Source: an uncultured delta proteobacterium (lineage in GTDB: Bacteria; Desulfobacterota; Binatia; DP-6). Taken from it: 64,000 nt of DNA. Positions 1-64,000 of the stretch are shown in pieces. The stretch spans positions 1,312,001 through 1,376,000 of the forward strand of contig CAWFFN010000009.1 in NCBI GenBank assembly GCA_963815115.1, read 5' to 3'. Both the position numbers and the translations under genes were made by a program. The notes under the pieces are model-generated. The model was not told the DNA's origin. It saw nothing but the letters and a program-made list of their open reading frames with translations, and ran no database searches. Numbering within the stretch: the stretch's first letter is position 1; every line of letters begins with the position of its first letter.

Positions 1-864
1 CTCATGCGAAAGTTTCTCGAGACCCTGGCCGAGCAGAGCGAACGGCACGACGGCGGCGATCGCTGGGTGGGGACGGGCGGCCGCTCCCCGTACGGTCACG
101 GTGGTACCCATCCGACCGGCATCCGCGTCGGCGGTCCCGGGCGCAGCACATCCGCGATGAAGGTGGCGGAGGAGCGGCGGTTCCGCGACTACCGCACCGA
201 CGTGGTCCTCGACTCGCGCCAGCTCCGCGTGGCGCTGCGCCGGCTGCGCCAGCTCACCCGCGCCGGCGTCCAGACGGAGCTCGACCTGGACGAGACCGTC
301 GACGAGACCTGCCGCAACGCGGGCGAGATCGAGCTGGTGTTCCGCGCGCCGCGGCGCAATGACGTGCGGCTCCTCCTCCTGATGGACGTCGGCGGCACGA
401 TGGATCCCCACTTCGAGCCCGTCAGCCAGCTGCTCACCGCGCTGCACGAGGAGCGCGGCCTGCGGGACTTCCAGGCCTACTACTTCCACAACACGGTCTA
501 CGACCACCTCTACACCAGTGGCCGCATGCTGCGGGCGGACGAGATCGCCACCGGCGACGTGCTCCGCCGGCTCGACGGCCGCTGGAAGCTGGCCATCGTC
601 GGCGACGCCGCGATGCATCCCGCCGAGCTGCTGGAGCCGAACGGTAACATCGATCCGCGGCGCACCGCCGGGACGCCGAGCATCCAGTGGCTGCACCGCA
701 TCGCCACCCACTTCGACCGCTCGGCGTGGATCAATCCCGAGCAGCCCGGCGAGTGGGACTACTCGCAGACCACGCGCGCCATCCGCCGGCTCTTCCCGAT
801 GTTCCACCTGAGCGTGGACGGGATCACGGAAGCGGTGCAGGCGCTGGTGGGATCGCGGGCGTAG
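1..864 (+). CDS. VWA (CoxE-like/COG3825-type) domain protein, probable MoxR AAA+ partner; 5'-truncated by the window edge
   Basis: [49 protein letters not shown] (MIDAS-like), YYFHN, VGDAAM; the frame is open at position 1. Confidence 0.8.
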
Positions 865-896
865 AGCCCGCGTCGACGAGCTTCCGCCCGAGCGAG

Positions 897-924
897 CGCG
901 CGGCGCCGGTGGGGGCGCCGCGCG
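897..924. terminator. GC-rich hairpin between convergent genes (possible bidirectional terminator)
   Basis: CGCGCGGCGCC-ggtggg-GGCGCCGCGCG, 11-bp perfect stem; no clear U-tract. Confidence 0.45.
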
Positions 925-943
925 GTGTGCCGGGAAATGCGGG

Positions 944-1345
944 TCAGGCGGTGACGGGGATGCGGCGGGGCTTGGCCTGTTCGGCCTTGGGGAGCTTCAC
1001 CTCGAGGACACCGTTCACCAGACGGGCGGCGATGTGCTCGCGGTCGAAGTGCTGCGGGTTGTTCAGCGTGAAGCGGCGGAAGTAGTTGCCGACATTGTAC
1101 TCGGTGTGGGCGGGCGTGAGTCCCTGGTAGTCCTCCAGGGAGACCCGACCCTCCAGGCGCAGCACGCCATCGTGCAACTCGACCTCGACCTGGTTCTGCT
1201 CGACACCCGGCATGTCGACGAGGAACCACAGCGCGTGCTCGTCCTCGCGGATGTCGACGTCGGGAAGGTAGGTCCGGCCCGGACGGGTGGGCTCCCTCTC
1301 CTTCACTTCCTGCTTCTCCTTGGGAGCGAGATCCTGTGCAGTCAT
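944..1345 (-). CDS. Small heat-shock protein, Hsp20/alpha-crystallin family
   Basis: PDVDIRE, DMPGV, YFRRFTL, NGVLEVKLPK; RBS AAGGAGG upstream. Confidence 0.93.
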   Translation of the reverse strand: MTAQDLAPKEKQEVKEREPTRPGRTYLPDVDIREDEHALWFLVDMPGVEQNQVEVELHDGVLRLEGRVSLEDYQGLTPAHTEYNVGNYFRRFTLNNPQHFDREHIAARLVNGVLEVKLPKAEQAKPRRIPVTA

Positions 1346-1354
1346 CGTTCCTCC

Positions 1355-1792
1355 TTACGCGGCCTGTACGGTGATCTGGCGCGGCTTGGCCGCCTGCGCG
1401 CGCGGGATGCGAAGGGTCATCACCCCGTTCTCGAAGCGCGCCTCGGCGTGCTCGATGTCGAGATCGGCCGGCAGGTGAATGGCGCGCGAGAACTTGCCCT
1501 GGGGACGCTCGCGCCGGTGGTACGCGTTGTTGTCGCCGGACTCGGCCTTGCGCTCGCCATTGATGGTGAGACGCCGGGCCTCGCAGCTCACCTCGATGTC
1601 CTCCGGCTTCAGACCGGGAAGCTCGGCACGGATCACCAGGTCACCCTGGCGGTCGCGGAAGACGTTGACTGGCGGAAAGACGCCCGCGCTGGAAGGCCCG
1701 AAGGACACGTCGGACGTCGGTCGATCGAGCAGGCTCTCCAGGTTCTGCTGGAGACGCAGCAACTCGTTGAACGGATCGCGGTACACGGTCAT
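1355..1792 (-). CDS. Small heat-shock protein, Hsp20 family
   Basis: Start MTVYRDPF; FPPVNV, RAELPG, RRERPQGKFSRAIHLP, FENGVMTLRIP. Confidence 0.93.
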   Translation of the reverse strand: MTVYRDPFNELLRLQQNLESLLDRPTSDVSFGPSSAGVFPPVNVFRDRQGDLVIRAELPGLKPEDIEVSCEARRLTINGERKAESGDNNAYHRRERPQGKFSRAIHLPADLDIEHAEARFENGVMTLRIPRAQAAKPRQITVQAA

Positions 1793-1882
1793 TGGACGAA
1801 TCTCCTCTCTCGCGTCTCCTCCGACGCGGCGAACGGGTGGGATTTGCGGGAAGCGCCGCGACGCCGGTCGCGACACCTCGGG

Positions 1883-2338
1883 TCACGCGGTGGTGACGGG
1901 GATGCGTGTGGGCTGGCTGCCTGCGGGGGCCGTCATGCTGATCTCGAGAACGCCATCGCGGTAGCTCGCCGTGACGCTGTCCGGATCGATCGGACCCGGG
2001 AGCTGCACGCTGCGTTCAAAGCGGCCGTAGCGCACCTCGCGATACGAGTGCCCGGCCTCGTTCTCCTCGCGCTCAGCCTTGCGCTCGCCCTGGATGGTCA
2101 GCCGATTGCCGTGCACGGAAACGTCGACCGCCTTGGGGTCGATCCCCGGCAGGTCGGCCGTCACGACCAGCTTGCCGTCCCGCACCCCCGTGTCGATGGC
2201 GGGCATGAACAGCTCGCTCGACACCGGGTTCCTCGACTCGCCGCCTTCGGTTCCGAAGAAGCGGGAGAAGAGGTCGTCGAACTCGTCGCGCAGGGTCGTC
2301 AGGGCCCGCGCGGGGCGCCACGGGGTGAGAGCCCTCAT
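1883..2338 (-). CDS. Small heat-shock protein, Hsp20 family
   Basis: ADLPGID, EVRYGRFERSVQLP, YRDGVLEI; RBS AAGGAGG. Confidence 0.93.
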   Translation of the reverse strand: MRALTPWRPARALTTLRDEFDDLFSRFFGTEGGESRNPVSSELFMPAIDTGVRDGKLVVTADLPGIDPKAVDVSVHGNRLTIQGERKAEREENEAGHSYREVRYGRFERSVQLPGPIDPDSVTASYRDGVLEISMTAPAGSQPTRIPVTTA

Positions 2339-2372
2339 GAGCCGTACCTCCTTTCCCTCATATGCTGGACGG

Positions 2373-2400
2373 GAGGTAAGGCCGATCGGTGCCGAGTCAA
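2373..2400 (-). promoter_or_regulatory. Putative promoter of the hsp20 operon (TTGACT-N16-TACCTC)
   Basis: Minus strand reads TTGACT cggcaccgatcggcct TACCTC, about 35 nt upstream of the ATG. Confidence 0.45.
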
Positions 2401-2435
2401 CCCCGGACGGCCCGTTTCGGAGCGGGGCGGGGAGG

Positions 2436-3482
2436 TCAGTACGCTCCGCGCAGGGATGGATGCGGCTGGAGCGCTCGCTGGCGCCCCTCGTTCACGAATC
2501 CGCGGTCGATTGCCCAGGCGACGGTCCGCCGCACGGTCTCGCGGGCGTCGCGGAACGTGAAGCCGAGGTCACGCTGCGCCTTGCCGGAATCGAAATAGCT
2601 GTAGGTCCCGGCGAACTCGTCCACCTGGCTGCGGTCGAGCATCGGGCGCCACCCGGTGACCCAGCTGACGGCCTCCATGCCCGTCGCGATCGCGCGCAGC
2701 ACCGGCACCGGCAGCCTCCACTGGGGCGCCGAGATCCCGGCGAGCTCCGCCACGAGGTCGAGGAGCTGCTTCACGGTGACGTTCTCCCCCGAGACGATGT
2801 AGCGCTCGCCGTTGCCTCCCTTGTCCATGGCCAGCACCGCGCCGTTGGCGACGTCCTCGACGTCGACCACGCCGAAGCCCCCGTCGAAGTAGACCGGCGT
2901 GCCCTGGTTCAGGAAATCCACCACCTGCCGGGTCGACTCGCTGGCTTTCCAGAAGCGCGGCCCGAGGATGAAGCCCGGGTTGATCGCCGTCACTGCGACG
3001 TGCTCGCGCTCGCCGATCGCGAAGGCTTCCTTCTCGGCGGCGATCTTGCCGATGAAGTACGGCGTGTGGGGCTTCGTGTTGTAGTCGGCCTCCGTCCGGC
3101 AGACGTCCGGGGTGCTCGCGAAGCCGATCGTGCCGCCCGTGCTCACGTAGAGCACCTTGTCGACGCCGGCCTTGGCCGCCGCCTTCATCAGGTTGCGCGT
3201 GCCGTCGACGCTGGGCCGGACGATGGCGTGCTCGGGGTCCTTCGCCCACATGAGGAAGCCGGCCGCGGTGTGGTACGCGCGCGCGCAGCCATCGACGGCG
3301 CGCGCCACGGCGTCGGCGTCCAGGATGTCGCCGTGCACGATCTCGACGTCGAGGCCACGGAGCGGCGCCGGATCGGCGCTCTCGCGGATCATGGCTCGGA
3401 CGGGCTCGCCGCGCTGCGCCAGCAAGCGACAGATGTTGTTACCCACGTGGCCATTGGCACCGGTAACCAGAGTCGGACGCAT
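2436..3482 (-). CDS. NAD-dependent epimerase/dehydratase (dihydroflavonol reductase/HpnA-like extended SDR)
   Basis: LVTGANGHVG, YxxxK (YFIGK), VDVEDVA, GERYI. Confidence 0.85.
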   Translation of the reverse strand: MRPTLVTGANGHVGNNICRLLAQRGEPVRAMIRESADPAPLRGLDVEIVHGDILDADAVARAVDGCARAYHTAAGFLMWAKDPEHAIVRPSVDGTRNLMKAAAKAGVDKVLYVSTGGTIGFASTPDVCRTEADYNTKPHTPYFIGKIAAEKEAFAIGEREHVAVTAINPGFILGPRFWKASESTRQVVDFLNQGTPVYFDGGFGVVDVEDVANGAVLAMDKGGNGERYIVSGENVTVKQLLDLVAELAGISAPQWRLPVPVLRAIATGMEAVSWVTGWRPMLDRSQVDEFAGTYSYFDSGKAQRDLGFTFRDARETVRRTVAWAIDRGFVNEGRQRALQPHPSLRGAY

Positions 3483-3551
3483 GCAGACCCCTCCCGAGCC
3501 GGATTTCGGTCCCACATAGGCGAGACGGCACGCGCCGCGCAACCCTTTTCC

Positions 3552-4700
3552 TCACGCCTCGACGCGCGCGAAGCAGGCGACGGTCTCGACGTGGGCGGTG
3601 TGCGGGAAGAGCGCGAACGGCATCACGGCCTCCAGCCGGAGGCGGCCGCCTCCGAGCAGCGCGCGTGCCTCGCGGAGGAAGGCGTCGAGGCTGCAGCTCA
3701 CCGCGATCAGCCGGGCCGGCGGGCGTCGCACCAGCGCGTCGAGCAGCACCTCGTCCAGGCCGCGCCGGGGAGGATCGACGATCACCACGTCGGCGTCCCG
3801 GGTGGCGGCGGCGAAATCGGCTGCCGGTCCGGGCAGCATCGACGTGCGGGCGCGGATGGCGGTGGGCAGTGCGGCGAGGCCGAGCGCGAGCCCGTCGAGC
3901 GCCGCGGGGACGGCCTCGTTGAAGGCGATGTGCGCGATCCGGGGGGCCAGGCCGAGCCCGATCGCCCCGCAGCCGGCGTGGAACTCGACCACCCGTGCGC
4001 CGTCGGGAACCCAGGAGGCCACCTGGGCCACGATGCGCTCGAAGAGCGGCAGGTTCGCCTGCCCGAAGGCGCCGGGCGGGAAGAACACCCGAGCTCCGCC
4101 CAGGTCCTCGCAGACCGCTTCGGGACCGGACCAGTGGTGCCAGCGTGGACCGAGGATGGCATTGGTGCGCGCGGTGTTGCCGTTCCACCACAGGCTGTGA
4201 AGCCTCGGGCCGAGTGTGGTCCGGATCGCGCCGGCCAGCGGATCGAGGACCTCGGGATCGTCGGAGTTCGCCACCAGCACGACCTGCGCGCTCCCGCTGC
4301 TGCGTTCCACGACCACCTGCACGTAGCGCAGGAGACCGCGGTGGACGCGCTCCGCGTACGGGGCGACCCCCGCCTGCCGAACGGCATCCTTCAGCGCGGC
4401 CGCCACGTCGTTGACCAGCGGGTGATGGACCAGGCACCGGGGCACGTCCACGATGCGGTGCGTGCCCTCCTGGAACACGCCCATCTTCGGAGATGCGGCG
4501 CGTCCGCGTACGGCGAGGCGGGCGCGGTGACGGTAGCCGAAGGCTGGCCCTTCCCCGACGACGGGCGCCGGAAGCCCCGCCTCCGCGCACAGCGCCGCCA
4601 GCGCGACGCTCGCCTCGCGAGGAATGCCCCGCTCGCCGAAGCGCGGGCAGCCTGGACAGGGCGGGCGGTGCGGGCACCGCGGCCGGGCGGGAGACCGCAT
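3552..4700 (-). CDS. RNA (uracil-5)-methyltransferase, TrmA/RlmD family, lacking a TRAM domain
   Basis: CPHRPPCPGC Fe-S motif, YRHRARL, AFGQAN, DPPRRGL, VSC, FPHTAHVETV. Confidence 0.85.
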   Translation of the reverse strand: MRSPARPRCPHRPPCPGCPRFGERGIPREASVALAALCAEAGLPAPVVGEGPAFGYRHRARLAVRGRAASPKMGVFQEGTHRIVDVPRCLVHHPLVNDVAAALKDAVRQAGVAPYAERVHRGLLRYVQVVVERSSGSAQVVLVANSDDPEVLDPLAGAIRTTLGPRLHSLWWNGNTARTNAILGPRWHHWSGPEAVCEDLGGARVFFPPGAFGQANLPLFERIVAQVASWVPDGARVVEFHAGCGAIGLGLAPRIAHIAFNEAVPAALDGLALGLAALPTAIRARTSMLPGPAADFAAATRDADVVIVDPPRRGLDEVLLDALVRRPPARLIAVSCSLDAFLREARALLGGGRLRLEAVMPFALFPHTAHVETVACFARVEA

Positions 4701-4786
4701 GGACGGAGCATGCAGGCGGCGTCCGCGCGCGGTCAAATCGGTCCGCACGCGTTGACTTCCCGGCGGCGTCCCCCTACCTAGCATCG

Positions 4787-5755
4787 ATGGCTGGATCCGA
4801 CGCGCCGCCGAGGATCGTTTCCGTGTCGAGCGTCCGGCGGGCCCGCCGCTTCCTGCCGCTGGCGTCCCCCGTCGAGGTTGCACGTCGGCTCACCGCCCTC
4901 GAGCGCCAGGTCGAGGAAGCCCTGGCCTCGGCGCAGCCGCGCGCGAGGTCGTGGGCGGGGCTGGAGCAGGCGCTCGCACGCGGGCTCGACGGCTACGGTC
5001 TCCTGCGACGCGCGCTCTCGGGCGAGAGCACGGCGGCGGCGGAGGTCGCCGAGGGACCGCTCGACGTCCTGTATCGCTGGTGGTGGCGCGTCGAGGTGAT
5101 CGGCCGCGAGCGCCTGCCGCGGCGCGGCCCCGTTCTCGTCGTCGCCAACCGGGGCAGCTCGTTGATCCCGTACGAGGCCTTCATGCTGGCCCGGGCACTG
5201 GGTCCGGAGCAGCCCGACGGTCGCGTCGCCCGACCGCTCGTCGACGAGTGGCTGTTGCGCCTGCCCATCGTCGGGGCGATGCTCGCGTCGCTCGGCGCGC
5301 TGCCGGCGACGACGGCGGGCGCGCGCACCGCTCTCGCCGGCGCCATGGCGATCGCCTTTCCGGAGGGCACGGACGCGGTCGCCAAGCCGCTCGACCGCCG
5401 CTATCGGCTGGCGCCCTTCACGCGCGGCGCGCTCCTCCGCGTCGCTGCCGAGGCCGGCGCGCCGATCGTCCCGGCGGCGGTCATCGGCGCCGAGGAGGTC
5501 CATCCCGTGCTGTGGCGGTTCGAGGGACTCGGCCGCCTGATCGGGATTCCCGCGCTTCCGGTGACGCCCGCGCTGATCCCATTGCCGACCAAGTGGACGG
5601 TGCACGTCGGCGAGCCCCTCGAGGTGCCGCGGCGCACCGCCGCCGGCCTGGCACGTGACGCCCGGGCGATGCGCGCCCTGCGCATCCAGGTCCGCGAGCG
5701 CCTCCAGGGGCTGGTGAGCGACGGCGTACGGCGGCGGCGCGGCCTGTTCGCGTGA
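4787..5755 (+). CDS. Lysophospholipid acyltransferase-like protein with a degenerate catalytic motif
   Basis: WWRVEVIGRERLPRRGPVLVVAN, FPEG, APIVPAAVIGAEE, LPTKW; the HX4D position reads NRGSSLIPYE. Confidence 0.75.
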   Translation: MAGSDAPPRIVSVSSVRRARRFLPLASPVEVARRLTALERQVEEALASAQPRARSWAGLEQALARGLDGYGLLRRALSGESTAAAEVAEGPLDVLYRWWWRVEVIGRERLPRRGPVLVVANRGSSLIPYEAFMLARALGPEQPDGRVARPLVDEWLLRLPIVGAMLASLGALPATTAGARTALAGAMAIAFPEGTDAVAKPLDRRYRLAPFTRGALLRVAAEAGAPIVPAAVIGAEEVHPVLWRFEGLGRLIGIPALPVTPALIPLPTKWTVHVGEPLEVPRRTAAGLARDARAMRALRIQVRERLQGLVSDGVRRRRGLFA

Positions 5756-5767
5756 GCGGACGCGGCG

Positions 5768-7255
5768 ATGCGCTTCGTCGTCGCCATCGATCAGGGGACC
5801 ACGGGTACGACCGTGCTCGTCCTCGACCGCCGCGGCCGGGTGGCCGGTCGGGCGTACCGGGAGTTCACCCAGCACTTCCCGAAGCCCGGCTGGGTCGAGC
5901 ACGACGCGGAGGAGATCTGGCGCGTCACCCTCGGCGTGCTGCGCCGGGCGTGCCGCCTGGCTCGCGCTCGCGGGCGCGACATCGCGGCGATCGGGATCAC
6001 CAATCAACGCGAGACCACGCTCCTCTGGGATCGTCGCACCGGGCGTCCCGTGCATCGCGCCATCGTGTGGCAGGACCGCCGCACCGCCGAGCACTGCGAG
6101 GCGTTGCGCGCCGCTGGCGCCGAGGAGCTGGTGCGGCGCAAGACGGGGCTCGTCCTCGACCCCTACTTCAGCGCCACCAAGCTGGGCTGGGTGCTCGGAC
6201 ACGTGCGTCGCGCCGCCGAGCGCGCGGCACGCGGCGAGCTGTGCTTCGGGACCATCGACGCGTGGCTGGTCTGGAAGCTCACCGGGGGCGCCGTGCACGC
6301 CACCGATCCGACGAACGCCTCGCGCACGCTGCTCTACGACATCAACGACCGGGCATGGGACCCGGAGCTGTGCCGTCTGTTCGCGGTGCCGGAGTCCGTG
6401 CTCCCCGAGGTGCGGCCGTCGAGCGGGACCTTCGGTGACACCACCCCGGACGTCCTCGGCGAGCCGGTGCCGATCGCGGGGATCGCCGGCGACCAGCAAT
6501 CCGCGCTCTTCGGCCAGGGCTGCACCGAGCCGGGCATGGCGAAGAATACCTACGGCACGGGGTGCTTCCTGCTCCTGCACACCGGAGCACGTCCGGTGAG
6601 CTCGACGCACGGCCTGCTCACCACGGTCGCGTGCGACGCACGCGGCGGCCCGGCGTACGCCCTCGAGGGCGCCGTGTTCATCGCCGGTGCGGCCATCCAG
6701 TGGCTGCGTGACGGCCTCCGGCTCCTCGGCACGGCGGCGGAATCGGAGCGCCATGCGCGCAGCGTCGACGACTCGCTCGGCGTGCACGTGGTGCCGGCGT
6801 TCGTCGGGCTCGGCGCCCCCTACTGGGATCCCGAGGCACGCGGAGCCGTGCTCGGCCTCACGCGCGGCGTGACGCGCGCGCATCTGGTGAGAGCGACCCT
6901 CGAGTCGCTCGCCTTCCAGACCCGCGACGTCGCGGACGCCATGGCCGCCGACGCCGGCGGTCCGCTGCACGCGTTGCGCGTCGACGGCGGCGCGTCCGCC
7001 AACGACTTCCTGATGCAGTTCCAGGCCGATCTGCTCGGCGTCCCGGTGGAGCGTCCGGCGCTGATCGAGACCACGGCGATCGGCGCGGCCCAGCTCGCGG
7101 GCCTCGCGGTGGGATTCTGGCGCACGCCGAAGGAGCTGGCGGCCATGCGCCGCAAGGACCGGCGCTTCCGGCCGCGCATGCCCGTCCTGCGTCGCGAGGC
7201 GCTCTACCGGGGCTGGCAGGACGCCGTGCGCCGCGTGCGCAGCCGCCTCGCCTGA
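5768..7255 (+). CDS. glpK: Glycerol kinase
   Basis: [43 protein letters not shown]. Confidence 0.97.
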
Positions 7256-7289
7256 GGCCGTCCAACAGCCCCTGGATTGGCCCCCCACA

Positions 7290-7318
7290 TTGCGCCTGCC
7301 CGGAGCTCCTGTTAAAAG
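7290..7318 (+). promoter_or_regulatory. Putative sigma70 promoter of the rpmE operon
   Basis: TTGCGC-N17-TAAAAG with TG upstream of the -10 box, 12 nt before the ATG. Confidence 0.4.
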
Positions 7319-7330
7319 CGTCGCTTCGCC

Positions 7331-7567
7331 ATGAAGGAAGGCATTCATCCGCGCTACGAGAAGTCCAGCATCGTCTGCGCCTGCGGCAATGTCGTCGAGA
7401 CCCGATCCACGAAGGAGAGCATCCACGTCGAGATCTGCTCGGCGTGCCATCCCTTCTTCACCGGCAAGCAGAAGCTGGTCGACACCGCGGGACGGGTCGA
7501 GCGCTTCAATCGCAAGTACGGCAAGAAGGCCGCGGACGACAGCGGCACGACCCCCGCGGCCGGCTGA
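7331..7567 (+). CDS. rpmE: 50S ribosomal protein L31 (Zn-binding type)
   Basis: [26 protein letters not shown]. Confidence 0.98.
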
Positions 7568-7610
7568 CGGCGTGCGGGTCCCCTCCCGCCGGCGGGGGGC
7601 GTGACGGGCC

Positions 7611-8675
7611 ATGCTCGAGCGTCTCGCGGAGGTCGAGCGGCGGTACGAAGAGCTGGAGCGGCTCGTCGCCGACCCGGCGGTGATCGCCAACCGCCGGGAG
7701 TACGCGAGGCTGGCCCGCGAGCGCGCGCAGCTGGCGGAGACCGTCGCCGGCTACCGCGAGCGGCAGCGCATCGAGCGTGAGATCGCCGAGCACCGGGAGC
7801 TCCTCCAGGACGCCGATGCCGGAATGCGCGAGCTGGCGCGCAGCGAGCTCCCCACCCTCGAGTCGGACCTGTCGGCTCTCGACGAGCGCCTGAAAGAGTT
7901 GCTCCTGCCCCGCGATCCCAACGACGAGCGCAACACCGTGCTCGAGATCCGTGCGGGAACCGGCGGCGACGAGGCAGGCCTCTTCGCCGCCGAGCTGTTC
8001 CGCATGTACTCCCGGTACGCCGAGCGGCACGGCTGGCGCGTCGAGGTGCTGTCGTCGAGCCCGACCGGGATCGGTGGCTTGAAGGAAGTGATCGCCCTCG
8101 TCCAGGGTGAAGGCGCCTTCAGCCGGCTCAAGTTCGAGGGTGGCGTGCACCGCGTGCAGCGCGTGCCCGTCACCGAGACGCAGGGACGCATCCACACCTC
8201 GGCGGTCACGGTCGCGGTCCTGCCCGAAGCCGAGGACGTCGAGATCGACCTGCCCGAGAAGGAGCTGCGCATCGACGTCTTCCGCTCCTCGGGTCCGGGC
8301 GGGCAGAGCGTCAACACCACCGATTCCGCCGTGCGCGTGACCCATCTGCCGACGGGCCTGGTGGTGACCTGTCAGGACGAGAAGTCGCAGCACAAGAACA
8401 AGTCGAAGGCGCTCAAGATCCTGCGCGCCCGGCTCCTCGACCGCGCCCGCCAGGATCAGCAGGCGAGCATCGCCGCCAACCGGCGCGCCATGGTGGGAAG
8501 CGGCGATCGCTCGGAGAAGATCCGCACCTACAATTTTCCGCAGAGCCGGATCACCGACCACCGCGTCAACCTCACCCTGCACCAGCTCGACCGTGTGCTC
8601 GACGGCGACCTCGACCAGCTCGTCGACGCGCTCGCCACGAAGGCGCGGAGCGACGCCCTCGAGGCCGCGCCGTGA
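7611..8675 (+). CDS. prfA: Peptide chain release factor 1
   Basis: GGQ motif, PVT anticodon-mimic tripeptide, RTYNFPQ. Confidence 0.98.
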
Positions 8676-9562
8676 GGCTCGCGCCGGAGCAGGCCGCGGC
8701 CCCGACGGTCGGAGCGGCGCTGGGCGCTGCGGTTGCGCGGCTGCGGGCGGCGGGGGTGCCGGAGCCCGAGGCCGACGCGCAGGTGGTGTTCGCGTACGCG
8801 CTCGGGACGAGCCGGGCCGGCGTCGTCGCCAGCGCGCGCGATCCGCTGCCGCCGGCGCTCGCCGCCCGGCTCGAGCCGCTGCTGCGGCGGCGCACGGCAC
8901 GCGAGCCCGTGGCTCACATCGTCGGCGAGCGCGAGTTCTGGTCCCTGTCGCTGGCGGTCGACCGGCGCGTGCTCGTGCCGCGTCCCGAGACGGAGCTGCT
9001 CGTCGAGGCGGCGCTGCGCCGCAGCCCGCTGGCGCGACGCGTGCTCGACTGCGGCACCGGCAGCGGCGCCGTCGCCGCCGCGCTCGCCCGCGAGCTCCCG
9101 CACGCGACGGTGTGGGCCTGCGACCGCTCCCTCGCGGCGCTCGCGGTCGCGCGCGAGAACTGCGCGCGCCATGCGCCGGACGTTCGATTGCTCGCGGGAG
9201 ACCTGCTCGCGGCGGTACGCGCCGCCGCCGTCGACCTGGTGGTGTCGAACCCCCCCTACCTGAGCGAGAGCGCGCTGGCGGCGGTCGCTCCGGAGGTGCG
9301 CGAGTTCGAGCCGCGCGAGGCGCTCGCCGCCGGTCCCGAGGGGCTCGACGTGCTGCGGCGCCTGATCGCCGATGCGACCCGCGTGCTCGCGCCAGGCGGC
9401 TGGCTGCTGGTGGAGATCGGCGCGGGGCAGGACGTGGCGGTGCGGCGCCTCTTCGAGGCGACCGGGTGCTACACCGACCTGGTGATCGAGGACGATCATG
9501 CCGGCATCCCGCGGGTGGTGGGGGCGCGGCGGAGGAGGGACGGGGGATGGACAGCATCGTGA
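8672..9562 (+). CDS. prmC: Release factor glutamine methyltransferase
   Basis: PRPETE, DCGTGSG, SNPPY; follows prfA. Confidence 0.95.
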
Positions 9563-10812
9563 TCGAGGGCGGGACCGTGCTGGAGGGCGAGGTCGAGGTG
9601 AGCGGGGCGAAGAACGCCGCGCTGCCCTTGCTGTTCGCGACGCTGCTGACGCCGGAACGCTGCGTCCTGCGCCACGTGCCCGCGCTCGCCGACATCCGCA
9701 CCGCGCTCGCCGTGCTCCGGCATCTCGGCGCCGAGGTCACGCAGGGCGAGGGCGGCCACGAGGTCACCGTCGAGGCGGCGGTGATCGGGTGCACCGAGGC
9801 GCCGTACGAGCTCGTCAAGACGATGCGGGCGTCGTTCCTGGCCCTCGGACCGTTGCTGGCCCGCTTCGGGACCGCGCGCGTGTCGACCCCGGGCGGCTGC
9901 GCCATCGGTGCGCGTCCGGTCGATCTGCATCTCTCCGGGCTCGAGAAGATGGGCGCTCGCATCACGGTGCGGGAAGGCTACGTCGAGGCCGCGGCGGACC
10001 GCCTGCGCGGCGCCAGCATCGTGCTCGACTTCCCCTCGGTCGGTGCGACGCAGCAGCTCATGATGGCGGCGGCCCTCGCCGACGGTGCCACCGTCATCGA
10101 GAACGCCGCACGCGAGCCGGAGATCGAGTGCCTCGCCGTCCTCCTCGAGCGCATGGGGGTGTGGGTCGAGGGCGCCGGAACGTCGCGCGTGACGGTGGAG
10201 GGGAGGCGGGACCCGCGCGGCGCCGAGATCTCCGTCATTCCCGATCGCATCGAGGCGGGCACGTTCATGGTGGCGGCCGCCATCACCGGCGGCTGCGTGC
10301 GGGTGAACGGCGCCCGCCACGACCACCTGGAGGCATTCGTCACGAAGCTCGGCGAGACCGGTGTGGCGATCACGGAGTACGACGGCGGGTTGCAGGTGGA
10401 AGCCAACGGCCATCTCGCCGCCATCGACATCCGCACCATGCCGTATCCGGGGTTCCCCACCGACCTGCAGGCGCAGATGATGGCGCTGGTGACCCGCGCC
10501 GGGGGCACCAGCCGGTTCACGGAGACCGTGTTCGAGAACCGCATGCTGCACGCCGGCGAGCTGGTTCGGCTCGGCGCACAGGTCCGGGTCGAAGGCAACA
10601 CCGCCGTGGTGCGCGGCCCGACGCCGCTGTCGGGCGCCCCCGTGATGGCCACCGACCTGCGCGCCAGCGTGTCGCTGGTGCTGGCCGGCCTCGCGGCACG
10701 CGGCGAGACCACCGTGTCGCGCGTCTACCATCTCGACCGCGGCTACGAGCGGCTCGAGGCCAAGCTCGGCGCGCTCGGCGCGCGCATCACCCGGGTGAAG
10801 GGCACGGCGTGA
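9547..10812 (+). CDS. murA: UDP-N-acetylglucosamine 1-carboxyvinyltransferase
   Basis: [36 protein letters not shown]. Confidence 0.97.
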
Positions 10813-12137
10813 TCGCCACCGACCTGATCGTGCGGGCCGGTACGCCAGCGGCACGCCGCCGGCTCGCGCGGCTCGAGGCTCGCGGTGCGGAGGGCGGCGC
10901 GCGCGTCGAGCGCGAGGTGCAGCGCATCCTCCGCGCCGTGCGGGACGGCGGGGATCGGGCGCTCCTCGCCTTCACGCGCCGCTTCGACGGCGTCGTGCTG
11001 CGGCCGGCCACCCTGCGCGTCCCGACCCCCGACCTCGCCGCGGCATACCGCGATCAGCCCGCCACGGTCCGGCGCGATCTCGCACTCGCCGCCCGCCGCA
11101 TCCGCGCGTTCCATCTCCGGCAGCGAGAGCGCTCGTGGTCCTTCCGCGACGCGACCGGCGCGCGCCTCGGACAGATCATCCAGCCGCTCGAACGCGTCGG
11201 TCTGTACGTCCCGGGCGGGCGTGCTGCCTACCCGTCGACGGTGCTCATGACGGCGCTGCCGGCGCGCGTCGCCGGGGTCGCCGAGGTCGTCGCCGTATCG
11301 CCTGCGGGGCCGGGGGGACATCCGCCGATCATCCTCGCGGCGTGCCACGTCGCCGGTGTCGATGCGCTCTACCGCGTCGGCGGCGCGCAGGCCGTGGCGG
11401 CGCTGGCCTACGGCACGGCGACCATCCCGCGGGTCGACAAGATCGTCGGGCCGGGGAACGTCTACGTCGCGACGGCGAAGCGCCTGGTGTACGGGCAGGT
11501 CGACATCGATTCCATCGCGGGGCCGAGCGAGGTGCTGATCCTCGCCGACCGCTCGGCGTCGTCCGACGTCGTCGCAGCCGACATGCTGGCGCAGGCGGAG
11601 CACGACCCGGAGGCGGCCGCGATCTGCGTGACGCCGAACTTCCGGGTGGCCGAGCGTGTGGCCGCGGCGCTCGCCGAGCAGCTCGCGGCGTTGCCTCGGC
11701 GGGCGATCGCGGCGCGCTCGCTGGCGCGCTTCGGCGCGGTCGTGGTGACGGCATCGCTCGCCGAGGCCGTCGCGCTCGCCAACCGCCTGGCGCCGGAGCA
11801 CCTCGAGCTGCTGGTCCGGTCTCCGCGGCGCTGGGTGCCGCGCATTCGCCACGCCGGAGCGGTGTTCGTCGGGCCGCACGCGCCGGAGGCGTTCGGCGAT
11901 TATCTCGCCGGCCCCAATCACGTGCTGCCGACCGGTGGCACGGCGCGCTTCGCCTCCCCGCTCGGGGTGTACGACTTCGTCAAACGCACCAGCCTGATCG
12001 AGGCGGGTCCGCGGACGCTCGCCCGTCTCGGACCGGCGGTCGCAAGGCTGGCGCGGCTCGAGGGGCTCGACGCGCACGCGCGCGCGATCGAGCGGCGACT
12101 CGCGCCGCGGCGCCGCATCGTGGGAGGATCGCGCTGA
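10809..12137 (+). CDS. hisD: Histidinol dehydrogenase
   Basis: [37 protein letters not shown]; GTG start overlaps the murA stop. Confidence 0.96.
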
Positions 12138-12766
12138 TGGCACTCCAGGCTCGCCGCGCCCCGGCGCGGCACAAGGGTCGATCTGCGGTGGTGGCGCGCA
12201 AGACCAAGGAGACCGACATCCGGCTCGATCTCCAGCTCGACGGCAGCGGCCGCTACGCGGTGAAGACGGGGATCCCGTTCCTCGATCACATGCTCGAGCT
12301 GTTCACGAAGCACGGGGTCTTCGACCTCACCGTGCAGGCGCGCGGCGATCTCGAGGTGGACTACCACCACACCGTCGAGGACGTCGGGCTGGTGCTGGGC
12401 CAGGCGGTGCGCGAGGCGCTCGGCGACAAGGCGGGCATCCGGCGCTTCGGCGAGGCCACGGTTCCCCTCGACGAGGCGCTCGTGCAGACCGTGGTGGACC
12501 TCTCCGGGCGGCCGTTTCTCGCCTACGACGTCCGCATCAAGCAGGCGAAGATCGGCAGCTTCGACGTCGAGCTGATCCACGACTTCCTGCTCGCGCTGAC
12601 CAACCAGGCGGGCATGAACCTGCACGTGCGCATGCTGGCGGGGCGGAACCCGCACCACATCGTCGAGGCCGCCTTCAAGGGGCTCGCCCGCGCCCTCGAC
12701 GTGGCGACGCAACGCGACCCGCGCGTGCGCGGCGTGCTCTCCACCAAGGGAACGCTCGACGGATGA
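12137..12766 (+). CDS. hisB: Imidazoleglycerol-phosphate dehydratase
   Basis: [28 protein letters not shown]. Confidence 0.97.
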
Positions 12767-13392
12767 CGCGACCGCTCGCCATCGTCGACTACGGCGTCGG
12801 CAACCTGCGCAGCGCGCAGAAGGCGTTCGAGCGCCTCGGCCAGGCGGCCGAGATCACCAGCGACGCCGACCGCATCGCCGGCGCGCCGGCGGTCGTGCTG
12901 CCGGGGCAGGGCGCCTTCGGCACGTGCATGCAGAACCTCGCCGCGGCCGGCCTGGTCGAGCCCGTACAGGCGGCGGCACGGTCGGGACGGCCGTTTCTCG
13001 GCATCTGCGTCGGGATGCAGATTCTCTTCGACGAGAGCGAGGAGTCGCCCGGCGTGCGCGGGCTCGGCATCTTCGGCGGCCGCGTGGTGCGCTTCCCGCG
13101 CGATCCCGACCGCAAGGTCCCGCACATGGGCTGGAACCGGCTGGATCTGGTTCGGCGCGTGCCGGCGCTGGCGGAGGTGGAGGACGGCGCCTACGTCTAT
13201 TTCGTGCACTCCTACCACCCCGTTCCGGCCGACCCGAGCGTGGTGGCGACCACCACCTCGTACGGTCTCGACTTCGTCTCCAGCGTCGGACGCGACAACG
13301 TCTACGCCGGCGTCTTTCATCCCGAGAAGAGCCAGCGCGTCGGGCTGGCGCTGCTCGCGGGGTTCGTGCGCACGCTCGCGGGGCGGGGATGA
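12763..13392 (+). CDS. hisH: Imidazole glycerol phosphate synthase, glutaminase subunit
   Basis: [19 protein letters not shown]. Confidence 0.96.
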
Positions 13393-14114
13393 TCGTCTAT
13401 CCCGCCATCGATCTCCGCGGTGGCCGCTGCGTGCGTCTCACCCAGGGCGACTTCGCCCGCGAGACGGTCTACGGCGACGACCCGGTCACGGTCGCGCGGC
13501 GCTGGGCGGCGCTGGGCGCGCGCTGGCTCCACGTCGTCGATCTCGACGGCGCCCGGGCGGGCCGCCCGGTGCAGTCGGCGCTCGTCGCCGCCATCTGCGC
13601 CGCGGTTCGCATCCCCGTGCAGGTGGGTGGTGGCATGCGCGACGCGGCGGCGGTGGAGACGGTGCTGGACGGCGGCGCGGCGCGGGTCGTGCTGGGAACG
13701 GTCGCGGTGCGCGAGCCGGCGCTGTGCGCGCGGCTCTGCCGTACCTGGCCGGGTCGCGTGGCGGTCGGCATCGACGCGCGCGACGGCCTGGTTCGCGTCG
13801 CCGGCTGGCTCGAGGGAGCCGCGGTGCAGGCGACCGTGCTGGCGCGCGAGGCGGCCGGGAACGGAGCGGCGGCGCTCGTCTACACCGACATCGGGCGCGA
13901 CGGCACCCAGCAGGGGCCCGACCTCGCGGGAACGCGCGCCGTGGCGCACGCTGCCGGCATCCCGGTGATCGCGTCGGGCGGCGTCGGCGCGATCGATCAC
14001 GTGCGCGCGGTGGCCGGGCTGGCCGACGACGGCGTCGCCGGCGTGATCGTCGGCCGCGCGCTCTACACCGGAGCGGTCGACCTCCCCGAGGCGCTGGCGA
14101 CCGGGGCCGCCTGA
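13389..14114 (+). CDS. hisA: ProFAR isomerase
   Basis: [28 protein letters not shown]. Confidence 0.96.
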
Positions 14115-14899
14115 TGCTGGCGCGGCGGATCATCCCCTGTCTCGACGTGAAGGCGGGGCGCGTGGTGAAGGGCGTCCGCTTCGTCGACCTGGTCGACGCC
14201 GGAGACCCCGTCCAAGTGGCGGCGCGCTACGATGCCGCGGGCGCCGACGAGCTCTGCTTCCTCGACATCACGGCGTCGCACGAGGACCGGCCGATCCTCC
14301 TCGACGTCGTGTCGCGCACGGCCGAGCGCTGCTTCATGCCGCTCACGGTCGGGGGTGGCGTTCGCACCCTCGACGACGTCCGCGCGCTCTTGAACGCCGG
14401 TGCCGACAAGGTGTCGATCAACACGGCGGCCGTGTCCGACCCCGAGTTCGTGCGCGCGGCGTCCGGGCGCTACGGCGCGCAGTGCGTGGTCGTCGCGGTC
14501 GACGCACGACGGCGGGCGGCCGACGATCCGGGACGCGGATGGGAGGTCTTCACCCACGGCGGGCGGCGGCCGACGGGCCTCGATGCCCTCGAGTGGGTCG
14601 CTCGCATGCAGGCCGCCGGTGCCGGGGAGATCCTCCTGACCAGCATGGACCGTGACGGGACCAGGGAGGGCTACGACCTCGAGCTGACGCGCGCGGTGGC
14701 CGATCGCGTCGACATCCCCGTGATCGCGTCCGGCGGCGCCGGAACGCTGCAGCACCTGGTGGACGGCCTCACCACGGGCGGCGCGAGCGCTGCGCTGGTG
14801 GCATCGATCTTCCACGACGGGACCCACACCGTCGCGGAGGCCAAGGCCTATCTGGCAGGCCACGGCGTGCCGGTGCGGCGGGAGCAGGGCGTCGGCTGA
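14114..14899 (+). CDS. hisF: Imidazole glycerol phosphate synthase, cyclase subunit
   Basis: [22 protein letters not shown]. Confidence 0.97.
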
Positions 14900-15582
14900 T
14901 GGGCGGCTGGCTCGGCGACACGCTGGCGATGTACGGGCGGGTCTTCCGGCGCGCCGCGGAGCTGCTGCGACGCAACTGGCAGGTCGCGCTCCTCGCCGCC
15001 GCGTACGTGCTGGCGCTCGGGATGCTGGGCGGCGTCCTGGTGCCGTTCGGGCTGGTCGGGGGCATCATCTGGACGACCGCGCGGGCCGCTGCCTGCGGCT
15101 CGTGGCTGGTCTTCGTGGAGCAGGTGGTGCGCAGCGGGCGCGCCAATCTGCGTGATCTGCCGTCGAGCTTCGGCACCTACTTCGGCGACATGCTGAACAT
15201 CTTCTTCCTGCTCTTCCTCGGGCAGTTCGCGCTCCTCCAGTTCCCCTTTCTGTTCATCCTCTTCCTGCTCGCCGCGCTCGTCTTCCTGAACGCCGTGCCC
15301 GAGATCGTCTACCTGGGCCGCTCCTCGACCATGGAGCTGCTCGCGGAGAGCTACCGGTTCATCGGCTCGAACTGGATCGAATGGTTCCCGCCCAACCTCG
15401 CCCTGATCGTCGTGCTCGCGGCCGTCCATGCCCTGCTGCCGCCTTCGCCCTTCGGAGTCGTGCGCGCGGTCGGCATCGGGGTCGTGCTGGCGTATCTGTT
15501 CTTCATGCGCGGGCTGCTCTTCCTCGAGCTGACCACCTCGAGCCGGCGCACGCGCGAGTTCCGGCGTCGAGCGGCCGGGTGA
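14899..15582 (+). CDS. Hypothetical integral membrane protein (about 5-6 TM)
   Basis: Several hydrophobic segments; start overlaps the hisF stop (TGATG); NWIEWFPPN motif. Confidence 0.75.
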   Translation: MGGWLGDTLAMYGRVFRRAAELLRRNWQVALLAAAYVLALGMLGGVLVPFGLVGGIIWTTARAAACGSWLVFVEQVVRSGRANLRDLPSSFGTYFGDMLNIFFLLFLGQFALLQFPFLFILFLLAALVFLNAVPEIVYLGRSSTMELLAESYRFIGSNWIEWFPPNLALIVVLAAVHALLPPSPFGVVRAVGIGVVLAYLFFMRGLLFLELTTSSRRTREFRRRAAG

Positions 15583-15604
15583 CGGGAACGGAGGCGAACT
15601 CCTC

Positions 15605-16354
15605 ATGGCAGACACGGTCCGCGTCATCGGCAACTATCTCTCCCCCTACGTCCGTAAGGTGCTCGTCGTGCTCGACCTGAAGGGCGTGCCGTACGAGATC
15701 GATCCCATCATTCCCTTCATGGGTGACGATCGGTTCTCCGCCCTGAGCCCGCTGCGGCGCATCCCCGTGCTGATCGACGACCAGGTGACGCTGAGCGATT
15801 CCTCGGTGATCTGCGAGTACCTCGAGGACCGCCATCCGACGCCGCGCCTCTATCCCGCCGAGGTGGTGGCTCGGGCGCGCGCGCGCTGGCTGGAGGAGTT
15901 TGCCGACACCCGGATGGGCGAGGTCATCATCTGGCGCCTCTTCAACGAGGTCGCCGTCAAGCCCTTCGTGTGGGGCGAGCCGACCGACCGGGAGATGCTC
16001 GCGCGGACGCTCGAGCAGGACGTGCCCGACGTCCTGGGCTACCTCGAGGGGCTGCTGCCCGCCGACGGCTTCGCGTTCGGCGACCTGTCCGTCGCGGACG
16101 TCGCGATCGCCTGCTTCTTCCGCAACGCCGCTTTCGCACGTTTCCGGGTCGATGCCGCGCGCTGGCCGATCACCGCGGCCTTCGTCGAGCGGGTGCTCGG
16201 CATCCCCGCGTTCCAGCGCCTCGTGCCGTTCGAGGACCGGACGCTCCGGACGCCCATCGCCGAGCATCGCGAGGCGCTCGCCCGGATGGGGGCGCCGATC
16301 ATGGCGGAGACGTACGGGACCGCGTCGCCGCGCCGCGGGATCATGCGGATCTGA
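15605..16354 (+). CDS. Glutathione S-transferase family protein
   Basis: SPYVRKV, SPLRRIPVL, DSSVICEYLE, LSVADVAI. Confidence 0.9.
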   Translation: MADTVRVIGNYLSPYVRKVLVVLDLKGVPYEIDPIIPFMGDDRFSALSPLRRIPVLIDDQVTLSDSSVICEYLEDRHPTPRLYPAEVVARARARWLEEFADTRMGEVIIWRLFNEVAVKPFVWGEPTDREMLARTLEQDVPDVLGYLEGLLPADGFAFGDLSVADVAIACFFRNAAFARFRVDAARWPITAAFVERVLGIPAFQRLVPFEDRTLRTPIAEHREALARMGAPIMAETYGTASPRRGIMRI

Positions 16355-16369
16355 GCGGGTGCGTCTCGC

Positions 16370-17323
16370 TCAGCCGTGCTGGGCTTCGAGCCAGCGCTCC
16401 GCGTCGATCGCGGCCATGCAGCCCGAGCCCGCGGCCGTGACCGCCTGCCGGTAGGTCGGATCCTGGGCGTCGCCGCACGCGAACACGCCCGGCACGCTGG
16501 TGTAGGTGGTGCGCGGCTCGGTCACGATGTAGCCGCGCTCGTCCATCCGGATCTGCCCGGCGAAGAGGCTCGTATTCGGCTCGTGGCCGATGGCGATGAA
16601 GAGTCCCTCGAGCGGCATCTCGCGGCATGCCTTGGTCTTGGTGTCCTCGAGCACGACGGCCGTGATGCCGCCGTCCTTGGGATCGCCCAGCACGTCCACC
16701 GGGACCACGTTCCACACGAACTCGACCTTCGGGTTCTTCCGGGCGCGATCCTGCATGATCTTCGAGGCGCGCAGCTCGTCGCGCCGATGGAGCACGGACA
16801 CCTTGGCGGCGAACTTGGTGAGGAAGATCGCCTCCTCCATGGCGGTGTCGCCGCCGCCCACCACCGCCACGTTCTTGCCCTTGAAGAAGAAGCCGTCGCA
16901 GGTGGCGCATGCCGACACGCCGTATCCCATGAGCCGCTGCTCGCCCGGGAGGCCGAGCAGCTTGGCGCTGGCGCCGGTGGCGATCACCAGGCTGTCGCAC
17001 AGGTGCTCCTCGCCGGAAAGCGTCACCCCGAACGGCCGCCGGGAGAGATCGACGGCGGTGACGTCGCCGTAGAAGAACTCGGTGCCGAAGCGCGCCGCCT
17101 GCTTCTTGAAGATCTCCATCATCTCCGGCCCGAGCACGCCCTCGGCGAAGCCCGGATAGTTCTCGACGTCGGTCGTGATGGTGAGCTGGCCACCCGGCTG
17201 CGAGCCCTCGACGACCGCCGGCGCCAGGTTGGCGCGCGCTGCATAGATGGCGGCGGTGAGCCCGGCGGGGCCGGAGCCGAGGATCAGTACGCGGTGGCGA
17301 TTGGCGCCCGTGGCGGCAGTCAT
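16370..17323 (-). CDS. trxB: Thioredoxin-disulfide reductase
   Basis: [35 protein letters not shown]. Confidence 0.97.
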
Positions 17324-17408
17324 CGTCCGCGCACTGTAAGGCTGCGCCCGCGGCACGGCAACCCTCGGCGGCTTGAGCGGGGCGCGCGGTTGGGATAGCC
17401 GGCGCCTC

Positions 17409-17903
17409 GTGGCGCGCGCTCGACGTCTCTCCCACCTCGACCGTCGCGGGCGGGCTCGCATGGTCGACGTGTCGGCGAAGCGGGTGACGGCGCGCGAAGC
17501 GGTCGCCCGGGGCGAGGTCGTCATGCGTCCCGAGACGCTCGCCGCGATCGCCGCGGGTGAGCTGCCCAAGGGCGATGTCCTCGCCGTCGCGCGGCTTGCG
17601 GGCATCATGGCGGCGAAGCGCACCGCGGACCTGATCCCGCTCTGCCATCCGCTCCCCCTGTCGCACGTCGACGTCGAGCTGACGCCCGACCCTGGCGCCG
17701 CCCGCGTCCGGATCGAGGGCCGCGTGCGGGTCGAGGCGCGCACCGGCGTCGAGATGGAGGCGCTCACGGCGGTGGCGGTGGCGGGTCTCACCCTCTACGA
17801 CATGTGCAAGGCGATCGATCGTGACATGAGCATCGGCGCCGTCCGCCTGGTCGCGAAGCGGGGCGGCCGCAGCGGCGAGTATCGCCGCGCGGGCGAGCGC
17901 TAG
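17409..17903 (+). CDS. moaC: Cyclic pyranopterin monophosphate synthase
   Basis: [32 protein letters not shown]; start uncertain (17373 or 17409). Confidence 0.95.
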
Positions 17904-17925
17904 CGCTCCGGCGCCGGGAACGCTG

Positions 17926-19095
17926 GTGCGCGCGCTCACCCTCAAGCCCGGACGCGAGATGCCCGTCCGCGCGGGACATCCGTGGATCTTCTCGCGCGCC
18001 GTCGCCGTCGGCCTCGACGGCGCGGAGCCGGGCGAGCCGGTCCGCGTCCTCGCCGCAGACGGCGGGTTCGTCGCCGCCGGCTATTGCAACCCGCGCACCG
18101 CGATCGCGGTCCGCGTGCTCACGCTCGAGGACGAGCCGGTCGATGGCGCGCTCGTGGCGCGCCGTCTCGACGAGGCGCTGGCGCTGCGCCACGCGACGCT
18201 GCCCGAGGGCCTCACCGGCTACCGGATCGTCAACGGCGAGGGCGATCGGCTCCCCGGAGTGGTCGTCGATCGCTACGGCGATTTCCTGGTCTGCCAGCTC
18301 TTCACGGCAGGCGCCGTCCGGCTCGCCGGCGCGGTCGTCGACGCCCTCCAGGCGCGACTCGCGCCGCGGGGCGTCTACGAGCGCAGCGAGGGTGGCGTGC
18401 GCGCCGAGGAGGGACTCGGCGGCGCTCGCGGCGTGCTCGCGGGCGAGGAGCCGCCGGCACGGATCACGATCGTGGAGAACGGCATGCGCCTCGTGGCCGA
18501 CGTGCTGCACGGGCAGAAGACCGGGCTCTTTCTCGACCAGCGCGACAACCGCGCCCGCGTCCGCGGGCTGGCGAGCGGCCGGCGCGTCCTCAACGCCTTC
18601 GCCTACAGCGGCGGCTTCGCGATCGCCGCCGCGCTGGGTGGCGCCCGGCACGTCGTCTCCGTCGACACCTCACGCCTGGCGCTCGGGCTGGGGGAGGCGG
18701 CGTGGCCCGACAACGGCCTCGATCCGGCGCTCGCGGAATGGATCGAGGGCGACGTGTTCGAGTACCTGCGCGCCGTGCGCGAGCGCTTCGACCTGATCGT
18801 GCTCGATCCGCCGCCGTTCGTGCGCCGCCGCCGCGACCTGTCATCCGGGCTGCGCGGCTACAAGGACGTCAACCTGCAGGCGCTGCGCCGGCTCGCGCCG
18901 GGGGGATGGCTGCTCACCTGCTCCTGCTCGCAGCACCTCGACCGCACCGCCTTCCGGCAGGTGGTGGCGGCAGCGGCAGCCGACGCGGGCCGCTCCGCGC
19001 AGGTGGTCGCGGAGCTCGGCCATCCCGCCGACCATCCCACCGCGCTCGGCCACGCCGAGGGCGAGTACCTGAAGGCGCTGCTGCTGCGCGCGTGA
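17926..19095 (+). CDS. rlmI: Class I SAM-dependent rRNA m5C methyltransferase (RlmI-like, PUA domain)
   Basis: GHPWIF, EGDRLPG, GQKTGLFLDQRDNR, DPP, CSCS. Confidence 0.88.
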   Translation: MRALTLKPGREMPVRAGHPWIFSRAVAVGLDGAEPGEPVRVLAADGGFVAAGYCNPRTAIAVRVLTLEDEPVDGALVARRLDEALALRHATLPEGLTGYRIVNGEGDRLPGVVVDRYGDFLVCQLFTAGAVRLAGAVVDALQARLAPRGVYERSEGGVRAEEGLGGARGVLAGEEPPARITIVENGMRLVADVLHGQKTGLFLDQRDNRARVRGLASGRRVLNAFAYSGGFAIAAALGGARHVVSVDTSRLALGLGEAAWPDNGLDPALAEWIEGDVFEYLRAVRERFDLIVLDPPPFVRRRRDLSSGLRGYKDVNLQALRRLAPGGWLLTCSCSQHLDRTAFRQVVAAAAADAGRSAQVVAELGHPADHPTALGHAEGEYLKALLLRA

Positions 19096-19185
19096 CGCCG
19101 GACGGCTCCGTCGCGACCCCTGTGGCCCCGGCACCGTCCACGGCCAGCGATTCCGCCGTCTCCCGGGGTTCCGTATCGGAGACCG

Positions 19186-19863
19186 GTGCACTCGAGCATC
19201 GAGCAGACGCGGCCGGCGGGTGTCCGACGGCACCTGCTCGCCGCCGGCGCCGCCGCGTGCGGTGACGTCGAGCTGCTCGGCGTTTTGCTCGACGGCGGAG
19301 CCGGGAGTCCGTCGACGCACGCGGTCGCCGAGGAGCTGCTGCGTGCGAGCGGCGGCATCGTGCGGCTCGGGCGCGACGCGGCGCAGTTCGCGGCGCTCCT
19401 CGGACCGCGCTGGCGCCGCCGCCTGGCGCTGGTGCGCGCAGGGCTCGAGCTGGGTCGGCGCGCGGCGGCGACGCCGCTGGTTCTCGGCGAGGCGCTGCGC
19501 GACGCCGGCGCGGTGTACGGTCACCTCGGCGGCCGCCTGGCGCAGCTCGAGCGCGAGGTGTTTCTCGTGCTGCTGCTCGATGGCCGCAACCGCCTGCTCG
19601 GCGAGCTTCGCATCTCCGAGGGCACGCTCACGGCGGCCCTCGTGCACCCGCGGGAGGTCTTCGCGCCGGCGATCCGGCTCACCGCCGCGGCCATCGTCCT
19701 GGTCCACAACCACCCGAGCGGCGATCCGACGCCGTCGCCGGAGGATGCCGCGCTGACCGACCGCCTGCGACGCGCCGGCGAGCTGATCGGCATCAAGATT
19801 CTCGATCACGTCGTCGTCGGCCAGGGACGATTCGTCAGCATGGCCGAGGCGGGGCGCTGGTGA
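19186..19863 (+). CDS. radC: RadC/JAB domain protein
   Basis: VHPREVF, HNHPSGDPTPSPED, LDHVVVG. Confidence 0.92.
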   Translation: MHSSIEQTRPAGVRRHLLAAGAAACGDVELLGVLLDGGAGSPSTHAVAEELLRASGGIVRLGRDAAQFAALLGPRWRRRLALVRAGLELGRRAAATPLVLGEALRDAGAVYGHLGGRLAQLEREVFLVLLLDGRNRLLGELRISEGTLTAALVHPREVFAPAIRLTAAAIVLVHNHPSGDPTPSPEDAALTDRLRRAGELIGIKILDHVVVGQGRFVSMAEAGRW

Positions 19864-19872
19864 GGCGGTGGC

Positions 19873-20289
19873 TCAGAACGGGATGTCGTCGTCCTCGGGC
19901 ACGGGGGCCGGCGGCACGTCCTCGGCGCCGCTCCCGGACGCGCCGCCCCGCGGGCCTTCGCCGCGGCCGCCGAGGAACTGCACGCGCTGGGCGATCACCT
20001 CGGTGATGTAGCGCTTGTTGCCGTCCTTGTCGTCGTACTGCCGCGTACGGATGGAGCCCTCGATGTACACCTGACGGCCCTTGGCGAGATACTGGCCGCA
20101 GGTCTCTCCCTGCTTCCCCCACACGACCACGTTGTGCCACTCGGTGCGCTCCTGGCGCTGCCCCTCGCGATCGTTCCAGACCTCGCTGGTCGCGACCGGG
20201 AAGCGCGCCACGGCCTGGCCGCCGCCGGTGAACCGCACCTCCGGATCCTTGCCGAGATTGCCGATCAGCAGCACCTTGTTCACCGACAT
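19873..20289 (-). CDS. ssb: Single-stranded DNA-binding protein
   Basis: [22 protein letters not shown]-terminal DDDIPF. Confidence 0.98.
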
Positions 20290-20310
20290 CGCCACGCCCT
20301 CCGTGGCCGG

Positions 20311-20339
20311 ACGATAGACGCAGGTTCCCGGACCGTCAA
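20311..20339 (-). promoter_or_regulatory. Putative sigma70 promoter of ssb
   Basis: Minus strand TTGACG-N17-TATCGT. Confidence 0.6.
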
Positions 20340-20409
20340 TGCGATGGCGCCGAATCGTTGGGTCGAGGTGCTCTGCAACCAGGCGTGCGGGCAGGCGAGA
20401 GACCGTGCG

Positions 20410-20439
20410 TTGACTTCGCGCGCCGGCGCCCGCTATCGT
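20410..20439 (+). promoter_or_regulatory. Putative sigma70 promoter of the plsC-rnj-ftsK operon
   Basis: TTGACT-N18-TATCGT. Confidence 0.5.
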
Positions 20440-20495
20440 CGGCGCTGGACGACTTGAAACAGTGGGGGCTTGCATCGGCGGTTGGTGAGGGTCCA

Positions 20496-21236
20496 GTGGT
20501 TGTTGTCTCGGTCCTCAAGCTGCTCGGCATCGCGCTGAACACGGCGCTCCTCGCGCCCCTGTGCGTCGGTCTGGGGATGATCGACGGACGCTGGGCCTAC
20601 CGGGTGGCGCAGCTCTGGGTGCGGATCAACCTCCTGCTCACCGGCGTTCGCATCCGCACCCGGCGGGAGGCGCCGCTCGACCGGCACGCTCCGTTCGTCT
20701 TCATGGCAAATCACCAGAGTCATTTCGACGTCCTCGCGGTGGTCGCGGCCCTGCCCGAGTTCCAGCTGCGCTGGGTCGCCAAGAAGGAGCTCACGCGCAT
20801 TCCCGTCTTCGGCTGGGCGCTGCGCCACTCGGACCACATCATCATCGACCGCAGCGACCACGCGCAGGCCATGGCCAGCGTGCGCGCCGCCAGCGAGAGG
20901 ATGCGCCGGGGGCTCTGCGTCATCATCTTCCCCGAGGGCACGCGCGGCCCGGGCGGCGGCACGCTGCTCCCGCTGAAGAAGGGTGGCTTCGTGCTCGCCA
21001 CGGAGGCGGGCGTCCCGGTGGTGCCCATCGCCGTCCGGGGCAGTGCGGCGGTGCTGGGACCGCACGCGTGGCAGATTCACGGTGGCGAGATCGACGTCCT
21101 GGTCGGTACGCCGATCCCGGTCGCGAGGCTCGCGCGCGACCAGGTCATGCGGCAGGTCCGCGAGCGGCTGGAGGCCATGGTGTCGACCGAGCACGTGCGG
21201 GCCCCCGTGCGGGTGCGGCTGGCGGAGGCGCGATGA
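20496..21236 (+). CDS. plsC: 1-acyl-sn-glycerol-3-phosphate acyltransferase
   Basis: NHQSHFD (intact HX4D), AKKEL, IDRS, FPEGTR; start approximate. Confidence 0.9.
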
Positions 21237-22888
21237 CGAGGGGAGTGCCATCGCTGCGGGTGATCCCGCTCGGCGGGCTCGGCGAGATCGGTCTCAATCT
21301 GCTGGTGCTCGAGTGCGGCGAGACGGCGATCGCCATCGACTGCGGGGTCATGTTTCCCGACGAGCAGATGCTCGGCATCGACGTCGTCATCCCGGACGTC
21401 ACGCATCTGCGCGCGCTGGGGCGCCGCCTGCAGGCGATCTTTCTCACGCACGGTCACGAGGACCACATCGGTGCGCTGCCCTACGTCCTGGGCGAGTTCG
21501 ACGTCCCGGTCTACGGCACGCCGCTCACCATCGGCTTCGTGCGCTCGCGCCTGCGCGAGCACGGCATCCCGGCCACCCTCGCGTGCTACCGCAGCGATCC
21601 GATCGAGGTCGGCGCGTTCACCGTCGAGCCGTTCGCGGTCACCCATTCCATCCCCGACTCGGTCGGCCTCGCGGTCCGGACGCCGGTCGGGACGGTGATC
21701 CACACCGGCGACTTCAAGCTCGACCAGACGCCGCTCGACGGCCGGCTGCCCGATCTCGGGCGCCTCGCCGAGCTGGGAGCCGAGGGCGTGCTGCTGCTGA
21801 TGTCCGACTCGACCAACGTCGAGCATCCCGGCGTGACGCCGTCGGAACGCTCGGTGGGCGCGCACCTCGAGCACATCTTCCGGGAGGCCGAGGGCCGCGT
21901 CGTCGTCACCACGTTCTCCTCGCACATCCACCGCATGCAGCAGGTGATCGACGTCGCGGTGCGCTTCGGGCGAAAGCTGGCGCTGGTCGGGCGCAGCCTC
22001 ACGTCGCACGTCGCCACCGCCCGCGATCTCGGGCTGCTCCACGTGCGGGACGACGCACTGGTCGATCTCGCGGTCGCCCGCGAGCTGCCGCGGCGCGAGG
22101 TGGCGCTCATCACGGCGGGCAGCCAGGCCGAGGCGGCCTCGGCCCTGGTGCGGATCGCGATGAACGACCACAAGCAGATCGCCCTCACGCCCGGCGACGT
22201 GGTCGTGCTCTCGTCGCGCGTCATCCCGGGAAACGAACGCGCCATCTCGAGCCTCGTGAACCACCTCTACCGGCGCGGCGCCATCGTTCACTACGGCCGC
22301 AACACCCCGATCCACGTCTCGGGGCACGCCTCGCAGGAAGAGCTGAAGCTCGTCCTGAACCTCGTCCGGCCGCAGCACTTCGTGCCCGTCCACGGCGAGT
22401 ACCGCCACCTCGTGCGCCACCTCCAGCTCGCGCGCGAGGTCGGCGTCCCCGCCGCCGGCTGCCATCTGCTCGAGGACGGCGACGTGCTCGCCCTCGGTCC
22501 CGGGGGCGCGACGCGACCCGAGCGGGTGCCGGCGGGCCGGGTGTTCGTCGACGGCAAGGGCATCGGGGAAGTCGGTGACGTGGTCCTGCGCGATCGGCGG
22601 CATCTCTCCGAGGACGGCCTCGTGCTCGCCGTCCTGGCCATTGCCCAGCAGTCGGGAGAGATCGTGGCCGGCCCCGACCTGGTGTCGCGCGGGGTGGTCG
22701 CGGAGGAGGCCCAAACCGAGGTCTTCGAGCGTGCCCGCGGCGAGGTGCTGGAGGCCCTGGGCTCGATCAACCCCGAATCGCGCACCGATCCGGCCGAGGT
22801 CCAGGAAGAGGTCCGCAAGGCTTTACGCAGGTATTTCAAGCGTCTGGACCGCCGCCCGGTCATCCTCCCCTTCGTCCTCGAGATGTAG
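21233..22888 (+). CDS. rnj: Ribonuclease J
   Basis: LGGLGEIG, THGHEDHIG, HTGDFK, HVSGHA, PVHGEYRH. Confidence 0.96.
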   Translation: MTRGVPSLRVIPLGGLGEIGLNLLVLECGETAIAIDCGVMFPDEQMLGIDVVIPDVTHLRALGRRLQAIFLTHGHEDHIGALPYVLGEFDVPVYGTPLTIGFVRSRLREHGIPATLACYRSDPIEVGAFTVEPFAVTHSIPDSVGLAVRTPVGTVIHTGDFKLDQTPLDGRLPDLGRLAELGAEGVLLLMSDSTNVEHPGVTPSERSVGAHLEHIFREAEGRVVVTTFSSHIHRMQQVIDVAVRFGRKLALVGRSLTSHVATARDLGLLHVRDDALVDLAVARELPRREVALITAGSQAEAASALVRIAMNDHKQIALTPGDVVVLSSRVIPGNERAISSLVNHLYRRGAIVHYGRNTPIHVSGHASQEELKLVLNLVRPQHFVPVHGEYRHLVRHLQLAREVGVPAAGCHLLEDGDVLALGPGGATRPERVPAGRVFVDGKGIGEVGDVVLRDRRHLSEDGLVLAVLAIAQQSGEIVAGPDLVSRGVVAEEAQTEVFERARGEVLEALGSINPESRTDPAEVQEEVRKALRRYFKRLDRRPVILPFVLEM

Positions 22889-22913
22889 TACACGAGGGCG
22901 CGGTGGTGGGGTG

Positions 22914-25247
22914 ATGGCGGCGCGGAAGCCGGCAGCGGCCGTCCCGGCGGGGCGGCACCTCTTGCGGGAGGCGGAAGCCCTCACGGGCGGCGCCGTCGCG
23001 GTGTTCGTGGCGCTCAGCCTGGTGTCGTACGCGCCCGATCTGCCGCGCCAGAACCTCGGGGGCCCTGTCGGGCATCTCCTCGCCGACACGGCGCTCCGCG
23101 CCCTCGGCATCGCGTCGTATCTCTTCCCGCTCTACCTGGGCTTCGTGGCGATCGCCCTGCTGCGGCGCAACGGCGACGACCTGGGCGGCATGCGACTGGG
23201 CGGAGCGGTGCTGCTGGTCTGCGCGGTGGCCGCCCTGGCGGGCCTGATCGGCGGGGGACGCGGGTCGGCGCGCGGCGGCGGCTGGCTGGGAGGATTTCTC
23301 GGCACGGCGCTGCACCAGCTGGTGGGTGGCCCGGGCGCCTACCTGACGCTCGCGGTGGTCATGATCACGTCGTTGGTGCTCGCCACCGGTGTCTCGGCCT
23401 TCGAGGTCACCGAGCGCTTCGCGCGCTGGGGGTTCGCGCGCGTCGGTGCCGGCGTGCGCTGGGGCGTCGGCCGGTTGCGCCGGCGTGCGCCGGCCGAGGA
23501 GGCGGAGCCGGCGGCGGTGCGCGCCCTGCGCCCGGCCGCTCGTCTGCCGATCTCGCTCGACGAGCCCGTCGACGAACTGCCCGAGCGCCGCAAGGCCCAG
23601 CCCCAGGGCCCGCGCGGCGACGATCCGCCACCGATCATCCGCGAGCCGGAGCGCAGGCCGGAGCCGCCCAAGCGCGAGCGGCCGCGACGGCTCGAGAGCC
23701 AGCAGGAGCTCTTCGGTGAGGACACCTATCGGCTGCCGCCGCCGAGCCTCCTCGATCCGCCGCCGAAGAGCAGCCAGCCCATCGACGAGGCCGCGCTCCT
23801 CACCAGCTCCCGCATCCTCGAGAACAAGCTCGCCGACTTCGGTGTCGCCGGCAAGGTGGTCGCCGTCCGTCCCGGCCCGGTCATCACCACCTTCGAGTTC
23901 GAGCCGGCGCCCGGCGTCAAGGTGAGCCGGATCGTCAACCTGGCCGACGATCTCACCATGGCGCTGCGCGCGGCGTCGGTGCGCATCCTGGCGCCCATTC
24001 CCGGCAAGCCCGTGGTCGGCGTCGAGGTGTCCAATCCGCGCCGCGAGACGGTCTTCATCAGGGAGCTGCTGCAGGGAGACGCCTACCGCCACGCGGAGTC
24101 GAAGCTCACCCTCGCCATCGGCAAGGACACCACCGGCAACGTCTGCGTGCACGACCTCGCCCGCATGCCGCACCTGCTGATCGCGGGCGCCACCGGGACG
24201 GGCAAGTCGGTATCGATGAACGCCATGATCCTGAGCATTCTCTTCAAGGCGTCGCCGCGGGACGTCCGCATGATCATGATCGACCCCAAGATGCTCGAGC
24301 TGTCGGTCTTCGAGCACATTCCGCATCTCCTCGTGCCCGTCGTGACCAACCCGAAGAAAGCGTCGGCGGCGCTCGCGAACATGGTGAAGGAGATGGAGGA
24401 GCGCTACCGCCTGCTGCACGACAAGGGCGTGCGTAACGTCGACGGCTACAACCGCCTGGTGGCGCAGGCGGCCGAGGCCGCGGGCGAGGTGCAAGAGGAC
24501 GACAGCGCCGAATCCGAGCCGGCCGAGGACCTGGAAGAGGTCGCCGTGCCCGAGACCGGCAACGGTGCGGAGGGCGGCCCGCTCGTGCACCGGCATCTCC
24601 CGCGGGTGGTGGTGATCATCGACGAGCTGGCCGACCTGATGCTCACGGTCGGTCACGAGATCGAGGAGTCGATCACGCGCCTGGCGCAGAAGGCGCGGGC
24701 CGCGGGCATCCACCTCATTCTCGCCACGCAACGCCCGTCGGTCGACGTGATCACCGGACTCATCAAGGCCAACTTCCCGGCTCGCATCTCCTTCCAGGTG
24801 ACGTCCGGCACCAACTCGCGCACCATCCTCGACTGCGTGGGCGCCGAGCGCTTGCTCGGGGAGGGCGACATGCTCTTCCTGCCACCCGGCACGGCCCGCG
24901 TGACGCGGCTGCACGGAGCCTTCGTCTCCGACCAGGACGTTCACCGGGTCGTCGACTTCATCAAGCGCCAGGAGCAGCCGCGCTACGAGCTCCAGCTCCT
25001 CGAGGGCGAGGACGAGGACGAGGCCGGAGGGGACGACGTCGAGGACTTCTCCGACGAGCTCTACGACCTCGCCGTGCAGCAGGTGACGGAGCACCGCCAG
25101 GCGTCGATCTCGTGGCTCCAGCGGCGGCTGCGCGTCGGCTACAACCGCGCGGCGCGCATGATCGAGCGCATGGAACGCGAGGGCGTGGTCTCCGCACCGT
25201 CCGGAGCGAAGGGCCGCGAGGTCGTTGCCCGCCGCGTCGACGGCTGA
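22914..25247 (+). CDS. ftsK: DNA translocase FtsK
   Basis: N-terminal TM segments, GATGTGKS, IIDELADLM, ATQRPS, gamma domain GYNRAAR. Confidence 0.97.
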   Translation: MAARKPAAAVPAGRHLLREAEALTGGAVAVFVALSLVSYAPDLPRQNLGGPVGHLLADTALRALGIASYLFPLYLGFVAIALLRRNGDDLGGMRLGGAVLLVCAVAALAGLIGGGRGSARGGGWLGGFLGTALHQLVGGPGAYLTLAVVMITSLVLATGVSAFEVTERFARWGFARVGAGVRWGVGRLRRRAPAEEAEPAAVRALRPAARLPISLDEPVDELPERRKAQPQGPRGDDPPPIIREPERRPEPPKRERPRRLESQQELFGEDTYRLPPPSLLDPPPKSSQPIDEAALLTSSRILENKLADFGVAGKVVAVRPGPVITTFEFEPAPGVKVSRIVNLADDLTMALRAASVRILAPIPGKPVVGVEVSNPRRETVFIRELLQGDAYRHAESKLTLAIGKDTTGNVCVHDLARMPHLLIAGATGTGKSVSMNAMILSILFKASPRDVRMIMIDPKMLELSVFEHIPHLLVPVVTNPKKASAALANMVKEMEERYRLLHDKGVRNVDGYNRLVAQAAEAAGEVQEDDSAESEPAEDLEEVAVPETGNGAEGGPLVHRHLPRVVVIIDELADLMLTVGHEIEESITRLAQKARAAGIHLILATQRPSVDVITGLIKANFPARISFQVTSGTNSRTILDCVGAERLLGEGDMLFLPPGTARVTRLHGAFVSDQDVHRVVDFIKRQEQPRYELQLLEGEDEDEAGGDDVEDFSDELYDLAVQQVTEHRQASISWLQRRLRVGYNRAARMIERMEREGVVSAPSGAKGREVVARRVDG

Positions 25248-26427
25248 GGCGCTGCCGCCGCTCTACACGCGCGCCTTCTGGACGGCGTGCGCCGTGCATC
25301 TGACGGGGGCCCTCAGCCTCGCCATGTTCGTGCTGATCCCGCTGCTGGTGCGGGCGCTCGGCGGCAGCGATCTCACCATCGGGCTGGTGCTGGGCGTCTC
25401 CAGCGCCGCCAGCGTGGCGACGCGGCCGCTGGTGGGGATGTTGCTCGACGCCGCCGGCCGCCGTCCCGTGCTGCTCGCCGCGGGGGCGCTGAACGTGCTC
25501 TCCTGGCTGCCGTTCCTCGCGCTCCGAACCCCCGGTGCGTGGCTGTTTGCCTGCGCCACGGCGCACGCGATCGTCTGGGGCGCGCTCTTCGCGGCCTACT
25601 TCACCTACGCCGCCGACCTGACGCCACCGACCCGGCGCGCGGAGGGCATCGCCGTGTTCGGCGTCTTCGGGATGGCGGCAAACGGACTCGGGCCGATGCT
25701 GGGCGAGGGCATCATCGCGGGCCGGGGCTTCCCGGCCTTCTTTTTCACCGCAGCTGCCTTCGGCCTCGCGTCCCTCGCGCTGACGACGCTGGTGCCGTCG
25801 CGGCCCGCGGCGCTGCGCGCGTCCGACGCCGTGCCGCACGCGGGCAGACGATCGCTGCTCGCCGCCGCCACGCAGCCGGGCATGCCGCGCGTGCTGGCGG
25901 TCACCGTGGTCCTCGGGGTGGCCATCAACGCGGCGTTCTTCTTCGTGGCCCCGTTCACCCGTGACGTCGGGCTCACGCGCAGCGGTCCGTTCTACGCGTC
26001 CTACGCCGCCACGAGCATCGTGATCCGGCTGCTCGGACGGCGCGCGCTCGACGCCCTCGGCCCGCACCTCGTCTCCTATCCGGCGTTCGCCATCTTCGGC
26101 CTCGGTCTCGCCGGGCTGGTGCGGCTGCCCGCACCCGGCGTGCTCGTGCTGTGCGGCGCCGCCTGCGGCCTGGGGCACGGCACGCTCTTCCCCGTGCTCA
26201 ATGCGCTCGCCATCACCCGAGCGCCGGGCCGCCTCCAGGGCACGGTGGTGAGCCTCCACACCGCGGCGCTCGACCTGGGCGCCGTGGTGGGAACGCCGCT
26301 CTGCGGGCTCCTCGCCGAGCGCGCCGGCTTCCCGGTGATGTTCCAGATCATGGGTGCCGCGTGCCTGCTCGGCGCCGGCCTGATGGCGATGGATCCCGCA
26401 CGCTCGGGGCGGAGGCGGATGCCCTGA
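25225..26427 (+). CDS. MFS transporter
   Basis: About 12 hydrophobic segments; motif-A-like GMLLDAAGRR; start uncertain. Confidence 0.85.
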   Translation: MPAASTAEALPPLYTRAFWTACAVHLTGALSLAMFVLIPLLVRALGGSDLTIGLVLGVSSAASVATRPLVGMLLDAAGRRPVLLAAGALNVLSWLPFLALRTPGAWLFACATAHAIVWGALFAAYFTYAADLTPPTRRAEGIAVFGVFGMAANGLGPMLGEGIIAGRGFPAFFFTAAAFGLASLALTTLVPSRPAALRASDAVPHAGRRSLLAAATQPGMPRVLAVTVVLGVAINAAFFFVAPFTRDVGLTRSGPFYASYAATSIVIRLLGRRALDALGPHLVSYPAFAIFGLGLAGLVRLPAPGVLVLCGAACGLGHGTLFPVLNALAITRAPGRLQGTVVSLHTAALDLGAVVGTPLCGLLAERAGFPVMFQIMGAACLLGAGLMAMDPARSGRRRMP

Positions 26428-26508
26428 GCCGCGGTGGTGGCACCGGCCTGCGCCGCAGGCCACCGTCCGCCCTTGCGCTGCTCGGGGTCGACCTGTAGCG
26501 GTCCCTCC

Positions 26509-27153
26509 ATGCGACCCAGAGCCGGGGTGGCCCTTGCCATCCTCGTCCTCGCCGTGCCCGCCCACGCCGACGCCCTCAGGAACGTGCTGGCCCGCCTCCA
26601 GGCGCGCTACGACGGCACCGACACGATGCAGGCCGATTTTCGCCAGACCGTCGAGTCGAAGACGCTGGCCGGGACGCTCGAGAGCAAGGGGAAAGTGGCC
26701 TTCTCGAAGCCGAACCGCATGCGCTGGGACTACGATCCGCCCGACGCGCAGACCATCGTCGGCGACGGCGACACGCTCTGGATCTACCAGCCCGATCTGA
26801 AACAGGTGATCAAGGCGCCGCTCTCCCAGGCGTTCCAGTCGAGCACGCCGGTGAGCTTCCTGGCCGGGCTCGGGCGGGTCGAGCGCGACTTCGATGCGAC
26901 TCTCGAGCGGGAGGACCCCGAGCAGTGGCTGCTGAAGCTCGTCCCGAAGCAGAAGCAGGCGGGCGTGGGTCTCCTCGAGCTGGGGGTACGGAAGTCCGAC
27001 GCCAGCGTGGCGGAGGCGAGGGTGACCGACGCGGCCGGCACCACCACGCGCATCTTCTTCACGGACGAGCGCCGCAACGTGACCCTCGAGCCGGACCTGT
27101 TCCGCTTCTCGCCGCCGCCAGGGGTTGACGTGGTGAAGCCCCCGACCTATTGA
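26509..27153 (+). CDS. lolA: Outer membrane lipoprotein carrier protein
   Basis: Signal peptide, ADFRQ, KPNRMRWDY, GDGDTLWIYQP, FRFSPPPG; downstream of ftsK. Confidence 0.9.
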   Translation: MRPRAGVALAILVLAVPAHADALRNVLARLQARYDGTDTMQADFRQTVESKTLAGTLESKGKVAFSKPNRMRWDYDPPDAQTIVGDGDTLWIYQPDLKQVIKAPLSQAFQSSTPVSFLAGLGRVERDFDATLEREDPEQWLLKLVPKQKQAGVGLLELGVRKSDASVAEARVTDAAGTTTRIFFTDERRNVTLEPDLFRFSPPPGVDVVKPPTY

Positions 27154-27162
27154 GCGCGCCCC

Positions 27163-27648
27163 ATGCCGTCGTTCGACGTGGTGTGCAAGCTCGACCTGCA
27201 GGAGGTCGACAACGCCATCAACCAGACGCTGAAGGAGGTCGGGCAGCGCTTCGACTTCAAGGGAACGCCCACCGAGGTGCGGCGTGAGGAGTTCGCCCTC
27301 CAGCTGCGCTCGGCCGACGATTTCAAGGTCCGTGCGCTCGCCGACATCCTGCGCGAGAAGCTCGCGCGCCGGCAGGTGCCGCTGCGGGCGTTGCAGGACG
27401 GACCCCTCGAGCCCGGTCCCGCGGGTTCGTCGAAGCAGCGCCTCGATCTCCAGCAGGGAATCGCGATCGACAAGGCACGCGAGATCGTCAAGCTGGTGAA
27501 GGAGGCGAAGCTGAAGGTGCAGGTCGCGATCCAGGGCGATCAGGTGCGCGTCACGGGCAAGAAGCGCGACGACCTGCAGGCCGTGATGAAGCTGCTGCGC
27601 GAGGGTGACCTCGGCATCGCCATGCAGTTCGTCAACTTCCGGGACTGA
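27163..27648 (+). CDS. yajQ: YajQ family nucleotide/c-di-GMP-binding protein
   Basis: MPSFDVV, RFDFKG, VRVTGKKRDDLQ, FVNFRD. Confidence 0.95.
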   Translation: MPSFDVVCKLDLQEVDNAINQTLKEVGQRFDFKGTPTEVRREEFALQLRSADDFKVRALADILREKLARRQVPLRALQDGPLEPGPAGSSKQRLDLQQGIAIDKAREIVKLVKEAKLKVQVAIQGDQVRVTGKKRDDLQAVMKLLREGDLGIAMQFVNFRD

Positions 27649-27652
27649 CGGC

Positions 27653-29023
27653 GTGGAACCGCGCCGCCGCATCCACGTCACCACGCTGGGGTGCCCCAAG
27701 AACCAGGTGGACAGCGAGGTCATGCTCGGCGTGCTGACGCGCGCCGGTCACGAGATCGTGCTCGATCCGGACGCCGCCGACGTGCTGGTGGTGAACACGT
27801 GCGCCTTCATCGGACCGGCGAAGGAGGAGTCGATCGACGCCGTCCTGGAGGCGGCGCGGGTCAAGGCCGCGCGCGAGGGCCGCCGCCTGGTGGTCACCGG
27901 CTGCCTGGCCCAGCGCTACGCCGACGACCTCGCGCGCGAGCTGCCCGAGGTCGATGCCCTGGTCGGCACCGGCGGGCTGACGCGCATCGCCGAGGCGGTG
28001 ACGGGCCCGGCGGCCGCTGCCCCCGTCGTCTATCGCGGTGCCCAGCACGAGCTGCCGGCCCACGGCGTGTCGCCGCGCGTGCGGGCGGGTGCCTGGTGGA
28101 CGGCGTACCTGAAGGTCTCCGAGGGCTGCGATCACCGCTGTAGCTTCTGCATCATCCCGAAGATCCGGGGCCGGCACGAGAGCCGTTCCCTGGCGGACGT
28201 CGTCCAGGAAGCCGAGCATCTGGCGGCCGACGGTGCGCTCGAGCTCAACCTCATCGCCCAGGACCTGACCGCCTATGGGCGCGACCTGCGCGACGGGACG
28301 ACGCTTGCCATGCTGCTGCGCGCGCTCGCGGTACGGGTGCCGGGGGTGCGCTGGTTGCGGCTCCTGTACGCCTACCCGTCGTCGGTGACCGACGACCTGC
28401 TCGAGGTGATCGGGGACGAGCCCGCGGTGTGCACGTACCTCGACATGCCGCTGCAGCACGTCGCGGACGGCATGCTGCGGGCGATGCGACGCGAGCGCAC
28501 GGGAGCCGCGCTGCGGGCGCTCGTGCGTCGCATCCGGCGAGCCGTTCCCGGCATCACCCTGCGCTCGTCGTTCATCGTCGGCTTCCCGGGAGAGCGCGAG
28601 GCGGACGTCGACGAGCTGTGCGCGTTCCTGGAGGAGTTCGAGCTCGACCGGGTCGGGGTGTTCCGATACTCGCGCGAGGAGGGTACGGCGGCTGCGACCC
28701 ACGCCGAGCAGATCCCGGAGCGCGTCAAGCGTCGCCGCTGGGAACGCGTCATGGCCATTCAGGCGCGGGTGGCCGCCGCCCGGTCGCGGGCACAGATCGG
28801 CCGCGAGCTGGAAGTGCTCATCGAGGGCGACGGCGCGCGTCCCGGTACGCTCGTCGGGCGCACCCGGGACCAGGCGCCGGAGATCGACGGCATCGTGACG
28901 GTGCACGGGGAAGGGTCTCCGGGAGACCTCGTCCGGGTCCGCATCACGGGCGCCGACACCTACGATCTCGTCGGCTCCATGCTCGAGACGACCGGCGTTG
29001 ACTTGGGTGGTACGAGGCTCTAG
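27653..29023 (+). CDS. rimO: Ribosomal protein S12 methylthiotransferase
   Basis: LGCPKNQVDSE, NTCAFI, CDHRCSFC, QAPEIDG. Confidence 0.95.
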   Translation: MEPRRRIHVTTLGCPKNQVDSEVMLGVLTRAGHEIVLDPDAADVLVVNTCAFIGPAKEESIDAVLEAARVKAAREGRRLVVTGCLAQRYADDLARELPEVDALVGTGGLTRIAEAVTGPAAAAPVVYRGAQHELPAHGVSPRVRAGAWWTAYLKVSEGCDHRCSFCIIPKIRGRHESRSLADVVQEAEHLAADGALELNLIAQDLTAYGRDLRDGTTLAMLLRALAVRVPGVRWLRLLYAYPSSVTDDLLEVIGDEPAVCTYLDMPLQHVADGMLRAMRRERTGAALRALVRRIRRAVPGITLRSSFIVGFPGEREADVDELCAFLEEFELDRVGVFRYSREEGTAAATHAEQIPERVKRRRWERVMAIQARVAAARSRAQIGRELEVLIEGDGARPGTLVGRTRDQAPEIDGIVTVHGEGSPGDLVRVRITGADTYDLVGSMLETTGVDLGGTRL

Positions 29024-29026
29024 ATT
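28998..29026 (+). promoter_or_regulatory. Putative sigma70 promoter of the dksA-like gene, inside the rimO 3' end
   Basis: TTGACT-N17-TAGATT. Confidence 0.6.
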
Positions 29027-29056
29027 CCCGCCCCCTCGAGGAGGGGGGGTAGGACG

Positions 29057-29482
29057 ATGCGCAAGGCGTTTCTCAAGAAAGCGCGGGACACGCTCGAAGA
29101 GATGCGCGCACAGCTCCTCCGGAGCGTCCAGCAGGACCTGAACGAGGTCCGCGATCAGAGCAAGGACGAGGGGATGGATACCTACGACCTTGCCAGCGAC
29201 GCTCGCGACAAGGAGATCAACCTCATCCTGGGCGACCGCGACCGTGAGAAGGTCCAGGCCATCGACGAGGCGTTCGGCCGCATCGATGACGGTAGCTATG
29301 GCATCTGCGAGAGCTGCGAGGGCGAGATCGCCGAGGCGCGGCTGCAGGCCCTGCCCTTCACTCGCCTGTGCGTCAACTGCCAGGCCGAGCGGGAGCGTGA
29401 GCTGAAGCTGAACCGCCGGTTCGAGGAGAACCGCGGCGTGCGCCACCTCGGCACCAGCGACGGCGAGGACGAGGGCACCTAG
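29057..29482 (+). CDS. dksA: TraR/DksA family RNA polymerase-binding factor
   Basis: DxxDxA (DTYDLA), YGICESC...CVNC zinc finger. Confidence 0.88.
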   Translation: MRKAFLKKARDTLEEMRAQLLRSVQQDLNEVRDQSKDEGMDTYDLASDARDKEINLILGDRDREKVQAIDEAFGRIDDGSYGICESCEGEIAEARLQALPFTRLCVNCQAERERELKLNRRFEENRGVRHLGTSDGEDEGT

Positions 29483-29514
29483 GCCGTTTCCGCTCGGGCG
29501 ATGGCGAGCGTCGC

Positions 29515-29533
29515 GCCTCCGATGGTCGGAGGC
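29515..29533. terminator. Hairpin between convergent dksA and Yip1 genes
   Basis: GCCTCCGA-tgg-TCGGAGGC. Confidence 0.4.
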
Positions 29534-29539
29534 GGCAGG

Positions 29540-30058
29540 CTAGGGGTGCCAGCCGCGTAGCCCGATGGCCAGGACGAGCAGCGCCGCGCTCTTCACCCCC
29601 ACCGCGAGCACGGCGCGGGTCGTGTCGAACTGCTGCACCCGCTCGACACCGCGCACCTGGAGATACCAGGAGTAGAGGAGGGCGAGCACCCAGACCCTGG
29701 GGATCCAGAGGAAGGCGACGGGTGCCGCGGCGTACGCCACGACCCGGAACATCGGCTCGAAGCCGGCCCGGCCGTCGAACAGGTTCTGCGCCACCAGGGT
29801 GAGCGCCGCGGCCGCCACGAAGGCGGCTGCCATCACGGCGACGAAGGTCCCGACCACGGCGCCGATCCTCCACGAGAAGAGGAGGGTGCCGACGGCGTCC
29901 ACGGCCGCACAGACGGCCAGGAAGGCGAGCGGCTCCTGGAGGCCGCCGGCCTGCGCCATATCGGCGAAGAAGCTCCGCGGGTCGCTCATCACGCGACGCC
30001 AGGTGTCGACGAAGCCGGTCGCGGGCGGCGGTAGGGCCTCGAAGCTCGGCGTGGACAT
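29540..30058 (-). CDS. Yip1-family membrane protein
   Basis: FVDTWRRVMSDPRSFF, EPLAFL, FEPMFRVVAYA; multiple TM segments. Confidence 0.75.
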   Translation of the reverse strand: MSTPSFEALPPPATGFVDTWRRVMSDPRSFFADMAQAGGLQEPLAFLAVCAAVDAVGTLLFSWRIGAVVGTFVAVMAAAFVAAAALTLVAQNLFDGRAGFEPMFRVVAYAAAPVAFLWIPRVWVLALLYSWYLQVRGVERVQQFDTTRAVLAVGVKSAALLVLAIGLRGWHP

Positions 30059-30094
30059 GGTTCGGTGGTATAGCGACGACGGTTGCGCGCGTCC

Positions 30095-31411
30095 ATGAGC
30101 ACGACCGCGCTGCGCGCAGCGGCGCACGCCTGCTTCGATGCCGCCCTGGCGGCCGTGGAGCCGGGACGGCTCGTGACGGCGGCGCTCGCGCGCGACGGCG
30201 GCCGGCTCGAGCTCCGGCTCGGGGCCACCGTCGCCGTCCACCGCGGCCCGGTGCTCCTGGCCGGCGCTGGCAAGGCGGCACGGTCGATGGCGTGCGCGGC
30301 GGCGACGGTGGTGCGGCCGCGAGGGGGGATCGTGATCGTGCCCCACGCGCAGACCGGCGCGCTCCCCGGCGCGGTGGAGATTCTCGGCGGCGCTCATCCG
30401 ATACCGGACTCCGCCGGGGAGGCCGGCACGGCGAAGCTGCTGGAGCTGGTCAAATCTGCTGGCGCCGACACCCTGGTGGTGGTGCTCCTCAGCGGCGGCG
30501 CCTCGGCGCTCCTGGTTGCGCCCGCGCCGGGGATCGTCCTTGCCGACAAGCAGGCCGTCACCACGGCGCTGCTCGAGTCGGGAGCGGACGTGTCGGCGAT
30601 GAACGTCGTTCGACGGCACTGCTCGCGAGTGAAGGGAGGCGGCCTGCTGCGGGCCGCGCGCCGCGCCCGCGCGGTCTGGACGCTGCTGCTCTCCGACGTC
30701 GTCGGCGACGATCCGGCGACGATCGGGTCCGGTCCGACCGCGGCCGATCCGACGACCTTCGCCGATGCGCTCGCCGTGCTCCGGCGATGGCTTGCGCCGG
30801 ACGTCGTCCCGCCGCGGATACGCGCACGCCTCGAGGCCGGCGCCGCCGGCACCGCTCCGGAAACGCTCAAGCCGGGCGATCCGATCCTGGCGCGCGCGAG
30901 ACTCGAGATGCTGGCCGACAACCGGACCGCGGTGGCGGCGGCGGCGGATGCCGCGCGCATGCGCGGCTTCGAGCCACGCGTGCTCTCCGAGCCGCTCGTC
31001 GGGGATGCCGCGTCCGCGGGCCACCTCATCGTGGCCCGCCTCATGGAGGGGCCCTCGACTCGCCCCGTCGCCGTCATCGCCGGTGGCGAGACCACGGTCC
31101 GCGTCGTGCGTGGCGGCAGCGGCGGTCGTTCGCAGCATCTGGCGCTGGCCGCGGCCGTGGTCCTCGAGGGTCTCCAGGGGGTGGTGCTGGCGGCGGGGAC
31201 GGATGGTGTCGACGGGCCGACCGGTGCCGCCGGGGCATGCGTCGACGGTGGGACGGTGACGCGCGCCCGCGCCCGCGGGTTCGATCCGCTTGCGGCGCTC
31301 GCTGCGACCGCGAGCCACCCCGTCCTCGACGCCGCGGGGGATCTGCTGCGGACCGGCGCCACCGGCACCAACGTGGCCGACCTGGTGGTTGCCCTGCGGC
31401 CCGCGTGCTAA
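30095..31411 (+). CDS. Glycerate 2-kinase (MOFRL/TtuD-GckA family)
   Basis: GAGKAA, HPIPD, LSGGASAL, SDVVGDD, GGETTV, TGTNVAD. Confidence 0.92.
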   Translation: MSTTALRAAAHACFDAALAAVEPGRLVTAALARDGGRLELRLGATVAVHRGPVLLAGAGKAARSMACAAATVVRPRGGIVIVPHAQTGALPGAVEILGGAHPIPDSAGEAGTAKLLELVKSAGADTLVVVLLSGGASALLVAPAPGIVLADKQAVTTALLESGADVSAMNVVRRHCSRVKGGGLLRAARRARAVWTLLLSDVVGDDPATIGSGPTAADPTTFADALAVLRRWLAPDVVPPRIRARLEAGAAGTAPETLKPGDPILARARLEMLADNRTAVAAAADAARMRGFEPRVLSEPLVGDAASAGHLIVARLMEGPSTRPVAVIAGGETTVRVVRGGSGGRSQHLALAAAVVLEGLQGVVLAAGTDGVDGPTGAAGACVDGGTVTRARARGFDPLAALAATASHPVLDAAGDLLRTGATGTNVADLVVALRPAC

Positions 31412-31423
31412 GCGGAGGCGGCG

Positions 31424-32176
31424 ATGCCAGCAGGGGCCGCGAACGTCTCCGAGCTGTTCGTCTCGTTCCAGGGCGAGGGGGCGCACGTCGGCCGCCGTCA
31501 GCTGTTCGTACGCTTTGCGGGGTGTCCGCTGCGCTGCCGCTGGTGCGACACGCCGGGGAGTCTGCTCCCGGTCGCCGAGTGCCGCGTGCTCGGCGTCGAC
31601 GGCGAGCGCCACCTGCCGAATCCGCTCTCGGCCGAGGCGCTGGACGCCCAGGTCGAGGCGCTGCGCACGTCCGCTCCGCCGCTACATGCGGTGGCCGTCA
31701 CCGGAGGCGAGCCGCTGGCCCAGGTCGAGTTCCTCGCAACCTGGCTCGAGCGACGACGGGACGATCTCCCGGTCCTGCTGGAGACCGCCGGCATCCTGCC
31801 TGCCCGTCTGGAGCGCGTCCTGCCATACGTCGCCATCGTGAGCCTCGACTTCAAGTGTCCGAGCAACACCGGCGAGCGGGCGTGCTGGGACGAGCACGAG
31901 GCCTGCCTGCGGCTTGCGGTCGCCGCCGGACGCGACGTCTACGTCAAGATGCCCGTCGACGAGACGACGGCCCCCGAGGACGTGGAGCGCGGCGCGCGGC
32001 TGGCCGCGGCCTCTGGCCCGGGCGCGCCGCTCTTCCTCACCCCGCTGACGGTGGCGGACGGGGTTTCGCTCCAGATCGGCGCGGCCGTGCTCGAACGGCT
32101 CCATGCGCTGGCGAGCCGCCATCATCCCGACGTCCGGGTCCTGCCACAGCTTCACAAAATCCTTGGCATCGCGTGA
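31424..32176 (+). CDS. queE: 7-carboxy-7-deazaguanine synthase (radical SAM)
   Basis: ELFVSFQGEG, FVRFAGCPLRCRWCDT, TGGEP, PQLHK. Confidence 0.88.
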   Translation: MPAGAANVSELFVSFQGEGAHVGRRQLFVRFAGCPLRCRWCDTPGSLLPVAECRVLGVDGERHLPNPLSAEALDAQVEALRTSAPPLHAVAVTGGEPLAQVEFLATWLERRRDDLPVLLETAGILPARLERVLPYVAIVSLDFKCPSNTGERACWDEHEACLRLAVAAGRDVYVKMPVDETTAPEDVERGARLAAASGPGAPLFLTPLTVADGVSLQIGAAVLERLHALASRHHPDVRVLPQLHKILGIA

Positions 32177-32206
32177 GTTGACGGGTCGGAAGCGGTTTGA
32201 CGCGCC

Positions 32207-32235
32207 GTGACAAAACGCACCGTGTCGGGTAGAAT
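32207..32235 (+). promoter_or_regulatory. Putative sigma70 promoter of glpD-nth
   Basis: GTGACA-N17-TAGAAT, 7 nt before the in-frame GTG at 32243. Confidence 0.5.
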
Positions 32236-32242
32236 CGATGAC

Positions 32243-33898
32243 GTGAAGGGTCCTGCCTGGCGACAGCTCGCGCTCGACGCCCTCGCACGAGAGCGCTTCG
32301 ACCTGCTGGTCATCGGAGGAGGAATCAACGGCGCGGGCATCGCGCGCGACGCCGCGCTCCGCGGCCTCCGGGTCGCCCTGGTCGAGCAGTCCGATTTCGC
32401 CTCCGGTACGTCGAGCCGCTCCTCGAAGCTGATCCACGGCGGGCTGCGTTACCTCGAGCAGGGCGAGGTGCGGCTCGTGCTCGAGTCGACCCGGGAGCGC
32501 GAGCGGTTGCGTCGCCTGGCGCCGCACCTGGTGCGCCCGATGCGCTTCGTCTACCCGATCTACACCGGCGCCCCGGTGAGCCGCTGGAAGCTCGCGGCCG
32601 GGCTATGGGCCTACGATCTGCTGGCGGGCCTGCGCAGCGTCCGCCGCCACCGCATGTTGAGCGCCGAGCGCGTCCGCGGTACCGAGCCCGCGTTACGGAG
32701 CGAGGAGCTCCTGGGCGCGGGGGAGTACTGGGACTGCTGGACCGACGATGCCCGGCTCGTGCTGGAGACCATGCTCTCGGCGCGCAGCGAGGGCGCCATC
32801 GTCGTCTCGTACGCCCGTGTCGTCGGGATCACCAAGGAAGCCGGGCACGTGACCGGGGCGCGCGTGGCCGACTGCCTCGGCGGCGGCGAGCTCACCGTGC
32901 GTGCGCGTGCCGTGGTCAACGCGGCGGGACCGTGGATGGACGCGGTGAGCGACCTCGACGAGCCCGCCCCGCCGCGGCTCCGCCCCACCAAGGGCGTGCA
33001 TGTCGTCGTGCCGCGCCACCGGATCGGGCACGAAGCCGCGGTCGTGCTGCACGCGGTGCAGGATGGAAGGGTGATGTTCGTCATCCCGTGGGACGAGTGC
33101 TCGCTGGTCGGGACCACCGATACCGACCATCCCGGCGGCGCCGCGGTCCCTCCCACCGTGGAGCGCGAGGACGTGGCGTACCTGCTCGACACCGTGAATC
33201 ACTACTTCCCGGCGGCCCGGCTGACCTCGGCCGACGTGGTGAGCGCGTTCGCCGGTCTTCGACCGCTGGTCGCTCCCCCTCCCGGAAAGGAAGAGTCGCC
33301 CTCCGACGTGTCGCGCGAGGAGGAGATCTTCGTCTCCCGCGCGGGGCTGATCTCGGTCGCGGGCGGGAAGCTCACCACCTACCGGCTGATCTCCGCCGAG
33401 GTGGTCGATCACGTCCGCGACCGCCTCGTGCGAACCGTCGACGGTCGCGAGATCGGCCGCTCGCGAACCGCGGATCTGCCGCTGCCCGGCGGATCGACGC
33501 CGCCCGAGACCCTGGCCGCCGTCGCGGCTTCGCGCGACGGCCACGGCGTGGCCCGCGACGTGATCGATCACCTGGCCGGGCGCTACGGCAGCCGCCTGGC
33601 GACGGTGCTCGGAATGGTGGCCAGCGACCGCACGCTCGGGGCGCCCGTGCTGCCCGCGCAGCCCGACCCGCGCGCCGAGGTCGTGGCCGCGGTCGAGGGG
33701 GAGCTCGCCCTCACCCTCGAGGACGTGCTGCGCCGCCGCACCCAGCTGGCGCTGTTCGATTCCTCCGGCGGCTCGGCGGCTGCCGACGAGGTGGCAGGGC
33801 TGATGGCCGAGCGGCTCGGATGGAGCCCGGATGACGCCCGTGCCGCCGCGAGTGCCTACGTCGAGGCGGTCCGCGAGGACCAGCGCCGGTGGCGCTGA
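32243..33898 (+). CDS. glpD: FAD-dependent glycerol-3-phosphate dehydrogenase
   Basis: IGGGING, GTSSRSSKLIHGGLRYL, DDARL, GLRPL, GGKLTTYR; start 32207 or 32243. Confidence 0.93.
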   Translation: MKGPAWRQLALDALARERFDLLVIGGGINGAGIARDAALRGLRVALVEQSDFASGTSSRSSKLIHGGLRYLEQGEVRLVLESTRERERLRRLAPHLVRPMRFVYPIYTGAPVSRWKLAAGLWAYDLLAGLRSVRRHRMLSAERVRGTEPALRSEELLGAGEYWDCWTDDARLVLETMLSARSEGAIVVSYARVVGITKEAGHVTGARVADCLGGGELTVRARAVVNAAGPWMDAVSDLDEPAPPRLRPTKGVHVVVPRHRIGHEAAVVLHAVQDGRVMFVIPWDECSLVGTTDTDHPGGAAVPPTVEREDVAYLLDTVNHYFPAARLTSADVVSAFAGLRPLVAPPPGKEESPSDVSREEEIFVSRAGLISVAGGKLTTYRLISAEVVDHVRDRLVRTVDGREIGRSRTADLPLPGGSTPPETLAAVAASRDGHGVARDVIDHLAGRYGSRLATVLGMVASDRTLGAPVLPAQPDPRAEVVAAVEGELALTLEDVLRRRTQLALFDSSGGSAAADEVAGLMAERLGWSPDDARAAASAYVEAVREDQRRWR

Positions 33899-34557
33899 AC
33901 GTCGCGCGCGAGACCAAGGCAGCCCGAAAGATCCGGGCCCGGGTGATCGCCCGGGGGCTCGCCCGTGCCTATCCGGACGCCTGGTGCGAGCTCGACTATC
34001 GCAATGCCTGGGAGCTGGTCGTCGCCACCATCCTGTCGGCGCAGTGCACCGACAAGATGGTCAACCGGGTGACTCCGGCCCTGTTCGCCGCGTTTCCCAA
34101 GCCTGCCGCCCTGGCCGCGGCCGATCCGGCTCGTGTCGAGGCGCTCATCAAGCCGACGGGCTTCTTCCGCCAGAAGACCCGCGCCATCCAGAGGGTCGCG
34201 CGCGCCATAGCGGAGGAGCATGGCAACAAGGTCCCGAACACCATGGAGGCCCTGGTGGCCCTGCCCGGGATCGGGCGGAAGACGGCCAACGTCGTCCTCG
34301 GCACGGCATTCGGGCAGCCCGCCCTCTTCGTGGACACGCACGTGAGACGGCTGGCGAACCGCCTCGGCCTGACCGTGCAGGACGATCCCGATCGGATCGA
34401 GCGCGATCTCCAGGAGCTCCTTCCGCCGAAGGACTGGACCCTGTTCGCCCACCGGCTGATCCACCACGGCCGGCGCGTGTGCGCAGCGCGCACGCCACGC
34501 TGTGGCGAGTGCCAGGTGGCGCGCTGGTGTCCCCGGATCGGCGTCGACCGGGCCTAG
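33889..34557 (+). CDS. nth: Endonuclease III
   Basis: LSAQCTD, HhH LPGIGRKTANV, VDTH, C-X6-C-X2-C-X5-C Fe-S motif. Confidence 0.96.
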   Translation: MALNVARETKAARKIRARVIARGLARAYPDAWCELDYRNAWELVVATILSAQCTDKMVNRVTPALFAAFPKPAALAAADPARVEALIKPTGFFRQKTRAIQRVARAIAEEHGNKVPNTMEALVALPGIGRKTANVVLGTAFGQPALFVDTHVRRLANRLGLTVQDDPDRIERDLQELLPPKDWTLFAHRLIHHGRRVCAARTPRCGECQVARWCPRIGVDRA

Positions 34558-34653
34558 CCACTCCGCGACACGCCCCCCCGTTCCGATCCGTCCATTCACT
34601 ACCCAGGATCCGCGCCGGAAGGCGTTGGGGCGAACGACCGTTTGGATTTTTCT

Positions 34654-34683
34654 TGACAACCGTTCGCAGTTGACGTTACGGTG
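34654..34683 (+). promoter_or_regulatory. Putative sigma70 promoter of thrB-metF-folE
   Basis: T-rich tract then TTGACA-N18-TACGGT. Confidence 0.5.
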
Positions 34684-34738
34684 CCTAGCCCGATTTGAAC
34701 GAAATTCCAGCAGGTTACGCAGAAGAAGCGGAGAAACG

Positions 34739-35779
34739 ATGGCCGTCTACACGCAACTCAAAAAATCCGAGCTCGCCGATATCGTGGAGGACTACGGACT
34801 CGTGAAGCTCGTTGCCGCGTCGGGAATCCCGACCGGCTCAGTCAACACGAACTACTGCCTCGAGACCGCCCGCGGCCGCCATCTGCTCCGCATCGACGAG
34901 GTCAAGGGCGAGCTCGACGTGAAACGCGAACTCGACTTCCTGGTCTATCTCCGCAAGCACGGCTTCCCCTGCCCGCAGCCGATCGCCGATCGCAAGGGAC
35001 GCTGGTACCGGGAGAGCGCCGGCAAGTGTCTGTCCCTCTACCGCTGGCTCGACGGCCAGCTCGTGCCCGCCGACCGTCTCGGCGCCCCGCGCCTCGAGAC
35101 CGTCGGGCGCGCGCTCGCCGACCTGCATCTCATCGGCAAGAGCTACAAGAAGGGCATCGAGAACCGCTTCACGTACGAGCGCGTGTCCCAGCTCTACGCC
35201 GAGGTGCGCGAGCGCCTGCCTCCCTACTTTCACAAGATGGTGCGAACCCTCGACGACGAGGTCGCCTACCTCCAGCACTACCTCGAGAACAAGCTGCCGA
35301 GGGGGGTCATCCACGGCGACCTGTTCCACGACAACCTGCTCTTCAAGGGCGAGAAGCTCGTCGCCATCCTGGACTTCGAGGCTGCGTGTCGCGGGAAGTT
35401 CATCTTCGACCTCGCGACGGCGGTGAATGCGCTCTGTTTCGACGGCGAGCGCTACGTCCTCAAGCGCTTCGAGCCGCTCATCACCGGCTACGAATCGCTG
35501 CGCCCGCTCTCGCTCGCCGAGTGGGATGCGTTCCCGAACGAGCTCCGGCTGTCCGCCTTCCGGTTCACGGTCACCCGCCTGCGCGATTTCCTCCTCCGCC
35601 CGATGGACGCGAGCCTCCGGACCGACAAGGACTTCCGGGAGTTCTACGAGCGCCTGCGCATCCTGCGCCGTGAGCGCGACGGCGGCATGGATACGTTGCT
35701 CATGGCCATGGCGACCGGCTACGACTACCGGAAGTACCAGCGGGTGAAGGCGCTGGAGAAGAAGCGCTCATCCAGCTAA
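34739..35779 (+). CDS. thrB: Homoserine kinase type II (APH-like) with a C-terminal extension
   Basis: MAVYT, GSVNTNY, IHGDLFHDN, LDF, RFTVTRL. Confidence 0.85.
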   Translation: MAVYTQLKKSELADIVEDYGLVKLVAASGIPTGSVNTNYCLETARGRHLLRIDEVKGELDVKRELDFLVYLRKHGFPCPQPIADRKGRWYRESAGKCLSLYRWLDGQLVPADRLGAPRLETVGRALADLHLIGKSYKKGIENRFTYERVSQLYAEVRERLPPYFHKMVRTLDDEVAYLQHYLENKLPRGVIHGDLFHDNLLFKGEKLVAILDFEAACRGKFIFDLATAVNALCFDGERYVLKRFEPLITGYESLRPLSLAEWDAFPNELRLSAFRFTVTRLRDFLLRPMDASLRTDKDFREFYERLRILRRERDGGMDTLLMAMATGYDYRKYQRVKALEKKRSSS

Positions 35780-35788
35780 AGCGACCGC

Positions 35789-36664
35789 GTGCAGATCAAG
35801 GAGCTGTTCGGCCGGGGACGCCCCATCGTCTCGTTCGAGTTCTTCCCGCCGCGCACCCCCGAGGGCGAAGCGGCGCTGTTGCGCACCCTAGAGGCGCTGC
35901 GGCCCCTGGCTCCCTCCTTCGTCTCCGTGACGCGCACCGGCGGCAAGCCACGCGAAGCGCCGGTCGAGATCGTCGAGCGCATCAAGCGGCTCGGCATCGA
36001 GGGCGCGGTGCACGTCACCGCGATCGAGGCCACCCGCGAGGAGATCGCGCGCCACTGCGAGCTGGTCGTGTCGCGCGGGATCGAGAACCTGGTCACCATC
36101 CGTGGCGACGTCCCGGCGGATACGTCCTTCCGGGCCCCGGCCGACGGGTTCCGCTACGGCGTCGACCTCGTCCGCTTCATCCGCGAGCGCGGGTATCCGC
36201 TCTGCCTCATCGGCGGCGGCCATCCCGAGGGTCATCCGGAGTGCCGCGACCTGGACCTCAGCATCCAGCATCTCAAGATGAAGGTCGACGCGGGACTCGA
36301 CGTCGTCATCACCCAGCTGTTCTACGACAACGAGTTCTACTTCCGCTTCGCCGAGCGGGCGCGGCGCGCCGGCATCACCGTGCCCCTCGTCGCCGGTATC
36401 ATGCCGATCACCAACGCCCGACAGATCCAGCGCATCACGCAGCTGTCGGGCAACGCGGTGCCGCCCGGGCTCGCGGCCGCCCTCGAGCGTGCGGGCGACG
36501 ATGCGAAGGCCGGGCTGGCGCTCGGCGTCGAGTACGGCACGCGCCAGTGCGCGGAGCTCCTGCGGGCCGGTGCGCCCGGCATCCACTTCTACACGCTCAA
36601 CCAATCGCCGGCGACGCGCGCGATCTTCGAGAACCTGCGACGGGATCGACTGGTGGGTAGCTGA
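35789..36664 (+). CDS. metF: 5,10-methylenetetrahydrofolate reductase
   Basis: [34 protein letters not shown]. Confidence 0.95.
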
Positions 36665-36711
36665 GGGCGGTCGCCTTGCCCCGGAAAACCCCATCCGTTA
36701 GAGCCCCGGAC

Positions 36712-37272
36712 ATGGCGCACGACGATCTCGAGACGCACGTGTCGGCGATCCTGCGCGCCATCGACCCCGAGCCCGGGCGCGAAGGCCTCGAGCGTACGCC
36801 CGAGCGGGTGGCACGCGCGCTCACCTACCTGACACGCGGCTACCAGGAGGACCCGCGCAGCGTCATCAACGGGGCGCTCTTCACCGAGCCCTACTCGGAG
36901 ATGATCGTGGTGAGCGACATCGACTTCTTCTCGCTCTGCGAGCATCACATCCTCCCCTTCTTCGGCAAGGCGCACGTCGCCTACATCCCGCGCGAGCGCA
37001 TCGTGGGCATCAGCAAGCTCGCCCGCCTGGTCGAGGTGTTTGCCCGGCGGCTTCAGGTCCAGGAGCGCATGACGACGCAGATCGCGACGACCGTCCAGGA
37101 TCAGCTCGATCCGCTCGGCGTCGCCGTGGTCCTCGAGGCCGAGCACCTCTGCATGCGCATGCGGGGTGTCGAGAAGCAGAACTCCCGCGTCACCACGAGT
37201 GCGATGCTCGGTAGCTTCCAGACGAACCAGAAGACGCGCGAGGAGTTCATGACGCTGATCACGCGGCGGTGA
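36712..37272 (+). CDS. folE: GTP cyclohydrolase I
   Basis: [43 protein letters not shown]. Confidence 0.97.
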
Positions 37273-37760
37273 CGCGCACGCTGGCGGCCCGCTCGCTCGA
37301 GCTGCTCGGTCCGGTCGAGGGTCGCGTCGCCGTGCTCGGATCCCGCCCGCGGCGGCTGGCGGCGGCGCTCGAGGAACGCGTGGCGCTCGCCGGCGTCGAC
37401 GAGGCGGCCGCCGCGGCGGTGGTCACCTTCCTCGGTGCGAGCGCCGTCCCCGCCGAGCGGCAAGCGCTGCTGGCGTCGCTCGCAGGCCAGCTCCCGGGCG
37501 GGGCGCCGGTGGTGCTGCTCGATCACAACCAGCCGCGGACCTGGTGGCGCCGCGCGCTCGGCGTCGCGACGCTCGCGCTGCGCGGACTCGGGCCGGCACG
37601 GGCACGCTACCCGGCCGCCCGCGAGCTGGCGGTGCTGGGGCTGGAGGTCGAGCGCCTCCGGCTCGCGCGCGGCGAACGAGTCCAGCTCGTGGCGGCGCGA
37701 TGGCGGCCGCGGACGCGTCCGGACGGCGCCGAGCTTGTGGTCCCCCCGGGGAGTCAGTAG
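37269..37760 (+). CDS. Hypothetical protein resembling the C-terminal half of a class I methyltransferase
   Basis: Start overlaps the folE stop (GTGA); [15 protein letters not shown] resembles the LxPGGxxxxxD motif; no GxGxG. Confidence 0.55.
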
Positions 37761-37779
37761 AAGGCGCGGAGCGCGGAAG

Positions 37780-38949
37780 ATGGCGGTGCGGAGTTCCGGC
37801 GAGCGGCGGGCCCAGGCCGCGAAGGGTGACCGGCTGGCGGTCGCGCGCGGGCCCGACGGGGCGCTGATCGTCCGGCTCGCGGGTGCCTGGTCGCTGGAGC
37901 ACGGCCTCCCCGATACCGCGCCGGTGGAGGAGGCGCTGGCCGCCGACCCGCCGCCGCGCACCGTCAGGTTCGACACCGAGGGGCTCGACCGCTGGGACTC
38001 CGGGGTGCTGGCGATCATCGCCAAGCTGGACGACCTCGCCCACCGCCGCAAGGTGGACGTCGATCGCAACGGCTTGCCGCCCGGCCTGCAGCGCCTGCTC
38101 ACCCTCGCCGGCACCGTGTCGGAGAAGCAGGGGGCGCAGCAGCCCCCCGGGCACGTCTCGCGGCTCGCCCGGCTCGGTGCCGGCGCGCTGGCCGCCTGGG
38201 CGGCGACGCTGAGCGCGCTGGCGTTTCTCGGGGAGGCGACCCTCTCCTTCGGGCGGCTGGTGACGCGCCGGGCGCGCTTCCGCTGGCGCGATCTCGGCGT
38301 GATCGTCCAGGAGTGCGGCGCGCAGGCCCTGCCCATCGTCACCCTGATCAACTTCCTGGTCGGCATGATCATCGCGTTCGTCGGCGCCGTGCAGCTCAAG
38401 AAGTTCGGCGCCAGCATCTACATCGCCGATCTGGTGGCGATCGCGACGGCGCGCGAGCTCGGCTGCCTCATGACCGCGGTCATCATGTCCGGGCGCACCG
38501 GCTCGGGGTTCGCCGCCCAGCTGGGCACCATGCAGGTGAACCAGGAGATCGAGGCGCTCGAGACCATGGGCGTGTCGCCGATGGACTTCCTGGTGCTGCC
38601 CCGCATCCTGGCGCTGGTGCTGATGATGCCGCTGCTCTGCATCTACGCCGACGTCGTCGGGATGCTCGGGGGCGCGTTCGTCGCCGTCGGCATGCTCGAC
38701 ATCACCGCGACGCAGTTCTGGCTCGAAGGCAAACGCGCGATCACGCTCACCGACCTCGGCCTGGGCGTCAGCAAGAGCCTCGTCTTCGGCGTCATCATCG
38801 CGATCGCCGGCTGCATGCAGGGGATGCACGCGGGCCGCAACGCCGCGGCCGTGGGTCAGGCCGCCACCTCGGCGGTCGTCCTCAGCATCGTGTGGATCGT
38901 CGTGGCGGACGGTCTCTTCGCGGTCCTGTGCAACGCACTCGGGATCTGA
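37780..38949 (+). CDS. mlaE: MlaE-family ABC permease with N-terminal STAS-like domain
   Basis: WDSG, RELG, GRTGSGFAAQLGTM, EIEAL, VLPR, VGQAATSAVV. Confidence 0.9.
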   Translation: MAVRSSGERRAQAAKGDRLAVARGPDGALIVRLAGAWSLEHGLPDTAPVEEALAADPPPRTVRFDTEGLDRWDSGVLAIIAKLDDLAHRRKVDVDRNGLPPGLQRLLTLAGTVSEKQGAQQPPGHVSRLARLGAGALAAWAATLSALAFLGEATLSFGRLVTRRARFRWRDLGVIVQECGAQALPIVTLINFLVGMIIAFVGAVQLKKFGASIYIADLVAIATARELGCLMTAVIMSGRTGSGFAAQLGTMQVNQEIEALETMGVSPMDFLVLPRILALVLMMPLLCIYADVVGMLGGAFVAVGMLDITATQFWLEGKRAITLTDLGLGVSKSLVFGVIIAIAGCMQGMHAGRNAAAVGQAATSAVVLSIVWIVVADGLFAVLCNALGI

Positions 38950-38950
38950 G

Positions 38951-39736
38951 ATGGCGGAGGAGGCCAAGGAAGACCGGATCACGGTGCGCGATCTCACGAT
39001 GGCCTTCGGCGACTTCGTCGTGATGCGCGACCTCGACTTCACCGTGAAGCGGGGCAGCATCTTCTTCATCATGGGTGGCAGCGGCTGCGGCAAGAGCACG
39101 CTGCTGCGGCACATGATCGGGTTGAACGAGCCGGCGAAAGGCGAGGTCCTCTACGACGACGTGAACTTCACCCAGGCGTCGCCGGAGGAGCGCGAGCAGA
39201 TGCGCCGGCGCTTCGGCGTGCTGTATCAGAGCGGGGCGCTGTGGAGCTCCATGACGCTGGCGGAGAACATCGGCCTGCCGCTGGGAGAGTTCACCGAGCT
39301 GTCGCCGGCGGAGATCGACGAGGTCGCCGCGCTGAAGCTCGCGCTCGTGGGCCTGCGCGGCTTCGAGGACTACTTTCCGTCCGAGATCAGCGGCGGCATG
39401 CAAAAGCGGGCCGGCCTGGCGCGCGCCATGGCGCTCGACCCCGACATCCTCTTCCTCGACGAGCCCTCCGCCGGCCTGGACCCCATCACCTCGCGGCTCC
39501 TCGACGAGCTCATCGTCGGGCTGCGTGACAGCCTCGGGGCCACGATCGTGGTCGTCTCGCACGAGCTCGCGAGCATCCTGTCGATCGGCGACGACTCCAT
39601 CTTCCTCGACACCGAGACGCGCACGATGGGGGCGCGCGGCAAGCCGAGCGAGCTGCTCGAGCACTCCGACAATCCCAACGTGCGGCGCTTCCTCACGCGC
39701 AGCGCCGAAGAGTCGTCGGGAGGCAAGGCGGCGTGA
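38951..39736 (+). CDS. mlaF: MlaF-family ABC ATPase
   Basis: GGSGCGKS, ISGGMQKR, DEPSAGLDP. Confidence 0.92.
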   Translation: MAEEAKEDRITVRDLTMAFGDFVVMRDLDFTVKRGSIFFIMGGSGCGKSTLLRHMIGLNEPAKGEVLYDDVNFTQASPEEREQMRRRFGVLYQSGALWSSMTLAENIGLPLGEFTELSPAEIDEVAALKLALVGLRGFEDYFPSEISGGMQKRAGLARAMALDPDILFLDEPSAGLDPITSRLLDELIVGLRDSLGATIVVVSHELASILSIGDDSIFLDTETRTMGARGKPSELLEHSDNPNVRRFLTRSAEESSGGKAA

Positions 39737-40707
39737 GCAGGAGCAAGCGCGCCAGTCCGACCCTGGTCGGGGCCTTCGTCCTCGGCGCGATCGCGATCGC
39801 GCTGGCCGGCCTCGCCGTCTTCGGCTCGGGCAAGCTCTTCCGGCGGACGTCGCAGTTCGTGATGGTGTTCGGCGGCTCGGTGAACGGCCTCAGCATCGGG
39901 GCGCCGGTCAAGTTCCGCGGCGTCCAGGTCGGGTCCGTCACCCAGATCCTGCTCTCGCTCCCCGGCATGACGCTGCCCGACCTGCGCATTCCCGTCTTCA
40001 TCGAGATCGACCAGGATCTGGTGTCGAAGCTCGGCGGCATGATCAACCCGGCGGAGCCGACCAGCTTCGCCGCGCTCATCGACCAGGGCCTGCGGGCGCA
40101 GCTCCAGCTCGAGAGCATCGTCACCGGCGTGCTGTTCGTCGAGCTCGACCTGTTTCCGGACTCCCAGGTGAACCTCTTCTTGCCCAAGGAGAGCGGCTAC
40201 CTCGAGATCCCGACGCAGCCGACGCTGCTGCAAGAGGCCAGCCAGACGGGTGCCGATCTGATCGCGAAGCTGCGCGACGTCGACTTCGACGGCCTGGTCA
40301 CCTCCATCCGGGACGCCGCGCGCAGCGTCGGCGAGCTGGCGGGTTCGCCCGAGCTGCGCCAGACGCTGACCGCTGCGCGCGAGGCCATGGTGTCGGCTCG
40401 CGACACGCTGGGCGAGATCAGACCGCGCATCCCGCAGTTCGCGACCGGCGTCGACTCGGCGTCGAACCGGCTGCAGGGCTCGCTCAAGCGCTTCGACACG
40501 ACTCTCGGCTCCCTCGACACGGCGCTGGGTTCCCTCGACGCAACGCTGGGCTCGGTGAACCGACTGGTCGATCCGCGCGCGCCCCTGGTGTACCAGCTCA
40601 CCACCACGCTGGGAGACCTGGGCGCGGCGGCGAAGTCGGTGCGCGAGCTGGCGGACTACCTGGACCGCAATCCGAGCGCCATCATCACCGGCCGCTCGCC
40701 GCGCTGA
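39733..40707 (+). CDS. MCE/MlaD (PqiB-like) protein
   Basis: N-terminal TM, GLSIGAPVKFRGVQVG, helical tail ending RELADYLDRNPSAIITG. Confidence 0.9.
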   Translation: MSRSKRASPTLVGAFVLGAIAIALAGLAVFGSGKLFRRTSQFVMVFGGSVNGLSIGAPVKFRGVQVGSVTQILLSLPGMTLPDLRIPVFIEIDQDLVSKLGGMINPAEPTSFAALIDQGLRAQLQLESIVTGVLFVELDLFPDSQVNLFLPKESGYLEIPTQPTLLQEASQTGADLIAKLRDVDFDGLVTSIRDAARSVGELAGSPELRQTLTAAREAMVSARDTLGEIRPRIPQFATGVDSASNRLQGSLKRFDTTLGSLDTALGSLDATLGSVNRLVDPRAPLVYQLTTTLGDLGAAAKSVRELADYLDRNPSAIITGRSPR

Positions 40708-40717
40708 GGAGCTCCGG

Positions 40718-41332
40718 ATGCTCGCCCGTCGCCTGCCCCGCCGCGCTCTTCCGGCCGTGGTCGCCTTCGCAGCGATCGCGGGATGCGGCCTCCTGGCGTC
40801 GCCCAAGCCCGACAAGACGCGCTTCTACACCCTCGCCACGCCGGCGCCCGAAGGAGGACGCGGCGGGAGCAGCTCCCTGGCCGTCGGGCTGGGGCCGAAC
40901 ACCTGGCCCGGATATCTCGACCGGCCGCAGCTGGTGATCCGCCTCGACGAGGAGCGCATCGTGCTGGCGCCATCGGAGCGGTGGGCCGAGCCGCTGCGCA
41001 CCCAGTTCGAGCGCGGCCTCTCGTACCACCTGATGAACGTGCTCGGCACCGACGACGTGGTCGTCTTCCCCTGGTGGCCGGCACGCCGCGTCGACGTGAT
41101 CGTCGAGGTCAACGTGCGCGCCTTCGAGGCTGCCTCGGACGGCTTCGCCCACCTCGACGCGCTCTGGACGGTGAAGGAAGCGCACCGCGACAACGCGCTC
41201 CAGACCGGGCAGCGCAGCGTCCGGGAGCCCATCAGCCCGGGCGGTACGGAGCAAGCCGTGGCGGCGCTGGGTCGTGCGCTGGGACAGCTCGGCGACGCCA
41301 TCGCCGACGACGTCCGGCGCGAGTCGCGCTAG
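40718..41332 (+). CDS. PqiC-family auxiliary lipoprotein
   Basis: Lipobox IAGC, RFYTL, YLDRPQLV, RWAEPL. Confidence 0.88.
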   Translation: MLARRLPRRALPAVVAFAAIAGCGLLASPKPDKTRFYTLATPAPEGGRGGSSSLAVGLGPNTWPGYLDRPQLVIRLDEERIVLAPSERWAEPLRTQFERGLSYHLMNVLGTDDVVVFPWWPARRVDVIVEVNVRAFEAASDGFAHLDALWTVKEAHRDNALQTGQRSVREPISPGGTEQAVAALGRALGQLGDAIADDVRRESR

Positions 41333-41434
41333 GCACCCGCGTCCCGCTCCGGTCCGTCATTCGCCGCCGGATGGCCGTTGGACTTGTAGAGCGGCCAGGA
41401 ACGAAGCTACAGGATCGGCTTCGGAGCTAGCGAG

Positions 41435-44400
41435 ATGTCCTGGAAATCGTCCCGCACGCTGCTGGCCCTGCCCGCCATCGTGCTCGTCATCGTGGCGGTG
41501 CTGGTCGTGCTGCACCGGCGCGAGACGGAGGCCCACGAGCGCTACGTGCTCGACAGTAACGTCCGCGCCCTGTCGGTGCTGGGACGTCAGATCGAGCAGG
41601 TCGTCGGGGGCTTGAACGACGCGGTGACCCGGGCCCTCGACGCGAAGGCCTGCCGCGAGGCGATCAAGGCCGGCACCCACACGGACGTCTGCCTAGGCTT
41701 CCTGTCGTATCCGCTGCATTTCGAGGGGGCGGCCTGCGCGCCGGCGACTCAGGGCGCCGCCCCCACCGTGCTGATGGCTCCGCGCCCCGAGCCCGTCGAG
41801 ACCAACGCCTTCGGCGAGGACGCCAGCGGCCGCTCGCTGCGAGGATTGCGGCGGCGCGGCGCCCGCATCTGCGTTCCGAGCCTGTGGGGCGTGATCCCGC
41901 TCGTCGATGTGCTCGAGCCCCTCGTGGCCGGTAGCACGTTCGACGACGCCGACGTGCTGGTGATGGCGGACGATGGCTCCGTGGTCTTCGAGCGCGGTCG
42001 CTCCGGGATCACCATCCAGGGCTTCGGCGGCACGGACGGCAAGCAGCCGGCCGCGGCCACCGCGAGCAGCGGAGACCAGGGTAGGCCGCGCAACGAGCCG
42101 AGCCCGGCGGCCGACCGCGATCTGCTGGTCGCGCACCTGCCCCGATTCGACGAGGTGAGTCGTACCACCACCGTCTCCCGGGTCGTGCTCGGCGGCAAGG
42201 AGTACCTGCTCCTCACCCAGCCCATCGCCATGCCGCCGGGTCGCGAGACGCCGGAGGGCGCCGTCTCGGCGCTCGCGTCCCACGACCACGCGCCCCCGCG
42301 CTGGGTCGTCGCCGCGCTCGTGCCGGCGCACCATGCCCGCGGCGTGCTGGGCGAGGGGGCGCTGGGTCTCGCGCGCGCCCTCACCGTGCTCGTGCTGTTC
42401 GCGATCCTCGTGCTCCCCTGGCTCAAGCTCGCGACCATGAGCGGTCGCGATCGCCTGAAGCCCCGAGACCTGCATCTCCTCGGCGCCTCCACCGCGCTCA
42501 TCACGGTGCTCGGCTCGCTGGTGGCGATGAGCTGGTACGGAGCCGGCATCATGAGCCAGCAGCTCGACACCCAGATGCACCGGCTCGCCGTCGGGATGCA
42601 GTCGAGCTTCCGCCAGGAAATGCAGACCATCTGCCGGCAGCTCTACGCCATCCGTGATGGCTTGCCGTCGATGAAGTCGGACGAGATCCAATTCATCGAC
42701 CACGCCGTCGCGCGGCATCCCTCGATCCGCAAGCTCGTGGGTGCCTATCCCTTCTTCGAATCCGTGGTGGTCACCGACGGAGAGGGCTTGCAGGTCGCCA
42801 AATGGGCGACGGGCTACGCGACTCCCCAGATCAAGATCGATCGGCAGCTGTCGTTCCGGGATGCCACGGCAGACCACCTCCCCGACTGGGGCAATCCGGG
42901 CGCGCCGGGCGAGCCCGACGGCCCGTCGTCGCACCTGCGCTGCGCGCTCACCGTGCAGGTCTCTCCCAACACCACCAAGACCATCGTGGTGGCCTCGGTC
43001 CCGCGCTCTTCCCCGCCCGACAACGCCTCGGGCGTGGTCGCGATGGTGGCACGCCTGATGTCGCTCGTGGAGCCGGTCATTCCCCCGGGGCTCGCCTTCG
43101 CCGTCGTCCAGGGGGATGGTCAGGTGCTGTTTCACTCGGTGGGTCGCCGGCGCCTGTTCGAGAACTTCTTCGACGAGCTGGATCGCAAGCGCGACATGGA
43201 GGCGGCGGTGCTCGGACGGCACGCCGGCTTCCTCGACTTCTCGTATCATGGCCGGTCGCAGCGCGCGTGGCTCGAGCCCCTGGCGGACACCAGCTGGACC
43301 CTCGTCGTGCTGCGCGACCGGGAAGAGCTGAGCGGCATCGTTCTCGACGCCAGCATGACCACCCTGCTCGTGCTGCTGGGATACGCGGTGCTGTATGTGC
43401 TCGCGGTCGTCGCGCTGCGAGTCACGTTCCCCGAGGAGCACGGGGATTGGATATGGGCCAATGGTGCGAAGCCGGGAGCGTATCTGGGGACGCTCGGCGC
43501 GCTGGCGCTGCTCGCCGGCTGGGGCGCCCGCTCCCTCTGGGGCTCGGCCGGCGATGGCGCCCACCCGGTGGTGCTCGCCCTGGCGCTCCCACCGTTCGCG
43601 TTCGCGCTGGTGTACGTGGCGCTGACCCCGCGCCGAGACGAGCGCGGCTGGTGGTGGGGGCTCTGTCTCGGCGTGGTACTGCTGGGAAGCGCGGCGGCCG
43701 CGGTTGCGGCCGGGGGCATCGGGGCAGCGGCGGCCGTCGTGGGCGCCATCGTCTGCGTCGTCGCTGGCGATGCGCTGGGCCGCCGCCCGCTTCCGCACGC
43801 CGCGCGACTGACGGAGATCGGATACGTCGGCACGCTCTTCCTGGGACTCGTGATCGCGGCCGTGCTGCCGACCTGGGCCGTCTTCAGCGATGCCTTCGCG
43901 TTCGAGACGGAAGCCTGGCTGCACGCCCGCCAGGTTGGGTTCGCGGACGCGTTCGCCCGCAGGGCAGCGCTGGTGAACTCGCTGCAGGCCGACCGCTGGA
44001 TGCGTGACCTGCGAGAGCAGGCCGAGTGGGATCGGCCCGCCGCGAAATGGGCGCGCGAGGATCCGAAAGCGTGCAGGCCCGCCGGCGGGGATGCGGCAGA
44101 GGGACCCCCTGGCGACGCCGTCGCCTGGGTGCTCAAGCGGGTCGGGTCGGTCTTCGACCTCGGAGGCGACGACAAGGAGGAGTCGGCCCGCGCCTTGTGT
44201 GCGGTGGTGGTGCGGCATCCGACCTCGCTCGTACCGCTGGTCGCGACCCCCGCGCTGAGCGACGAGATCGCCCGGGTCCGCGGGATGAGCTACTTCGAAG
44301 CCAGCGACGGCAAGTGGCAGCTGCCGAGGGGCAAGGGGACGCTGATCCTCCGAGATCCCCGGTTCTTCCGGGACGCCGAGACGCGGCGCTGTAGCGAGGC

Positions 44401-45628
44401 GCGCGGCTTCAGGATGCCGCGGCCGCCCCGCTTCCACCTGCCGGGGGCTACCGCGGGTGGCCTCGCCGGCTGGAGCGTGGTCGGCCTCGTGGTCGTCGGG
44501 CTGCTCTTGCTGCTGCGCTACCTCGCGCGCTGGGTGTTTGGGCTCGGCTTCGACGAGCCCGACGCCCGGGCGTCGGGTGGCGCGGCCGCCCCCTGGCGCG
44601 GCCGCTACGTCCTGCGCCCGACAGGCGCGGAGGAGGCGGCACTCGCCGCGGCGGGTTCGCACCCCATCGACCTGCGCACGCTCACGGCACCCGGCGGCTG
44701 GCGCCGGCAGCTGCCGGACGATCCCACGACGAACGTCTTCGTCCTGCATCTCGGGCACCGTGTCCACGAGCCGGAATGGAACCGTGCCAAGCTGGCGCTG
44801 CTCGAACGGCTCGTCTTCGAGCGTCAGGGCACGATCGACGTGACGACCGACGTCGACCTCCTGCCGTACTTCACGAGGAGGCTGCAGTCGCCGGGCGATC
44901 CCGCGTCGGAACAGACCTTCTGCAGCGCCGCCGAGCTGGTCCGCTGGGCGCGGGTGCTCGAACCGCTGCGACGCGAGCGCTCCGATCTCGCCACGGGCTC
45001 GACGTCGAATGCGGGCTGGCGTGCCCTGGTCGAGCGCGAGTGCCTCTGGACCGAGCGTCTGTTCGCGATCCGCGACTACCTGCTGGCCAATGCAACCCTG
45101 TGCCAGACGCTGTCGGACAGCGAGCTGGTGCGCTACATCACCGATCTCGCCGACGCCCACTACCGCCTGCTGTGGAGCAGCAGCACGGACGGAGAGCGGC
45201 TGGTCATGATCCACCTGGCCAAGTACGGCTTCGTGAGTCCCCCCACCTGGGGCGTCGTCCGCCGGCTCGTTCGTCGCGGGCTGATCCGGACGGAGCAGGG
45301 CGTCGACGCGCGGGCCGGGCAGACGTCGGCCGACGCGGAGCGATGGTTCCGTCCGAAGCTCATGAACCGCAGCTTCGAGCACTTCGTGCTCGGTGCCGAG
45401 AGCGAAGACCGGATCGTCGGCTGGGAGCACGCGGCGGGTGCCAGCAGCTGGCACCGCCTGCGCCTCTACCTGCTGATCTTCGGGCTCGCCGCGGGTGGGT
45501 TCCTCTTCGTGACGCAGCCAGACACGCTGTCGCAGAGCGTCGGCTTCCTGGGCTCGCTCGCCGCCGGCCTGGGCGCCCTGATGCAGATCCTGGGCCTGTA
45601 CCGAGGAGCCGAGGCTCGCACGAGCTGA
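41435..45628 (+). CDS. Large multi-pass membrane protein with Cache-like extracytoplasmic domains and a degenerate STAND-like/winged-helix C-terminal region
   Basis: 1397-aa ORF with host-like codon bias; many TM segments; Cache-like DVLVMADDGSVVF, FESVVVTDGEG, AVVQGDGQVLFHS, WTLVVLRD; wHTH-like HYRLLW...LA...LVRRGLI. Confidence 0.65.
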   Translation: MSWKSSRTLLALPAIVLVIVAVLVVLHRRETEAHERYVLDSNVRALSVLGRQIEQVVGGLNDAVTRALDAKACREAIKAGTHTDVCLGFLSYPLHFEGAACAPATQGAAPTVLMAPRPEPVETNAFGEDASGRSLRGLRRRGARICVPSLWGVIPLVDVLEPLVAGSTFDDADVLVMADDGSVVFERGRSGITIQGFGGTDGKQPAAATASSGDQGRPRNEPSPAADRDLLVAHLPRFDEVSRTTTVSRVVLGGKEYLLLTQPIAMPPGRETPEGAVSALASHDHAPPRWVVAALVPAHHARGVLGEGALGLARALTVLVLFAILVLPWLKLATMSGRDRLKPRDLHLLGASTALITVLGSLVAMSWYGAGIMSQQLDTQMHRLAVGMQSSFRQEMQTICRQLYAIRDGLPSMKSDEIQFIDHAVARHPSIRKLVGAYPFFESVVVTDGEGLQVAKWATGYATPQIKIDRQLSFRDATADHLPDWGNPGAPGEPDGPSSHLRCALTVQVSPNTTKTIVVASVPRSSPPDNASGVVAMVARLMSLVEPVIPPGLAFAVVQGDGQVLFHSVGRRRLFENFFDELDRKRDMEAAVLGRHAGFLDFSYHGRSQRAWLEPLADTSWTLVVLRDREELSGIVLDASMTTLLVLLGYAVLYVLAVVALRVTFPEEHGDWIWANGAKPGAYLGTLGALALLAGWGARSLWGSAGDGAHPVVLALALPPFAFALVYVALTPRRDERGWWWGLCLGVVLLGSAAAAVAAGGIGAAAAVVGAIVCVVAGDALGRRPLPHAARLTEIGYVGTLFLGLVIAAVLPTWAVFSDAFAFETEAWLHARQVGFADAFARRAALVNSLQADRWMRDLREQAEWDRPAAKWAREDPKACRPAGGDAAEGPPGDAVAWVLKRVGSVFDLGGDDKEESARALCAVVVRHPTSLVPLVATPALSDEIARVRGMSYFEASDGKWQLPRGKGTLILRDPRFFRDAETRRCSEARGFRMPRPPRFHLPGATAGGLAGWSVVGLVVVGLLLLLRYLARWVFGLGFDEPDARASGGAAAPWRGRYVLRPTGAEEAALAAAGSHPIDLRTLTAPGGWRRQLPDDPTTNVFVLHLGHRVHEPEWNRAKLALLERLVFERQGTIDVTTDVDLLPYFTRRLQSPGDPASEQTFCSAAELVRWARVLEPLRRERSDLATGSTSNAGWRALVERECLWTERLFAIRDYLLANATLCQTLSDSELVRYITDLADAHYRLLWSSSTDGERLVMIHLAKYGFVSPPTWGVVRRLVRRGLIRTEQGVDARAGQTSADAERWFRPKLMNRSFEHFVLGAESEDRIVGWEHAAGASSWHRLRLYLLIFGLAAGGFLFVTQPDTLSQSVGFLGSLAAGLGALMQILGLYRGAEARTS

Positions 45629-45641
45629 CGATCCCCGAACG

Positions 45642-46331
45642 CTACGACCGGCCGCGCAGCGCGGCGATCGCTCGCACCTGGACGTCGGCGGGGCTGCCGG
45701 TCGCATCGACCACCCGCAGCAGACCCGCGGCACGATAGGCCGCGAGCAACGGCTCGGTCTGCCGGCGGTAGACCGCGAGCCGCTGCGCAATCACCTCCGG
45801 CCGGTCATCGTCCCGCTGCTCCAGCGTGCCGCCCTGCGCCCGGCAGCGTGCGACCGCCGCCGCGTCGTCGAGGTGCAGCGTCCACGGTTCGCCGGCGCCC
45901 GTGCAGAGCCGGCGTCCACCGAGACGGTGGAGGATCGCCTCGTCGGGCAGCTCGAGCGCCAGCGCCACGTTCAACGGACGGTCCAGGTCGGCGAGCACGG
46001 TGTCGAGGGTGCGCGCCTGGTCCAGGCTGCGCGGGTAGCCGTCGAGCAGGATGCCGTACCCCGGCCTGGTGGCGGCGAGACACGAGCGCAGCAGCTGCTC
46101 GATCAGCGCGTCCGGCACCAGGTCGCCGCGCTCGACGTAGGCGGCCGACGTCCGGCCGAGCTCGGTGCCCGCGGCGATCTCGGCACGCAGGCGCTCGCCG
46201 GTGGCGATGCGGTCGAGCGAGAAGGCCTGGACGAGCGCGGGCACGAGGGTGCTCTTGCCCGCGCCGGGCGGTCCGATCAGCACGACCCGGAGTGGTGGGG
46301 AAGGGGAGGCGCCGCGTGCGTCCTCCGGCAT
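45642..46331 (-). CDS. adk: Adenylate kinase family protein
   Basis: GPPGAGKS, GDLVPD, LDGYPR, QRDDD, QTEPL. Confidence 0.9.
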   Translation of the reverse strand: MPEDARGASPSPPLRVVLIGPPGAGKSTLVPALVQAFSLDRIATGERLRAEIAAGTELGRTSAAYVERGDLVPDALIEQLLRSCLAATRPGYGILLDGYPRSLDQARTLDTVLADLDRPLNVALALELPDEAILHRLGGRRLCTGAGEPWTLHLDDAAAVARCRAQGGTLEQRDDDRPEVIAQRLAVYRRQTEPLLAAYRAAGLLRVVDATGSPADVQVRAIAALRGRS

Positions 46332-46396
46332 TGCACGCCGAGTCTACACGAGCACGGTCGTGCGCGACCAGCGCGGCCGCTCCCCACGCGCCTGCC

Positions 46397-46426
46397 TTGA
46401 CAATGCGCGGAGCGGGTGGCTACAGA
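46397..46426 (+). promoter_or_regulatory. Putative promoter upstream of the ZTP riboswitch
   Basis: TTGACA at 46397 with a weak -10 (TACAGA) at 18-nt spacing. Confidence 0.4.
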
Positions 46427-46437
46427 GGGCTTCAACC

Positions 46438-46512
46438 TCGTCGCACGACTGGCGTTCGCGTGGAATCAACCACGGGGGAGTGCTGAGCGACCGGCGGGCC
46501 GTACGCCTGGGC
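46438..46512 (+). ncRNA. ZMP/ZTP-sensing riboswitch (pfl RNA motif)
   Basis: GCAC-GACTGGCG-ttcgc-GTGG aatcaa CCAC-GGGGGA-GTGC, a linker, then GCC-GTACGCCTG-GGC. This has P1 (GCAC/GTGC), P2 (GTGG/CCAC), P3 and the TGGCG/CGCC pseudoknot of the pfl consensus. Confidence 0.88.
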
Positions 46513-46551
46513 CCGGGCTTCCGGTGAAGACCACCGAGGTCGCATCGAGCC

Positions 46552-47703
46552 GTGATCAAGTCGTATCTTCTCGCCCCCGGACCCACGCCGGTCCCGCCCG
46601 AGGTGCTGGCAGCGATGTCGCTGCCCCTCATCCACCATCGCACGCCGCAGTTCGCCGCCGTGCTGGGGGAGGTCCAGGAGGGGCTGCGGGAGCTCTTCGG
46701 CACCAAGGAGGACGTGCTCATCCTCGCGGCATCCGGCACGGGTGCCATGGAAAGCGCGATCACCAACCTGTGCTCCCCCGGCGACGAGGTCATCTTCGTC
46801 AACGGCGGCAAGTTCGGCGAGCGCTGGGGAAAGCTCGCGAAGACGTTCGGGGTGGTGGCCCACGAGATCCCCGTCGAGTGGGGACGTGCGGTGCGGCCGG
46901 AGGCCGTCGCCGCGGCGCTCGAGGCGCACCCGAAGACGCGCGCCGTCTACGTGCAGGCGAGCGAGACGTCGACCTGCGTCCTGCACCCCGTGCCGGCGAT
47001 CGCGGAGATCACCCGCGATCGCGACGTGCTCCTGGTGGTCGACGGCATCACCGCCGTGGGCGCGGTCGACCTGCCGATGGACCGCCTCGGCATCGACGCG
47101 CTGGTCACCGGCTCGCAGAAGGGCCTCATGCTGCCGCCCGGTCTCGCCTTCATCGCACTCTCGGCGCGGGCATGGGCGGCGGCGCAGCGTGCGACGCTGC
47201 CGCGCTTCTACTTCGACCTCGCGCGCGAGCGGAAGGGCGTCGCGGAGCGCTCCACGGCATGGACGCCGGCGATCTCGCTCATCCAGGGGCTGCGCGTCGC
47301 GCTCGACATGATGCGCAGCGAGGGCCTGCCGAACGTCTATGCGCGGCACGACCGCCTGGCCCGCGCCACACGCGCCGGCGCGGCTGCGATCGGCCTCCGG
47401 CTGCTGGCGCCGGACGCGCCCAGCCCGGCGGGGACCGCGGTCTGCCTGCCCGACGGCGTCGACGGCAGCGGCATGTTCCGTTACCTGCGCGACCGGATGC
47501 GGGTCACCTTCGCCGGCGGTCAGGATCAGCTGAAGGGCAAGATCATCCGGGTCGCCCACCTGGGCTACGTCGGCAGCTTCGACATCGTCACCGGGCTCGC
47601 GGCGCTCGAGCTGGCGCTGCGTCAGTTCGGTGCGGCGGTCGAGCTCGGCCGGGGCGTCGGGGCCGCCGAGGCGATTCTCGGCGAGGGTCTCCCGCCCCGC
47701 TAG
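46552..47703 (+). CDS. Class V PLP aminotransferase (alanine/serine-glyoxylate family; probable phosphoserine aminotransferase role next to serA)
   Basis: PGPTPVP, HHRT, SGTGAME, ETST, GSQKGLMLPPGL. Confidence 0.9.
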   Translation: MIKSYLLAPGPTPVPPEVLAAMSLPLIHHRTPQFAAVLGEVQEGLRELFGTKEDVLILAASGTGAMESAITNLCSPGDEVIFVNGGKFGERWGKLAKTFGVVAHEIPVEWGRAVRPEAVAAALEAHPKTRAVYVQASETSTCVLHPVPAIAEITRDRDVLLVVDGITAVGAVDLPMDRLGIDALVTGSQKGLMLPPGLAFIALSARAWAAAQRATLPRFYFDLARERKGVAERSTAWTPAISLIQGLRVALDMMRSEGLPNVYARHDRLARATRAGAAAIGLRLLAPDAPSPAGTAVCLPDGVDGSGMFRYLRDRMRVTFAGGQDQLKGKIIRVAHLGYVGSFDIVTGLAALELALRQFGAAVELGRGVGAAEAILGEGLPPR

Positions 47704-47715
47704 GGCCGCGACGCC

Positions 47716-49317
47716 ATGGCCTATCGCGTCCTACTGAGCGACTCGCTCGGTCCCGAGGGGCTTGCGCGGCTGCGTGAGCGGTCCGACCTGGAGGTCGATG
47801 CCCGGCCGGGGCTCTCGCCGGCGGAGCTGTGCGAGGTCATCGGCGGCTATCACGCCCTCATCGTCCGCAGCGCCACCAAGGTCACGGCCGACGTCCTGGC
47901 GCGGGCGGACCAGCTGCGCGTGATCGGGCGCGCCGGCATCGGCGTCGACAACATCGACGTCGATGCCGCCACCACGCGCGGCATCGTGGTGATGAACACG
48001 CCCGGAGGCAGCAACGTCACCACCGCCGAGCACGCCATCGCCATGCTGCTCGCGCTGGCGCGCAACATCCCGCAGGCCGCCGCCGCGGTGCGCGCGGGCG
48101 AGTGGCCGCGCAGCACGTGGATCGGAACCGAGGTCTGCAACAAGGTGCTCGGCATCGTCGGCCTCGGCAACATCGGCCGCATCGTGGCCGAGCGCGCCGT
48201 GGGGCTGCGCATGAAGGTGATCGCCTACGATCCCTTCGTCACCGCGGAGGCCGCGGCCCGGCTGCGAGTGGAGCTGGTCTCCCTCGACGACCTCTTCCCG
48301 CGCGCCGACTTCATCACCATCCACACACCGCTCACGGCGGAGACGCGGGGCCTGGTCGGGGCCGGGTCCATCGCCCGCATGAAGCGAGGGGTGCGCATCA
48401 TCAACTGTGCCCGCGGCGGCATCGTCGACGAGAAGGCCCTGGCCGACGCCATTCGCTCGGGTCAGGTCGCCGGCGCCGCGCTCGACGTGTTCGAGCAGGA
48501 GCCGCCGCCGCCCGATCATCCCCTGCGGGCGCTCGACCACGTCATCGCGACCCCGCATCTGGGTGCCTCGACCGCCGAGGCGCAGGTCAACGTCGCCGTC
48601 GCGATCGCGCAGCAGGTGGCGGAGTTTCTCAGCAAGGGGACGATCAACAACGCGGTCAACGCGCCCTCGCTGTCGCCCGAGGTGCTGCAGGTCCTGCGTC
48701 CGTACCTGCGGCTGGCGGAGAAGCTCGGTGCGCTCGCCGCCCAGCTCGCGCCCGGCGTGCCCGAGGAGATCACGGTGCATACCACCGGCGAGGTCGCGGA
48801 GCGCGAGTTGACGGCGCTCTCCACCGCCGTGCTGCGCGGCCTGCTCGATCAGCTGATCGATCTCGACGTGAACTACAGCGTGAACTACGTGAATGCGCCG
48901 GCGATCGCCCGCGGGCGCGGCATCCGCGTCATCGAGTCTCGCGCCACGACGAGCAGCGGCTACGCCAACGCCATCGCGGTGGAGGCCAAGCGCGCGAGCG
49001 GCATGACCCGGGTCCAGGGCGCCGTCTTCGGCACCGACACCGTGCGGCTCACGCGCATCGACGACTTCCGGATGGAAGCCGTCCCGGAGGGTTACATCCT
49101 CATGCTGCACAATCGCGACGTGCCCGGCGTCGTCGGCCGCGTCGGCACGTTGCTCGGGGAGAGCCAGATCAACATCGCGGGCCTGGAGCTGGGCCGGGAG
49201 CGCATCGGGGGCATGGCGTTGTCGCTGTTCCACGTCGACGATCCCGTACCGGCCGAGGTGCTCGCCAAGGTGCGCACGCTGCCGCAGATCGTGGCGGCCG
49301 AGCTGCTCCGTCTCTGA
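47716..49317 (+). CDS. serA: D-3-phosphoglycerate dehydrogenase (with ASB and ACT domains)
   Basis: RAGIGVDN, TAEH, GLGNIG, NCARGG, TPHLGAST, NRDVPGVVG...INIA. Confidence 0.96.
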   Translation: MAYRVLLSDSLGPEGLARLRERSDLEVDARPGLSPAELCEVIGGYHALIVRSATKVTADVLARADQLRVIGRAGIGVDNIDVDAATTRGIVVMNTPGGSNVTTAEHAIAMLLALARNIPQAAAAVRAGEWPRSTWIGTEVCNKVLGIVGLGNIGRIVAERAVGLRMKVIAYDPFVTAEAAARLRVELVSLDDLFPRADFITIHTPLTAETRGLVGAGSIARMKRGVRIINCARGGIVDEKALADAIRSGQVAGAALDVFEQEPPPPDHPLRALDHVIATPHLGASTAEAQVNVAVAIAQQVAEFLSKGTINNAVNAPSLSPEVLQVLRPYLRLAEKLGALAAQLAPGVPEEITVHTTGEVAERELTALSTAVLRGLLDQLIDLDVNYSVNYVNAPAIARGRGIRVIESRATTSSGYANAIAVEAKRASGMTRVQGAVFGTDTVRLTRIDDFRMEAVPEGYILMLHNRDVPGVVGRVGTLLGESQINIAGLELGRERIGGMALSLFHVDDPVPAEVLAKVRTLPQIVAAELLRL

Positions 49318-49322
49318 TCGCC

Positions 49323-50612
49323 ATGGCTGCGACCGCCATCATGGGCACCCAGTGGGGTGACGAGGGCAAGGGAAAGGTCGTCGACCTGCTCGCCGCCCGC
49401 GCCGACATGGTCGTGCGCTACCACGGCGGCAACAACGCCGGACACACGCTGGTGGTGAACGGCGAGAAGACGGTCCTCAACCTGATCCCGTCGGGAGTGC
49501 TTCACCCCGGCAAGGTGTGCGTGCTGGGCGCCGGCATGGTGATCGACCCCGAGATCCTGGTGCGCGAGATCACCGGGCTGCGTGCCCGCGGCTACCTCGG
49601 CGAGGACCGCTGGCTGCGGGTGAGCGACCAGGCGCACCTCATCATGCCGTACCACCGGGCCATCGACCACGCCCGCGAGCGGCTGCGCGAGGCCGGTGCG
49701 ATCGGCACCACCGGGCGGGGCATCGGTCCCGCCTACGAGGACAAGATGGCCCGCACGGGCATCCGGGTGGGCGATCTCTTCGACGAGGACGGGTTCGCCG
49801 ACGCGCTGGCGCGCAACCTGCGCGAGAAGAACGGCTACCTGGAGGCCCTGCTGGGCGAGCCGCCCCTCGCCATCGAGGAGATCCTGGAGCAATACCGCGG
49901 CTATCGCGAGCAGCTGGCGCCCTTCATCGCCGACACCGGCGCCGAGGTACGCGCCGCGGTCGCGCGTGGTTCCCGCGTCCTCCTCGAGGGCGCGCAGGGG
50001 GCTCTCCTCGACGTCGATCACGGTACGTACCCGTTCGTCACCTCGTCGACCTGCGTGCCCGGCGGAGCCTCCGCGGGCGCCGGGCTGCCGCCGCGCATGA
50101 TCGGCCGCATCATCGGCATCGCCAAGGCGTACACGACGCGCGTCGGTGGCGGCCCGTTCCCCACCGAGCTGCGCGACGCACTCGGCCAGCGCCTGCGGGC
50201 CGACGGCGACGAGTACGGCGCGACCACCGGCCGGCCGCGGCGCTGCGGCTGGTTCGACGCCGTCGTCGTGCGGCACGCGGTGGCGCTCTCCGGGCTCGAC
50301 GCCCTCGCGCTCACCAAGCTCGACGTGCTCACCGGCATCGATCCCATCCGCATCTGCGTCGGGTACGAGATCGAGGGCAAACGCGTCGACCGCCCGCCGG
50401 CGACCCAGCGCGCCTGGGCGCTGGCGAAGCCGATCTACGAGGACGTCGCGGGCTGGCAGGACGATCTCGGGCACGCGCGCACGCTCGACGAGCTGCCGGC
50501 GGCGGCGCGGCGCTACATCGATCGGCTCTCGGCGGCGGTCGAGGCGCCGGTCGCGCTGGTGTCGGTCGGCGCGGCGCGCGAGGAGACGATCCGCCTCGGG
50601 GAGGTCTTCTGA
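49323..50612 (+). CDS. purA: Adenylosuccinate synthetase
   Basis: QWGDEGKGK, GGNNAGHT, GTTGRGIGP, TTGRPRRCGW. Confidence 0.98.
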   Translation: MAATAIMGTQWGDEGKGKVVDLLAARADMVVRYHGGNNAGHTLVVNGEKTVLNLIPSGVLHPGKVCVLGAGMVIDPEILVREITGLRARGYLGEDRWLRVSDQAHLIMPYHRAIDHARERLREAGAIGTTGRGIGPAYEDKMARTGIRVGDLFDEDGFADALARNLREKNGYLEALLGEPPLAIEEILEQYRGYREQLAPFIADTGAEVRAAVARGSRVLLEGAQGALLDVDHGTYPFVTSSTCVPGGASAGAGLPPRMIGRIIGIAKAYTTRVGGGPFPTELRDALGQRLRADGDEYGATTGRPRRCGWFDAVVVRHAVALSGLDALALTKLDVLTGIDPIRICVGYEIEGKRVDRPPATQRAWALAKPIYEDVAGWQDDLGHARTLDELPAAARRYIDRLSAAVEAPVALVSVGAAREETIRLGEVF

Positions 50613-50616
50613 GCCG

Positions 50617-51870
50617 TCACGCGCCGTCGTCCGGACCGGACCGCATCCCGGTGTAGACGGCGCGCAGGCGAAGCGGCGACGGGCGCTCGTACTCCTCGAG
50701 CGCGTGCGCGATCCATCCGGCGATACGGGCGAGTGCGAAGAGCAGCTCGCCCGTGCCGCGCGGCAGCTCGAGGACGTGGCCGAGCGCCGCGATCGCGAGA
50801 TCGACGTTGGGCTGGGGGAAGCGGCGCGCCCGGACGGCGGCGAGCAGGGCCTCGACGGCACGCAGGCGGGTCACGCGGGGCGCCGCCCGGCGCAGCAAGC
50901 GGAGCAGCAGCGCGGCGCGCGGATCGCCGTCGGGATAGAGCGGGTGGCCGAAACCGGGCAGGCGCTCGCCGCCACGCAGGGCGCGCTCGATGACCGGCGC
51001 GGGATCGTCGTGCTCGGCGACCTCGGCCAGCAGCGCCTCGGACGCGAGCGAGGCGGCTCCGTGCCACGCGCCTCCGAGGACGCCGAAGCCGGCGCCGAGC
51101 GCACCGTAGGGATCCGCCCGGTAGGCGGCGGCGATGCGAACGGCGAGGGTGGAGCCAGCGAGCTCGTGATCGGCGAGCAGCACGAGGGCAGCGTCGAGGA
51201 GGGCGACCTGCGCCGGCGCGGGCGGACGCGCGGTGAGGCGGCTCCAGAGGCGTGCGGCGAGAGTGTCCGTCGGCGGCCGGCGCCCGGAGGCCTCGCGGCG
51301 CGCCGGCAGGACCTCCACCAGCGTCACCAGGAGGCTCCGGGCCGCCCGCGCGACGGCGTCCCGGCGCAGGTCGTGGCGGAACGGGTCGGCGCTGGCGAGC
51401 GCGGCGGTGACCAGGCGGATTCGGTCGAAGGGGAGGGCGCGGCTCGGCAGCGCCCGCGCGACGGCGCGACCGAGCGCCACCTGCGCGGGATCGACCGGCC
51501 AGGACGGCTCGCCGTCGGGCAGCGTGCCCGTCCACAGCAGCTCGGCCACGCGCTCGAAGCTCGCGGTGCGCGCCAGCTCGCCCGCGGCGTGACCACGATA
51601 GGTATGGCCGCCGGGCTCGATCGACGTCACGGCGGACTCGATGCGCAGCTCCGGGCGCGACTGGCCGCTCGCACCACGTCCGCGCGACGCGAGCCGGTCG
51701 ACCGCGGCGGGGTCGAACCAGCTGCCGCGATGCCCGGGACGCTGCTGGCGCACGAGCCGGCCACGGCTGACGTAGGCATACAGGGTCGCCGGCTTCACGC
51801 CGAGCGCGGCCGCCGTCTCCCGCGCGTTCAGCAGCCGGCGCTGCTCGTCGTCACGCCGGGCTGCCTTCAT
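50617..51870 (-). CDS. Citrate synthase-family protein with an N-terminal MerR/excisionase-like HTH
   Basis: LNARETAAALGVKPATLYAYVSRG; DHELAGST, WHGAAS, PGFGHPLY, PNVD, ARIAGWIAH. Confidence 0.88.
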   Translation of the reverse strand: MKAARRDDEQRRLLNARETAAALGVKPATLYAYVSRGRLVRQQRPGHRGSWFDPAAVDRLASRGRGASGQSRPELRIESAVTSIEPGGHTYRGHAAGELARTASFERVAELLWTGTLPDGEPSWPVDPAQVALGRAVARALPSRALPFDRIRLVTAALASADPFRHDLRRDAVARAARSLLVTLVEVLPARREASGRRPPTDTLAARLWSRLTARPPAPAQVALLDAALVLLADHELAGSTLAVRIAAAYRADPYGALGAGFGVLGGAWHGAASLASEALLAEVAEHDDPAPVIERALRGGERLPGFGHPLYPDGDPRAALLLRLLRRAAPRVTRLRAVEALLAAVRARRFPQPNVDLAIAALGHVLELPRGTGELLFALARIAGWIAHALEEYERPSPLRLRAVYTGMRSGPDDGA

Positions 51871-51916
51871 ATTGATTGCCACTCAATCTTGATCAACCTC
51901 ACGATCTGATCAATAT
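51869..51916. promoter_or_regulatory. Nested palindromic operator and overlapping divergent promoters between the two citrate synthase genes
   Basis: ATATTGAT(51869)...ATCAATAT(51916); ATTGA-N7-TCAAT (51871-51887); TTGATCAA (51889-51896); TGATCA (51907-51912). Confidence 0.7.
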
Positions 51917-51941
51917 CAGGAGCGACAGGAGGACGACAACC

Positions 51942-53441
51942 ATGGAGCTGCACCTGGCGGACCTGATGAATCCCACCCCTCTCACGGCGGCGCCGGCCGA
52001 CTCGCTCGCCGCGGCCGCGCACGCGATGCGGGCGCGGGACGTGAGCTCGGCGATCGTCGTGCGGGAGGGTGCCGTGGTCGGCATCCTGACCGAGCGCGAC
52101 CTCGCCCGTGCCTGCGCCGCCGGTGCGCCGGCCGCCGAGGCGCCGGTGGCGACCTGGATGACGCCAGAGCCGGTCACCATGGAGCCCGGCTGCGAGATCA
52201 CGGTCGCCCTCGAGCGCATGCTGGAGCGCAACGTGCGCCACCTGCCGGTATGCGAGAACGGCCGGCTCGCGGGCACCGTCTCGCTCCGCCAGCTCGTGCG
52301 GGCCGCCAGCCTGCGCCGGGTCGACCCGTGGACGCCCGGGACCGCTCGCGGGCTCGAGAACGTCACCGTCGCCGAGACCCGCCTGTCGCTCATCGACGCC
52401 ACCGGCGGACACCTGATCTACGCCGGCCACGACGCCGTGCGGCTCGCGGGCGAGCGCTCGTTCGAGGACGTCTGGCACCTGCTGCTGCACGACGAGCTGC
52501 CGGCCGACGACGGCTTCGCCAGCCGCCTGTGCACGCTGCGCGAGCTGCCCCTGCCCGCGTCCACCCTGCGCGCGCTCGCGAGCGCCGACGGTGCCATGAT
52601 GTCGAAGCTCGAGGCCGCGATGGCGGCCACGGGCGCCGCGCGGGGGCTCGGACCCTGGTACGAGCGCGAGCCGTCCCAGATCGAGGAGGAGGCGGTGCGC
52701 CTCGCGGCCGTCGTGCCGTCGCTGGTGGCTGCGCTCTGGCGCCTGGGTCGGGGCCTCGACCCGGTGCCGTCCGATCCATCCCTCGGTCACGTCGCGAACT
52801 ACCTCTGGATGCTGAACGGCCGCCGGCCGAGCCCGGCGCAGGTCACCGCGGCGCAGCGCTACCTGATCCTCACCGCCGAGCACGGCATGAACGCGTCCAC
52901 CTTCACGGCCCGCGTCATCGCCTCGACGGGGGCCGATGTCGCGGCCGCGCTCGTCGGCGCCGCGGGCGCGCTCTCCGGCCCGCTCCACGGCGGCTCCCCG
53001 TCGCTCGTCCTGGACATGCTGGACGAGATCGGCACGGCGGAGCGTGCCCGCCCGTGGATCGCGGATGCCATCCGCCGCCGCCGGCGCCTGATGGGATTCG
53101 GCCATCGCGTCTACCGCACGGAGGACCCGCGCGCGGCGTGTCTGCGAGCGACGGCGGAGGAGGTGGGAGCGAGCCGGCTCGCCCTCGCGCGTGCGGTCGA
53201 GACGGAGGCACTCGAGCAGCTGCGGGTGGCCAAGCCGGACCGTGTGCTGGCGACCAACGTCGAGTTCTGGGCTGCGGTGACGCTCGAGGCGGCCGGGCTG
53301 CCCCGCGAGCTGTTCACCCCGACGTTCGCGATCGCGCGCACCGCCGGCTGGACGGCGCACCTCCTCGAGCAGGTCCGCGACAACCGCCTGATCCGGCCGG
53401 CCGCGGCCTACGTGGGGCGGACGGAGCGGCCGGCGCCGTAG
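51942..53441 (+). CDS. Citrate synthase with an N-terminal CBS-domain pair
   Basis: CBS: GILTERDL, WMTPEPVT, RHLPV; citrate synthase: GLENV, EHGMNAST, GPLHGG, GFGHRVY, DPR, NVEFW; RBS AGGAGG. Confidence 0.9.
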   Translation: MELHLADLMNPTPLTAAPADSLAAAAHAMRARDVSSAIVVREGAVVGILTERDLARACAAGAPAAEAPVATWMTPEPVTMEPGCEITVALERMLERNVRHLPVCENGRLAGTVSLRQLVRAASLRRVDPWTPGTARGLENVTVAETRLSLIDATGGHLIYAGHDAVRLAGERSFEDVWHLLLHDELPADDGFASRLCTLRELPLPASTLRALASADGAMMSKLEAAMAATGAARGLGPWYEREPSQIEEEAVRLAAVVPSLVAALWRLGRGLDPVPSDPSLGHVANYLWMLNGRRPSPAQVTAAQRYLILTAEHGMNASTFTARVIASTGADVAAALVGAAGALSGPLHGGSPSLVLDMLDEIGTAERARPWIADAIRRRRRLMGFGHRVYRTEDPRAACLRATAEEVGASRLALARAVETEALEQLRVAKPDRVLATNVEFWAAVTLEAAGLPRELFTPTFAIARTAGWTAHLLEQVRDNRLIRPAAAYVGRTERPAP

Positions 53442-53496
53442 TCGGGTGCCCGGGAGCACGCGGAGCGATCTGCCCTTCGCCATCGCGCCGAGCGGC

Positions 53497-54150
53497 CTAG
53501 GTGAGTCGCTGGTGGCGCGGGTCGCCGGCGGGGGTGCGCCTTGCGATGTCGCGCGCATCCCACGCACGTCCGATCTGGCGCATGAGCGCCGGGTAGACGA
53601 TGAGGTGCCGGAAGGGCTCGATGAGCTTCAGGTAAGCGTCGCCAAGCCAGCCGCGGGGCTTCACGTAGACGCCCATCTGCGCACGATAACGGCCATCGCC
53701 GTCCTCGACCCATCCGAGGTGAAGAACGCCATGCACGGTGTCGTTTGAGATCTCGGCAGCCCACTCGTCGTCGGTCCGGTACAGGGGAACAAAGCCGCCG
53801 GCGGCTCGCCGCATCGTCCTGCCGATGAGGGGACCGTTCGCGCTACCTCGAAGGCGATCGGAAAGGCGTGCGGCGAGCGTCGTCTCGCTGCACCCCGGGA
53901 TCGGACGCTGCTTCGTCGCATCGTCCCACCCGAGCCAGTCTCCCAGGCGAAGTCGCACCCAGAAGAGCGCGCTGCTCACCGTTGACCCTGCGTCGGCGGG
54001 ATCGATGGAGGCCATCGCCTCGAGGAAGGAGTGGAAGTCGTGCAGGCCCCCTTGGACCGGCAGCGCCCAGACGTCGAGCAGCTTGAAGTCGGGGGCGATC
54101 TCGCGGATCACCCAGGGACGCGCTTCGTGGGCGGAGTTTGGCAGCCTCAT
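53497..54150 (-). CDS. DUF2867-like protein
   Basis: PWVIREIAPDFKLLDVWALP, EWAAEISNDTVHG, VYVKPRG, PFRHLIVYP. Confidence 0.7.
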   Translation of the reverse strand: MRLPNSAHEARPWVIREIAPDFKLLDVWALPVQGGLHDFHSFLEAMASIDPADAGSTVSSALFWVRLRLGDWLGWDDATKQRPIPGCSETTLAARLSDRLRGSANGPLIGRTMRRAAGGFVPLYRTDDEWAAEISNDTVHGVLHLGWVEDGDGRYRAQMGVYVKPRGWLGDAYLKLIEPFRHLIVYPALMRQIGRAWDARDIARRTPAGDPRHQRLT

Positions 54151-54626
54151 GCGGCAATACCCTTCGCAGAGATGACCTTCGCCGCGTGGCGCAACAGACC
54201 GGGCATCGCCTGGCGATGGCCGACGGACAGCGGTGGCCAGACGAGTGCCGCCACCGGCCGGTCGTACCGGATGAACGTGGCGACGGAGACCTGCTCGTCG
54301 CCGACCTGGAAGGCGATCTGGGCGGTCAGGAACCACGAGGCGGCCTCGAGCACGATCCAGCTGCCGCCGCGATCGACGATCTTCCACCCGGCCACGTGGT
54401 CCCGCGAAGGCCGCCGCTCGAGACGCAAGCCGAGGAGCACGCGCCAGACGAACTGTCCCGCGAGCCCGGCGGCGTCATCGACCCCAGCACGGGCCCACTC
54501 CTCCGGTGACTTGTCTGCGGCAGCACCCGGCGTGAGCGTGAAGAGGTCGGCGTAGTCCTGTTTCGCCAGGGTGCTGAGGGAGCGAATCGTCTCCGGGACG
54601 TAGCCCTGCTCGAGAACCGTCGTCAT
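54147..54626 (-). CDS. Hypothetical protein, DUF2867-like
   Basis: DYADLF, SPEEWAR, LVWPPLSVGHR; RBS AAGGAGG; overlaps the next gene start (ATGA). Confidence 0.65.
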   Translation of the reverse strand: MTTVLEQGYVPETIRSLSTLAKQDYADLFTLTPGAAADKSPEEWARAGVDDAAGLAGQFVWRVLLGLRLERRPSRDHVAGWKIVDRGGSWIVLEAASWFLTAQIAFQVGDEQVSVATFIRYDRPVAALVWPPLSVGHRQAMPGLLRHAAKVISAKGIAA

Positions 54627-54660
54627 GCGTGGCCTCCTTGGCTGTACATCACGAAGATTC

Positions 54661-54689
54661 AGGATATACTGAACACTCAGAATTGTCCA
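54661..54689 (-). promoter_or_regulatory. Promoter with a TetR-like operator in the spacer
   Basis: Minus strand TGGACA-N17-TATCCT; the spacer carries the inverted repeat ATTCTGA-gtgt-TCAGTAT. Confidence 0.6.
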
Positions 54690-55067
54690 GGAGGCGGCAG
54701 GGGATGGGATCGGGCATCCTGACCCGGCACGCCGCGTCACGAGGGGAGCGGTTCGGGGCGCTCCGCGAGGGACGGGGCCACGCGAGGCATCGACCGAGAG
54801 CGAATGGGTCGCGCGGGCGCTGGAAGCGCTCTAGTGCCTCCGGGCGCGACATGCAGCTTCGTGGTAGACCAGCCGCAACGATGTGAGATCCCGCCCGTTG
54901 GCAGCTGGCCGCGCATCCAGGTTCGCAGCATAGTGCGCTGACGTTGCAAGAAGCCGACCTGCAAGACCTCTTACTTGACACAAGCGTCGCCTCGGCCCGT
55001 ACTCGGCCATGCCGGAGGAACAGCCGCTCCAGCGGCCAGCGCCGGCAACGTGGGACAGGAGGCGCCC

Positions 55068-57683
55068 GTGCAGTCGATGCGGTCGATGCAGGGGGATGGT
55101 GTCCGTCGCGTCAGGGTGGCGCTTCTTTCTGCGGCGTTGCTCGGGAGCCGCCTGGCCGCGGCCCAGCCCCTCTGGATGCCGCCGCCCGAACCCGTGGTCC
55201 CGCCACAGATTCCGGCGACCAGCGAGCGCGACCGCGACGGGAACAGGATCGACGATGCGCTGGACGGAGAGCTGTCCGATCTGCATGCGGCACTCGGGAC
55301 CGCCACCGCCCCCGCGGTGGTCGCCGAGCTCGGTGCCCGGCTCACGGCGCCGGTCCGCATCGAGCTCGTGTTCTCCGGCCAGATCACCCAGCAGCAGATC
55401 GACAGCTTCCTCGCGCTCGGAGGCGAGATCGACCACGTCTACCTGGCGGTCAGCTACGGGTGGACGGGCCGTCTGGCGCGGTCCGCGCTGGAGTCGCTCC
55501 CCGGCGCGATGGGTTCGTCTCTGGTGCTGGTGGTCGGGGACCGGCCGGCGCGGCTCCACCTCGACGAGGCCACGCGCACCGGGCGCGCGCGGCCGGTATG
55601 GGCGAGCGGTTTCGCCGGCAGCGCGTCGGGCTTCTCCGGCAGCAGCGACGTCACGATCGCCGTCCTCGACACGGGGGTCGACGACTCCCATGCCGACCTC
55701 GCGGGGAGAATGGAGTTCTGGAAGGACTACACGGTGGACCTCGAGCCCGCGCCGCGTGACATCCTGCAGCACGGCTCGCACGTGACCGGCATCGCGCTCG
55801 GGACCGGAGCGAGCTTCGGGCTCGGCCCGGGCCCGTTGACCTACACCGACAGCGGCGACCTGACGGGCATCCCGGCGGGCTACTTCCTTCCCAGCCTGGT
55901 CCACCTCCCCGCGGCGTCACTCACCTTCACGGAGAACGCGACCTGGCTGGGCGGGGGCTCGACGAACCTGTTCGGGGCGTTCCGGGCCAACGGAGGCGGC
56001 TCGGTCTTCTCCCTCTCACCGCCGACGTTCGGCTCGTCGGGCATCACCGAATCCAACACCTTCACTCCCTCCACCACCAATGGCTACACGACCGGCCTGG
56101 TGCAGAACGCGGGCTCCACCATCTCGCGCTACGCCATCGTCAACACCGTGACCAACTATCCGGCGGTCGGCGACGGGTTCGACGTGCTCCGCGGCGTGGC
56201 GCCCGGCTCGCGGTGGGCGGGGGCCAAGGTGTTCACGAACGCGGGCGGGGGATCGAATCTCGACGTCGGCGCCGCGATGGACGACATGGTGACGCAGCGT
56301 ATCGCCCACAACATCAAGGTCGCGAACATGAGCCTGGGCACCATCGGCGACCCGGGTCTCGACACGACCGAACGTGCGAAGGCCAACACCATGGTCGAGA
56401 ACGGGATCGTGCTCGTGGTGTCGGCCGGAAACGACGGTCCTGGCACGGCGGAAGACAACGTGGTCGACGATCCCGGGCGCGCGGCGCTCGTCGTCACCGT
56501 CGCCGCCAGCAATGACGTCAACGAGCTGACCAGCTACACCAGCAGCGGCTTCCTCTCGCCGGGCCCGGACGAGGATGACAAGCCCGACGTGATGGCGCCG
56601 GGAGGATCGAGCTTCTACTCGGCGATTCTCTCCGTCGACAGCAACGATGCCGACGCGGCGATGGCCGGTTTCGCCGACCGGGTGCCGAACGACTACTCCA
56701 GCATCATGGGGACCTCGATGGCGGCGCCGTTCGTCGCCGGCTCGGCGAGCCTGCTGATCGACGCGCTGGAACGGGCAGGGCTGACATGGAGCTTCACGTC
56801 GAGCGCGCACCCCTTGCTCGTCAAGATGCTGCTCTGTGCCTCCGCGACCGAGTCGAACGCGAACCGCGAAGCGGGAAGCGGCAGCGACCCCACCCTGGGC
56901 CGCGCCGCTGTCCCGAAGGACCGCTTCGAGGGCTACGGGCTCATCAACCCCGATGCCGCCATCGAAGCGGTGACCCTCACGTACGCCGGCGGTGTCCTGA
57001 GCGATTCCACCTCGGGAGGTCGATTCGACCGCCGTGCCTGGGGACGAAGGATGGCGCTGGCGGCGGGGGTGCCCGTCAGCCTCGTCCTGACCGTGTCGGC
57101 GACGGCCGACTACGACCTCTACCTCTATGGCGGCGTCCCGGAGAGCAAGGGCAACCCCGTCATCCTGGCGTCGAGCACGAGCGCGGGCCTCGACGTGGAC
57201 GAGACGATCGGCTTCACGCCCAGCGCGACCGGGACGGCGTACCTCTTCATCAAACGGGTTTCGGGAAGCGGCAGCTGGTCGCTGTCGAGCTCCGGCGTTG
57301 CGCCGACCTCCACCACGACGACCCCCGTCACGATGACCTCCACCACCACGACGCCCATCGCCACCACGACCACCACCACGGTTCCCTGCCTCACGCCACG
57401 CTGCCGCATGGCTGCGGCGTTCGAGGGACCTTCCTGCGCGGGTGAGCCGATTCCGCGGGAAATCCGCACCGGCGTCGATCGCGCGCTCGAGCAGGCCCAA
57501 GAAGCAAGCACGAGCCGGCCGAAGCGGGCGAGAAGCCTGGTGCGGAGGGCGCGTCGCGTGCTGGAGGAGGCAGCCACTGCCGCCAAGCGGGCCGCGAAGG
57601 GCAAGCGGCCGAAGCTGTCGCCCACCTGCGCGAGCGTGCTCGCCGCCGCGGCCAGGGAGGTGCGCGGCGAGCTTACGCCCTGA
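55068..57683 (+). CDS. Secreted S8 (subtilisin-like) serine peptidase with PPC-like domain, Thr-rich linker and basic helical C-terminal domain
   Basis: Signal peptide; catalytic triad motifs VLDTGVD, HGSHVTG, GTSMAAP; oxyanion SAGN; ADYDLYLY; RBS AGGAGG before the GTG. Confidence 0.9.
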   Translation: MQSMRSMQGDGVRRVRVALLSAALLGSRLAAAQPLWMPPPEPVVPPQIPATSERDRDGNRIDDALDGELSDLHAALGTATAPAVVAELGARLTAPVRIELVFSGQITQQQIDSFLALGGEIDHVYLAVSYGWTGRLARSALESLPGAMGSSLVLVVGDRPARLHLDEATRTGRARPVWASGFAGSASGFSGSSDVTIAVLDTGVDDSHADLAGRMEFWKDYTVDLEPAPRDILQHGSHVTGIALGTGASFGLGPGPLTYTDSGDLTGIPAGYFLPSLVHLPAASLTFTENATWLGGGSTNLFGAFRANGGGSVFSLSPPTFGSSGITESNTFTPSTTNGYTTGLVQNAGSTISRYAIVNTVTNYPAVGDGFDVLRGVAPGSRWAGAKVFTNAGGGSNLDVGAAMDDMVTQRIAHNIKVANMSLGTIGDPGLDTTERAKANTMVENGIVLVVSAGNDGPGTAEDNVVDDPGRAALVVTVAASNDVNELTSYTSSGFLSPGPDEDDKPDVMAPGGSSFYSAILSVDSNDADAAMAGFADRVPNDYSSIMGTSMAAPFVAGSASLLIDALERAGLTWSFTSSAHPLLVKMLLCASATESNANREAGSGSDPTLGRAAVPKDRFEGYGLINPDAAIEAVTLTYAGGVLSDSTSGGRFDRRAWGRRMALAAGVPVSLVLTVSATADYDLYLYGGVPESKGNPVILASSTSAGLDVDETIGFTPSATGTAYLFIKRVSGSGSWSLSSSGVAPTSTTTTPVTMTSTTTTPIATTTTTTVPCLTPRCRMAAAFEGPSCAGEPIPREIRTGVDRALEQAQEASTSRPKRARSLVRRARRVLEEAATAAKRAAKGKRPKLSPTCASVLAAAAREVRGELTP
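57306..57380 (+). repeat. Low-complexity ACC/ACG repeat encoding a Thr-rich linker
   Basis: Encodes TSTTTTPVTMTSTTTTPIATTTTTT. Confidence 0.8.
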
Positions 57684-57879
57684 GCGCGGCGGCCGGCCGC
57701 CAGCGTCGGCCAGACGCCGAGGCGGGTGGTCCCGACGCCGTTCGGGCGCTCGATCGCCGTCCTGGTCCGAACGGCTTGGCGGCCTCCCCTTTTCTTGCGA
57801 TCGACGAACGACCGGCACACGGGGTGTATGCTCATGATGTGCGCTTCCCGGGCGGAATCTCCACCCGAGGGACTCACCG

Positions 57880-60360
57880 ATGCAGGTTTCGCGCGCGATC
57901 GTGGTGGTGATGAGCGTGCTCCTCCTGACGGCGGGAGGGTCGCGGAGCGGCCGGCCGCGAGCAGGACGCTGCCAGGACGGTCGTTTCGAGGTCGCAGCGA
58001 GTGACGCGCAGCGTATCGCCGACCTGGTCGGTGAGGCGCCGGTCGCCGCCGAGCTGAGCGGGCGGCGGCTCACGCTGGGAAGCTGCGCGGCGGTCCCGGC
58101 CCGAGTGAAATCCCACCGGCGCTTCACGGCGGTCCGCGCTCGTTGGCCGCGGTGCCTCGGCACTCGAGGCCTCCGGTTCATCGGCCGAATTCCGGCACCG
58201 GCGTGCGACGAGCTGTCGGCGGTGCTCCGCGGGCGTTTTCCCGGGCGGCGGCACTTCACCGCGATCCGCGCGCCGCGACCGCCGTCGCAAGCATTGATCG
58301 CGACCGCGTTGCGCGATGGCGTCATCGACTACCCGACGTCGCTCGTCTATCGCACCTGGGCGCTCTTCCACGATCCGCGACTGCCCGAGGCGTTCGACGG
58401 CTCGGGCCCGGCCGGTGACGACGGATTGCTCTTCGCCGAGGTGCGCGTGATGGCGGCTGCCCTGCCGCCGCCTGCCCGGGCGGAGATCGAGGCGTACCTG
58501 CTCAGACCGGACGATCCTCGCAGCCCCTTCGGCCCGTCCGTCGCCGCCCGCGACGGCCGCGCGGCGAGCGCCGAGCGCGGCGCAGACGTCGCCACGGGTT
58601 GCACCAGCCATTGGAGCGGCGTCGTGACGCCCCGCGGCCATTTCAAGATCTGGCTCTGCGCCACCGCGGACTCGGCAGCGGACGAGAGCGTACGCAGCTA
58701 CGTAGCCGCGCTGGCCGACGATTTCTGGGACGCGATGACGCCGGCCATGGGGCCACCACGGCCCGACGCCGACGGCGGCGACGATCGAGTCGACGTCTAC
58801 GTGCTCGGTCCGAACCAATGTCGAGTGCGTGAGGGCGAGTGCCTGCCCATCCCAGGCAGCGCCGTCGCCGCAGCCTATCCGGTGGCGCCGTTCGCCTCGA
58901 ACGGCCGCGGCGGGCAGGTCGCGAGCGGCGTCATCGTGGTCGATCGGACGCGCATTGCCGACCTTGCCGCGGACCTCGCACACGAGTTCTTCCACGTCCT
59001 GCAGTTCGCGCACAACGAGGCGGCGCGGCTCATCGACACCGGCCAGCGCCTCGGCGACGTCCCGGTGCTCGACGGAAGCTGGTTCGTCGAGGCCTCTGCC
59101 ACCTGGGCCGAGTGGTGGTGGGCGCCGGCGACCCGCCGCACCCTGCACCAGGCGAACTTTGTCGGCCGGTTCCAGGGCGCCGTCGCGTCCTTGCTGACGA
59201 CCGACCCGCCGCTCCACCCCTACGGCGCGTACATCTGGCCGTATTTCGTGCACCAGGAGCGCGGCGCCGCTGCCGTCGTCCAGGCATGGTTCGACGCGGA
59301 GCCGGCGACGACGCCGGTCGGGATCGACGACGCGGTGGATGCCCAGCTGCCGTTCACCACGGCGTTCCGGGACTTCGCCGTCCGCAACCTGAACGTCGAC
59401 CTCCCCGGCAACCCGCTGGGCACCCGCTACGTCGCACAGGATCCCGACAACTTCCCCGACGACGTCCCGCCCCGGCAGGTGACCGACGACGGCAGCCCGC
59501 TCGTCGTGTTGCCGGAGACGAGTCTCAGCCAGCCGGTCGGCGTCGAGCCGTTGGCGGCGCAGTATGATCGCCTGCTGGTCGACCCGGGCGTCGAGGGGCT
59601 CGAGATCGACTTCGGCGGTGTCACGCCGGCGGCCACACTCGACGTCGACGCGATCGTCGAGGTCGGCGGGACGTGGCGCCGTGTGCGGGCGTCGGGTGGC
59701 CGCCTGGCGTTCTGCCGCCTGCGGCCCGAGGAGGCGGTCGATCAGCTCTACCTCGTCCTGGCCAACCATGACCGGACCCGTGCGGCGCGCGGAGGACCAG
59801 GGCCTGCGGTGGCGGGAACCTACGACGTCACGACCGGACCGTGCGCCGTCACGACCACGACGACGACGTCCCCGACGAGCACGTCGCTCGCGCCCGGGTG
59901 CTCGGATCGCGATCGCTGGCACGCACGGCTCGAGATCGACGAGAGCGGCGTCCGTCCCACCCACGTCGTCCGAACGGTGAGGGAGGTCGACGGGCACGGC
60001 GGCGCGCGGGGGAGCTACACGGTCCACGAGACATCGGAGCTCGACGACGGCGGTACCATCGAGCGCGACTACTCGGGCGCGGGCTTCTACATCGGCGGGG
60101 GGCAGGTCCGCGCCTGTGGCGACGACGGGACCCTCCTGTGGGCCGACGACGCCGCCGAGGTCACCTTTTCCATCAGCTGTGCGCCCGGGAGCGACCCGAC
60201 GCAGCTCGAGACGGCGCGAACCCGGCTGGTGTGCGACAACTGCCTCTGCGTCGTCTTCGCGGAGGACCACCACGGCGGCTGGCTCTGTTGTCCGGCGGTC
60301 CCCGATCCGCTCGTGTGCCAGGGGGCCTGGCGGCTGACGACCGGCGGCGTGTGCCCGTGA
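57880..60360 (+). CDS. Secreted putative zinc metallopeptidase (HEXXH, gluzincin-like)
   Basis: Signal-like N-terminus; AHEFFHVLQF followed by WFVEASATWAE; Thr-rich linker; Cys-rich C-terminus. Confidence 0.75.
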   Translation: MQVSRAIVVVMSVLLLTAGGSRSGRPRAGRCQDGRFEVAASDAQRIADLVGEAPVAAELSGRRLTLGSCAAVPARVKSHRRFTAVRARWPRCLGTRGLRFIGRIPAPACDELSAVLRGRFPGRRHFTAIRAPRPPSQALIATALRDGVIDYPTSLVYRTWALFHDPRLPEAFDGSGPAGDDGLLFAEVRVMAAALPPPARAEIEAYLLRPDDPRSPFGPSVAARDGRAASAERGADVATGCTSHWSGVVTPRGHFKIWLCATADSAADESVRSYVAALADDFWDAMTPAMGPPRPDADGGDDRVDVYVLGPNQCRVREGECLPIPGSAVAAAYPVAPFASNGRGGQVASGVIVVDRTRIADLAADLAHEFFHVLQFAHNEAARLIDTGQRLGDVPVLDGSWFVEASATWAEWWWAPATRRTLHQANFVGRFQGAVASLLTTDPPLHPYGAYIWPYFVHQERGAAAVVQAWFDAEPATTPVGIDDAVDAQLPFTTAFRDFAVRNLNVDLPGNPLGTRYVAQDPDNFPDDVPPRQVTDDGSPLVVLPETSLSQPVGVEPLAAQYDRLLVDPGVEGLEIDFGGVTPAATLDVDAIVEVGGTWRRVRASGGRLAFCRLRPEEAVDQLYLVLANHDRTRAARGGPGPAVAGTYDVTTGPCAVTTTTTTSPTSTSLAPGCSDRDRWHARLEIDESGVRPTHVVRTVREVDGHGGARGSYTVHETSELDDGGTIERDYSGAGFYIGGGQVRACGDDGTLLWADDAAEVTFSISCAPGSDPTQLETARTRLVCDNCLCVVFAEDHHGGWLCCPAVPDPLVCQGAWRLTTGGVCP

Positions 60361-60439
60361 GTCTGGCCCCGCCTCGGCCCTGTCTCCCTCCACCCTGCCA
60401 GCTCTGGGCCAGCTCTGGCGGCCCCCAGCCGCGCTGCGC

Positions 60440-60619
60440 TCAGTGATTGTTCGCGTCGACCTCGACGATCGTACCGCAGATCACCGCGCGGAGGAGCAGC
60501 TCGCCGCGGTCCCCCGGGACGTCCCGGATGAAGGCGAGGGGGTCCGGGCTCGCATGCCCTTGCACGTCGCCGCGGTCGTCCATGTAGACGCTCAGGTAGG
60601 TATGGCGGCACTCGGCCAT
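60440..60619 (-). CDS. Small hypothetical protein (59 aa), absent from the ORF track
   Basis: ATG to TGA encoding MAECRHTYLSVYMDDRGDVQGHASPDPLAFIRDVPGDRGELLLRAVICGTIVEVDANNH; G/C-ending codons; purine-rich GAGCGGGA upstream. Confidence 0.55.
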   Translation of the reverse strand: MAECRHTYLSVYMDDRGDVQGHASPDPLAFIRDVPGDRGELLLRAVICGTIVEVDANNH

Positions 60620-60932
60620 GCGATCCCGCTCGCCGGCTTATCAGGGCCGGCCCGGGTCGAGCGGGCGGAGCTGCGTCCCGTGGCCGGCGCCTGGGTCGAC
60701 GGTGCCGCGGGGCCTGGTCGTCACGGTCGGTATGGTCTGCTTCATCGGTCATTCACTGCTTCGCGTTGATGGGTGCGTCGGAAGGGCCTTCGGTTCGACC
60801 CACCGCGCTTCACGGACACCGCCATGGGGAGGCGAATGACGTGCTGGCGCTCGCGCAATGCTCTACCCACCTCTGCTGACGATTCACAAGTACACGAAGG
60901 TGGAAAAATGCAGTCGGACTAGATCAGTGCGG

Positions 60933-61670
60933 CTAGAGCGGCCTAGTCAGCCCGTGCCGCGCGGCGTAGAGGGCGACCGCGACGCGGTCCCGAACACCGA
61001 GCTTGCGAAACACGGACTGCAGCCGTTTCTTGATCGCGTCCTCGGTGACGAAGAGCTTGCGTGCAATATCGCCGTTGCGCAGTCCCGCCCCGACGAGCGT
61101 GACGACCTCCAGCTCGCGCGGTGACAACGCATGCTGGTCCGCGGCCAGCGCCGCCGCCGCGCGCGCCGCGAATCCCGTCGGTCGAACCGCCACCTCCATG
61201 ACGAGGCCGTCGACGCGTGACGGCTCGACCGGCTCCCTGGGCGTATCCACCAACCCCGGCGCCGGTCCGGGTCGTACGGCGAAGTGCCTCTCGAGGTCAG
61301 CGGGTGCCGGTTCGCGATCGTCGGGCAACACCACGCCGACGTTGTAGAGCGGCAGCCGCTGGTCCGTCGGGACAGGGAAGCGACGGATCGCGACGCGTGC
61401 CGGGACGACTCGGCCGCCTCTTCCTCGCAGGCGGTAACAGGCGATTCGGACGTCGCGCACCGAGAGGACGGACTCCACGTCCGCGAAGAGGGCCCGGTTC
61501 AGCGGGCGGGCCCACCTGGCATCGGCGGGGTGCGTGAAGTCGAGGAGGTCGGCGCGGCACAGGTCGTCCACGTCGGTCTCGAGGACAGCGGAGAAAGCCG
61601 CGTTGACCCCCAAGAGCGCCGCCCCGCGTCCCACGATGGCCAGGGGCAGGTCTTCTCCTTCTCGGCCCAT
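60933..61670 (-). CDS. PAS-domain LuxR/NarL-type transcriptional regulator
   Basis: PAS-like VNAAF...FTHPAD; HTH LSPRELEVV...GLRNGDIARKLFVTE...KLGVRDR. Confidence 0.85.
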   Translation of the reverse strand: MGREGEDLPLAIVGRGAALLGVNAAFSAVLETDVDDLCRADLLDFTHPADARWARPLNRALFADVESVLSVRDVRIACYRLRGRGGRVVPARVAIRRFPVPTDQRLPLYNVGVVLPDDREPAPADLERHFAVRPGPAPGLVDTPREPVEPSRVDGLVMEVAVRPTGFAARAAAALAADQHALSPRELEVVTLVGAGLRNGDIARKLFVTEDAIKKRLQSVFRKLGVRDRVAVALYAARHGLTRPL

Positions 61671-61810
61671 GCGATGTGAGGTACCTCGACGGACGCGACC
61701 CTCTCATTGTGTCGCTCGTTCACAACACGCCTCGAGCATCGGACATGGCAAGCGCCCGAGCTTCCCCCCGGTACGACGATACGTTGAAGCTCCGTAACGG
61801 GCGCGTCGCC

Positions 61811-62590
61811 TCAGATCAGTCCCGCGTACGAGCCGCCGTCGAGCTGCAGGTTCTGACCCGAGACGAATCCGGCCTGCGCGCTGCACAGGTACAGGCACGC
61901 CGCGGCGAGCTCCTCGGGCGTGCCGAGACGATTCGCCGCGATCGACGCGGCGATGTCGCGGTACGCCTCCTCGACCGAGACGCCGCGCGCGGCCGCCTGC
62001 AGGCCGGCCATGAAGCGCTGGCGATCCGTGTCGATGCGTTCGGGGAGGAGGTTGTTGATGGTGACGTTGTCGCGCGCCACCTCGCGCGACAGCCCCTTGC
62101 AGACGGCGGTGAGCGCGCTGCGCGCCGCCGTCGAGAGGCCCATCAGCGGATGCGGCGACTTCACCATCGCCGAGGTGATGTTGACGATGCGGCCGAAGCG
62201 CCGCGCCCGCATGCCCTCGATCACGGCGCGGATCACGAGGACCGGCGCCAGGAGGTTCTGCTCGAGGGCCGCCAGCCAGGCCGCGTGATCCCAGTCCTCG
62301 AAGCGACCCGGCATGGGGCCGCCGTTGTTGGTGATCAGGATGTCGGGCTCTGCGCAGGCGGCGACCAGGCGATCGCGTCCCTCCTCGGTGCAGAGGTCGG
62401 CGACGACCGGTGTGACCCGGACGCCCGTCTCGTCACGTATCGCCGCGGCCGTGGCCTCGACCCGCTCGACGTCGCGCCCGTTGACCACCACCGCGACGCC
62501 TTCGCGCGCCAGAGCCATGGCGCAGGCCCGGCCCAGCCCGCGGCTCGAGGCACACACGATTGCCTGCCGTCCTTCGAGTCCGAGATCCAT
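61811..62590 (-). CDS. SDR family oxidoreductase (3-oxoacyl-ACP reductase-like, atypical)
   Basis: MDLGLEGR, ASSRGLG, NNGGP, GRIVNITS, DTDR, DGG. Confidence 0.9.
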   Translation of the reverse strand: MDLGLEGRQAIVCASSRGLGRACAMALAREGVAVVVNGRDVERVEATAAAIRDETGVRVTPVVADLCTEEGRDRLVAACAEPDILITNNGGPMPGRFEDWDHAAWLAALEQNLLAPVLVIRAVIEGMRARRFGRIVNITSAMVKSPHPLMGLSTAARSALTAVCKGLSREVARDNVTINNLLPERIDTDRQRFMAGLQAAARGVSVEEAYRDIAASIAANRLGTPEELAAACLYLCSAQAGFVSGQNLQLDGGSYAGLI

Positions 62591-62610
62591 CGCTTGCGCT
62601 CCGTTCGCCG

Positions 62611-64000
<1,390 letters not shown>

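Follow-up and report, generated by a model that had tools for sequence, protein, structure and literature searches.

A citrate synthase homologue with a MerR-type winged HTH head opposite a CBS-domain citrate synthase: a candidate one-component regulator

Described systems with related features

The citR-citA locus of B. subtilis, which Jin and Sonenshein are said to have described in 1994, consists of a gene for a LysR regulator lying divergently to that of a minor citrate synthase (CS). The locus analysed here is part of a 64-kb stretch of DNA, the whole of which is called the window, and resembles citR-citA in combining a CitA-type auxiliary CS that has a Glu as catalytic base, as in the B. 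subtilis enzyme (2c6x), with a putative dedicated divergent regulator. A LysR protein fills the regulator slot in B. subtilis, whereas here it is taken by HTH-CS, a protein that joins an HTH to a CS fold. Its neighbour is a CS with an N-terminal CBS pair (CBS-CS), and in two relatives of the source genome the B. subtilis arrangement is repeated, with a LysR regulator opposite CBS-CS.

In MocR, GabR and PdxR an entire aminotransferase fold is joined to an HTH, and PutA, BirA and NadR are trigger enzymes. HTH-CS would follow the same logic, in which a dimerising enzyme fold binds its old substrates as effectors while the catalytic residues are partly relaxed. It is not claimed as a member of the MocR/GabR/PdxR group, which joins a GntR winged HTH to a PLP fold whereas HTH-CS joins a MerR-type winged HTH to a CS fold. 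The winged-HTH fold is common to HTH-CS and BldC, RacA, phage Xis, CueR and SoxR. In contrast to the MerR superfamily, HTH-CS has no coiled-coil helix, is predicted to dimerise through its CS body and has its candidate operator upstream of the −35 region. Use of a CS fold for regulation rather than catalysis has been described for CitA of Caulobacter crescentus, a citrate synthase which controls the cell cycle independently of catalysis; this protein has no DNA-binding domain and, according to the abstract, acts by another route (PMC7083601).

By all signs the actinobacterial counterpart of the gene pair is sco5831 (citA3)/sco5832 (citA4) of Streptomyces coelicolor, with SCO5831 as the presumed HTH-CS. 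These divergent 'citrate synthase' genes have a common intergenic MtrA site, TTGACTTAACTGTCCA (PMC12323332), and SCO5831 is annotated as a 'citrate synthase-like protein' (PMC7324645, PMC9739823). The passages concerned in these papers treat both products as putative enzymes, with no mention of an HTH head or of the ATTGAT-N3-ATCAAT repeat. The Streptomyces partner CS has no CBS pair, unlike CBS-CS from the window. The exact S. coelicolor MtrA site was absent from all 92 HTH-CS loci, and a degenerate form of it was present in 30 of 88 HTH-CS upstream regions. Literature searches turned up no publication dealing with either an HTH-citrate synthase regulator or a CBS-citrate synthase.

The two citrate synthase homologues

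The initial annotation had proposed that two CS homologues diverge over 71 bp, one with an N-terminal MerR/excisionase-type HTH and with WHG, GFGH and NVD motifs, the other with an N-terminal CBS pair. The ORFs and the gap sequence (51871-51941), profile and fold matches, and alignments bear out all of these features (Table 1).

Table 1. Features of the divergent gene pair, in window positions.
Feature	Position	Strand	Evidence
HTH-CS gene, 417 aa, stop codon included	50617-51870	−	ORF, Pfam, NCBIfam, AF2 model
Complete citrate synthase fold, residues 77-417	50620-51642	−	Pfam, alignments, Foldseek
Arg/Gly-rich linker, residues 65-76	51643-51678	−	Lower pLDDT, variable length
MerR-superfamily winged HTH, residues 13-64	51679-51834	−	HTH_17, conservation, fold matches
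Inverted repeat ATTGA-N7-TCAAT, candidate operator of HTH-CS	51871-51887		Uniqueness, genus and family conservation
TTGATC, −35-like hexamer for CBS-CS, 1 nt past the repeat	51889-51894	+	Family geometry; invariant in genus
CAATAT, putative −10-like hexamer, 16 nt past TTGATC	51911-51916	+	Genus conservation
GGAGGA, ribosome-binding site of CBS-CS	51928-51933	+	Sequence; found in 4/4 genus members
CBS-CS gene, 499 aa, stop codon included	51942-53441	+	ORF, Pfam, NCBIfam
CBS pair, residues about 7-122	51960-52307	+	Pfam CBS 1.4e-23, 2 stretches
CitA-type citrate synthase domain, residues 137-487, His/His/Glu active site	52350-53402	+	Pfam, alignments

The AF2 model of HTH-CS has a pLDDT of 93.1, and its N-terminal domain is modelled as a winged HTH of the MerR superfamily. 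The HTH_17 profile matched residues 13-46 with 21.5 bits, which is under the Pfam cut-off of 27, and among the matches listed 88 of 120 HTH-CS homologues combine PF12728, PF13411 or PF00376 with PF00285. A fold search with the model of the N-terminal 62 residues returned RacA, Xis, BldC, CueR and SoxR at TM values of 0.6-0.7 but with weak E-values of 0.01-0.3, and also matched CadR and MtaN. The recognition helix TLYAYVSRG shows almost no variation across the family. The linker that follows differs in length between aligned sequences, and the pLDDT falls to 65-83 over residues 61-80. For the body of the protein Pfam, AF2 and Foldseek agree on a CS fold: Citrate_synt (PF00285) covers residues 77-396 (1.4e-58, 199 bits) and the best Foldseek matches were methylcitrate/citrate synthases (PrpC/CS; E 1e-16, TM 0.65-0.70). 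This body contains H235, H270, H309, R318, D357, R382, R401 and R403. The gene starts with the ATG at 51870, and orthologues begin at the equivalent ATG. With an in-frame GTG at 51882 as start the gap would shrink to 59 bp.

Since the linker and the CS fold come after the HTH, HTH-CS has no coiled-coil dimerisation helix of the type found in the MerR family. Prediction of an HTH-CS homodimer gave a score of 0.80 against 0.00 for the best of three controls, a result that may only mirror likeness to CS dimers because these have already been solved. Among proteins of solved structure, 20 of 30 one-chain pairs and 1 of 23 single chains attained the mark applied to this score. The homodimer runs shared at least 80% of contacts, with a partner pLDDT of at least 85. 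The predicted interface (72-83, 133-166, 236-270 and 398-411) is CS-like, and both linkers lie near the dimer contact.

CBS-CS has a tandem CBS pair (83.4 bits over the two stretches) and a Citrate_synt domain matched at 2.2e-105. It belongs to the CitA type, as NF009005 matched with 372.2 bits, above the curated cut-off of 332, and the active-site His, His and Glu/Asp and the substrate Arg residues are complete in the alignment. The NVE found at the Asp position had been pointed out. The motif is there, but it is no peculiarity: NVEF also occurs in 2c6x and 8gmf, and Glu occupies this position in 2c6x, 8gmf, 6wgy and 51 of 52 partner CS. The CitA enzymes of M. tuberculosis (6wgy, 8gmf and others) and B. 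subtilis (2c6x), matched with 287 and 251 bits, are of the same subfamily as CBS-CS; these solved enzymes differ from it in being without an N-terminal CBS pair. The source genome also encodes a main CS, an over-long ORF which had no stable place in a quick unrooted tree (branch length 3.3). In the same tree HTH-CS and the partner CS, which are 31-33% identical, were separated by a branch of 1.3 with support 100.

In species-representative genomes tblastn confirmed at least 584 loci of the HTH-CS family. Clustering at 50% identity leaves no fewer than 150 groups, the best 150 representatives all having E ≤ 6e-64. The homologues are named only 'citrate synthase' in the databases. A divergent CitA-type CS partner is present at 56 of 80 loci, and a homocitrate/isopropylmalate (IPM)-synthase-like gene replaces it in 11 of the other 24; these counts are not independent because Streptomyces makes up most of the 80 loci. 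Three class-level relatives (G033, G038 and G039) likewise have a divergent CS partner.

From the pattern of conserved residues and DNA we regard HTH-CS as probably a one-component transcription factor with a CS-fold sensor, acting on the repeat between the divergent genes. In 139 family sequences, the substrate-carboxylate-binding set was almost constant (R318 139, R382 136 and H235 134 times), and the HTH residues Y31, Y33 and R36 were each kept in 138. Corresponding counts for the catalytic positions were 119 for H270, 106 for H309 and 114 for D357, with a further 14 having Glu at the last position; the full triad, which we take to correspond to H274, H320 and D375 of the pig enzyme, was found in 90 members and was incomplete in 49. 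In the partner CS, every one of these positions was kept in 52 of 52 sequences, 51 of which have Glu in place of the Asp. The better conservation of carboxylate-binding than of catalytic residues fits a sensor.

The whole triad is kept, however, in the window protein and in 76 of its 81 close relatives, and so HTH-CS may be a working enzyme first. It would then primarily be a citrate or 2-methylcitrate synthase, a 'trigger enzyme' whose head only adjusts expression of its own gene and of the neighbour by turnover, and the function conserved in the lineage would be catalysis and not ligand sensing alone. The 90 complete triads among the 139 family representatives and the methylcitrate synthases as nearest folds agree with this. 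The best NCBIfam match, TIGR01800 (2-methylcitrate/citrate synthase II), also points this way but scored 156 bits against a cut-off of 421, and all 21 NCBIfam matches of HTH-CS were under their cut-offs. A catalytic residue is missing in 49 of 139 members while R318 is constant. The position four after the catalytic His further argues against a primarily catalytic role. It is P313 in the window protein, and only 18 of the 81 close relatives have a basic residue there, as compared to R or K in 52 of 52 partner CS; across the 139 members it is Pro in 69 and Arg in 32. The basic residue presumably contacts the 3'-phosphate of CoA, as R324 would in pig CS. Moreover, the genome already has a main CS and CBS-CS. 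We therefore consider a primarily enzymatic HTH-CS unlikely, though still to be reckoned with.

The intergenic repeat

The gap had initially been read as a nested palindromic operator. Of this reading the inverted repeat ATTGA-N7-TCAAT stands, but the gap does not consist of four operators; part of it is probably promoter hexamers, and the true repeat abuts the −35-like hexamer. The gap also holds 8-nt arms ATATTGAT/ATCAATAT and 10-nt arms ATCTTGATCA/TGATCAATAT. The inverted repeat has the same arms in the four genus members compared, around a spacer that is free; ATCAATAT is invariant as well, and the 16-nt spacer between TTGATC and CAATAT is constant in length but not in sequence. Some alignment columns of the ribosome-binding site are not invariant because one member (G003) is offset by a gap. 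TTGATC and CAATAT with their 16-nt spacer fit a −35/−10 pair for CBS-CS. A consensus scan of 51700-52100 called no sigma-70 promoter or terminator, and the −35/−10 reading therefore draws on conservation only. The distances of −16 and −92 to transcription start sites tabulated for S. coelicolor fit this reading (PMC12323332). Public sequencing runs searched for this DNA included no RNA run and only small DNA shares. The placement differs from that of a MerR-type operator inside a 19-20 bp spacer, as the repeat stops 1 nt short of the −35-like hexamer, on its upstream side, and the putative promoter spacer has 16 nt.

The window contains ATTGA-N5-9-TCAAT once, as compared to 0.02 occurrences expected from shuffles. 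In the 6.9-Mb source genome the gap repeat is the sole ATTGA...TCAAT among 13 RTTGA-N5-8-TCAAY sites, and a regulon search of this genome found no second ATTGA...TCAAT site. A conserved TTGAT-ATCAA motif next to HTH-CS homologues, which had been suggested as a check, was found: RTTGA-N3-9-TCAAY occurs upstream of HTH-CS at 74 of 88 loci (0.3 expected from shuffles) and in 0 of 80 coding controls, and a perfect repeat was not found in the remaining 14 upstream regions. On the partner side the repeat is followed by exactly 1 nt and a −35-like TTGAY in 72 of the 74 loci (TTGACA in 47), whereas N-TTGAY stands on the HTH-CS side in only 5. Lineages differ in how far the arms stand apart (N4 to N9), which is unusual for a rigid dimer and needs the flexible linker as an explanation.

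None of 10 CS genes that do not adjoin HTH-CS has the repeat. Three of these controls are CBS-CS orthologues (65-66% identity), two of them with a LysR-type regulator in the divergent position. Conversely, four Streptomyces loci (L060, L062, L064 and L065) have no divergent CS and yet keep the repeat upstream of HTH-CS, which fits autoregulation. Scans of five actinobacterial genomes gave 1, 2, 1, 3 and 0 sites, and the HTH-CS locus was among the matches in all four genomes with any match. The three extra sites, from two genomes, have no CS, HTH-CS or IPM-synthase homologue beside them and no N-TTGAY flank; since the neighbouring DNA is also unrelated we treat them as chance occurrences. Comparison of these sequences supports that HTH-CS occurs together with its divergent CS partner and the TTGAT/ATCAA repeat in different phyla.

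The palindrome could also reflect overlapping divergent promoters whose −35 (TTGATC) and −10 (CAA[T/G]AT) elements mirror each other. In that case the HTH head would have another role, for example in nucleoid anchoring or protein contact, and its fold relatives do include the chromosome anchor RacA and CbpM, which binds protein. The arms ATCTTGATCA/TGATCAATAT can indeed be read as TTGATC-N16-CAATAT on the plus strand and TTGATC-N16-CAAGAT on the minus strand, and TTGAY looks like both a half-site and a −35 box. But ATTGA...TCAAT lies upstream of the −35 element and outside the hexamers, and its arms are conserved across phyla while the spacer is free. It also accompanies HTH-CS at loci with a CS partner, with an IPM-synthase-like one and with neither, is absent from the 10 control CS genes, and is unique or nearly so per genome. 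A gap without an operator is thus improbable. A protein other than HTH-CS could bind the repeat.

Likewise improbable is that HTH-CS acts chiefly by protein contact, tethering or titrating the neighbouring CS in mixed dimers with DNA binding as a secondary matter: such dimers are conceivable because both subunits contribute to a CS active site, and the common CS dimer fold, the co-inherited genes and the predicted HTH-CS interface of canonical CS dimer helices plus the C-terminal arm with R401/R403 agree with them, but the two proteins are only 31-33% identical across the fully supported branch of 1.3, and 11 loci pair HTH-CS with an unrelated TIM-barrel synthase that is unable to dimerise in this way while repeat and geometry are kept.

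Proposed mechanism and its implications

For HTH-CS as a DNA-binding sensor we propose the following mechanism. The complete CS fold would hold the dimer together, presenting two N-terminal winged HTH domains on flexible Arg/Gly linkers, and these would bind the two arms of ATTGA-N7-TCAAT. A single nucleotide separates the repeat from the −35-like hexamer of CBS-CS, which lies downstream of it. The centre of the repeat is at about −44, as judged from the hexamers, and the repeat also directly abuts the start of the HTH-CS gene. Because of this position HTH-CS most likely controls the auxiliary CS as well as its own synthesis. The CS body would be the sensor, as the oxaloacetate/citrate-binding His and Arg residues are almost always kept and catalysis appears dispensable in about a third of the family. 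Its ligand may be oxaloacetate or citrate, possibly together with an acyl-CoA. The open-to-closed movement typical of CS would shift the hold on the HTH domains and alter their affinity for DNA.

The proposal of the initial annotation that HTH-CS is a sensor-regulator of the divergent CS thus retains the conserved gene pair, repeat and residue pattern, and loses the four-operator gap and the supposed peculiarity of NVE. Judged from these sequences, HTH-CS is most likely a metabolite-sensing switch for the adjoining CS gene in many soil bacteria, Streptomyces included. The wider reading, that HTH-CS is the founding member of a widespread, hitherto overlooked family of one-component transcription factors with an entire citrate synthase as effector domain, has in our estimate somewhat better than even chances. 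Taken furthest, this reading has DNA binding switched solely by the closed ternary state with oxaloacetate and acyl-CoA. HTH-CS would then be an AND gate for turning on an additional condensing enzyme, which would be a CitA-type CS or else a candidate Re-citrate synthase that resembles IPM synthase, and the family would extend over Streptomyces, other Actinomycetota, Binatia and Myxococcota.

If this is true, the CS fold is a new type of effector domain for bacterial one-component regulators and HTH-CS a clean example in which an enzyme has become a sensor and still lies beside its enzymatic relative. At the entry of the TCA cycle the cell would read substrates or product by means of a duplicate of the enzyme that uses them, which would directly link oxaloacetate, acetyl-CoA and citrate levels to expression of the auxiliary citrate synthase. 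Streptomyces genome-scale models and omics papers count the HTH-CS gene as a citrate synthase isoenzyme (citA3). A regulatory HTH-CS would so far have been miscounted in metabolic models as a third or fourth 'citrate synthase', its annotation in hundreds of genomes would have to be corrected, and there would be a bearing on carbon flux into Streptomyces antibiotic precursors. With its compact pair of operator and regulator and an apparently single target, the system could serve as a metabolite-responsive switch.

On CBS-CS itself the CBS pair may act as an adenine-nucleotide gate, and the fusion suggests that the enzyme is controlled at a second, allosteric level as well. The fusion is a lineage-specific add-on, as most partner CS, including all those of Streptomyces, are without a CBS pair. 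CBS-CS fusions were found in about 72 clusters in metagenomes and MAGs.

Gene organization and spread of the HTH-CS family

The initial annotation had described a divergent pair of citrate synthase (CS) homologues around a palindromic gap, one with an HTH head (HTH-CS) and one with a CBS pair (CBS-CS), and the open reading frames, Pfam searches and arms in the gap bear this description out. The host genome measures 6.9 Mb with 70.4% G+C, and 71 bp separate the two reading frames. The Citrate_synt domain of Pfam was found in HTH-CS (1.4e-58) and in CBS-CS (2.2e-105), the latter also with two N-terminal CBS motifs. HTH_17 scored 21.5 bits in HTH-CS, under the cut-off of 27. The surrounding genes are unremarkable. 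At 46552-50612 of the window lie a class-V aminotransferase gene, an ACT-domain serA and purA. The final sense codon of purA stops at 50612, leaving 4 nt before the HTH-CS stop codon at 50617; purA also adjoins HTH-CS in the related genomes G001, G003 and G004. On the far side, 53497-57683 encodes a DUF2867 protein and an S8 subtilase of 902 aa whose C-terminal stretch is rich in Thr.

Coordinates of the gene pair, the repeat and comparable genes at related loci (L numbers)
Feature	Position	Strand	Remarks
HTH-CS	window 50617-51870	-	ORF, 417 aa, ATG at 51870
Repeat ATTGA-N7-TCAAT	window 51871-51887		within the 71-bp gap
CBS-CS	window 51942-53441	+	ORF, 499 aa
Homocitrate/isopropylmalate-synthase-like gene	L014:1643-2875	-	faces HTH-CS
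Homocitrate/isopropylmalate-synthase-like gene	L006:2-1375 (G039)	-	faces HTH-CS
Homocitrate/isopropylmalate-synthase-like gene	L016, L017, L024, L028, L038, L039, L042		
Site where a CBS-CS orthologue faces a LysR-type regulator	L096:390-1292	-	same-family genome without HTH-CS
Site where a CBS-CS orthologue faces a LysR-type regulator	L011:3565-4017	+	same-family genome without HTH-CS

PF12728, PF13411 or PF00376 lies ahead of PF00285 in 88 of the best 120 homologues. For residues 14-75, an AF2 model from 30 sequences had a pLDDT of 82. Because Foldseek matched it to RacA, mycobacteriophage Xis, BldC, CueR, SoxR, CadR and MtaN (TM 0.6-0.7, probability about 1, E 0.01-0.3), the head as modelled is a winged HTH of the MerR superfamily. 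Its recognition helix, TLYAYVSRG, is almost invariant in the family; Y31, Y33 and R36 each occur in 138 of 139 sequences.

When 1.8 billion cluster representatives were searched with phmmer, the best 150 matches all had E ≤ 6e-64; 138 of them were 380-470 aa long and nearly all spanned residues about 10 to 410. Scanning one genome per species confirmed at least 584 HTH-CS loci, of which the best 80 fall in Streptomyces, many other Actinomycetota, Acidimicrobiia, Terriglobales, Polyangiaceae and one 'Deltaproteobacteria' MAG. The closest named homologues among the matches listed belong to Candidatus Binatia and Myxococcales MAGs, and wherever a source names the homologues it calls them 'citrate synthase'. 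Head and body were both covered in 8 of 41 class-level relatives (G000, the host genome itself, G001, G003, G004, G032, G033, G038 and G039). The orthologue in G001 (L004, G001:C1:533407-534616) lies in two reading frames with a break near residue 222, reflecting a frameshift or else a misassembly. At L008 (G013:C105, about 1395-1890) only the last ~130 residues of HTH-CS and the last ~43 of CBS-CS are left; the two remnants overlap head to head, as though a single deletion had taken the 5' half of each gene along with the promoter region.

A CitA-like CS is encoded directly upstream on the opposite strand in 56 of the best 80 loci. In 11 of the remaining 24 a homocitrate/isopropylmalate-synthase-like gene was found. 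Nine of these are adjacent and share at least 78% identity with the L014 copy, one is a distant adjacent homologue and one is located 1.9 kb away; 13 of the 80 loci had neither partner type. The L014 and L006 copies score under all curated cut-offs (e.g. nifV, 240 bits vs 463), and this partner could be a Re-type citrate synthase.

The inverted repeat and the putative divergent promoter

The repeat ATTGA-N7-TCAAT is accompanied in the gap by 8-nt arms (ATATTGAT/ATCAATAT) and 10-nt arms (ATCTTGATCA/TGATCAATAT). ATTGA-N5-9-TCAAT occurs once in the window vs 0.02 expected. The proposal that a TTGAT-ATCAA motif would be conserved beside HTH-CS homologues is supported by RTTGA-N3-9-TCAAY. Of the 88 upstream regions examined, each 300 nt long and drawn from the 80 loci, the window and seven relatives, 74 contain it vs none of 80 coding controls, shuffles predicting 0.3. 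Arm spacing differs between lineages: N5 in Streptomyces (ATTGAT-N3-ATCAAT), N6 in many further actinomycetes, and N7-8 in the class to which the window belongs. Across four members of the genus ATTGAT, TCAATCTTGATCAA, ATCAATAT and the ATG start do not vary, and the repeat and promoter spacers do; all four carry the ribosome-binding site GGAGGA, with the columns offset in G003.

Exactly one base past the repeat on the partner side, TTGAY was found in 72 of the 74 loci (TTGACA in 47), compared with 5 of 74 for the same placement on the HTH-CS side. The window reads repeat, C, TTGATC, 16 nt, CAATAT, then GGAGGA and ATG, and the corresponding order in G039 is repeat, G, TTGACA, 16 nt, TACAAT. Where the homocitrate/isopropylmalate-synthase-like gene replaces CS, both the repeat and the −35-like hexamer persist. 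Because of the fixed TTGAY and these two layouts, part of the gap palindrome is best read as the −35 and −10 of the partner, with the actual repeat centred near −44. The nested palindromic operator of the initial annotation thus remains a candidate as far as the repeat is concerned and gives way to this putative promoter for the other part. A consensus promoter scan of the divergent region called none. An MtrA site has been tabulated in the S. coelicolor sco5831/sco5832 intergenic region, with distances of −16 and −92 to the two transcription start sites (PMC12323332); these agree with the promoter reading. At Streptomyces loci such as L030, L037 and L040, the stretch from the repeat to the partner CS holds a second conserved block, CTTGATTCGACTGTCCATGCTTGAC, similar to the published MtrA site and present in 30 of the 88 regions. 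Conservation of GATACGGTG-N6-ATG ahead of the HTH-CS genes at those loci suggests that their transcripts are leaderless.

The ATTGA...TCAAT repeat is the sole such site in the host genome. Five actinobacterial genomes of 8-12 Mb contained 1, 2, 1, 3 and 0 strict sites, which included the HTH-CS-locus site in all four genomes with matches; no relevant neighbour was found for the three extra sites. Two near-identical palindromes elsewhere in the host genome (C5:1074177 and C9:751344), AAGTTGACT(C/A)TGTCAACAT, probably serve a different regulator as operator. The repeat was absent from all ten CS genes that do not adjoin an HTH-CS, namely three CBS-CS orthologues (G007, G015 and G019; 65-66% identity) and seven other CS genes. 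A search for HTH-CS in these three genomes found none. In G019 CBS-CS and a LysR-type regulator are transcribed divergently, and in G007 such a regulator faces a pair formed by CBS-CS and a co-directional GNAT acetyltransferase gene whose stop overlaps the CBS-CS start; HTH-CS thus occupies a regulator's place. The citR-citA pair of B. subtilis has the same arrangement.

The citrate synthase body as sensor or enzyme

The full-length HTH-CS model had a pLDDT of 93.1 and a pTM of 0.85, with only linker 61-80 less sure, and the closest solved folds to the body were methylcitrate and citrate synthases (E 1e-16). The protein scored far under every curated NCBIfam enzyme cut-off (best 156 bits vs 421). 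From alignment to solved CS, we take H235, H270, H309, R318, D357, R382 and R401/R403 to be equivalent to H238, H274, H320, R329, D375, R401 and R421 of pig CS. All of these residues are present in the window HTH-CS, including the His/His/Asp-like motifs noticed earlier (H270, H309 and D357).

Among 139 HTH-CS sequences the carboxylate-binding residues are near invariant (R318 in 139, R382 in 136, H235 in 134), and the catalytic ones are H270 in 119, H309 in 106 and D357 in 114, with Glu in 14 more; at least one is missing in 49. The partner enzymes retain each position in 52 of 52, with Glu as the base in 51. As Glu also occupies the base position in the CitA proteins of B. subtilis and M. 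tuberculosis, the NVE singled out in CBS-CS is present but is the norm for the CitA subfamily. Four positions past the catalytic His the window HTH-CS has Pro; this position is basic in 18 of 81 close relatives vs 52 of 52 partners. The residue pattern suggests that HTH-CS has kept oxaloacetate/citrate binding, with relaxed catalysis and altered CoA binding. The window HTH-CS may itself be enzymatically active, as 76 of the 81 close relatives retain the catalytic triad; the five exceptions all lack a divergent CS.

An HTH-CS homodimer was predicted with a score of 0.80 vs 0.00 for the best of three controls, a score also reached in 20 of 30 proteins whose solved structures are one-chain pairs and in 1 of 23 solved single chains, although the pass may only show likeness to solved CS dimers. 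Contacts agreed to at least 80% between runs and partner pLDDT was at least 85. The predicted interface is that of CS together with residues 72-83 just past the linker, and therefore both heads would exit the body near the dimer contact.

Proposed regulation and the CBS pair

HTH-CS represents a real, conserved and apparently undescribed family, most likely of regulators. In the main texts searched we found no study of the family as a regulator; work on Streptomyces names the pair citA3/citA4, 'putative citrate synthases' (PMC12323332, PMC7324645, PMC9739823). In the mechanism we propose, the CS-fold dimer would set two winged HTH heads onto the repeat, a flexible linker taking up the variable arm spacing, and the occupied repeat would abut the partner's −35 and the start of the HTH-CS gene itself. 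Oxaloacetate or citrate, perhaps plus acyl-CoA, would bind the CS body, and ligand binding and CS domain closure would alter DNA binding. An auxiliary condensing enzyme and HTH-CS itself would both come under this control. For the CBS-CS enzyme, the CBS pair probably provides a further, allosteric layer of control.

In a quick unrooted tree 24 partners and two plain CS were separated from all 35 HTH-CS bodies by a branch of length 1.3 (support 100); the genome's main CS was unplaced. Within the partner clade, CBS-fused members occupy several basal branches and the Streptomyces partners have no CBS pair, so the pair would have been gained or lost more than once. Among the loci examined it was found on the partner only in the window's own genus, L011, L020 and L021. 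A separate search returned about 72 clusters of CBS and CS fusions. Of two longer CBS-CS fusions, P0342 (772 aa) and P0312 (542 aa), one contains enoyl-CoA hydratase domains (PF00378, PF16113) and the other, a partial record, MFS transporter domains.
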